NCBI GenBank assembly: GCA_036741755.1
Contig: DAINRP010000002.1
Coordinates: forward strand, 1 to 36,908
Origin: Gemmatimonadales bacterium
GTDB taxonomy: Bacteria; Gemmatimonadota; Gemmatimonadetes; Gemmatimonadales; GWC2-71-9
Length of the DNA stretch: 36,908 bases
Direction of reading: 5' to 3'
Shown here: positions 1 through 36,908 of the stretch, piece after piece
How positions within the stretch are numbered: position 1 is the stretch's first letter
Layout of the letters: each line of letters opens with the position of its first letter
The notes under the pieces: model-generated
What the model saw: the letters and a program-made list of their open reading frames with translations, nothing else
What the model was told of the DNA's origin: nothing
The model's database searches: none
Position numbers and translations under genes: made by a program

Positions 1-552
1 ATCGCGCGTGAGGCGGTGGACACCCACCTGAAGGTCGCCGGCGCGCTGATCGATCCGAAGTCCACCGGGTCGCAGAAGTTCCAGGCGCTGCTCAAGTCGG
101 CGGCCTTCTACGGGCTCTGGTATCCCAAGCTCTGGCTGCCGTTCAGGAGCTGGTTCGGCTACGGAGAGTTCGGCCGCCTTGCGGGACACATGCGGTTCGT
201 GGAGCGCTCCAGCCGGAAGCTGGGGCGGAACCTCTTCCACTGCATGATCCGGTTCGGCCCGAAGCTGGAGAAGAAGCAGGCGGTGCTGGGCCGGCTGGTG
301 GAGATCGGTGCGGAGCTGCTGGCGATCTCGGCCTCCTGCTCGCGGGCGCAGATGATGCTCAAGAAGGCGCCGAACGAGACCGGGCCACGCGAGCTCGCGG
401 ATGTCTTCAGCCGGCAGGCGCGGCGGCGGGTCGAGCAGAAGTTCCACGAGCTGTGGGCCAACGACGACGACGCGACCTACACCACCGCGCGTCACGTTCT
501 GGACGACCACTTCCTCTGGCTCGAATCAGGGGTCGTGAAGAGTCCGTACTAG
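1..552 (+). CDS. Acyl-CoA dehydrogenase family protein, C-terminal fragment (5' end outside the window)
   Basis: The frame is open from base 1 (IAREAVDTHLK...), and the GTG at 16 is only the ORF-finder start. The helical C-terminal region (GPKLEKKQAVLGRLVEIGAELLAI...) resembles the C-terminal extension of long FadE-type acyl-CoA dehydrogenases, from memory. A strong terminator follows. Confidence 0.55.
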   Translation: MAREAVDTHLKVAGALIDPKSTGSQKFQALLKSAAFYGLWYPKLWLPFRSWFGYGEFGRLAGHMRFVERSSRKLGRNLFHCMIRFGPKLEKKQAVLGRLVEIGAELLAISASCSRAQMMLKKAPNETGPRELADVFSRQARRRVEQKFHELWANDDDATYTTARHVLDDHFLWLESGVVKSPY

Positions 553-571
553 CACCACGGACGAAGCGAAC

Positions 572-604
572 GCGGGGCGGACCATCCGGTCCGCCCCGCT
601 TTTT
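572..604 (+). terminator. Rho-independent terminator (12-bp GC stem, 4-nt loop, T5 tract)
   Basis: GCGGGGCGGACC-atcc-GGTCCGCCCCGC is followed by TTTTT. It lies 20 nt after the stop at 552, between convergent genes. Confidence 0.75.
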
Positions 605-634
605 CGCGCCAGGATCGTCCCCGGGTTCAACCGG

Positions 635-1186
635 TCACTCCCGCTTCCGGGGTGCCGGCACCACGCAGGTGTAGCCATAAGCCAGTTGCTGCAGCTCGCC
701 GCCCTTGTCCTCGAAGAGGCCACTCACCGTCACGCACTTCTCCAGCGAGGCCTCCAGGGCCACCGTGCCCCGGTAGCGGCCGGCTACCTTGGCGCTAGGG
801 TGCTGCCGCTCGAACTCCACCCGGGACATCCGGCCACGAGCCGCGGGGCCGACGACGAGGACCAGGCGCTGGTCGGTATCGAAGTAGAGGGTGGGCGACT
901 CCTTCGTCTCATCGACCTTGATGCTGGGGCGGATCACCGCGCCGCCCAGGGTCCAGCGCGGCTGGGGTGAGAGCCGCCGGGGCAGACGCGAGCTGGCCAG
1001 CGCCTCTCGCTGGCCCCGCTCGGAGAAGATCTTCTGGATATCGGTGAGCGTGGTGCGGCCGAGAATCAGCCCCACCATGTCGCTCGCACGGTTGGAGGAC
1101 ACCGCGAAGCGCGCAGGCTCCTGCTGTGCGGCGAGCGGCGCCTGCACCAGCAGGAGCAAACCGAGAGTGTGATGCAGAGCACGCAT
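635..1186 (-). CDS. Hypothetical secreted protein
   Basis: 183-aa ORF with an N-terminal signal peptide (MRALHHTLGLLLLVQAPLAAQQ). I recognised no family. Confidence 0.55.
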   Translation of the reverse strand: MRALHHTLGLLLLVQAPLAAQQEPARFAVSSNRASDMVGLILGRTTLTDIQKIFSERGQREALASSRLPRRLSPQPRWTLGGAVIRPSIKVDETKESPTLYFDTDQRLVLVVGPAARGRMSRVEFERQHPSAKVAGRYRGTVALEASLEKCVTVSGLFEDKGGELQQLAYGYTCVVPAPRKRE

Positions 1187-1467
1187 CCTGGGGCCGTCCT
1201 GAGTGGGTCACATCACTCCGGGGCAACCTGCGTACCGCTCTGCGGGGCACGCGCTAAGCCGTTGCCCTGAAAGCGTCTTCGCGCAGGACGGGAGATTCCC
1301 TTGCCCGGCGGGACCGGCAAGGCGCGACCGGCAGGGAGAAGCGCATGCCGGAGGCGGAACCTAAAGATTCCGGGCGCCGGGCGGCGCTTCGAGGGAAGTC
1401 GCCTTAGATTGGGGCGGGTTAACTGCGGGCGGCGACGGCGATCGCCTTCAACATCCGGGAGCGCGCG

Positions 1468-1857
1468 ATGGCGACAGCAGAGGGACGGACACTCGCATTC
1501 GTGGGACCCGAGCAGGTGGATGTGGCCGTCCTCGAGACCTTCGGATACGAGGGCCCGGAGCAGGAAATCCTCACCGAGACGGATGAATTCAGCGCGGTCT
1601 GCCCGTACAGCGGTCTGCCGGATTTCGCCAAGCTGACGATCCGCTACGTCCCCGGCGGTCGCTGCATCGAGCTCAAGAGTCTCAAGTACTATGTCACCAG
1701 CTATCGCAACGTCGGCATCTTCCAGGAGCATGCAACCGCGAAGATGGCCGAGGACCTGCACCGCGTGCTCGAGCCGAAATGGCTCGAGGTGAAGACCGTG
1801 TACAACCTGCGCGGTGGATTTCTCACGACCTGCACGGTGCGGCTTCCGCCCACTTAG
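1468..1857 (+). CDS. queF: NADPH-dependent 7-cyano-7-deazaguanine (preQ0) reductase, unimodular type
   Basis: Contains the QueF motif E-L-K-S-L-K-Y-Y and the catalytic Cys context AVCPYSGLPDF. The 129-aa size fits type I QueF. An SD GGGAG lies 6 nt before the ATG. Confidence 0.9.
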   Translation: MATAEGRTLAFVGPEQVDVAVLETFGYEGPEQEILTETDEFSAVCPYSGLPDFAKLTIRYVPGGRCIELKSLKYYVTSYRNVGIFQEHATAKMAEDLHRVLEPKWLEVKTVYNLRGGFLTTCTVRLPPT

Positions 1858-2534
1858 GGGCGCCGCCGCCTGGGCAGCGAGAGGACATACCCCGTCACCA
1901 CCACGGCGAGCGCCACCAGACTCGCGCCGATCAGCAGCAGCCGGATGTGACGCCGCTCGATGTGCAGGGCGGTGAGCGAGCCGAAGGTATGCAGTCCATG
2001 CAGGGTGCTGGAGGTCCGGCTGGCGGTCGTGCTGATGTTGATCAGACCATCCTGGGTGCTGACGTGGAACCACGTGGCCTCCGCGTCTCCAAAGGTCACC
2101 CGCCAGGCCGGCAGGCTTCCCGGATAGCCCCGGTCGTTGGCGCGGATCAGCCCGGCTGACACGATCGCTCCACCCGGGACGGCGCCCTGTGCGAGTGCTC
2201 TGGCCAGCGACTCCGTGACCACGATTCGTTCACCCGTCCCCGCGTCGATGAGCACCGTCCCCCGTGGCGAGCCCCTGACCCGATAGATCACGCGGTCGCC
2301 GAGACGATCGAGTTCGACGGCGCGGACCCCGCGCAGGCCACTGTCTCCACCGGTCGCGGCGGCGACAGCGGCGGATGGCGCGACGACAGCCTTGCCGTAG
2401 TCCGGCGGATCCGCGCGACCCTTCCCGCGCCCCTCCGCCGCACTGAGCAGCACGCCCGTCACGATCCACATGAGGAGCACCACCCCGATGGTGACTCCGA
2501 CCCACTTGTGCACCTTGTAGAACCAGCGCAGCAC
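1854..2534 (-). CDS. PepSY domain-containing membrane protein
   Basis: GTG start with GGAG 6 nt upstream. The N-terminal motif FYKVHKWVGVTIGVVLLMWIVTG and a C-terminal TM helix flank a periplasmic PepSY-like segment. Confidence 0.65.
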   Translation of the reverse strand: MLRWFYKVHKWVGVTIGVVLLMWIVTGVLLSAAEGRGKGRADPPDYGKAVVAPSAAVAAATGGDSGLRGVRAVELDRLGDRVIYRVRGSPRGTVLIDAGTGERIVVTESLARALAQGAVPGGAIVSAGLIRANDRGYPGSLPAWRVTFGDAEATWFHVSTQDGLINISTTASRTSSTLHGLHTFGSLTALHIERRHIRLLLIGASLVALAVVVTGYVLSLPRRRRP

Positions 2535-2700
2535 CGATCGCTCCTTCCCCCTAGTTGTTCCTCGTCAGCGGGCCCCATGACGACCTTTGGGGCCCAGTCC
2601 CCTCATTCGCCGGCCACCGTCCCCCTCGGGGCGCGGACCGGCCGCAACGAACGATGCACCGGAATGATGAACGGAGGATGACAGCGCGCGCGAGCGGGGC

Positions 2701-3627
2701 CTAACTGACGCCCACGAGACTCGCGGCCAGCGCCCGGATCCGATCGCTGTCCGGCACCGCCTCGACCCAGCGTCCGGGGACGGCGCGCTCGCCGTCCCGG
2801 GCACCCATCAGTCCGCCGGCGACGGCCGCGTTGGTGTCGGTATCTCCGCCGGCGTTGACCAGCCACAGCAGCCCGCGTTCGAGGTTTGGCTCGTGATAGG
2901 CAAACCAGAGTGCGATCTCCACCCCATGCACCACGTATCCCGCCGCGGCCCCCACGACCGGCAGTTCCTCCTTCTTCTCCAGTGGCACCCGGCGGACCGC
3001 CGCGAGCAGTTCCGCGGGCGCCTGATTGCTGGTCAGCGACTCGACCACATCCCCGATGAAGTCGCGCCGTCCCTGCAGGAAACAGGCGGCCGCGACATTC
3101 ACCGCCACCGCGCCCCAGGCGCAGCGCTCATCCGGATGCGTCAGCACCGCGGTGTGATAGGTCCCGCTGATGAGATTCGCCGGCTGAGCGAAGGTACGGA
3201 GCGCCACCGGCAGACAGCGCGAGATCGTCCCGTTGCCGGCCTGCCCGCCGGTGGACGTCGGCGGCGAGTCGTGGGTGCGGATGTGACGCAGCGCCGTCCT
3301 GGTCCACACCCCGATCCCGCGACCATCACGCTCGGCCCACTCGGCCCAGCGCATCGCGAGCCGATGGAGATCGACCTCCGGCTCGAGCAGCTCTTCGGCG
3401 AGAATGAGCGTGAGCGCGACGTCATCATCATAGGGCGAGTCGGGACGGTCCTCGCGCAGGAGCTCGCGGATCCCGCCGGGAAATTCGGCCGCGATCCGCT
3501 CGGCCGTCCCGAGAAACTCGGTTGGCACACCGAGTGCGTTACCGGCTGCGTGTCCGAGCAGCGCGCCCCGTGCGCGACTGGCGAGATCGGGAGCATTCAT
3601 GAGTACGATTACCAGAGAGTCCGACAT
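2701..3627 (-). CDS. ADP-ribosylglycohydrolase family protein
   Basis: Carries GALLGHAAGNALGVPTEF at the N-terminus, a PYDDD segment, and the C-terminal GGDTDTNAAVAGGLMGA metal-site motif. The start could instead be the ATG at 3600 (MNAPDL...). Confidence 0.85.
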   Translation of the reverse strand: MSDSLVIVLMNAPDLASRARGALLGHAAGNALGVPTEFLGTAERIAAEFPGGIRELLREDRPDSPYDDDVALTLILAEELLEPEVDLHRLAMRWAEWAERDGRGIGVWTRTALRHIRTHDSPPTSTGGQAGNGTISRCLPVALRTFAQPANLISGTYHTAVLTHPDERCAWGAVAVNVAAACFLQGRRDFIGDVVESLTSNQAPAELLAAVRRVPLEKKEELPVVGAAAGYVVHGVEIALWFAYHEPNLERGLLWLVNAGGDTDTNAAVAGGLMGARDGERAVPGRWVEAVPDSDRIRALAASLVGVS

Positions 3628-6274
3628 GCGCCGAGGTGGGGCCAGGCCGCCAGCCGAAGGGGGCCAACCCGTTGGCGCCCCTAAGGTAACCGCGCCCGCC
3701 GAGCCGGGGCCATCGGGCAGTCGGGCAGCCAGCCTCAGTCGGCTGGCCCCCTTCGCGGCGGCTGGATTCTTCGGCCTGGCACTCTGGGGCGTCCACCACG
3801 CACTCGCCGGCGTGAGCTACGGGACACTCTGGCACGCCATTCTGTCCGTGGGACCCAATCAGCTCGCGCTCGCGGGCCTCCTCGCGGTCTTCGCCTATGT
3901 CGCACTGACGGGCTACGACGTGCTGGCGCTACGGTACGTCAAGCACCCGCTGGACTACCCCCGCACCGGTCTCGCCTCGTTTATCGCCTTTGCCTTCAGC
4001 AACAGCGTGGGGCTCGCCCTGCTGACCGGCGCCTCGGTGCGTACCCGGCTCTACTCCGCGTGGGGCCTGCCCACGCCGCTCATCGGACGCATCGTGGCCT
4101 TCGGTGCCGCGACGCTGTGGCTGGGAGTGCTGGCCGTGGCGGGGACGGCTCTCGTGGCGGAGCCAGCAACCATTGCCACCCTGGCGCATGCGCCGCGGTG
4201 GGCCATGCTGCTCGCCGGACTCGGCTGCCTCACGGTCGTCGCGCTGTACTTCGGCTGGTGCGGGCTCTGGCGCCGGCCGCTGGCGATCCGCGGCTGGCGG
4301 TTCGAGCCGCCCTCACTGCCAATTGCGCTCGGTCAGCTCACGGTGTCGGTGTTCGAGTGGCTCGCCGCAGCGGGCATCCTCTACGTGCTGCTGCCGGCGG
4401 GGACGGGAATCTCCTATCCGGCATTCGCCGGCCTCTTCGTCGTTGCCCAGGGGCTGGGTCTCGCGAGCCATGTGCCCGGCGGATTGGGCGTGTTCGAGGG
4501 GACGATGCTGGTGCTCGCGGGACAGCGACTGCCGGTGACGGCACTCGCGGGCGCGCTGCTCACCTTCCGCGCGATCTACTATTTCGCCCCGCTGCTCGGC
4601 GCCACCATCCTGCTGACCGGGCACGAAGGGCTGCGGCACCGCGCGCTGCTCGGGCGCGCGTCACGCGCCATCGGCCGGCTGGTCCCGGTCTTCACCCCGC
4701 CGCTCCTCGCGATCACCGTCTTTGCGACGGGCAGCATCCTGCTGATGTCGGGGGCCACCCCGACCTCCGCGTGGCGGCTGGAATTGCTGCGGGAGATGGT
4801 TCCGCTGCCGGTGCTCGAAGCGTCGCACTTTCTGGCGAGCCTCACCGGCGCCGGACTGGTGCTGCTGGCCTACGGCCTGTACCGGCGCCTGAACGCCGCA
4901 TGGTGGCTGACCACCATGCTGCTCGCCGCGGGCGCCATCACCTCCATGCTGAAGGGCCTCGACTTCGAAGAGGCCACGGTGGCCGTGCTCGCGCTCGGGG
5001 CCCTGCTGCCCGCCCGGGCGGCGTTCACCCGGCGGAGCTCGCTCCTCGAAGAGCCCTGGACTCCCGGCTGGGGAATCGCGGTCGCTGTCGCCCTGGGCAC
5101 CTCGGTCTGGCTCGGCTTCTTCGCCTATCGTCATGTCGACTACTCGAACAGCCTCTGGTGGCAGTTCGAGTTCGGCGCCGATGCGCCCCGCTTCCTGCGC
5201 GCCACGGTGGGCGCGATGAGCGTGGCGCTCCTCCTCGCCCTGGTCCGGCTGCTGCGCCCCGCGCGTCGGGTGCACGTCGCGCCGACCGCGGAAGATCTGA
5301 CGCGCGCCACCGCGATCGTCGCCCGCCAGGGTCAGGCGCTGGGCAACCTCGCCTTGCTCGGCGACAAGACCCTGCTGTTCAATGACGCGGGCACGGCCTT
5401 CCTGATGTACGCGGTCCAGGGTCGCAGCTGGATCGTCATGGGGGATCCCATCGGCAGTGACGAGGATGCCGCCGATCTCGCGTGGAGATTCCGCGAAATG
5501 GTGGACAGCGTCGGCGGATGGCCGGTGTTCTACGAAGTGAGCCGCCATCGGCTGCCCATCTATCTCGAGCAGGGCCTGAGCCTCGTGAAGCTGGGAGAGG
5601 AAGCCCGGGTTCCGCTGCCGACCTTCTCGCTCGAGGGGAGTTCGAGGGCGCGATTCCGCAACTGGCGCAATGCCGCGGAGAAGGCGGGTTGTCAGGCCGA
5701 AGTGCTGCCCGCGGGCTCGAGCGACACCCTGCTCGAGGATCTCCGCCGGATCTCCGACGACTGGCTCGCCGCGAAGCGGACGCGGGAGAAGCGCTTTTCA
5801 CTCGGCGCATTTTCCCCCGATTACCTGCGCCGCTGCCCCATCGCGGTGGTACGCCAGCACGGCCGGCCGGTGGCCTTCGCGACGCTCATGACCACGGACA
5901 CCAAGGACGAGCTGACCCTCGACCTGATGCGTTACGCCGCGGATGCGCCGCCCAACGTCATGACCTATCTGCTGGTGCAACTCATGCTCTGGGGCCGGAG
6001 CAACGGGTATCGGTGGTTCAGCCTTGGCATGGCGCCGCTCGCTGGACTCGAGCAGCGGGCCCTGGCCCCGCTCTGGCATCGTGCCGGCTCATTCGTGTTC
6101 CGGCAGGGCGAGAGCTTCTACAACTTCAAGGGCCTCCGCGATTACAAGGACCGCTTCGACCCCCTCTGGGAGCCGCGGTATCTCGCGTCGCCCGGCGGAC
6201 TCGCCCTGCCCTTCATTCTCGCCGACATCGCCGCCCTCATCGGGGGCGGCATCAAGGGAGTCTTCGCCAAATGA
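3599..6274 (+). CDS. mprF: Bifunctional lysyl-phosphatidylglycerol flippase/synthetase (MprF/LpiA family)
   Basis: 891 aa. It has a long polytopic N-terminal membrane domain plus a C-terminal aminoacyl-PG synthase domain (FSLGAFSPDYL..., WFSLGMAPL..., FYNFKGLRDYKDRFDPLWEPRYL). An alternative start is the ATG at 3626. Confidence 0.9.
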   Translation: MSTITRESDMRRGGARPPAEGGQPVGAPKVTAPAEPGPSGSRAASLSRLAPFAAAGFFGLALWGVHHALAGVSYGTLWHAILSVGPNQLALAGLLAVFAYVALTGYDVLALRYVKHPLDYPRTGLASFIAFAFSNSVGLALLTGASVRTRLYSAWGLPTPLIGRIVAFGAATLWLGVLAVAGTALVAEPATIATLAHAPRWAMLLAGLGCLTVVALYFGWCGLWRRPLAIRGWRFEPPSLPIALGQLTVSVFEWLAAAGILYVLLPAGTGISYPAFAGLFVVAQGLGLASHVPGGLGVFEGTMLVLAGQRLPVTALAGALLTFRAIYYFAPLLGATILLTGHEGLRHRALLGRASRAIGRLVPVFTPPLLAITVFATGSILLMSGATPTSAWRLELLREMVPLPVLEASHFLASLTGAGLVLLAYGLYRRLNAAWWLTTMLLAAGAITSMLKGLDFEEATVAVLALGALLPARAAFTRRSSLLEEPWTPGWGIAVAVALGTSVWLGFFAYRHVDYSNSLWWQFEFGADAPRFLRATVGAMSVALLLALVRLLRPARRVHVAPTAEDLTRATAIVARQGQALGNLALLGDKTLLFNDAGTAFLMYAVQGRSWIVMGDPIGSDEDAADLAWRFREMVDSVGGWPVFYEVSRHRLPIYLEQGLSLVKLGEEARVPLPTFSLEGSSRARFRNWRNAAEKAGCQAEVLPAGSSDTLLEDLRRISDDWLAAKRTREKRFSLGAFSPDYLRRCPIAVVRQHGRPVAFATLMTTDTKDELTLDLMRYAADAPPNVMTYLLVQLMLWGRSNGYRWFSLGMAPLAGLEQRALAPLWHRAGSFVFRQGESFYNFKGLRDYKDRFDPLWEPRYLASPGGLALPFILADIAALIGGGIKGVFAK

Positions 6275-7677
6275 CCGGTGCTCTGCTTCTCCTCGCCTCA
6301 GCGCTCGCCGCTGCACCCCAGACGCCCGCCACGGACCCGGCGCTGCACTTCGGGCATTTCGGTACCGTCAGCATCTATCGCCCCACCACTTCCCCGACGT
6401 CGGTGGCCCTGTTCTTCTCGGGTGATGGCGGCTGGAACCAGGGTGTCGTGGAGATGGCCCGCGCGGCGGCCGCCAGCGGGACCCTGGTGCTTGGCGTGGA
6501 CACGCCTCACTACCTGAAGGCGGTGGACGCCAGAGGAGATCGCTGCAGCTACTTCGCCGCTGACGCCGAGGCGCTCAGCCAGTACGCGCAGAAGAGCCTC
6601 GGACTCACCCGCTATCAGACGCCGATCCTCGTTGGCTACTCCTCGGGTGCCGGCCTGGCGTACGCGGCGCTCGCGCAATCGCCTGACAACACCTTCGGCG
6701 GCGCGCTGAGCGTCGGGTTCGACCCGCTGCTGCCCACCCAGACGTCACCGTGCGACCGGAACGGGCTCGCGAGCACCCTGGGACCGAATGGACGCGGCCG
6801 CCGGCTCCGCCCCGTGCCGAAGCTGTCCGCGCCGTGGCTGATCCTGCAGGGCGAGGAGGATGTCGTCTCGCCCATCGACTCGGTCTCGGCGTTCGCGAAC
6901 GCCGTCCCCGGCGCAGAGGTCGTGGGCCTGGCACAGGTCGGGCACGGCTTCTCCAAGCCGATCACCTGGATGCCCCAGTTCAGAGATGCGCTGATCCGGC
7001 TGACGGCCGCCCCGACGAGCAGCACGGCGCCGTCGACCGCCCCGCTCGGCGAGTTGCCCGTGGTGGAACTCCCGCCGCCAGCGGAGCCCGGGGACTATTT
7101 CGCGATCGTGCTCTCCGGCGATGGCGGCTGGGCCAGCATCGACAAGCAGATCGGTGAGGAGCTGGTGAAGTCGGGGGTGCCGACGGTGGGATTCAATTCC
7201 CTGCAGTACTTCTGGCAGAAGCGGACACCCGAGGACATTTCCGCGGACCTCCAGCGGATGATCCGGCACTATCAGGCGGCCTTCCACCGCGAGAAGGTGA
7301 TCCTCGTCGGGTACTCCCTGGGGGCGGATGTGCTCCCCCTGATGGCCTCCCGCCTGCCGGCCGCCCTCCTCGACCAGGTCCAGCTGATTGCCTTCCTCGG
7401 CCTGGAGCACCAGACCGATCTGGAATTCCGCATGGGAGACTGGCTTGCGGCGCAGCATACCGCCGCCTACAGGCTCCTGCCGGAGATGCAGAAACTCCAG
7501 GGACGGGCACTGCTCTGCGTCTACGGGACCAAGGAAGGGGATACCCTCTGTCCCGATCTCCCGGCGGGGCTGGCGGATGTCGTCGCCATCAGGGGCGGGC
7601 ACCACTTTGACGGGGACTTTCACGGCCTGGCGCGCCTCATCATGTCCCACGTGAAGCCAAGCCATGGAAATCCCTGA
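6271..7677 (+). CDS. acvB: AcvB/VirJ family lysyl-phosphatidylglycerol hydrolase (periplasmic, two tandem alpha/beta-hydrolase-like halves)
   Basis: The ATG at 6271 overlaps the mprF stop (ATGA). It has a signal peptide MTGALLLLASALAAAP. The motif pair SGDGGW...VGYSxGA occurs twice. The pairing with mprF/lpiA is the known lpiA-acvB arrangement. Confidence 0.8.
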   Translation: MTGALLLLASALAAAPQTPATDPALHFGHFGTVSIYRPTTSPTSVALFFSGDGGWNQGVVEMARAAAASGTLVLGVDTPHYLKAVDARGDRCSYFAADAEALSQYAQKSLGLTRYQTPILVGYSSGAGLAYAALAQSPDNTFGGALSVGFDPLLPTQTSPCDRNGLASTLGPNGRGRRLRPVPKLSAPWLILQGEEDVVSPIDSVSAFANAVPGAEVVGLAQVGHGFSKPITWMPQFRDALIRLTAAPTSSTAPSTAPLGELPVVELPPPAEPGDYFAIVLSGDGGWASIDKQIGEELVKSGVPTVGFNSLQYFWQKRTPEDISADLQRMIRHYQAAFHREKVILVGYSLGADVLPLMASRLPAALLDQVQLIAFLGLEHQTDLEFRMGDWLAAQHTAAYRLLPEMQKLQGRALLCVYGTKEGDTLCPDLPAGLADVVAIRGGHHFDGDFHGLARLIMSHVKPSHGNP

Positions 7678-7732
7678 ATAGGCGTTCACTCTGCCTGACC
7701 CCTATTCCGCGCGCCGCCCTGCAGCGCTTATC

Positions 7733-9045
<1,313 letters not shown>

Positions 9046-9049
<4 letters not shown>

Positions 9050-10050
9050 ACGGGGCCGAGCTGGACGAACGGCTCTCCCGCCCGACGGACGGTGTGCTCG
9101 AGGTCCTCCGGCAGTTGCCGGGGGACCTTCTGGTTCTCGGCGCCGGCGGCAAGATGGGCCCCACCCTCGCGATGATGGCACGCCGGGCGCTCGATGGGCG
9201 GCATCGGGTCGTCGCGGTGTCGCGCTTCCGCGAGGAGGGTCTCCGGGACCGCCTCGAGGCGGCCGGGATCACGACCATCGTCGCGGACCTGCTCGATCCC
9301 ACCGCGCTCGCCCGGCTCCCCGACGCGCCGAATCTGATCTTCATGGCGGGCCAGAAGTTCGGCACCCAGTCGGCGCCGCATACCACCTGGGCGATGAACG
9401 CCATCGTCCCCGCGCGGGTCGCCGAACGGTACCGCGGGAGACGCACGGTGGTGTTCTCCACCGGCAACGTCTACCCGCTCACCCCGGTCGGCTCCGGCGG
9501 CCCGGCCGAGGAACACGCCATCGGACCGGTGGGCGAGTATGCGATGAGCTGTCTGGCACGGGAACGCATTTTCGAACACGCGGCGGTTGCGCACGGGACT
9601 CCCGTGGCCATCATGCGACTCAACTATGCGATCGACCTGCGCTACGGCGTGCTCGTGGACATTGCTCGCCGGGTGCGCGCCGGCGATCCGGTCCCGGTGA
9701 CGATGGGCCACGTGAACGTGATCTGGCAGGGGGACGCAAACGCCCGCGCGCTGCAATGCCTGGCCCTCGCGGCATCGCCGGCGGCGGTGCTGAATGTGAC
9801 GGGCCTGGAGACCATCAGCGTCCGCTGGCTGGCCGAGCGGTTCGGCGAACGATTCGGCCGCGTGCCGTATTTCGAGGGAACCGAACAAGCGGACGCGCTG
9901 CTCAGCAATGCGTCGCGGTCGGCGGCGCGCTTCGGGCCGCCGACCGTGACGCTCGACACCATGATCACCTGGGTCGCCGACTGGCTGGAGCAAGGCGGCC
10001 CGCTGCTTGCCAGGCCGACGCACTTCGAGGAACGATCGGGCCGATTCTGA
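9046..10050 (+). CDS. NAD-dependent epimerase/dehydratase family protein
   Basis: The ATG at 9046 overlaps the gltA stop (ATGA). It has a Rossmann motif LVLGAGGKMGP and an SDR-like body. The longer ORF-track entry 7927..10050 is an out-of-frame extension over gltA. Confidence 0.8.
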
Positions 10051-10056
10051 CCTGCG

Positions 10057-12345
10057 CTACTTCGCCGCCGTGAACAGTTGATCCGCCGACGCACCGATGA
10101 GCTGGGACTCATCGAGCAGCACCGCCGCGACTCGCTCGATCTCCCCCTGCGCCAGCTGCCAGTCCTTCTGCTCGATCGCCTCCCTGACCCCCGGGAGCGT
10201 CTTCACGCCGTAGCCAGTATAGAAGCCCGGCGCATAGATGAGGTGGGTAAACCAGCTCCGCTTCGGCAGCCCCGCATCGCTGGTCAGCCGGCGCTCGCTT
10301 TCCACCAGCCGGCCGTTGAGGCCCTCCGCCGCCGCCCGACCGTAACCAGCGCCTTCTCCGGCACCCGCCGCGGCGAAGGCCGAGTCGTACCGGCTCGCGC
10401 TCAGCTTCAGCGCTTCGAGCGCGTTGTCGATCGGCGCAAAATTCAGGAACGGCGGCGGCGTCTCCCGTGCCGGAGGCGTGGTGGGGTCGCGCACGTTGTT
10501 GGTCGCCGGGAAGACGCCTTCGTCCAGCTCGCGGTTCACCTCGCGCACCGCCTCCTGCCGGTCAGCAAGCAGCTTCTTCACCTCGGTGGCGTACTTGCCG
10601 ATGTTGTCGGCAAGCGCGGTGAAGTCGAGCGGGAGGACCTCCGCGTCCGCGAGCCGCAGGACGGCGGTGCCCACGGTCTGCGCCAGGGCTCGGCCGTACA
10701 CGAAGCTGGTATCGCTGAAGTGGGTGTACCAGTAGAAGTCGTCGTAGATGGAGTGGTAGATCCCGCCGTCATCCTGGCCACCGTACCCCAGGTTCAGTGA
10801 GGCGATGCCGAGATGCTGCAGGAACGGGGTGAAGTCGGACCCTGAGCCCAGCGGCTCGAGCCGCTGGTCGGGACGCTCCCGGGCCTCGGTGCGCTGCTCG
10901 GCGCTGCCCGAGCGGATGGCCTGCAGCTGGCTCCGCTTCCAGACGCTCAGGCCGGTCTCAGGATCCACGATGTCTCGCGCGACACCGTTCATGAAGCGTT
11001 CGAGCGTGTGGGATCCGCCCATCCCGAGAAACCCGCGCCCATTACCGTCGGTGTTGATGTAGACGGCCGCGTGCTGCCGCAGCTCCGTGGCATGAGCCTC
11101 GACCCATTCGGTGGAACCGAGCAGTCCGGGCTCCTCGCCATCCCACGCCGCGTAGATGATCGTGCGCCGGGGCTTCCAGCCCTGTTGCAGCAGCGCGCCT
11201 AACGCGCGGGCCTCTTCCAGCAGGGCGACCTGCCCGGAAATCGGGTCCTCCGCGCCGTTCACCCAGGCGTCGTGGTGATTGCCCCGGACGATCCATTCGT
11301 CAGGCGACTCCGCGCCACGGATGGTCGCGATGACGTCGTAGATCGGCCGGACCTCCCAGTTGAACTTGAGCCGCAGGTGGACCCGCGCGGGGCCGGGGCC
11401 GATCCGGTAGGTGAGCGGGAGGTTGCCGCGCCACTCAGGGGGCGCGACCGGACCCTCGAGGGCGCGCAACAGCGGCTCGGCATCAGCGTAGGAGATCGGC
11501 AGTACCGGGATCTTCGTCAGCGTCGGCGCCTCGGCGATAGGCAGCCGAGTCGCACCGGACGTCGCGCCAACTCCAGGGGTCAGCGGGTCACCCGGGTAGA
11601 GCGGCATGTCGGCGACGCTGCCACGCTGCACGCCGTCCCGCGGACGAAAGGCGCCCTTCGGGAAGACCTCTCCCGGAGCGAAGCCATCGTCCTGGGGATC
11701 GGAATAGATGAGGCAGCCGATGGCCCCGTGTTCCGCGGCCACCTTGGGCTTGATGCCGCGCCACGACCCGCCGTAGCGCGCGATCACGATTGCACCCTTG
11801 ACCGAGACCCCGCGACGCTCGAGCGCCTCGTAGTCCGCGGGTACCCCGCGATTCACGTACACCAGCGGAGCGGTCACGTCGCCGTCGATGGAGTAGGCGT
11901 TGTAGGTCGGCAGCTGTTCGGCGCGCTGCCCCGACGTCGGATCGATCCCGAGGGACGGCTCCTCCAGCTTCGCGACGTACTTCGTCGGTGCAAGGAGTTC
12001 GAGGACCCGCTCACGCGGCGTCGGGAAGAGCACATCGAACTGCTCGATTCGCGCCTCGAGTCCCCATGCCCGGAAGCGGCTCAGGATCCACTCGGCGTTC
12101 GCCTTGCCGTACGGAGAACCGACGTGATGGGGCCGGGCCGAGAGGCGGCGCATACTCTCGCGAAGCGTGTCGGGATCGGGGATGGCGCGAAGCCGTGATT
12201 CCCAGTCCCGCTCAACCTGGGAAGCCGCGACGGAATACCCGGCGAGCGGGACATCCCCGAGCGGCGCAGCGGCGCCCAGCGCCGCCGCCCCGAAGACAAG
12301 CGCGCTATCCCGTGCCCAGTTCGCGATCCGCCGATATTTCCGCAT
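10057..12345 (-). CDS. M28-family metallopeptidase, glutamate carboxypeptidase II/NAALADase-like (PA domain plus transferrin-receptor-like dimerisation domain)
   Basis: Motifs: RGNHHDAW, WDGEEPGLLGSTEW, YINTD, GSGSDFTPF. I place the start at the ATG at 12345 (MRKYRRIANW...) because it has an SD GGAG 7 nt upstream and is followed by a signal peptide. The upstream 82 codons of the track ORF look non-coding. Confidence 0.85.
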   Translation of the reverse strand: MRKYRRIANWARDSALVFGAAALGAAAPLGDVPLAGYSVAASQVERDWESRLRAIPDPDTLRESMRRLSARPHHVGSPYGKANAEWILSRFRAWGLEARIEQFDVLFPTPRERVLELLAPTKYVAKLEEPSLGIDPTSGQRAEQLPTYNAYSIDGDVTAPLVYVNRGVPADYEALERRGVSVKGAIVIARYGGSWRGIKPKVAAEHGAIGCLIYSDPQDDGFAPGEVFPKGAFRPRDGVQRGSVADMPLYPGDPLTPGVGATSGATRLPIAEAPTLTKIPVLPISYADAEPLLRALEGPVAPPEWRGNLPLTYRIGPGPARVHLRLKFNWEVRPIYDVIATIRGAESPDEWIVRGNHHDAWVNGAEDPISGQVALLEEARALGALLQQGWKPRRTIIYAAWDGEEPGLLGSTEWVEAHATELRQHAAVYINTDGNGRGFLGMGGSHTLERFMNGVARDIVDPETGLSVWKRSQLQAIRSGSAEQRTEARERPDQRLEPLGSGSDFTPFLQHLGIASLNLGYGGQDDGGIYHSIYDDFYWYTHFSDTSFVYGRALAQTVGTAVLRLADAEVLPLDFTALADNIGKYATEVKKLLADRQEAVREVNRELDEGVFPATNNVRDPTTPPARETPPPFLNFAPIDNALEALKLSASRYDSAFAAAGAGEGAGYGRAAAEGLNGRLVESERRLTSDAGLPKRSWFTHLIYAPGFYTGYGVKTLPGVREAIEQKDWQLAQGEIERVAAVLLDESQLIGASADQLFTAAK

Positions 12346-12490
12346 GTCGTTGCTCCGGTGCAGGCCAGCCGAGTCGCCCCGCACGCGGGAGTCGTCCGCC
12401 GGCCGGATGTGAAGGTACGCGCTCCAGCGCCTCTGCAAGGTACCGCGACAGACGACCGCCGCCAGAACACCGCGTGATTGCACTGGCGAC

Positions 12491-12519
12491 TCGCCACGTT
12501 TCGCCCTGAGGCGTACACT
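12491..12519 (+). promoter_or_regulatory. Candidate sigma70-type promoter (TCGCCA-17-TACACT) giving a leaderless transcript
   Basis: The -10-like TACACT at 12514-12519 lies exactly 7 nt before the ATG at 12527. There is no SD in between. Confidence 0.3.
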
Positions 12520-12526
12520 TCTTCGC

Positions 12527-13558
12527 ATGACGGATCTGCGCTCCCATCTGCTCGCCGGCCAGGTCATCCCGGCGCATCCGCTTGCTCTCACGGCGGCGAG
12601 AAAGCTCGACGAACGGCACCAGCGCGCGCTGACCCGGTACTATCTCGATGCCGGCGCTGGCGGCATCGCCGTCGGCGTGCATACCACCCAGTTCGCCATC
12701 CGGGACCAGGGACTGTTCGAGCCGGTCCTCGCGCTGGCGGCGGAGACGGTCCGGGAATCGCTGGTGGCGCGCCCGCGTCCGTTCGTCAAAGTCGCGGGCG
12801 CCATCGGCAAGACCGCGCAGGCGCTCAGCGAGGCGGAGACCGCCGCCCGCCTGGGCTATGACGCGGTATTGCTCTCTCTTGCCGGCTGGGGAACCGCGAG
12901 CGACGACGCGATGCTGGCCCACTGCCGGGCAATCGCGGACGTTCTGCCGCTCTTCGGCTTCTACCTGCAACCCGCCGTAGGTGGCCGAGTGCTCGGCTAC
13001 GGATTCTGGCGGCAATTCGCCGGGATCCGAAATGTCGTCGCCATCAAGATCGCGCCCTTCAACCGGTATCAGACCCTCGACGTCATCCGGGCGGTCGCCG
13101 ACGCGGGACGTGACGACCTCGCGCTCTACACCGGCAACGACGACAGCATCGTGGTCGACCTGCTCTCGAGATTTCGCTTCGGGAAGGTGGAGCCGCGAAT
13201 CGTCGGTGGCCTGCTCGGCCAGTGGGCGGTCGGTACCCGGCGCGCGGTCGAACTCCTGCACGCCGTTCGGCGCCTCCCTCCTGAGCAGCCGCTCGACCCC
13301 GCCTGGCTCAGACTCGCCACTGCCCTGACCGACTTCAACGCCGCGCTCTTCGATCCCGCGCACGGCTTCGCCGGCTGCATCGCGGGAATCCACGAGGTCC
13401 TGCACCGGCAGGGATTGCTCGCGGGACCGTGGTGCCTCGATCCCGCCGAGGCGCTTTCCTCCGGTCAGCGCGAGGAGATCGACCGGGTCCTCGCGCAGCA
13501 CCCCGATCTCGGCGACGACGAGTTCATCGCGAAGCATCTGGACGGCTGGCTCGCCTGA
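12527..13558 (+). CDS. Dihydrodipicolinate synthase/N-acetylneuraminate lyase family class I aldolase
   Basis: DapA-family layout with Schiff-base lysine context VVAIKIAPF and an FGFYLQP tyrosine motif. The substrate cannot be assigned from sequence. Confidence 0.75.
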   Translation: MTDLRSHLLAGQVIPAHPLALTAARKLDERHQRALTRYYLDAGAGGIAVGVHTTQFAIRDQGLFEPVLALAAETVRESLVARPRPFVKVAGAIGKTAQALSEAETAARLGYDAVLLSLAGWGTASDDAMLAHCRAIADVLPLFGFYLQPAVGGRVLGYGFWRQFAGIRNVVAIKIAPFNRYQTLDVIRAVADAGRDDLALYTGNDDSIVVDLLSRFRFGKVEPRIVGGLLGQWAVGTRRAVELLHAVRRLPPEQPLDPAWLRLATALTDFNAALFDPAHGFAGCIAGIHEVLHRQGLLAGPWCLDPAEALSSGQREEIDRVLAQHPDLGDDEFIAKHLDGWLA

Positions 13559-13575
13559 GGCCGGGGGCGGGGTGC

Positions 13576-13604
13576 TTGACGAAGAGCTATCGGAGTGATA
13601 TCAT
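13576..13604 (+). promoter_or_regulatory. Sigma70-type promoter TTGACG-17-TATCAT
   Basis: Good -35 and -10 hexamers with 17-nt spacing lie about 60 nt upstream of the SPFH ATG at 13664. This places the track's GTG start (13595) upstream of the likely TSS. Confidence 0.55.
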
Positions 13605-13663
13605 TGCGATACTACTCACCATTCGAGGGTACGGCCGTGATTCGCGAGATCGAGAAGAAGGCA

Positions 13664-14503
13664 ATGTCGGGCGGCGTGATGCTGGTGCTCCTGCTGGTGC
13701 TTACCATCGCAACCATCATGGGGTTGATCAGCGCGGCGCGGGCAGAGGATGTCGTGCGGCTGGTCGGGTTCGCGATCGGCTCGGTGGTGCTGGTCATCCT
13801 GTGGACCGGCCTGTTCACCGTGCAGCCGAACCAGGGCAAGGCGCTCCAGCTCTTTGGCGACTACGCCGGGACCGTGCGTACCGCCGGCTTGTGGTGGGCG
13901 AATCCGTTCTTCACCAAGCGGGCCATCTCGCTCCGGGTCCGGAACTTCGAGACCACCAAACTCAAGGTGAACGATCACAGCTCGAATCCGATCGAGATCG
14001 CCGCCGTGGTCGTGTGGCAGGTGACGGACTCCGCCGAGGCGCTGTTCGAGGTCGACAATTACGAGGATTACGTGAAGGTCCAGAGCGAGTCAGCGCTTCG
14101 TGGCCTGGCCAACCAGTACCCGTATGACGCCCATAAGGACGGGCAGATGTCCCTCTCGGTCAACACGGCCGATGTCGCGGAGAAGCTGAAAGGGGAGATC
14201 CAGGAGCGGCTGCTCAAAGCGGGCGTAAAGATCCTGGAGGCCCGTATCAGCCACCTGGCGTATGCTCCCGAGATTGCGGGCGTGATGCTGCGCCGGCAGC
14301 AGGCCAGCGCGGTCATCGCGGCGCGGCAGATGATCGTCGAGGGCGCGGTGGGCATGGTGGAGATGGCGCTCGCCCTGCTCTCACAGAAGGAGATCGTGCA
14401 TCTCGATGAGGAACGGAAAGCGACCATGGTAAGCAACCTGCTGGTGGTGCTCTGCTCGGAACAGGCTACCCAGCCGGTGGTTAACGCCGGCACGATCTAC
14501 TAG
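13664..14503 (+). CDS. SPFH/band 7 domain protein (stomatin-like membrane protein)
   Basis: The ATG at 13664 is preceded by GAGAAGAAGG. There are two N-terminal TM segments and then an SPFH core ([15 protein letters not shown]..., [13 protein letters not shown]...). Confidence 0.85.
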
Positions 14504-14515
14504 GCGAGACCGCCC

Positions 14516-14680
14516 GTGGCCGAGCGGAAGGCATTCCTCCTGCGGATCGATCCGGAGCTCTATGATGCCCTGCAGCAATGGGCTTCGGACGATCTGCGCT
14601 CGCTTAACGGGCAGCTGGAGTACCTGCTGCGCCTGTCGCTGAAGGATGCCGGACGGCTCGGACCGCGAAAGTCCGGCTAG
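14516..14680 (+). CDS. Small ribbon-helix-helix (Arc/CopG-like) protein, 54 aa, absent from the ORF track
   Basis: The GTG at 14516 gives [54 protein letters not shown]. The pattern is beta-strand (LLRIDPELY), then helix, then [11 protein letters not shown] helix, which is the classic RHH signature. Third codon positions are GC-rich, consistent with coding. Confidence 0.6.
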
Positions 14681-14713
14681 TCCGGCGCCCGATCTCATAG
14701 CTGGAGAGTCCCC

Positions 14714-14935
14714 ATGCCTGCACCAGTCTGTCCCAAGTGCGAAGGTCACTTCGAGGCGGGATTCATGCTCGACCTCGGTGATCACAACTCCCGCAACCAG
14801 ACCACGTGGGTCGAGGGCAAGCCCGAGCGCTCGTTCTGGACCGGGCTCAAACTGAAGGGCCGGGCGCGTCATCCCATCGTCAGCTACCGCTGTGGCCGCT
14901 GCGGCTACCTGGAGGCCTATGCGCCCGCGGAGTGA
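14714..14935 (+). CDS. Small zinc-ribbon protein (CxxC...CxxC), function unknown
   Basis: An SD GGAGAG lies 5 nt before the ATG. The cysteine pairs are CPKC at the N-terminus and CGRC at the C-terminus. Confidence 0.6.
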   Translation: MPAPVCPKCEGHFEAGFMLDLGDHNSRNQTTWVEGKPERSFWTGLKLKGRARHPIVSYRCGRCGYLEAYAPAE

Positions 14936-16538
14936 TCGCAGGACCGGCGCCCGAATCGCGGCGGTCACTCTGCTCCTGGCCAGCCCTGCGATGCTGGCGG
15001 CGCAGGCGCTGGATGCCGGCGTCTATCAGATGCGCCAGGGCAGCGCCGAAGTTGGACGGGAGAGTTTTCGCCGGAGCGCGGCGGGGTTCGACCAGGAGTC
15101 CGTCATCCCCGTGCTGAACCTGCGACTCACCGGCAGCGCCCAACGTACGCCGAACGGCGGCTTCGCGGGATTCACACTGACGGTGAGCAACGCGGCCGGC
15201 GACTCGGCCCGGGGGAGCTATCGGGCGGTACCGGTGGGTGACTCCGTGCGAATCACCAGCCAGCTACGGGGCGCCGCCGTGGAGCGCATGCGAGACACCG
15301 CATTCGATGCCGTGCTGCCTCCGCAATCGGTCGTGACCTTCGCCGAGCTGATCGTGCTCGCCCAGCACCACGACACCACCTTCCGGCTGCTCGTGGCCGG
15401 CCCGGACACGGTGCTGCCGGCGGCGCTGCAGTTCAGAGGCGATTCCGCCCGGATCAGCTTCGCCGGCCTCGAAATGCTGGCACTGGTGGCCGGCGGACGA
15501 GTGACGTCGATCGAAATCCCGGCCCAGCGGGTACGAGTCACCCGTGCGGCGATCCCCGACAGCCTTCCGCCGCTCACCGGCCTCAAGCGGCCACCGGCGG
15601 ACTACAGCGCGCCGGCGGACGCGCCCTACACGGCGGCGGAAGTCCGGGTCCCCGTCGGAGCCGGCGCCGATACGTTTTCGCTCGGCTGCACCCTCACCCT
15701 TCCGCGTGCGGGGCATCGCCCCTTCCCCGCCGCGGTGACGATCACCGGCTCGGGCAGCCAGACCCGCGATGAAGCCCTCTGGCCTCTGCTTCCGGAGTAC
15801 CGGCTGTTCGGGCAACTGGCAGCGCGGCTGGGCGCGGCGGGCATTGCAGTCCTCCGGTGCGACGACCGCGGCACCGGCGCCAGCACCGGGAATGCGGACT
15901 CCGCGACCACCGCGGATCTCGCCGGCGACACACGGTCCCAGCTTGCCTGGCTGCGCGCGCAGCACGGCATCAATCCGGCGAAGATTGCGCTGATCGGGCA
16001 CAGCGAGGGAGGCATCATCGGGCCGCTGCTCACCGCCCAGGATCGCCGCCTCGCGGCGCTGGTCATCATGGCGGGAACGGCGAAGCCTGGCGTGGAGGTG
16101 CTGGTCGATCAGGTCCGCTGGCCGATCCTCACGACTCCCGGGCTGAGCCCGGAAGACCGCAGGGAACGCCTGGCCGAGGTCGAGGCAGCGGTGCGGCGGG
16201 ACTCGCTCCCCGCCAATCCGTGGATGCGCTGGTTCATGCACTACGATCCGCTCCGTGCCGCGCGTCTGGTCCGCCAGCCGACGCTGATCGTGCAGGGCGC
16301 GCTCGACCGGCAGGTGAGCGCGGGTCAGGCGGACAGTCTCGCAATCGCAATCCGGGACGCGGGCAACGGTGATGTCACCACCCGGGTATTCCCCCGGCTC
16401 AACCATCTCTTCCTCGTCTCCGAGACGGATGGATCTCCTTCGGAGTATGCCTCGCTGCGCGATCGGGCGGTCCCCGATGACGTCATGGACACGATCGCGG
16501 TCTGGCTCAGGATCCGGCTGGGGGTGGCGAAGAAGTAG
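14919..16538 (+). CDS. Secreted alpha/beta-hydrolase (serine hydrolase) with an N-terminal domain of unknown function
   Basis: I place the start at the ATG at 14919 (MRPRSDRRTGARIAAVTLLLASPAMLAAQA signal peptide). The nucleophile elbow is GHSEGG, with a C-terminal LNHLF histidine region. It overlaps the preceding ORF by 17 nt. Confidence 0.75.
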   Translation: MRPRSDRRTGARIAAVTLLLASPAMLAAQALDAGVYQMRQGSAEVGRESFRRSAAGFDQESVIPVLNLRLTGSAQRTPNGGFAGFTLTVSNAAGDSARGSYRAVPVGDSVRITSQLRGAAVERMRDTAFDAVLPPQSVVTFAELIVLAQHHDTTFRLLVAGPDTVLPAALQFRGDSARISFAGLEMLALVAGGRVTSIEIPAQRVRVTRAAIPDSLPPLTGLKRPPADYSAPADAPYTAAEVRVPVGAGADTFSLGCTLTLPRAGHRPFPAAVTITGSGSQTRDEALWPLLPEYRLFGQLAARLGAAGIAVLRCDDRGTGASTGNADSATTADLAGDTRSQLAWLRAQHGINPAKIALIGHSEGGIIGPLLTAQDRRLAALVIMAGTAKPGVEVLVDQVRWPILTTPGLSPEDRRERLAEVEAAVRRDSLPANPWMRWFMHYDPLRAARLVRQPTLIVQGALDRQVSAGQADSLAIAIRDAGNGDVTTRVFPRLNHLFLVSETDGSPSEYASLRDRAVPDDVMDTIAVWLRIRLGVAKK

Positions 16539-16562
16539 GGGCGGAGCGCGTTGCTCCGCCCC
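16538..16562 (+). terminator. GC-rich hairpin at the hydrolase stop codon (no U-tract)
   Basis: GGGGCGGAGC-gcgtt-GCTCCGCCCC forms a 10-bp stem. There is no T-run afterwards, so it is a weak terminator call. Confidence 0.35.
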
Positions 16563-16658
16563 TCGCGACTCCTCAATCGCCATGGTCAGCGCACTGCAAA
16601 TCGCCCGGGGAACTGCTTGGCGATCGCGGACGGGGGCGGTTGTTGGAATCGGACAATG

Positions 16659-16674
16659 CTTGACTAATCAAGTA
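16659..16674 (+). promoter_or_regulatory. Putative MarR operator 1 (dyad CTTGA-CTAA-TCAAG; core TGACTAATCAAGTA)
   Basis: This inverted repeat overlaps the -35 of the marR promoter. The 14-nt core recurs at 17217-17230 on the opposite strand with 13/14 identity. Confidence 0.5.
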
Positions 16675-16688
16675 AATCTCGGTACACT
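16660..16688 (+). promoter_or_regulatory. marR promoter TTGACT-17-TACACT, predicted leaderless
   Basis: Near-consensus -35 with 17-nt spacing. The -10 ends 7 nt before the ATG at 16696, and no SD is present. Confidence 0.6.
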
Positions 16689-16695
16689 GTCACCC

Positions 16696-17181
16696 ATGCC
16701 GAACCCGCCAAGCCGGCTGCAACAGGAGATCAAGCAGAGCAAGCCGTTCCGGTCGACAGCTCAGGAGGCCACGCTGGGGCTGCTTCGCACCACGGATCTC
16801 CTGCGGCGCCGGATGGCGGCGCTGATCGAGCCGCACGGCATCACCGGGCAGCAGTACAATGTGCTCCGGATTCTTCGGGGGGCCGGCACTGCCGGGCTCC
16901 CCACCCTCGAGATCGCGGAGCGGATGATCGAGCAGGCGCCCGGCATCACCCGCCTGCTCGACCGCCTCGAGGCGAAACGGCTGGTCCGCCGGGAGCGCTG
17001 TCCCGAGGACCGGCGCCAGGTCACCTGCCGGATCACCGCAAGCGGGCTGACGCTGCTGGGCCGGCTCGATGAAGTGGTCAACAGCACCGATGAGACCCTG
17101 CTGAACGATCTCACCCCAGCCGAGCAGAAGCAGCTGATCCGCCTGCTCGACCGGATCCGGGATCAAACGGACGAGAAGTAG
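16696..17181 (+). CDS. MarR family transcriptional regulator
   Basis: Winged-helix MarR pattern (GITGQQYNVLRILRGAG..., LPTLEIAERM..., APGITRLLDRLEAKRLVRRERCPEDRRQV). The upstream part of the track ORF (16369-16695) overlaps the hydrolase gene and the promoter. Confidence 0.9.
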   Translation: MPNPPSRLQQEIKQSKPFRSTAQEATLGLLRTTDLLRRRMAALIEPHGITGQQYNVLRILRGAGTAGLPTLEIAERMIEQAPGITRLLDRLEAKRLVRRERCPEDRRQVTCRITASGLTLLGRLDEVVNSTDETLLNDLTPAEQKQLIRLLDRIRDQTDEK

Positions 17182-17216
17182 TCGCAGGAACCCGATGGAC
17201 TCGCTGGACGTTGTAA

Positions 17217-17230
17217 TACTTGACTAGTCA
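17217..17230 (-). promoter_or_regulatory. Putative MarR operator 2 (TGACTAGTCAAGTA on the minus strand; contains the perfect palindrome TGACTAGTCA)
   Basis: 13/14 identical to operator 1 in inverted orientation. It lies 40 nt upstream of the snoaL-like ATG and overlaps a TTGACT -35-like hexamer (17220-17225). Confidence 0.5.
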
Positions 17231-17269
17231 CTAATTGATTGCACAACCATATCCAAGAGGAGCTGCCAG

Positions 17270-17647
17270 ATGACCACCACCGCCACCCCCTCCGTCGCCG
17301 CCCTGGACGCCGAGCTCAACCAGACCGTACTCGGCGGCGGGATCCTCGACGCCTTCGACCGCTTCTACGCGGACAACATCGTCATGCAGGAGAACAACAC
17401 CCCCGCCACCGTCGGCAAGGCCGCCAATCGTGAGCGGGAGATCAAGTTCGTCGACAGCATCGAGCAATTCCACAGCGCCGCCGTTCTGAACACCGCCGTC
17501 CACGGCAACGTCAGCTTTTCCGAGTGGGTCATGGACGTGACCTTCAAGGGCGGCGTCCGGGTGAAGCTGGAGCAGGTCTCCGTCCGGAAGTGGCATGACG
17601 GGCAGATCACCCACGAGCGCTTCTACTACAACGCCGGCAACGCCTGA
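17270..17647 (+). CDS. SnoaL-like/NTF2-fold protein
   Basis: Strong SD AAGAGGAG 7 nt before the ATG. At 125 aa it has the NTF2-like pattern (FDRFYADNIVMQEN..., ...RKWHDGQITHERFYY). Confidence 0.65.
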   Translation: MTTTATPSVAALDAELNQTVLGGGILDAFDRFYADNIVMQENNTPATVGKAANREREIKFVDSIEQFHSAAVLNTAVHGNVSFSEWVMDVTFKGGVRVKLEQVSVRKWHDGQITHERFYYNAGNA

Positions 17648-17670
17648 AGTCAGGGCACGGGAGACCTTCC

Positions 17671-18114
17671 ATGTTCACCAAGCTCATCAAGACCAGCGAC
17701 GATCCCGTCGCGCTGCTGCTCCGACTCACCCTCGGCCTCGTCATGTTCGCCCACGGCGCTCAGAAAGCGCTCGGGTGGTTCGGCGGCTACGGATTCGGCG
17801 GCACCATGCAGTTCTTCACCCAGCAGTTGCACGTGCCGGCGCTCTTCGCCTTCCTGGCCATCACCGCGGAATTTGCGGGATCCCTCGGCCTGCTGAGCGG
17901 ATTCCTGACCCGGATCGCCGCCTTCGGGATCCTGTGCAACATGCTGGTCGCCACGTTCATGGTGCACCTCGGGAACGGGTTCTTCATGAACTGGTACGGG
18001 ACCCAGAAGGGCGAGGGATTCGAGTACCAGCTCCTCGCGATCGGCCTGGCGCTGGCGATCATGGTCCGGGGCGGCGGCAAGGCCTCGGTGGACCGGGCTC
18101 TCAGCCCCGCGTAG
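17671..18114 (+). CDS. DoxX family membrane protein
   Basis: LLLRLTLGLVMFAHGAQKALGWFGGYGFGGT... is typical of DoxX, and there are four TM helices. An SD GGGAGA lies 6 nt before the ATG. Confidence 0.9.
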   Translation: MFTKLIKTSDDPVALLLRLTLGLVMFAHGAQKALGWFGGYGFGGTMQFFTQQLHVPALFAFLAITAEFAGSLGLLSGFLTRIAAFGILCNMLVATFMVHLGNGFFMNWYGTQKGEGFEYQLLAIGLALAIMVRGGGKASVDRALSPA

Positions 18115-18138
18115 CGGGTATCGCTGGCCCGAACGACG

Positions 18139-18173
18139 GAGGGGCGACCAGATCGGTCGCCCCTCTGCTCTTT
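18139..18173. terminator. Intrinsic terminator between convergent doxX and speA
   Basis: GAGGGGCGACC-agatc-GGTCGCCCCTC is followed by tgcTCTTT. Confidence 0.7.
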
Positions 18174-18198
18174 GGATGCGGGAGCCGGCCCGCAACCA

Positions 18199-20109
18199 TC
18201 AGGTACCCGGCAGTTCCTCGCCCTCGAGGTAGGTATAGCCTTCGAGGCCCGCGACGTAGTCGGCGATGAACTGGTTGGCGTCACTCCGGGAGAGGTCCTT
18301 GGCGTTGGTGACCTTCCTCCGGAAGGTGGTCAGCAGGTCGGCCGGCTGAAACTGCACGTAGTTCAGCACTTCGGTCACCGTGTCCCCATGGACCATGTCG
18401 GTGATCTCGTAACCGGCGTCGGTCAGGCGCACGTGGACCGCGTTGGTATCCCCGAAGAGATTGTGCAAGTCGCCCAGGATCTCCTGATAGGCGCCCGTCA
18501 GGAAGATGCCGAGCAGATAGGGTTCGTCGTCACGGACGGGGTGGAGTTCGAGGGACGGCTTTCCCTTGCGGCCGCCGACGAAGCGATCGATGACACCGTC
18601 GGAATCGCAGGTGATATCCTGGATGGTGCCCCGCCGAGTGGGCTGCTCGTCGAGCCGGTGGATTGGCATGATCGGGAACAGCTGATCGATGGCCCAGTTG
18701 TCCGGCAGGGACTGGAACACCGAGAAGTTGCAGAAGTAGCGGTCAACGAGCGTGGCCTCAAGATCCGACCAGATCTCCGGGTGCTCCCCCTTCTCCGATT
18801 CGACCAGCCGCGCGAGCTGGTTCATGGTCGCGAGGTAGAGCTGCTCGGCGTTGGCCCGGTCTCGCAGGGTGAGCACCCCGCTGGCGAAGAGTTCCTGTGC
18901 CCGCTCCTTGCCGAAACTGGCGTCGTGGTGCACCTCCTCGAGCCGCTCGGCGCCGATCGACTCGAGGTTCTCCTTCAGCTCGACGAGCAGCGGATGCGGA
19001 TCCGCGCCGAGCTCGGGGATCTGCGGATCGCTCTGCGACTCCACGTCGGTGACGTTGACCAGCAGCAGCGAGTGGTGGGCGGTGATGGCCCGGCCGGATT
19101 CGGAGATGAGGTGCGGCATGGGGACGCCCTCGGATCGGCAGACCGTCCCGAGGGTGTACACGACGTCGTTGGCGTACTCCCGCATCGAGTAGTTCATGCT
19201 CGCCGGACGGGTCGAGCGGGAGCCGTCGTAGTCCACGCCGAGTCCGCCACCCACGTCGACGTGGGTGAGGGCGAAGCCCATCTTCCGGAGTTCGACGTAG
19301 AAGCGGCCGATCTCCTCGAGGCCCGCCTTGATGAACTGGATGTCGGTGATCTGGCTGCCGAGGTGGAAATGCACCAGGCGCAGCACATCCTTGCGGCCTG
19401 CGGCTTCCAGCTTGTCGAGGACCTTCATCAGCTCCATGGCCGAGAGCCCGAACTTGGACTTCTCGCCACCGCTCTTGGCCCAGCGGCCCGACCCCTCCGT
19501 GGCCAGCTTGATGCGCACGCCCATCGTCGGGGTGATGCCGAGTTCGTCGGCCACCTTGAGGAAGGTGTCCACCTCGGAGAGCTGCTCGATGACGACGAAC
19601 ACCTTGTGCCCGAGCTTCTGGCCCATCAGGGCCAGCCGCATGTACTCCTCGTCCTTGTAGCCGTTGCAGACGATGATGTGATCGGTGCTCTCGGTAATGC
19701 CGAGCACGGCCTGAAGCTCCGGCTTGGAGCCGCACTCGAGCCCCACGCCATGTACCGAACCGAACTCCACGATCTCCTGCACGACGTGGCGCTGCTGGTT
19801 CACCTTGATCGGGTAGACCGTGGTGTAGGCGCCATCGTAGCCGAATTCGGTGATGGCATTCTGGAACTGGGTGGCGAGGGCCTGGATGCGCGCTCGCAGA
19901 ATGTCCGAGAAGCGGAGCAGGAGCGGCAGGCCGACGCCCTGCGCGTTCAGGTCGGTGGCCAGCTGATAGAGATCGAGCCCGCGCTTGGGATTGCCGTCCG
20001 GGTGGACGGTCACCCGGCCTTCGGGACTCACCCGGAAGAAGCCGAGCCCCCAGCCCTGCATGTTGTACAGCTTCTCCGAGTCCTTGACGGACCAGTGATT
20101 CGGGGCGAT
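18199..20109 (-). CDS. speA: Biosynthetic arginine decarboxylase
   Basis: Full-length SpeA similarity (YPIKVNQQRHVV, HFHLGSQI, GGGLGVDYDG...). The first ATG is at 20061. However, the conserved N-terminal motif HWSVKDSEKLYNMQGWGLGFF begins upstream of it. The 5' end given here assumes the ATC at 20107-20109 preceded by GGAGG. The conservative call is 18199..20061. Confidence 0.9.
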   Translation of the reverse strand: MAPNHWSVKDSEKLYNMQGWGLGFFRVSPEGRVTVHPDGNPKRGLDLYQLATDLNAQGVGLPLLLRFSDILRARIQALATQFQNAITEFGYDGAYTTVYPIKVNQQRHVVQEIVEFGSVHGVGLECGSKPELQAVLGITESTDHIIVCNGYKDEEYMRLALMGQKLGHKVFVVIEQLSEVDTFLKVADELGITPTMGVRIKLATEGSGRWAKSGGEKSKFGLSAMELMKVLDKLEAAGRKDVLRLVHFHLGSQITDIQFIKAGLEEIGRFYVELRKMGFALTHVDVGGGLGVDYDGSRSTRPASMNYSMREYANDVVYTLGTVCRSEGVPMPHLISESGRAITAHHSLLLVNVTDVESQSDPQIPELGADPHPLLVELKENLESIGAERLEEVHHDASFGKERAQELFASGVLTLRDRANAEQLYLATMNQLARLVESEKGEHPEIWSDLEATLVDRYFCNFSVFQSLPDNWAIDQLFPIMPIHRLDEQPTRRGTIQDITCDSDGVIDRFVGGRKGKPSLELHPVRDDEPYLLGIFLTGAYQEILGDLHNLFGDTNAVHVRLTDAGYEITDMVHGDTVTEVLNYVQFQPADLLTTFRRKVTNAKDLSRSDANQFIADYVAGLEGYTYLEGEELPGT

Positions 20110-20355
20110 GGCCGGCCTCCGGGGCGCGCGGTGAGGGGGGAAATTGTAGTGGAGGAGGGGGTGCAGAGAAAGTAGGGGCGACGGGCCGCTCCGGCTGTGG
20201 CGGTTCCAGCCTCAAGGTTTGCGGGCATCGGCCGATAGTCCATGCAACCTCGGACATAGCCCTCAGGGGCCCCAGACGGCCGGTCTGGGTGATGAATCCG
20301 GCCTGAAGACCCGAACGCGGCAACGCGCGCGGGTTTTCTGTTTACTATTCCGACC

Positions 20356-21444
20356 ATGTCATGGTCGTTTCGCATCGCCCGCATAATGGGCACCGACGTG
20401 AAGGTGCATGTCACCTTCCTTCTCCTGCCGCTCTTCTACGCCGCCGCAGGCTACCAGTCCGGCGGAACGGACGGGGCGCTGTACCAGGTTGCCCTCACGG
20501 TGTCGGTGTTTGCATGTGTGCTGCTGCATGAGTTCGGGCATATCCTGATGGCCCGCCGCTTCGGGATCCGGACTCCAGACGTGATCCTGCTGCCGATCGG
20601 CGGGCTGGCCAGGCTGGAGAGGCTGCCAGAGAAGCCACGACAGGAGTTCTGGATCGCCCTCGCCGGCCCGGTGGTGACCCTCATCATCGCCTTGGGACTG
20701 TGGGCCGGCCTGGCCCTCACCGGTCCGCTGGTCGTGCCGGATGAGGGTGAGATCGGCGGCAGGTCATTGCTGGCAATGCTCGCGGTGATCAACGCCTTCC
20801 TGCTGGGTTTCAACCTCATCCCGGCCTATCCGATGGACGGCGGTCGGGTGTTCCGGGCGATCCTGGCCTCGCGGCTCGGGATGGTGAAGGCGACCCGTAT
20901 CGCGGCCCGGGTCGGCCGGACGATCGCAATCGGCGGCGGGGCCTGGGCCCTGTTCGCCCCGCAGCCGCAACCGATGCTCGTATTGATCGCGATCTTCATC
21001 TTCCTTGCGGCGGGCCAGGAAGCGTCGATGGTCGAGACCCGGGCCGCGGGACGCGGCATCATCGTCGACCAGATGATGATCACGCGCTTCGTGACGATTC
21101 CGGTGTATGGCACCCTGCGCCAGGCGGTGGATCTGCTGCTCGAGGGCGAACAGCGCGAATTCCCGGTCGTGGACAACGCCGGGGCACTCGAGGGCCTCCT
21201 GACGCGGGACCTTCTCATCCGCTCGCTGACCGACCACGGCCCCGACGCCCCCGTCAGTCAGGCAATGGTCCGTACGGTACCGAAGCTCCCCCTCGGGATG
21301 AGCTTCGATGATGCCCTCGGCCGCCTCCGCGCGAGTGGCCTCCCCGCGCTGCCGGTCGTGGATGCCACGGGGCGCCTGGCGGGGCTGCTGACGCTCGACA
21401 ACATCACCGACCTGATCATGGTCCGTCAGGCGGTCGCGAAGTAA
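20356..21444 (+). CDS. Site-2 protease family (M50) zinc metalloprotease with a C-terminal CBS pair
   Basis: HEFGH zinc motif in a TM helix, then NLIPAYPMDGGR (the NxxPxxxxDG motif), then two CBS-like repeats. Confidence 0.85.
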   Translation: MSWSFRIARIMGTDVKVHVTFLLLPLFYAAAGYQSGGTDGALYQVALTVSVFACVLLHEFGHILMARRFGIRTPDVILLPIGGLARLERLPEKPRQEFWIALAGPVVTLIIALGLWAGLALTGPLVVPDEGEIGGRSLLAMLAVINAFLLGFNLIPAYPMDGGRVFRAILASRLGMVKATRIAARVGRTIAIGGGAWALFAPQPQPMLVLIAIFIFLAAGQEASMVETRAAGRGIIVDQMMITRFVTIPVYGTLRQAVDLLLEGEQREFPVVDNAGALEGLLTRDLLIRSLTDHGPDAPVSQAMVRTVPKLPLGMSFDDALGRLRASGLPALPVVDATGRLAGLLTLDNITDLIMVRQAVAK

Positions 21445-21486
21445 TCCCGCCAGCTCCCGGCCCCTCCATCCGGATTTCGATCGGTC

Positions 21487-22599
21487 ATGCGCGACGCCAC
21501 CCGTGTTCTCAAGGCCGGACTTCCCGCTCCCTCGCCGGGGGGACCGTTCCTGCCCGGCCCTACCTTCGCGGGTGCGTTCCACGCCGCAGGTGATCCCGCC
21601 GACTCCCCCTTTACCTACGGCCGGTTCCACAACCCGACCTGGTCCCTGTTCGAAGCGGCACTGGAAGAGTTGGAGGGTGGTCCCGCGCTGGTCTTTGCGT
21701 CGGGGATGGCCGCAGCGACCGCTGTGTTCGCCACGGTGCTGAAGCGGGGCGACGTGCTCGCGCTGCCCTCGGATTCCTACTACACCTGCCGACTGGTCGC
21801 CCAGAACTCCTTCGCGGAGCAGGGCATCGAGATCCGGATGGCACCGACGCCCGGCAACGGACAGCTCGCCACGCTCGCGGGCGCGAAGCTGCTCTGGATC
21901 GAGTCGCCCTCGAACCCAGGGGTAGAGGTCTGCGACATCCGGGTGCTGGTGGAGGCGGCGCACGCGGAAGGTGCATTGGTGGCCGTCGATAACACCACCG
22001 CGACCGCGCTCTCGCAGCAGCCGCTCGCCCTCGGGGCAGATCTGTCGGTCGCCTCGGACACCAAGGCGCTGACCGGCCACTCCGACCTCATCCTTGGCCA
22101 TGTTGCGGCACGCGACCCCGCCCTGCTCGAACAGATCCGCACCTGGCGCACTCGCTTCGGCGCGGTGGCGGGTCCGATGGAGGTGTGGCTGGCCCACCGC
22201 TCGCTCGGCACGCTGGAGATGCGGCTGGAGCGGCAGAGCGCCAACGCCATCGCGGTCGCGCGGCTGCTGGCGCAGCACCCTGCGGTGCAGGCGGTGCGGT
22301 ATCCAGGGCTCACCGGAGATCCGGGTCATGCCATCGCTCGGCGGCAGATGGCCCGGTTCGGTTCGGTGCTCAACTTCACCCTGGGCAGCAAGGCGGCGGC
22401 GGAGCGGTTCTTCGCGGCGACAGCCCTGGTGTACGAGGCCACCAGCTTCGGTGGCCTGCATACCACCGCCGAGCGCAGGGCGCGGTGGGGTGGGGACCCG
22501 GTGCCGGAAGGGTATGTCCGGATGAGCGTGGGTTGTGAGGCGATCGAGGATCTTCTGGAGGATCTTGCGGCAGGGCTGGATGCCGCTGGCCCCGGATGA
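21487..22599 (+). CDS. PLP-dependent cystathionine gamma-lyase/gamma-synthase family enzyme
   Basis: Cys/Met-metabolism PLP family pattern: SGMAAATAV, DNTTATA, PLP lysine in SDTKALTGHSD, and GGLHTTAER near the C-terminus. Confidence 0.85.
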   Translation: MRDATRVLKAGLPAPSPGGPFLPGPTFAGAFHAAGDPADSPFTYGRFHNPTWSLFEAALEELEGGPALVFASGMAAATAVFATVLKRGDVLALPSDSYYTCRLVAQNSFAEQGIEIRMAPTPGNGQLATLAGAKLLWIESPSNPGVEVCDIRVLVEAAHAEGALVAVDNTTATALSQQPLALGADLSVASDTKALTGHSDLILGHVAARDPALLEQIRTWRTRFGAVAGPMEVWLAHRSLGTLEMRLERQSANAIAVARLLAQHPAVQAVRYPGLTGDPGHAIARRQMARFGSVLNFTLGSKAAAERFFAATALVYEATSFGGLHTTAERRARWGGDPVPEGYVRMSVGCEAIEDLLEDLAAGLDAAGPG

Positions 22600-22614
22600 A
22601 TCGGGGCCCACAGG

Positions 22615-23490
22615 TTATGAGCCCGGCGAACCCCGTAGCACGGGCCGAGTCAGGCAGGTCGGTCCGCCTTCGGCCTTGAGCGAGATGTCGGTGCCACGAT
22701 AGGTCTGGACCGTACATCCCGCGGCCTCGAGCCGGGCCCTGGTCACCGGGTTTCCATCCAGCATCAGACAGTGCCGCGGTGCAAGGGCCAGCACGTTCGA
22801 TCCCATCGTCAGGAATTCTCCCTCCGGCACCACGATCATCCCGATCCCCCGCTCCTGAAGGAGCTGGTAGAACGGCACCGCCATGAGCGGCGGGTAGACG
22901 ACAGCCAGGTCGTCGGCGACCATGCTGATCAGCGACATCAGGTGCAGGCAGGCGTCCGGTCCGGTGTAGTATGGCAGCTCGACCGTGACAACCCGAACCT
23001 CCGGTCCCAGGGCCTCGCGCAGCTGCTCCACACCCGCGGCGTTGGTCCGATACCCCAGCCCGACGGCCAGGGTCCGCTCATCGAGCCAGAGGCAGTCGCC
23101 GCCTTCGCCGAGCGCGTCACCGTGGAGCCGGTAGTGGATGGGAATCCCGGCCCGTTCGAGGCAGCGGCCGATCGCCTCCTCCTCGCCGCGCCGGAGCGGC
23201 TTGCCCATCCGCATGAGGATCGCGCCCTGCCGGGTGATCAACACGGGGTCGTGCACGTAGATCGCGTCGGCGAGTCCGCTGAGCGGAGCATCGTGCATGA
23301 TCACTTCGGCGCCGGACTCGGTGAGGATCCGCACCAGCGCCTGGTGCTCCGCCGTCGCGGCCGTGAGTTCGGGCCGGGCGGTGTAGTGCCAGGCGACGGG
23401 ATCGGCGTTGCCGAAGGCCGCGTCGGGGGCCCGGACCACCACCCGCCGGAGCGGGGCGACCATGGACTGGGCGCCGAAGGTTGGAGGCAT
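22615..23490 (-). CDS. Dimethylarginine dimethylaminohydrolase/arginine deiminase-like (guanidino-group modifying enzyme superfamily)
   Basis: C-terminal catalytic Cys context EGGPTCLTRP, GGDCLWLDERTLAVGLGYRTN, and overall DDAH-like length. The track start at 23493 is a TTG immediately before the ATG at 23490. Confidence 0.75.
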   Translation of the reverse strand: MPPTFGAQSMVAPLRRVVVRAPDAAFGNADPVAWHYTARPELTAATAEHQALVRILTESGAEVIMHDAPLSGLADAIYVHDPVLITRQGAILMRMGKPLRRGEEEAIGRCLERAGIPIHYRLHGDALGEGGDCLWLDERTLAVGLGYRTNAAGVEQLREALGPEVRVVTVELPYYTGPDACLHLMSLISMVADDLAVVYPPLMAVPFYQLLQERGIGMIVVPEGEFLTMGSNVLALAPRHCLMLDGNPVTRARLEAAGCTVQTYRGTDISLKAEGGPTCLTRPVLRGSPGS

Positions 23491-23543
23491 CAAGCGTCTC
23501 GATTAGGCGATGGTGATGGCGGACGTCGGTGGCAGCGGATACT

Positions 23544-23963
23544 TCAGATGCTGCCCAGCTCTTCCAGCAGGCGCGGTCCCGGCTGGCGCGGACGTTCGAA
23601 GTACCACCAGTTGTGTTCTTCGGTCCAGCCTTCGTCGTCCGCGACGATGCCGCCCCAGAGGCAGCGCCCCGCCGGGACGAGGTTGAGCCGGACCCGCATA
23701 TCGGCATCGTGGACGCGGGGCAGGAAGGCGTTGCGGACCTCTTCGGGCGCGAGCTCGAGCGCGTTCTCCAGCAGCTGCCGCCCGTCCATGTCATTCAGGT
23801 AGTCGTCGAGCGTGAGGTTGTAGCCCTCGAGCACCTGCGCCACGACGCGCTCCCAGTTCTCCACCAGCCCGCGCAGACCCTGCGCCACCACCGAGTAGGG
23901 AGCGCCGCTGCGCCGCAGGTAATCACGAACCGGATCGTTGGGGCCTGAGCTGCGCGAATTCAT
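23544..23963 (-). CDS. Hypothetical acidic cytoplasmic protein (candidate immunity or partner protein)
   Basis: 139 aa with no signal peptide, D/E-rich and Trp-rich (EGWTEEHNWWYFERP). Its ATG overlaps the stop of the upstream ORF (ATGA). Confidence 0.55.
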   Translation of the reverse strand: MNSRSSGPNDPVRDYLRRSGAPYSVVAQGLRGLVENWERVVAQVLEGYNLTLDDYLNDMDGRQLLENALELAPEEVRNAFLPRVHDADMRVRLNLVPAGRCLWGGIVADDEGWTEEHNWWYFERPRQPGPRLLEELGSI

Positions 23964-24421
23964 GGACCGCTGTGTCCCCGCTTGAGCTGCCGCTGGTAAT
24001 AGGCTTCGCCGTCGTTCGGCCGGAAGAAGGTACGGATGATGCCGTCCCGGTCAAAGGCCAGGAAGGCCCCACCGCCCCGGTCGAACCGCGTCACCACGCC
24101 ATCCGCGCGGACCGACTCGAGGATGTCACCGCCCGCGGGCCGATCGCGCAGCCTCTGCGCCGCGCGGAGATACTCCTCGATGGTGATGCGACCGAACTCC
24201 GCGCCGTGCTTCTGGTAGTGCTCCGCAAGATGGCTGCGATCCCGGAAGCCGATCTCCGGTCGGGTCACCGTCGAAGGCGCGCTGGGCGCGGATCCCTCGA
24301 CCGGCGCAGTGGCGGCCGGCACTGGCGTGTCGGCCGGCGCGGTCCGCCCCCGCTGACTCAGCCAAGCGGCGCCCGCCGCGAGGAGCAGGAGGACGAGGCG
24401 CACCAGGCTCCGGGTGTTCAT
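23960..24421 (-). CDS. Small secreted protein with an HxxKH...TFFRP domain (candidate RNase-like toxin module)
   Basis: 153 aa with a signal/anchor sequence LVRLVLLLLAAGAAW and a Pro/Ala/Thr linker. A domain of about 95 aa follows: HLAEHYQKHGAEFG...EEYLRAAQRL...GIIRTFFRPNDGEAYYQRQ. Its ATG overlaps the M1 peptidase stop (ATGA). Confidence 0.6.
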   Translation of the reverse strand: MNTRSLVRLVLLLLAAGAAWLSQRGRTAPADTPVPAATAPVEGSAPSAPSTVTRPEIGFRDRSHLAEHYQKHGAEFGRITIEEYLRAAQRLRDRPAGGDILESVRADGVVTRFDRGGGAFLAFDRDGIIRTFFRPNDGEAYYQRQLKRGHSGP

Positions 24422-26319
24422 CGTGCCCAGAGGTTATTCCCGCGGTCGATGTCCGGCATCGCTTCATTGGGATCGACCGTCACCCTGACCACTCTGTCGC
24501 GGCCGCGGTGGCGGAAGGTGAATCTGGGCCCGAGGTTCCACATGTCCGCCGGGAGCCGGGTAACGCGCCCGTTCGGCGTCCCGTCGGTGTCCACCATCTG
24601 CAGCTCGATGACCAGCGGCATCACCATGGTACCGCGATTGGAGAGGTAGATCTCCGTCAGGCTGTCGCTCGGGGTGCGCACCGAGTCGATCGCCTGGTCG
24701 AGCCGCGCAGTGGTGTAGATCCAGCCGCGGAAGAACCAGTCGAGGTCCATGCCCGACTGGTCGCGCATGACGCGGATGAAATCGGCCGGCGTCGGGTGCT
24801 TGAAGGCCCACGCGCGGAGATACTCCCGGAAGGCGGGGTCGAACCGCTCCTGGCCGAGCACCTCGTAGCGGAGCTGCTGCAGCATCAGCGCCGGTTTCTG
24901 ATAGCCGGTCCAGAACAGATCGCGGGACTCGACCGGGCGGGTAATCATCGGCTGCTCGAGGCCCGGCACGGCGTGGTCGGCGTAGAGGTGGAGCGGGTGC
25001 ACCTCGATCGAATCGCCGTAGGGCGTGCCGGTGAAGTAGCGCGCGGCGTTGGCGAGATCGATGAAGGTGTTGAAGCCCTCGTCCATCCAGGGATAGAGCC
25101 GCTCGTTCGAGCCGACGACCATCGGCAGCCACTGGTGGCCGAGTTCGTGGGCGAGCACCCACTGCAGGTCGACGCGTGTCGGGCCCGCCGGATCGAAGGT
25201 CATCATGGGATACTCCATGCCTTCGACCGGGCCTTCGATGCTCGAGATGTGCGGATAGGGATAGTGGTACCACTGCTGGCTGTAGAAGCGGACCGCGTCG
25301 TGCACGATCGCGTTCGCCTCGTGCCAGAGCGTCGCGGTCGGCCGGTAGAAGGTGTGGATGTAGATCCCCTGCCAGCCGCTCGCGTCCCACTGGAAGTTGG
25401 GCGCCGCCGCGAACGCGAAATCACGCACGCTGTCGGCCGTGAAGCGCCAGGTGAATGTGGCGGGCCCTGCCGGGCGGGTGCGGCCGCGAACGCCGGCTTC
25501 ATCCTTCGTGATGATCGCGATCGCGGAGTCCGATGTCCGGGCACGCGCGAGCCGGGCCCGCTGCGTCGCGGTCAGCACCTCCAGCGGATTGCGCAGCACG
25601 CCGGTGGCCGCAACGATGAAGTTCGCCGGCACGGTGACCGCGACATCGAAGGCCCCGTATTCCAGGTAGAACTCTCCCGCGCCGATGTAGGGCTCGTGGT
25701 TCCAGCCTTTCACGTCATCGTAGACCGCCATGCGGGGATACCACTGGCCGAACTCGTACAGCGATCCGTCATGGCCCATCCGCCCGCTGCCGAAGGCGGG
25801 CACCTTGAAGCGCCAGGCCGCGTTGATGTCCATCGCCATCCCCGGGGCGAGCGGCCGCGCGAGGTCGACCCGCATCGTGGTGCCGTAGACCGTGTGCGCC
25901 AGCGGCCGGCCGAGCGAGGTGAGCGACTCGAGCACCAGCCCGCCCCCGGCGACGGTACAGGAGAAATCGAACGCCGTGCCGAGGAAGACGAGCGGCGGCT
26001 GATCGAGCATGCTGGTGAGATTGCCGGGCGCGCAGATGTTCTGCTCGACATGCATCCAGAGATACGGCAGCGTGTCAGGCGACCGGTTCACATAGTGGAT
26101 CGTCTCCCGGCCGATGAGCGTTCCCGTGACCGTGTCCAGGGTGGCGCGGATGCGATAGTCCACCCGCTGCTGCCAGTACCCGGCGCCGGGTTTGCCCGAC
26201 CCGGTGCGGACCGCGGTCGGCGTCGGCAGGCCGAGGGGGCGGAAGGGGGAGCTGTCGGCCACTTGAGCGGCGAGCGGCGCGGCGGAAAGAGCGAGGACGG
26301 TCGCGATCTGGAGGCGCAT
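24418..26319 (-). CDS. M1 family zinc metallopeptidase (secreted)
   Basis: HELGH-x18-E zinc site (HELGHQWLPMVVGSNERLYPWMDEGF) and a GMEYP exopeptidase-like motif. I place the start at the ATG at 26319 (MRLQIATVLALSAAPLAAQ signal peptide). The upstream 172 codons of the track ORF look non-coding. Confidence 0.85.
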   Translation of the reverse strand: MRLQIATVLALSAAPLAAQVADSSPFRPLGLPTPTAVRTGSGKPGAGYWQQRVDYRIRATLDTVTGTLIGRETIHYVNRSPDTLPYLWMHVEQNICAPGNLTSMLDQPPLVFLGTAFDFSCTVAGGGLVLESLTSLGRPLAHTVYGTTMRVDLARPLAPGMAMDINAAWRFKVPAFGSGRMGHDGSLYEFGQWYPRMAVYDDVKGWNHEPYIGAGEFYLEYGAFDVAVTVPANFIVAATGVLRNPLEVLTATQRARLARARTSDSAIAIITKDEAGVRGRTRPAGPATFTWRFTADSVRDFAFAAAPNFQWDASGWQGIYIHTFYRPTATLWHEANAIVHDAVRFYSQQWYHYPYPHISSIEGPVEGMEYPMMTFDPAGPTRVDLQWVLAHELGHQWLPMVVGSNERLYPWMDEGFNTFIDLANAARYFTGTPYGDSIEVHPLHLYADHAVPGLEQPMITRPVESRDLFWTGYQKPALMLQQLRYEVLGQERFDPAFREYLRAWAFKHPTPADFIRVMRDQSGMDLDWFFRGWIYTTARLDQAIDSVRTPSDSLTEIYLSNRGTMVMPLVIELQMVDTDGTPNGRVTRLPADMWNLGPRFTFRHRGRDRVVRVTVDPNEAMPDIDRGNNLWAR

Positions 26320-26499
26320 GGGTCGCAAGGGAACCGTGCATGGGTGGGACGGGCGGGACCTCGCGGAACGGGGAGAAGATACCCCGCATGACACGCCCCG
26401 GTAGGGGCGCCCGGCTCGCGGGGTTCCGGGGATCGCCCTGAATGGGGTGGAACGCATCGGGCCAGGCCGAGTACGCGAGCATGACCGGGGCATCCAACC

Positions 26500-26505
26500 T
26501 ATAAT
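26500..26505 (+). promoter_or_regulatory. Perfect TATAAT -10 hexamer upstream of the SRPBCC-epimerase gene
   Basis: TATAAT in otherwise GC-rich DNA, 22 nt before the ATG at 26528, with GGGAGAA between them. No convincing -35. Confidence 0.3.
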
Positions 26506-26527
26506 CCGCCATGGGAGAACCACGGCC

Positions 26528-27901
26528 ATGAGTCGATTCGAGATGACCAGTGAACTGCCCTGTTCCGCGGACCAGGCGTACGCCTGGCACGCCCGGCCCG
26601 GCGCCTTCGAGCGGCTGACGCCACCCTGGGAGTCGGTGCGAGTGGTCGAGCGACATGGCGGGCTGGATGGTGGCACGGTGGTGCTCGACGTCCCGGTGGG
26701 GCCGACTCGGCAGCGCTGGGTCGCGCGGCACCGCGACGCGATCCCCGGCCGGCAGTTCATCGACGAGCAAATCGAAGGGCCCTTCGCCAGCTGGGTACAC
26801 ACCCACCTCTTCGCGCCGATCGCCCCGGGTCGCACCAGCTACACCGACCGGATCGACTACACGCTGCCCTTCGGCCTCCTGGGCGAGATCGGTGGCGGAT
26901 TCACCGCCAGGAAGCTGCGGCGCACCTTCCGTTACCGGCACGAGACCGTGCGCGACGACCTGGCGGCGCACACCCTCCATGCGGCGCACGCCCCGATGAC
27001 CATCGCCGTCACCGGGTCGACGGGGCTCATCGGCCGGAGCCTCATCCCATTCCTCACGACGGGTGGGCATCGGGTGCGGCGCCTGGTCCGGGGCCGAGCC
27101 GGCGCGGACGACATCAGCTGGGATCCGGCGGCGGGCCGGCTGGACGGCGCCGCGCTCGAGGGGGTCGATGCCGTCGTCCATCTGGCCGGCGAATCGATCG
27201 CCGGGGCCCGCTGGACGGTCGAACAGAAGCAGCGAATCCTCGACAGCCGCATCCTCGGCACCACCCTGCTCGCCGAGACGCTCGCCCGCCTGACACGCCC
27301 GCCGAGCGTCCTGATTTCCGCGTCGGCGGTGGGCATCTACGGCGATCGCGGTGACGAGGTCGTCACCGAGGAAACCCACCTCCGTACCGGCGCGGACAGC
27401 ATGTTCGTCGAGCGGGTGGGGCATGCATGGGAGGCGGCGAGCGCGCCGGCGGAGCGCGCCGGCATCCGGGTGGCGCGAGCCCGGATCGGCATCGTCCTTA
27501 CGCCGGCCGGGGGCGCGCTCGAGCAGCTGCTGCCCCCCTTCCGGATCGGCGCGGGAGGCCGCATGGGGAGCGGCCGACAGTACATGAGCTGGGTGAGCAT
27601 CGATGACGTGGTGGGCGCCCTGCACCACGTCCTCATGACCGAGAGCCTGCATGGCCCGGTCAATGTGACTGCCCCCGAGCCCGCGACCAACGAGGACTTC
27701 AGCCGGGCGCTCGGCCAGGTCCTCGGGCGGCCCACGCTTTTCCCGGTGCCGGCAGCGGCACTCCGGCTCCTGCTGGGCGAGCTGGCGGACGAGCTGCTCC
27801 TCGCGAGCATGCGGGTGCTGCCGACCCGCCTGCAGCAGAGCGGATATCCATTCAGGCACCCCACCCTGGAGCGCGCCCTGCGCCACGTCCTCGGACGCTG
27901 A
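26528..27901 (+). CDS. SRPBCC-domain/TIGR01777 (YfcH-like, DUF1731) NAD-binding epimerase-family fusion protein
   Basis: The N-terminal ~150 aa is START/SRPBCC-like. It is followed by IAVTGSTGLIGRSL (Rossmann) and a C-terminal RVLPTRLQQSGYPFRHPTLERAL region typical of the YfcH family. Confidence 0.8.
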   Translation: MSRFEMTSELPCSADQAYAWHARPGAFERLTPPWESVRVVERHGGLDGGTVVLDVPVGPTRQRWVARHRDAIPGRQFIDEQIEGPFASWVHTHLFAPIAPGRTSYTDRIDYTLPFGLLGEIGGGFTARKLRRTFRYRHETVRDDLAAHTLHAAHAPMTIAVTGSTGLIGRSLIPFLTTGGHRVRRLVRGRAGADDISWDPAAGRLDGAALEGVDAVVHLAGESIAGARWTVEQKQRILDSRILGTTLLAETLARLTRPPSVLISASAVGIYGDRGDEVVTEETHLRTGADSMFVERVGHAWEAASAPAERAGIRVARARIGIVLTPAGGALEQLLPPFRIGAGGRMGSGRQYMSWVSIDDVVGALHHVLMTESLHGPVNVTAPEPATNEDFSRALGQVLGRPTLFPVPAAALRLLLGELADELLLASMRVLPTRLQQSGYPFRHPTLERALRHVLGR

Positions 27902-27963
27902 GCACCGAGGCGAGCACGGGGGCCGGCCTTACTCGGCGGCAGCGGAGTTCATAGGTTTCCGCC

Positions 27964-28674
27964 ATGGCATCCGCCCCCAGGGCCGTCGTCCTCGTGTCGG
28001 GCGGCCTCGACTCCGCGACCGTCCTCGCGATCGCCCTGCGCGAAGGCTACCAGCCCTACGCGCTGAGCTTCGACTATGGCCAGCGGCATGTGGCCGAACT
28101 CGCCGCGGCGCGCGAAGTGAGCCGGCGCGCGCGCGTCGCCGGACACACCGTCGTCACGATCGACCTGCGGAGCTTCGGCGGTTCGGCCCTCACCAGCGAC
28201 CTGCCGGTACCCAAGGGACGCTCCGCCGAGGCGATGAGCCGGGACATCCCGATCACCTATGTCCCCGCGCGCAACACCATCTTCCTCTCCTACGCCCTCG
28301 CCTGGGCCGAGGTGCTCGGCGCTACCGACATCTTCCTGGGTGTGAATGCGCTCGACTACAGCGGCTACCCGGATTGCCGTCCCGAGTATATCGAGGCCTT
28401 CGAGAAGATGGCCAACCTCGCCACGCGCGCGGGGGTCGAGGGCACCGCGAAATTCAGGATCCACACCCCGCTGATCAGCCTGACCAAGCGCGAGATCATC
28501 GCCACCGGACTCGCGCTGGGCGTCGACTACTCGATCACGCGGAGCTGCTACGACCCCTCGCCGGCCGGCGAAGCCTGCGGCGGCTGCGACTCCTGCCAGC
28601 TGCGGCTCAAGGGTTTCCGGGAGAACGGGATTCAGGATCCCGCGCCGTACCAGCAGGCGCAGACCGGTGGGTGA
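27964..28674 (+). CDS. queC: 7-cyano-7-deazaguanine synthase
   Basis: [14 protein letters not shown]-loop, YGQRH, and the C-terminal zinc cluster [21 protein letters not shown]. Confidence 0.95.
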
Positions 28675-28724
28675 GGCGTGAAGGGATCCTGCTCCCCGGA
28701 CTCTACGCCTCACTACTTTTCGAG

Positions 28725-29366
28725 ATGACCTACGCCGTCAAGGAAATCTTCTATACCCTCCAGGGCGAGGGAGCGAACGCCGGCCGGCCGGCGGTGTTCT
28801 GTCGCTTCGCCGGCTGCAACCTGTGGACGGGCCGTGAGGCGGATCGGGACGGGGCGATCTGCCAGTTCTGCGACACCGACTTTATCGGGACCGACGGCCC
28901 GGGCGGCGGCACCTTCAAGACGGCAGCCGAGCTGGCGCGGGCGGTCCGCGCCGCCTGGCCCGCGGTCACTGCCCCGGCGGCGCAGCCGATGGTGGTCTGT
29001 ACGGGAGGGGAGCCGCTGCTGCAGCTCGATGCGGCGGCCATCGCGGCGCTTCACGGCGAAGGCTTCGAGATCGCGGTCGAGACCAACGGCACGCAGCCGG
29101 CGCCCCGCGGCCTCGACTGGATCTGCGTGAGCCCGAAGGCCGGGGCACCGCTGCTGCAGACCGCCGGGCATGAACTCAAGCTGGTGTTTCCGCAGCGGGG
29201 CGCCGAGCCGGAGCGCTTCCGCGGGATGGCGTTCCAGCATTTCTTCCTGCAACCGATGGACGGACCCGACCGCGCACGGAACACCGCGCTGGCGGTTGAC
29301 TACTGCCTGGCTCACCCCGAGTGGCGATTGAGCCTGCAGACCCACAAGATGCTGGGTATTCCATGA
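28725..29366 (+). CDS. queE: 7-carboxy-7-deazaguanine synthase (radical SAM)
   Basis: EIFYTLQGEGANAGRPAVFCRFAGCNLWTG... fits the CxxxxxxxxxxxxxCxxC-type QueE cluster, with LSLQTHKMLGIP at the C-terminus. The start is placed at the ATG at 28725. Confidence 0.9.
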   Translation: MTYAVKEIFYTLQGEGANAGRPAVFCRFAGCNLWTGREADRDGAICQFCDTDFIGTDGPGGGTFKTAAELARAVRAAWPAVTAPAAQPMVVCTGGEPLLQLDAAAIAALHGEGFEIAVETNGTQPAPRGLDWICVSPKAGAPLLQTAGHELKLVFPQRGAEPERFRGMAFQHFFLQPMDGPDRARNTALAVDYCLAHPEWRLSLQTHKMLGIP

Positions 29367-29962
29367 ACCCTGGCTATTCGGATCGGATCGCACACGCTCT
29401 CGCCTTCAGCGCGAAACATGGCGCGGCCCGGGCGCGGCGCGGCAGCGGCGGCAGCTGGCTCACCCAGCCGGCCAACGTGGCGGTGATTCTCGCGCGTTAC
29501 GGCGCGGACGAGGTCACGATCGTGGCGGGCATCCTCAGCTCGCTGCTCAACGAGACCGAACCGTCCCTCCGGCCCGAGATCATGCAGAAGGTCGGAGTGA
29601 AGTTCGGCGAGCGGGTGGTGGAGCTCCTGCGGCAGGTGGTGGAGCCGCGCTACGACGCCCGCGGGAAGGAGCGAAGCTGGGAAGCCTCGAAGATGGACTT
29701 TCTGGCGGGGCTGACCGCGGCGGACCCGCGGGCGCTCGAGGTCTGCGCGGCCAATGAGATCTTCCAGTGCGGCGCCGTGGTCACTGACGCCCGCCGCCTC
29801 GGGCCCGAGTACCTCTCCGGCTACGCCCCCGGCGGGGCCCCCGCCCTGCTGCGCTGGTTCCACGGTGTCGTGGATGCCCTGGAACGGCACCCGACCGGAC
29901 CGCGCCCCGGCATGCTCGCTGAATTGCGCGGGCTGACGAGCCGACTCAGCGAAATCGCCTAG
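29363..29962 (+). CDS. SpoT/Mesh1-like HD-domain homolog with substituted metal-binding motifs
   Basis: The ATG overlaps the queE stop (ATGA). It aligns by eye to the RelA/SpoT hydrolase core. HP is replaced by QP, LLHD by ILSS, and EDT by NET, while FGERVVELL is retained. Confidence 0.6.
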   Translation: MNPGYSDRIAHALAFSAKHGAARARRGSGGSWLTQPANVAVILARYGADEVTIVAGILSSLLNETEPSLRPEIMQKVGVKFGERVVELLRQVVEPRYDARGKERSWEASKMDFLAGLTAADPRALEVCAANEIFQCGAVVTDARRLGPEYLSGYAPGGAPALLRWFHGVVDALERHPTGPRPGMLAELRGLTSRLSEIA

Positions 29963-30234
29963 CGGAGGAGCAGGAGCGCCGCCTCGCTGCTTCGATCGGG
30001 GAGGCGCGCATCGGCGCCGCCGCTGGTGGCGACCGCCAGCCCCCACGCAACATGGCGGTCGTCGCCCCGATGCATGCCGCCACCCCGCCCAGCCCCAGCT
30101 TCAAGTCAGCCATGCACCCTTCGGTGAGACCCGCGTGTGCCGGAACTCAACCAGCATGGGCGGGCGGCAGAGTCCAGGGGAGCCGCGCCAAACGCTCGCC
30201 TCACTGTGAGCCTATCGCTATATTGCCCAACAGG

Positions 30235-31575
30235 ATGGAATCTCCCTCAGCACTCTCCGCACTGGCCTCGATCCCGGGGGCCTTCGCCGCCGCCTGCCGC
30301 CACGCCCGCACGGACAGTGAACTGTTCGAGCGCTGTCGTGACGCCCTTGCAGAGCGGTTCGGCAGCGAAAAGATCTGGTTCAGCGTCAACTCGCCGGGCG
30401 CGATGATGACGCTGCTGCCTCCCCCCGACTGGCTGCCTGGCGGGGTCGAAGTGGTGCGTCTCGCCAGCGGGCAGACCGAGATCGCCATCTTCGCCGACCC
30501 CTCGGTTGCCACCGAGCTCCGCGGGCATGCCACCCCGATCGCACTCGGCCTCTCGGTGATGCTCGAGCTGCATGCCGTGCTCCGGGAGCGGCAGGGCCAG
30601 CTCGACGACGCGGTGTTTCAGCTGCGCGCGCTCCGCCAGGTGGCGCGGCTCCTCTCCTCGGTCCATTCGGCCGAAGAGACGGAGAACCTGATCCTGGATT
30701 TCATGGCGGAGGTGTTCTTCTGCTGGTGGGCCTGCCTGTACCGGCCGCTGGGCGACATCTATCTGCCGAAGGTGGTGCGGTCGCTGAAGGGCTCGATGTC
30801 GCTCAATCCGGTCGACCGCGCTGCACTCGACGACGCACTGGTCCCGGATGTGCCCGTCTCCACGATGCAGGACGTCTCGATCGGCAAGCTGTTCCCGGCG
30901 ACGACGCAGATCGTGGTCTCGCTCGACGCCGGCGCGGAACGGCTCGCCGTGATGGCGCTGGGCCCCCGGCTCCACGATCAGTCGTTCGGCCCCGCCGAAT
31001 GCGATCTCGCGGGGACGCTCGCTTTCGCGGCGGCGATCGCCCTCAAGAACGCGCAGCTGGTCGAGCAGCTGCAGAACGCCGCGAGCACCGATCCGCTGAC
31101 CGGGCTTTCCAACCGCCGCGCGATGGAGCAGCGCCTCAGCGCGGAGCTGTCCCGCACCAAACGGCACCAGATCAAGACCAGCGTGGTCATGATCGACGTC
31201 GACCGCTTCAAGCTGGTCAACGACACGCTGGGCCATGGCGCGGGTGACCGGCTGCTCGCCGAACTCGCTCGCCTCCTCAAGCAGCAATGCCGGACCCTCG
31301 ATGCCGTGGGCCGCATGGGCGGGGATGAATTCCTGGTGATCCTGCCGATGACGACGACCGCGGAGGCGATGGTGTTCGTGGAGCGGGTCAGGGTCGCTGT
31401 CGGCCGGCTGGAACAGTCCCACCCCGAATTCGGCCGACCCTCACTCAGCATGGGCATCGCCGAGGCGCCGCGGCATGGCGTCACTCCTGACGCCGTCATC
31501 GGCGCGGCCGACGCCGCGCTCTACCGTGCGAAACGGGGCGGGCGCAACGCGGTCGAGACCGCCGAAGGAATCTGA
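30235..31575 (+). CDS. Diguanylate cyclase (GGDEF) with an N-terminal GAF-like sensor region
   Basis: DPLTGLSNRR, DVDRFKLVNDTLGHGAGD, an intact GGDEF, and an I-site RTLD five residues upstream of GGDEF. The start is uncertain: the ATG at 30235 (MESPSALS...) or the ORF-track start at 30052. Confidence 0.85.
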   Translation: MESPSALSALASIPGAFAAACRHARTDSELFERCRDALAERFGSEKIWFSVNSPGAMMTLLPPPDWLPGGVEVVRLASGQTEIAIFADPSVATELRGHATPIALGLSVMLELHAVLRERQGQLDDAVFQLRALRQVARLLSSVHSAEETENLILDFMAEVFFCWWACLYRPLGDIYLPKVVRSLKGSMSLNPVDRAALDDALVPDVPVSTMQDVSIGKLFPATTQIVVSLDAGAERLAVMALGPRLHDQSFGPAECDLAGTLAFAAAIALKNAQLVEQLQNAASTDPLTGLSNRRAMEQRLSAELSRTKRHQIKTSVVMIDVDRFKLVNDTLGHGAGDRLLAELARLLKQQCRTLDAVGRMGGDEFLVILPMTTTAEAMVFVERVRVAVGRLEQSHPEFGRPSLSMGIAEAPRHGVTPDAVIGAADAALYRAKRGGRNAVETAEGI

Positions 31576-31577
31576 TT

Positions 31578-32144
31578 GTGCCGGACGAGGAATTCCTCCT
31601 TCTGGGCGAGGCCCTCTGGCTGGAATTCGTCAACACGGCGGAGTCCCCTCCGGTCGGTCGCGACTCCCTGAGCGATCCGGGAGAGTACCTCCGCTGGACC
31701 AAGGCCGTTCGGATCGAACCGCCCAGAGATGCGTCGGCGTTCGATGACGCGCTCACCCTCCGCACCAGGCTGCTCGCGCTGGCGCGCGCCCTGGATACGG
31801 GCCGCAATCCACCGCCCTCGGCCATCGAGGCGATCAACCGGCTGCTGGTCGGCATGGAAGGCCGGGAGCAGTTGGTGCGGGTCGGCGGCAACTGGCAGCT
31901 CCGCATCCAGCCGGTCCGTCCCCCAAGTGCGCTGGAAGCGGTGGCGCAGTCCGCCGCGCAGACCCTCGCCAACCCGATCGCGGTGATTCGCCGCTGTGCC
32001 AACCCGGGCTGCGGGCTCTACTTCTCCGACGAATCTCCCAACCAGTCACGGCGCTGGTGCAGCCGCAGCCGGTGCGGGGACACCGGCCGCATCGAGCGGC
32101 GGCGAAATACCCCGCGTCCCACCCCGATGATCACCGAGGGGTGA
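31578..32144 (+). CDS. CGNR zinc-finger protein (ABATE N-terminal domain plus C-terminal zf-CGNR)
   Basis: GTG start 8 nt after AAGGA and 2 nt after the GGDEF stop. C-terminus CANPGCGLYFSDESPNQSRRWCSRSRCGDTGRIERRR, where the CGNR core reads CGDTGR. Confidence 0.8.
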   Translation: MPDEEFLLLGEALWLEFVNTAESPPVGRDSLSDPGEYLRWTKAVRIEPPRDASAFDDALTLRTRLLALARALDTGRNPPPSAIEAINRLLVGMEGREQLVRVGGNWQLRIQPVRPPSALEAVAQSAAQTLANPIAVIRRCANPGCGLYFSDESPNQSRRWCSRSRCGDTGRIERRRNTPRPTPMITEG

Positions 32145-32154
32145 GGCTCCATCG

Positions 32155-33912
32155 ATGACCACACCGCCGCCGCTCACGATCTTCGAGCGCGTGGAGGCTG
32201 CGCTGGGCCACCGGTTCCGGCTGGAAACCATGGTCGCGGCCTCCCGGGAGCGGGTGCTCTTTACAGCGCTCGACGTCCTCCTCTCCCGCCGCGTCTCTCT
32301 GCGCGTCAATCTCTACCCCGATGACCGGACCCGGGCCTGGTTCCTCCGTGAGGCGGAGGCCCTGGCCCAGCTCGATCATCCCGCGATCCGCCACGTCTAC
32401 GACGCCGGCATCATCGGAGACCTCGCCTTCCGGGTGGGCAACTGGATCGAAGGGGAGAGCCTCAAGGAGGCCACGCAGCGTGGCCCACGGCCCTTCCCCG
32501 CCGTGCACATTCTTGCCCGCGACGTGCTGAGCGGGCTGGAACACGCCCACGCACACGGGATCATCGTGCGGCGCATCGCGCCAACCTCCCTCCTGGTGAA
32601 TCTCGCCGGCCGTGGCACGGTCACCGACCTGCGGTTCTGCAACTGGACGCTGCCCACGATTCCGCCTGGCGAGGTCACCGGTGCGCAGTCGTTCCTCGCG
32701 CCGGAGATCCGGGCAGGCGCCGCCGGCGATCCCACGAGCGACATCTACACCGCCGGCGCGATCCTCTACTTCGCGGTGACCGGTCAGGAGCCGCCGCTCG
32801 ACTCGAACGAGCTGAAGCCGCCCTCCGCGCTTCGCCCCAATTGTCCGCAGGCGATCGAGCGCATCCTGCTCCGGTCGCTCCGGCCGGACGCCGACGATCG
32901 CTACCTCACGGCGGCGGAGATGCTGGACGATTTCGCCTCGGATGCGGGGACCTTCGAGAATCCGGCGGTGATGGTGCAGGTCAATTCCCGGCTCCTCGCC
33001 GGCGAGAGCGAAGAAGGACGCCACTGGGAAAAGCGGCTGCGCCGGGCGCTGGGCGACGATTACGAATTGCTGTCGCCGCTCGGCCGCGGCGGATACGGCC
33101 GCGTCTACCGGGTGCGCGACCTGCATCTCGAGCGCGAGGTCGCCCTCAAGGTGCTGCACCCCCACCTGACCGCCGATCCGGCCGTCGTGGAGCGGTTCCG
33201 CCGCGAGGCGCAGCTCGCGGCCCGGCTCAACCATCCGAACATCGTCGCGATCTACGACATCGGCGGCCGGGCGGGGATGCTCTGGTACACGATGGAGCTG
33301 GTGAAGGGCCCGAACCTGGCGCAGCTGGTGGAGAAGGAGGGGCCGCTGCCCCTGGAGCGGGTGGTGCGCCTGCTGCGCGAGTCGCTCAGCGCGCTCTCCC
33401 AGGCCCATACCGCGGGCCTGGTGCACCGCGACCTCAAGCCGGAGAACATGCTCATCGACCAGACCATGAGCGTGCAGATCACCGACTTCGGACTGGCGCT
33501 GGCGCTGCGCGGGCAGGGCCGCTTCGGCGGGGCGACCAGCCAGAGCGGGACCCCCATGTTCGCCAGCCCCGAGCAGCTGCTCGGCGAGCGGGTGGACCAG
33601 CGCTCCGACCTCTACAGCCTCGCGGCGGTCGCCTACTTTGCCCTGCTGGGCGAGCCCCCGTTCAGTGGAAAGACGGTCGAGCAGGTGCTGACCCGGCAGA
33701 CGAACAACCAGTACCCCGAACTGCGCGCGCGGCGCACGGACCTGAGCGAGGATGTCGCCCTGGTGCTGGAACGGGCGATGCACGCCGAGGTGGAACAGCG
33801 GTATCCCTCGGCGACCGAATTCCTCCAGGCCCTGAACCGGGCCACCGGCAAGGGGCTCCGGCGGCGGAGCGGGGAGTGGGCCAAGGCGGCCCTCCGATGG
33901 TGGAAGCCCTAG
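32155..33912 (+). CDS. Soluble tandem pseudokinase-kinase Ser/Thr protein kinase
   Basis: The C-terminal half (aa ~303-560) carries GRGGYGRVY, VALK, HRDLKPEN, DFG and SPE. The N-terminal half (aa ~20-260) is kinase-like, with the alphaC motif REAEALAQLDHPAI, APE and DIYTAGAILY. In that half the G-loop is lost, VAIK is replaced by VSLR, HRD by VRR, and DFG by DLR. Confidence 0.9.
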   Translation: MTTPPPLTIFERVEAALGHRFRLETMVAASRERVLFTALDVLLSRRVSLRVNLYPDDRTRAWFLREAEALAQLDHPAIRHVYDAGIIGDLAFRVGNWIEGESLKEATQRGPRPFPAVHILARDVLSGLEHAHAHGIIVRRIAPTSLLVNLAGRGTVTDLRFCNWTLPTIPPGEVTGAQSFLAPEIRAGAAGDPTSDIYTAGAILYFAVTGQEPPLDSNELKPPSALRPNCPQAIERILLRSLRPDADDRYLTAAEMLDDFASDAGTFENPAVMVQVNSRLLAGESEEGRHWEKRLRRALGDDYELLSPLGRGGYGRVYRVRDLHLEREVALKVLHPHLTADPAVVERFRREAQLAARLNHPNIVAIYDIGGRAGMLWYTMELVKGPNLAQLVEKEGPLPLERVVRLLRESLSALSQAHTAGLVHRDLKPENMLIDQTMSVQITDFGLALALRGQGRFGGATSQSGTPMFASPEQLLGERVDQRSDLYSLAAVAYFALLGEPPFSGKTVEQVLTRQTNNQYPELRARRTDLSEDVALVLERAMHAEVEQRYPSATEFLQALNRATGKGLRRRSGEWAKAALRWWKP

Positions 33913-34029
33913 TCGGGAATCCCCCTTGACGCCACGGCTGGAGGCCCCATTTTAGTGGCGGCTGGAAATGGCCAGAAGGCTTGGCCGGGTGGCATCCGAG
34001 CAGGGTTATTCCTCACCAGGAAGACTGCG

Positions 34030-34063
34030 CGACCCGGGCAACACTGAGCCCGGGTCGTTTTTT
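34030..34063 (+). terminator. Strong rho-independent terminator (10-bp stem, 8-nt loop, T6)
   Basis: CGACCCGGGC-aacactga-GCCCGGGTCG is followed by TTTTTT. It lies 118 nt after the kinase stop and 72 nt before the csp ATG. Confidence 0.85.
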
Positions 34064-34134
34064 AGCCGTCCCAGTCGTGGCACCGGAGATCGCCGGACCC
34101 GACATCGTTTTCCCCTCGCATGGAGTACAGCAGT

Positions 34135-34347
34135 ATGCCTCGCGTAACCGGCACGGTGAAGTGGTTCAATGACGCCAAGGGCTTCGGTTTCATCACGCCC
34201 GAAAACGGCTCCAAGGATTGCTTCGTCCACCACACCGCCATCAAGTCCGATGGGTTCCGCAGCCTCGCCGAGGGTGAGCGCGTCGAGTTCGACATCGTTG
34301 AGGGCGCCAAGGGCCCCGCGGCGGAGAACGTCACCAAGGTCAAGTAA
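34135..34347 (+). CDS. Cold-shock protein (CspA family)
   Basis: [15 protein letters not shown] (RNP1) and DCFVHHTAI (RNP2). GGAG lies 9 nt before the ATG at 34135, and the track start at 34120 adds 5 unlikely residues. Confidence 0.95.
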
Positions 34348-34384
34348 GGTCCTGCGCCGCACGGCGCCGAGACCCCAAGCGGAC

Positions 34385-34414
34385 GGGGGCCGGTCTTTCG
34401 ACCGGCCCCCGTTT
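34385..34414. terminator. Bidirectional intrinsic terminator between csp and infA
   Basis: GGGGGCCGGTC-tttc-GACCGGCCCCC (11-bp stem) is followed by GTTT. Confidence 0.8.
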
Positions 34415-34500
34415 GCTGTCAGCAGGTTCTGCTCAAGCGACCGTCTCGATCACGGCCCGATGGTCAGGACCGCTCGTTGGCGCGCACGGCCCTACGCGCC

Positions 34501-34719
34501 TCACTTATGCCGGTAGATAACCCGGCCGCGGGTGAGGTCGTATGGGGAGAGGACCACGGTGACCCGGTCCCCTTCGAGGACACGGATCTTGAATTTGCTC
34601 ATCTTGCCGGCCGCATAGGCGAGGATGGAGTGCCCGTTCTCGAGGAGGACCCGGTAATTGCGATCGGGCAGCACCTCGCTGACTACGCCCTCCATTTCAA
34701 TGCCTTCTTCCTTCGCCAT
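34501..34719 (-). CDS. infA: Translation initiation factor IF-1
   Basis: [72 protein letters not shown] is a canonical 72-aa IF-1. Confidence 0.97.
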
Positions 34720-34790
34720 TCACCCTCTCCGACAAGGTTGTTTGAAGCAGCCGCGGCCGACGAGAACCCGGGTCGCGGCAGGACAGCAAT

Positions 34791-36500
34791 CTACCCCGGC
34801 GTCTGCCAGCGAGCCAGTTCGGACTCGACCAGGGCGACCAGTTCGCCGATCCGGTCGGCATCGAACGTGAAGTCCACGCCCGCCGCACGGTACAGCTCCG
34901 GGAGTGACCTGGTGTCCCCCAGGGCCAGTGCCTCGCGGTACCGTCGGACGGCCGCTCCCTGGTCCTTGAGGCTGTTCCGCCAGACCTGCAGGGCACCGAT
35001 CTGGGCGATCCCGTATTCGATGTAGTAGAACGGGTACAGGAAGATGTGTAGCTGCCGGTACCAGCGGGTCATCCGCTCCCGCTCCAGCCCGCTCCAGTCG
35101 ATCCCCCGCTCGAAGCGGCTGCGGAGCCGGAGCCAGGCCTGGTCCCGGGCGGCAGCATCATGGCCCTGCCCGCTGGAATAGATCCAGCTCTGGAACGCGT
35201 CCACCGACGCCACATGGGAGAGGGTGACCAGCACATCCTCGAGGTGATCGACCCGGGCGCGCGCCAGTTCCTCGGGAGCGAAGAACCCGCCCTGATCCCG
35301 GCCGAGGTAGGGGGTCGCCAGCAGTTCCATCGACATCGAGGCGAGTTCACACATCTCGAGCCCGGGATGGCGCTGCCAGATGAGCGGCTGATGGTGCGAC
35401 TCGAAGGCGTGGAAGGCGTGCCCCGCCTCGTGCAGCAGGGTCGAGACGTCATCCAGCACCCCGACCGAGTTCATGAAGATGAACGGGCGACCGCGGTACT
35501 GCAGCGTCTCACAGTACCCGCCCGGCGCCTTGCCCTTGCGCACATCGAGGTCGAGCATGCGCTCGTCCATCATGGTCTGGAACTGCTGCCCGAAGGCCGG
35601 CGCGACATGCTCCAGCACCCTGCGGCTCGTCCCGATCAGTTCGTCGACTCCCTTGAACGGCCGGATCGGCTCCCGGCCCTCGGGATCGGGGCCGACATCC
35701 CACGGGCGCAGCCGCTCGACGCCGAGCCGCTGCTTGCGCCGGACCATGATGCGTTCGACGGCGGGCGCCACCACCTGCTCGACCGCCTCGTGGAAGCGGC
35801 GGCAGTCCGCCGGGGTGTAGTCGAACCGGCACTTTGCGGCGAAGGCGTATTGCTCGTAGTCCGCGAAGCCGGCGTTCCGCGCGACGCGAGCGCGCAGGTG
35901 ATAGAGCGAATCGAAGATCCCGGCCAGTTCGCTCTGCCGTGCCGCGTAGGCCTCACAGTTGAGGCGAAAGGCACGTTCACGTGCGGCCCGATCGGTGCCC
36001 TGGAGGATCGGCTGCAGTTCGGGGAGGGTCTTCTCGACCCCGTCCCAGATGACGGTCAGCCCGCCGGTGATCTTCTGATAGGTGGTGCTGATCTCCTCGA
36101 TTTCGGTATTGAGCGGAACATTCTCCTCCCGGAACAGCTCGGCCCCTCGGCGGAAGCGCGCGATCGTCACCTCGAGCCCGGGACGGGTGTACCCCATCGC
36201 GAGCAGCCGCCTCGCGAGCTCGACCTCGAGCTCTTCCATCTTCGGAAGGATCTCCGCCGAGAACCGGAGGTGAGCCGCCTCCTTGGCGGGATCGGTCGTG
36301 TCACAGGTATAGGCGATCATCGCGATGCCGGCAGCCTCACTGACGATTTCCTCGAGGCGCGACCAGTCGGCGAGCCAGCGCTCGACCGAGGCGGTGTCGA
36401 TCGGCCGATCGACCAGGTCCTGGTAAAGCGGACGGAGTTCCTCCCATGTCACGTCGGCGAGGGCCGCCGGTGTGAGGGAGGCGATGGGAGGCATTGTCAT
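34791..36500 (-). CDS. M3 family oligoendopeptidase (PepF-like)
   Basis: HEAGHAFH zinc motif and an overall M3B-like length and pattern (LHIFLYPFYYIEYGIAQIGAL). Confidence 0.85.
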   Translation of the reverse strand: MTMPPIASLTPAALADVTWEELRPLYQDLVDRPIDTASVERWLADWSRLEEIVSEAAGIAMIAYTCDTTDPAKEAAHLRFSAEILPKMEELEVELARRLLAMGYTRPGLEVTIARFRRGAELFREENVPLNTEIEEISTTYQKITGGLTVIWDGVEKTLPELQPILQGTDRAARERAFRLNCEAYAARQSELAGIFDSLYHLRARVARNAGFADYEQYAFAAKCRFDYTPADCRRFHEAVEQVVAPAVERIMVRRKQRLGVERLRPWDVGPDPEGREPIRPFKGVDELIGTSRRVLEHVAPAFGQQFQTMMDERMLDLDVRKGKAPGGYCETLQYRGRPFIFMNSVGVLDDVSTLLHEAGHAFHAFESHHQPLIWQRHPGLEMCELASMSMELLATPYLGRDQGGFFAPEELARARVDHLEDVLVTLSHVASVDAFQSWIYSSGQGHDAAARDQAWLRLRSRFERGIDWSGLERERMTRWYRQLHIFLYPFYYIEYGIAQIGALQVWRNSLKDQGAAVRRYREALALGDTRSLPELYRAAGVDFTFDADRIGELVALVESELARWQTPG

Positions 36501-36539
36501 GGGAATGGGAGGCTACTCAGGGCGCCACGAATCTGCAAA

Positions 36540-36908
36540 TCAGCCGCCCCCGCTCTCGCCCGAGCCGCCGCGGTGATAGGCATACGCGATCGACAGCGAC
36601 ACGACGCCAAGAATGAAGGCCGAACCGACACGATACAGTGCATCGAGTTGGGAGAGATCGATGAACACGACCTTGACGAGGGCCAGCCCCGCCACGGCGA
36701 ACCCCGCGAGACGAAGGGACCGCACCCCGCGCCGGAACCCGGCGAAGAAGCAGCCCGCCGCGAAGCAGATCCACCAGGCGCTGACCGACAGCCCGGCGGC
36801 GAGAGTCCGGTCCTCGAACCCCGGTCCGCTCTGCTCGAAGTACTGCAGCAGTTCTCCCGTCACGCCGAAGAGGAGCAGCACCCCGGCAAGCCCCCAGAGC
36901 AGCGGGCG
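36540..36908 (-). CDS. Polytopic membrane protein, C-terminal part (DUF2339-like), 5' end outside the window
   Basis: The frame is open to the window edge. It has TM helices and a terminal LVKVVFIDLSQLDALYRVGSFILGVVSL pattern, which I recall from DUF2339 proteins. Confidence 0.4.
   Translation of the reverse strand, partial: RPLLWGLAGVLLLFGVTGELLQYFEQSGPGFEDRTLAAGLSVSAWWICFAAGCFFAGFRRGVRSLRLAGFAVAGLALVKVVFIDLSQLDALYRVGSAFILGVVSLSIAYAYHRGGSGESGGG

Follow-up and report, generated by a model that had tools for sequence, protein, structure and literature searches.

The kinase studied here is encoded on the + strand of the window, the name used for the whole stretch of 36,908 nucleotides that was analysed, and the gene comes from a soil bacterium of the Gemmatimonadales. 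It is the last member of a compact row of three co-oriented genes. The features of the locus and of the encoded protein to which the text refers are listed below together with the evidence on which each assignment is based.

30052..31575, + strand: gene of a GGDEF-domain protein, predicted diguanylate cyclase (Pfam PF00990 with an E-value of 2e-45, translation, synteny)
31578..32144, + strand: gene of a protein with an ABATE domain and a CGNR zinc finger, putative stress-induced transcription regulator (Pfam PF07336 and PF11706)
32155..33912, + strand: tandem pseudokinase-kinase gene, complete including the stop codon (ORF list, GC3 of 0.90, two Pkinase matches)
32197..32940, + strand: N-terminal pseudokinase domain, aa ~15-262 (profile, alignment, AlphaFold, Foldseek, dN/dS)
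32941..33024, + strand: interdomain linker, aa ~263-290, variable and predicted to be disordered (pLDDT, identity, dN/dS)
33043..33852, + strand: C-terminal canonical Hanks Ser/Thr kinase domain, aa ~297-566 (Pfam match at 303-558, conservation, Foldseek)
33853..33909, + strand: conserved C-terminal tail, aa 567-585, GLRRRSGEWAKAALRWWKP (conservation and AlphaFold)
34029..34058, + strand: terminator-like GC-rich hairpin followed by a T run (consensus match only)

The kinase ORF starts with ATG, encodes 585 amino acids and is the one ORF of this stretch with a GC3 of the coding type (0.90); an antisense ORF of 550 aa that overlaps it was rejected as a high-GC artefact. Full-length homologues of about 585 aa form more than 120 clusters. 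The absence of a transmembrane segment, as described in the original prediction, is borne out by the Kyte-Doolittle maximum over 19 residues, which is 1.10.

The stop codon of the GGDEF gene lies 2 nt before the start of the ABATE gene, whose own stop codon is found 10 nt before the ATG of the kinase, and the three genes are probably co-transcribed, as judged from their spacing and orientation. In the GGDEF protein, the GGDEF motif is intact and an RxxD site is present, and an ORF with an HD_4 domain (RelA/SpoT-type HD) is located just upstream of the GGDEF gene. The GGDEF and ABATE genes directly precede the kinase in 60 of the 67 related loci that were compared; the GGDEF gene is present in 63 of them, and the remaining four are devoid of both genes. 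However, synteny extends over the entire region and also covers the housekeeping genes cspA-like, infA and pepF; the neighbours of the kinase comprise GGDEF, ABATE, CSP, IF-1 and PepF. Since all 67 loci also come from a single order, the adjacency to GGDEF and ABATE says little about a functional link. With this reservation, we infer that the two encoded proteins would be the most obvious candidate partners or substrates of the kinase in a module for stress or second-messenger signalling. The transcription unit probably ends at the hairpin at 34029..34058, 117 nt past the kinase stop codon, a consensus match of a kind whose count is at chance level (two sites found against 1.9 expected). The Rfam search of the window returned no riboswitch or other RNA element, and neither a PP2C phosphatase gene nor an FHA gene is located near the kinase in the window. 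A protein of 765 aa (P0083), which had the appearance of a "Rosetta stone" fusion of ABATE and kinase, was rejected because it has, in place of the CGNR zinc-finger region, a stretch that looks out of frame, and it is probably a frameshift or gene-call artefact.

Profile searches and an internal comparison agree that the protein consists of two kinase-fold halves. In the whole protein, the Pfam Pkinase model matches aa 303-558 with an E-value of 7e-62, and the N-terminal half searched alone gives a second Pkinase match at aa 61-218 (E-value 1.2e-13), in which the catalytic residues are degenerate, as had been anticipated. The NCBIfam PknB model aligns residues 16-261 of the N-terminal half to kinase positions 4-266 with an E-value of 9.5e-37, and an alignment of one half against the other spans both over their full length with 27% identity (E-value 6e-25). 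Other domains were not found in the Pfam and NCBIfam searches of the protein.

The C-terminal domain contains the complete set of signatures expected of a Hanks kinase, namely the Gly-rich loop G310-x-G312-G313-x-G315 (GRGGYG), K332 (VALK), E351, H424-R-D426-L-K-P-E-N431, D444-F-G446 and S-P-E473, as well as an activation-loop segment with T461/S462/S464/T466. The motifs already read from this half in the original prediction are thus present, and all catalytic residues of the domain are invariant in the 53 homologues with 70-98% identity that were used to assess residue conservation. Its Pkinase score is 209.6 bits compared to a cut-off of 31.7. In the AlphaFold model, pLDDT values are mostly 80-95 and drop to about 45-70 in the activation loop, and Foldseek aligns the domain to PknB with 40% identity and a target-normalised TM score of 0.80-0.88. 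By its motifs and fold, the C-terminal domain is a canonical PknB-like Hanks Ser/Thr kinase, which is predicted to be active.

In the N-terminal domain, the half-versus-half alignment places VAASRERVL opposite GRGGYGRVY, VSLR opposite VALK, VRRIAPTS opposite HRDLKPEN, DLR opposite DFG and APE opposite SPE, which are the same pairs that had been read by eye before. The Gly-loop is lost, R50 occupies the position of the beta3 Lys, V138-R139-R140 stands at the HRD position with R140 in place of the HRD Asp, S145 (S or A across homologues) takes the position of the catalytic Asn, and D158-L-R160 is found at the DFG position. The alphaC Glu (E66) and A-P-E (182-184) are kept. The earlier reading of DFG as DLR is accurate, but it does not amount to a loss of the DFG Asp: D158 is retained, the position being D in 44 of the 53 homologues and E in the other 9, so that this domain has lost two, not all three, of the classical catalytic residues. 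The arginines R50, R139, R140 and R160 are invariant across the 53 homologues and, together with R31 and R33, line the former nucleotide cleft; this cluster of six is invariant and under strong purifying selection. Modelled alone with AlphaFold, the N-terminal domain adopts a kinase fold in the best of five models, the only confident one (pLDDT 88.9, pTM 0.86; the other four reach no more than 55-60), and its best PDB matches in Foldseek are the kinase domains of PknB and PknA from Mycobacterium tuberculosis with TM scores of 0.76-0.81, which agrees with the fold originally proposed for this half. When a pseudokinase is defined as a kinase fold that lacks at least one of the beta3 Lys, the HRD Asp and the DFG Asp, the N-terminal domain is a pseudokinase by this sequence definition, with the fold kept and the residue losses conserved. 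The architecture that had been proposed, an N-terminal pseudokinase followed by a C-terminal active-type Hanks kinase, is therefore supported by motifs, profiles and folds alike.

The N-domain signature of LR, VRR, TDLR and APE-R persists in a representative of only 51% identity (P0122). Together with the invariance in the 53 homologues, this shows that the substitutions are not sequencing errors, and the homologue survey thereby speaks for conserved degeneration rather than isolated errors. The dN/dS values range from 0.02 to 0.12 for the N-domain compared to 0.01 to 0.135 for the C-domain, so that purifying selection on the N-domain, as estimated from the sequences, is equal to that on the active-type C-domain. 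The linker between them, which comprises about 25 residues with pLDDT below 50 at aa 264-286, shows a mean identity of 54% across homologues, high column entropy and dN/dS values of 0.09-0.29, i.e. more relaxed selection than in either kinase domain. In the C-terminal tail GLRRRSGEWAKAALRWWKP, W575, A579 and W582 are invariant and a short helix is predicted. At least 540 GTDB species representatives carry a member of the family; the 80 best of these all belong to the Gemmatimonadales, and the family is probably specific to this order.

Among characterised kinases, PknB and PknA of M. tuberculosis are closest to both domains in sequence and fold, with 40% identity for the C-domain and 26% for the N-domain. 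In contrast to them, the Gemmatimonadales protein has neither a transmembrane helix nor PASTA or other sensor repeats, and it contains an additional, dead kinase domain in cis. The Stk1/PknB PASTA kinase model (NCBIfam NF033483) scores 401 bits against a cut-off of 450 and is matched only at profile positions 3-271 of 563; an identity as PASTA kinase was rejected, the score lying below the cut-off and the protein having no transmembrane segment and no PASTA match.

The original prediction also called the design JAK-like. This applies to the domain order, as in JAK JH2-JH1 (e.g. TYK2, JAK2) a pseudokinase likewise precedes an active kinase in one chain, and to the idea of regulation in cis, but not to a structural relationship. 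Both domains are PknB-like and of the Ser/Thr type (HRDLKPEN) and their origin is independent of that of the JAK domains; FERM and SH2 domains are absent, since Pfam returns two Pkinase matches only, and the active domain is not of the tyrosine kinase type of JH1. JAK JH2 keeps the beta3 Lys and binds ATP, whereas the Gemmatimonadales N-domain has Arg at the beta3 Lys position and no longer contains a Gly-loop. For the full-length model, the 50 matches listed by Foldseek are single PknB, Aurora or MARK-type domains and include no JAK structure; the sole two-domain alignment among those listed is to EGFR-KDD with an rmsd of 11 Å. The full-length AlphaFold model has no confident interdomain arrangement (pTM 0.50, linker pLDDT below 50). 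With single-domain matches among those listed and no JH2-JH1-like packing predicted, structural kinship to JAKs was rejected. Plant tandem kinase proteins such as WTK1/Yr15, Sr62 and Pm57 are soluble proteins with two kinase folds, frequently with a pseudokinase as one of the two (PMC6170490, PMC8761531). They share with the Gemmatimonadales family the solubility and the restriction to essentially two kinase-fold domains, but they are eukaryotic immune receptors that arose as RLK-type fusions, often have the order kinase-pseudokinase and act with NLR helpers, and they show no sequence or contextual relationship to the family.

Within bacteria, the design had been considered poorly described, which is fair with regard to the literature, but it is not rare, as tandem Hanks-kinase proteins are abundant in bacterial genomes and metagenomes. 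The best 150 matches in a representative library of 1.84 billion proteins are almost all multi-kinase-domain proteins, and dozens of uncharacterised families with 2-6 PknB-like domains in tandem can be distinguished. Named examples come from Gemmatimonadota, Acidobacteriota (Thermoanaerobaculia), Bacteroidota, Chloroflexota, candidate division KSB1 and Myxococcota including Sorangium. In several of these, the first kinase domain is degenerate and the second intact, a combination seen, for example, in P0167, P0216, P0338, P0344 and the Sorangium protein P0354. Other multi-kinase proteins differ in that they mostly have two apparently active domains (93/150 and 43/117) and carry additional TPR, WD40, PEGA, FHA or cyclase domains, which are absent from the Gemmatimonadales protein. 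The arginine signature V-R-R / D-L-R occurs only in the Gemmatimonadales family among the multi-kinase signatures listed. Neither the N- nor the C-domain shows a preference for the first or second domains of other tandem kinases, so that a common descent of the tandem arrangement finds no support. As proteins with two kinase domains are common in bacteria, the Gemmatimonadales design is an unstudied variant and not a unique invention.

Literature searches on two or tandem kinase domains in bacterial Hanks kinases yielded no relevant precedent beyond PglW of Streptomyces, in which an atypical kinase-like domain without an ATP site precedes an active Hanks Ser/Thr kinase domain (PMC4365076). The PglW profile is colinear with the query across the junction of both domains (profile 319-660, query 122-448). 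However, PglW of S. coelicolor has a length of about 1400 aa, contains a NERD nuclease domain as well as a long C-terminal region and acts in phage defence with PglX/Y/Z (Pgl / BREX type 2), whereas the Gemmatimonadales protein consists of two kinase folds only, is encoded in a housekeeping context and reaches 122 bits compared to a cut-off of 990. A 2025 review of bacterial pseudokinases, which covers the families ActPs1-3, GLW, CP1, DYD and DLHK as well as EssB/YukC and the MviN pseudokinase, mentions neither tandem architectures nor Gemmatimonadota (PMC12599244). These families have in common with the N-domain a bacterial Hanks fold, degraded catalytic motifs and presumed non-catalytic roles, but none is described there as fused to an active kinase domain, and the motif strings in Table 1 of the review differ from VSLR / VRRIAPTS / DLR (PMC12599244). 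A COG3899 ATPase domain invariably accompanies CP1 in physical linkage (PMC12599244), and membership in this family was rejected for a protein without any domain besides two kinase folds.

On balance, we lean towards regarding the protein as a soluble cytoplasmic Ser/Thr kinase of the PknB lineage, in which the transmembrane and sensor part may have been replaced by a dead kinase fold in cis that serves as a regulatory or scaffold module. We infer that the N-domain most likely functions as an in-cis regulatory or scaffolding pseudokinase for the attached kinase, possibly as a ligand- or phospho-binding module, and allosteric gating of the C-domain by it is plausible from the sequences. The most likely mechanism would be that the N-domain provides a built-in partner for the N-lobe "back-to-back" contact of PknB-type kinases, which would set the alphaC helix and activate the C-domain allosterically. 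In addition or instead, the arginine-lined cleft might be the binding site of an anionic ligand or of a phosphorylated segment, by which a signal would be coupled to the kinase output. In PknB, L33 and D76 belong to the back-to-back interface, a contact that positions alphaC (PMC13434768). Both positions are kept in the two Gemmatimonadales domains, as conserved L43 and D83 in the N-domain and conserved L325 and D368 in the C-domain. R10 of PknB, which we take to be a further residue of this interface, corresponds in the PknB alignment to the conserved R20 of the N-domain, but to D302 in the C-domain, so that the interface cannot be identical to that of the PknB homodimer. Neither a back-to-back pairing in cis nor another packing receives structural support from the AlphaFold model with a pTM of 0.50, as it contains no confident interdomain contact.

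A role of the N-domain as a mere scaffold for substrate docking or phospho-recognition, which would bind ABATE/zf-CGNR, other targets or the phosphorylated loop or linker of the C-domain and exert no allosteric control, is the less likely case, but one to be taken seriously. The HRD-Arg of RD kinases contacts a phospho-residue, and R139 stands at precisely this position with further arginines around it; the flexible linker would in turn let both domains move independently. However, the conservation pattern fits the allosteric model equally well. Pseudokinases are commonly scaffolds, in bacteria for example EssB/YukC (PMC12599244).

Somewhat further down the scale of probability, the N-domain could be the receptor of a nucleotide second messenger, for example c-di-GMP from the co-operonic GGDEF protein or (p)ppGpp, that switches the kinase on or off. 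D158 and the six conserved arginines lining the cleft would suit such a ligand, the GGDEF gene lies two genes upstream in the same orientation with gaps of 2 nt and 10 nt and is conserved in 63 of the 67 loci, and the HD_4 ORF precedes it. This case is purely circumstantial, though: no known c-di-GMP-binding motif or fold was found in the protein, the kinase occurs without the GGDEF gene in four loci, and the region-wide synteny weakens the argument from adjacency. To our knowledge, there is no precedent for a c-di-GMP receptor with a Hanks fold. That the arginine-lined cleft represents a new Hanks-fold sensor for small molecules or phospho-ligands, perhaps for c-di-GMP or an alarmone that the products of the adjacent GGDEF and HD genes synthesise or break down, and directly gates the fused kinase, is a shade more doubtful still; if true, signalling by nucleotide second messengers would be connected in Gemmatimonadales with the phosphorylation of the ABATE/zf-CGNR regulator on Ser/Thr.

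We regard it as very improbable that the N-domain catalyses another reaction, such as AMPylation or glutamylation as in SelO and SidJ, or an atypical Arg/Asp phosphotransfer. The non-canonical cleft residues are invariant, the metal-binding D158 and the alphaC Glu are retained, and repurposed kinase folds have precedents (PMC12599244), but the domain has kept neither the Gly-rich loop nor the beta3 Lys, the catalytic base or the catalytic Asn, and it resembles PknB rather than SelO or SidJ. Moreover, pseudokinases in which every ATP-binding element is missing almost never bind ATP (PMC12599244). An anti-phage defence kinase akin to PglW, MAD6 or PD-T4-6 is scarcely credible and was rejected on score cut-offs and gene context: although the NCBIfam and PADLOC models of these kinases give significant E-values and PglW too has an atypical kinase domain before the active one, the scores are far below the curated cut-offs (247 vs 460 for MAD6, 122 vs 990 for PglW) and reflect a generic kinase signal, no pglX/Y/Z, methyltransferase or other defence genes are located nearby, and the gene sits, in all relatives examined, in a stable housekeeping region with preserved synteny, unlike mobile defence islands.

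Hardly any work has been devoted to bacterial pseudokinases, and in-cis fusions of pseudokinase and kinase are left out of the recent survey of their families. For the classification of bacterial kinomes, it is of importance that bacterial metagenomes commonly encode proteins with 2-6 kinase domains. The family described here is a minimal protein of two folds, strictly conserved across a whole order of abundant soil bacteria, in which the dead site has been rebuilt with invariant arginines. It would offer a clean, soluble system in which to study the control of a Hanks kinase by a pseudokinase in the absence of eukaryotic accessory domains, and it allows a test of whether back-to-back activation of the PknB type can be hard-wired in cis.

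The 585-aa kinase contains two kinase folds in one chain, an N-terminal pseudokinase (N-domain, aa ~15-262) and a C-terminal Hanks Ser/Thr kinase (C-domain, aa ~297-566), which confirms the pseudokinase-kinase arrangement and the two profile matches expected in the original prediction. The Pfam protein-kinase domain matched twice, at aa 303-558 in the scan of the whole protein (E 7e-62) and in the N half scanned by itself (E 1.2e-13). The NCBIfam PknB model aligned its kinase positions 4-266 with aa 16-261 of the N half (E 9.5e-37), M. tuberculosis PknB sequences from the PDB aligned with aa 20-260 (E 6e-21), and the two halves could be aligned with each other across the entire kinase domain with 27% identity (E 6e-25). 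The motif pairs in this alignment were as follows.

Motifs of the two domains in the half-versus-half alignment
Gly-rich loop: C-domain GRGGYGRVY, N-domain VAASRERVL
beta3 strand: C-domain VALK, N-domain VSLR
Catalytic loop: C-domain HRDLKPEN, N-domain VRRIAPTS
Metal-binding motif: C-domain DFG, N-domain DLR
Activation-segment end: C-domain SPE, N-domain APE

The alphaC Glu is present in both domains. The residues had been described accurately from the sequence, with the nuance that the reading of DFG as DLR leaves the DFG Asp itself in place. A TM helix was ruled out, as had been predicted, since the maximum hydropathy is just 1.10 over 19 residues. The gene lies in a chromosomal stretch with a GC content of 67-70%, and its ORF (32155..33912, +) shows coding-type codon bias with a GC3 of 0.90. 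An overlapping antisense ORF of 550 aa (32131..33783, -) was rejected as a high-GC artefact, as coding-type GC3 is found only on the plus-strand ORF; many further long ORFs in the window are likewise such artefacts.

More than 120 clusters of full-length relatives (~580-595 aa, 70-98% identity) emerged when 5.8 billion proteins were searched; those with names originate from Gemmatimonadota or Gemmatimonadales MAGs, and 'serine/threonine protein kinase' is their sole annotation. When 53 full-length relatives were aligned, E32, R33, R50, E66, R139, R140, P143, T157, R160, P183, E184, R186 and D196 of the N-domain are invariant, R31 is found in 52 sequences, and at position 158, 44 sequences have D and 9 have E; K332, D426, N431 and DFG of the C-domain are also invariant. 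Even a relative with 51% identity (P0122) still contains ..LRV.., ..VRRLVP.., ..TDLRF.. and ..APELR.., so that the homologue survey proposed in the original prediction bears out the degenerate residues. Against nine relatives, the Nei-Gojobori dN/dS was 0.02-0.12 in the N-domain and 0.01-0.135 in the C-domain; in the linker between them it was 0.09-0.29. The conserved residues and the low dN/dS exclude a decaying duplicate or a sequencing error and, at the level of sequence, identify the pseudokinase as a selected, functional domain. The C-terminal tail GLRRRSGEWAKAALRWWKP (aa 567-585; 33853..33909, +) is also conserved, with W575, A579 and W582 invariant; it is predicted with low confidence as a short helix, which might serve for hydrophobic docking or, as an amphipathic helix, for membrane binding.

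In the full-length AlphaFold2 model, computed on the 53-sequence alignment, both domains were confident (per-block pLDDT mostly 80-95), whereas pLDDT fell below 50 at aa 264-286 (the linker) and at aa 449-465 (activation loop of the C-domain); no confident interdomain packing was predicted (pTM 0.50). When the N half was modelled alone, the best model reached a pLDDT of 88.9 and a pTM of 0.86, the remaining four only a pLDDT of 55-60. In Foldseek against the PDB, the top matches of the N-half model were the PknB and PknA kinase domains (TM 0.76-0.81, 26% identity). The full-length model matched single kinase domains, among them PknB (40% identity), and its sole two-domain alignment was with an EGFR kinase-domain-duplication structure at an rmsd of 11 Å. 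No JAK structure was among the 50 matches listed for this model. The proposed likeness to JAK JH2-JH1 therefore holds as an analogy of domain order only.

The design had also been considered rare in bacteria, which was overstated. An exhaustive HMMER search with the full-length kinase covered 1.84 billion 50%-identity representatives, and nearly all of the best 150 matches carry at least two kinase domains. Key catalytic positions were read per domain with an HMM built from these matches, a domain being classed as A if it retains all four (Lys, Asp, Asn, Asp) and as P if it has lost one or more. From N to C, 93 of the 150 are A-A, 12 A-P-P, 8 A-P, 5 A-P-A and 4 P-A, and 28 have other architectures (fragments, single domains, up to six domains). 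In a second search, a profile built from 45 tandem proteins gave 117 matches in the annotated collection (A-A 43, P-A 8, A-P 7). Its two-kinase-domain matches, frequently with TPR, WD40, PEGA, FHA or cyclase domains, come from candidate division KSB1, Gemmatimonadota, Thermoanaerobaculia, Bacteroidota, Chloroflexota and Polyangiaceae and from the isolate Sorangium sp. So ce315. Judged by these matches and taxa, tandem Hanks-kinase proteins, pseudokinase-then-kinase included, are widespread in bacteria. Compared with other tandem proteins, neither domain preferentially resembles their first or their second domains, which suggests independent origins, and the V-R-R / D-L-R arginine signature occurs, among the signatures listed, only in this kinase family and its fragments. 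Giant proteins in the representative library even string together 4-6 kinase-like domains (P0124, P0129 and P0134, ~2500-2600 aa; P0125 and P0128, ~1550 aa); in one such arrangement, two intact domains follow four degenerate ones.

A 2025 review of bacterial pseudokinases lists seven annotated families, ActPs1-3, GLW, CP1, DYD and DLHK, also covers EssB/YukC, SidJ and SelO, and mentions neither tandem fusions nor Gemmatimonadota (PMC12599244). A bacterial precedent for the atypical-then-active order is Streptomyces PglW, described in 2015, in which an atypical kinase domain without ATP site (aa 195-490) precedes an active Hanks domain with an essential Lys (PMC4365076). However, PglW is a 1400-aa defence protein, whereas the kinase here has 585 aa. 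The NCBIfam PglW and MAD6 models match it far below their respective cut-offs, the PADLOC matches are generic kinase matches and there is no defence-island context; it was therefore placed outside the PglW and MAD6 systems.

With one genome per GTDB species, relatives are encoded at no fewer than 540 loci, the best 80 of which all belong to Gemmatimonadales or Gemmatimonadaceae MAGs, except for one contig binned as Bacillota. This contig (L037, JBLMWC010000126.1, 'Bacillota bacterium MAG294') carries the full Gemmatimonadales block GGDEF-ABATE-kinase-CSP-IF1-PepF with 61-92% protein identity and is probably mis-binned. The kinase neighbourhood in the window is as follows.

29321..29962, +, ORF with HD_4 domain (RelA/SpoT-type HD hydrolase fold; Pfam E 1.2e-8), 90 nt 5' of the GGDEF gene
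30052..31575, +, GGDEF protein gene, GGDEF motif intact, RxxD site present
31578..32144, +, ABATE + CGNR zinc-finger protein gene, between GGDEF gene and kinase
32155..33912, +, tandem kinase gene
34029-34058, +, terminator-like hairpin 3' of the kinase, consensus match only
3' of the hairpin, cold-shock protein gene, then infA and pepF on the other strand

The GGDEF and ABATE genes are 2 nt apart and the ABATE gene and the kinase 10 nt. Both genes directly precede the kinase in 60 of the 67 related loci whose upstream sequence is long enough, which supports a GGDEF-ABATE-kinase operon. Its composition is not fixed, as ABATE lacks a normal match or placement in three loci (in L063 and L068 the GGDEF gene is directly upstream of the tandem kinase and the ABATE gene is absent; in L030 the ABATE match is truncated and the kinase start interrupted) and four others (L036, L042, L046, L049) keep the tandem kinase with neither gene directly upstream. 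Since the downstream housekeeping genes are equally syntenic and every locus comes from one order, this adjacency is weak evidence for a functional link to the kinase. Given the position of the HD_4 ORF, the order is HD - GGDEF - ABATE/zf-CGNR - pseudokinase/kinase, possibly a nucleotide-second-messenger module. An apparent ABATE-kinase fusion (P0083, 765 aa, ENA, 706-kb contig) is probably a frameshift or assembly artefact, because its CGNR zinc-finger segment is scrambled or replaced by unrelated sequence. The window has neither genes for PP2C phosphatase or FHA proteins nor an Rfam element; at 3599..6274 (+) it encodes an 891-aa protein with a C-terminal phosphatidylglycerol lysyltransferase (MprF-type) domain, which has no relation to the kinase.

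In the soluble chain, a flexible linker connects a dead kinase fold to an intact one in cis, and the N-domain has a rebuilt, arginine-lined cleft under selection. Most likely, the pseudokinase would regulate or scaffold the attached kinase. Dimerisation of PknB-type kinases is normally driven by TM and sensor parts; in a kinase without these, its own pseudokinase could serve as a permanent or switchable back-to-back partner. The N-lobe back-to-back dimer of PknB-type kinases is thought to pre-activate them by positioning helix alphaC, and both PknB and StkP lose their activity when the key interface residues L33 and D76 are mutated (PMC13434768). In the PknB alignment, R10, L33 and D76 of PknB correspond to R20, L43 and D83 of the N-domain, each either invariant or conserved to at least 90%, and to D302, L325 and D368 of the C-domain. 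R10 is a third residue of this interface. Alternatively, the cationic cleft (R31, R33, R50, R139, R140, R160 and D158) may bind a phospho-segment or an anionic ligand, for instance a nucleotide messenger supplied by the GGDEF and HD genes nearby, or the pseudokinase may merely dock substrates such as the ABATE/zf-CGNR regulator; unconventional catalytic activity is a further alternative. As the AlphaFold pTM is low, the model gives structural support to none of these readings, the back-to-back partner included. The proteins form an uncharacterised, order-wide family of minimal pseudokinase-kinases with a distinctive conserved arginine signature, moderately interesting as a tractable model of how pseudokinases function in bacteria.
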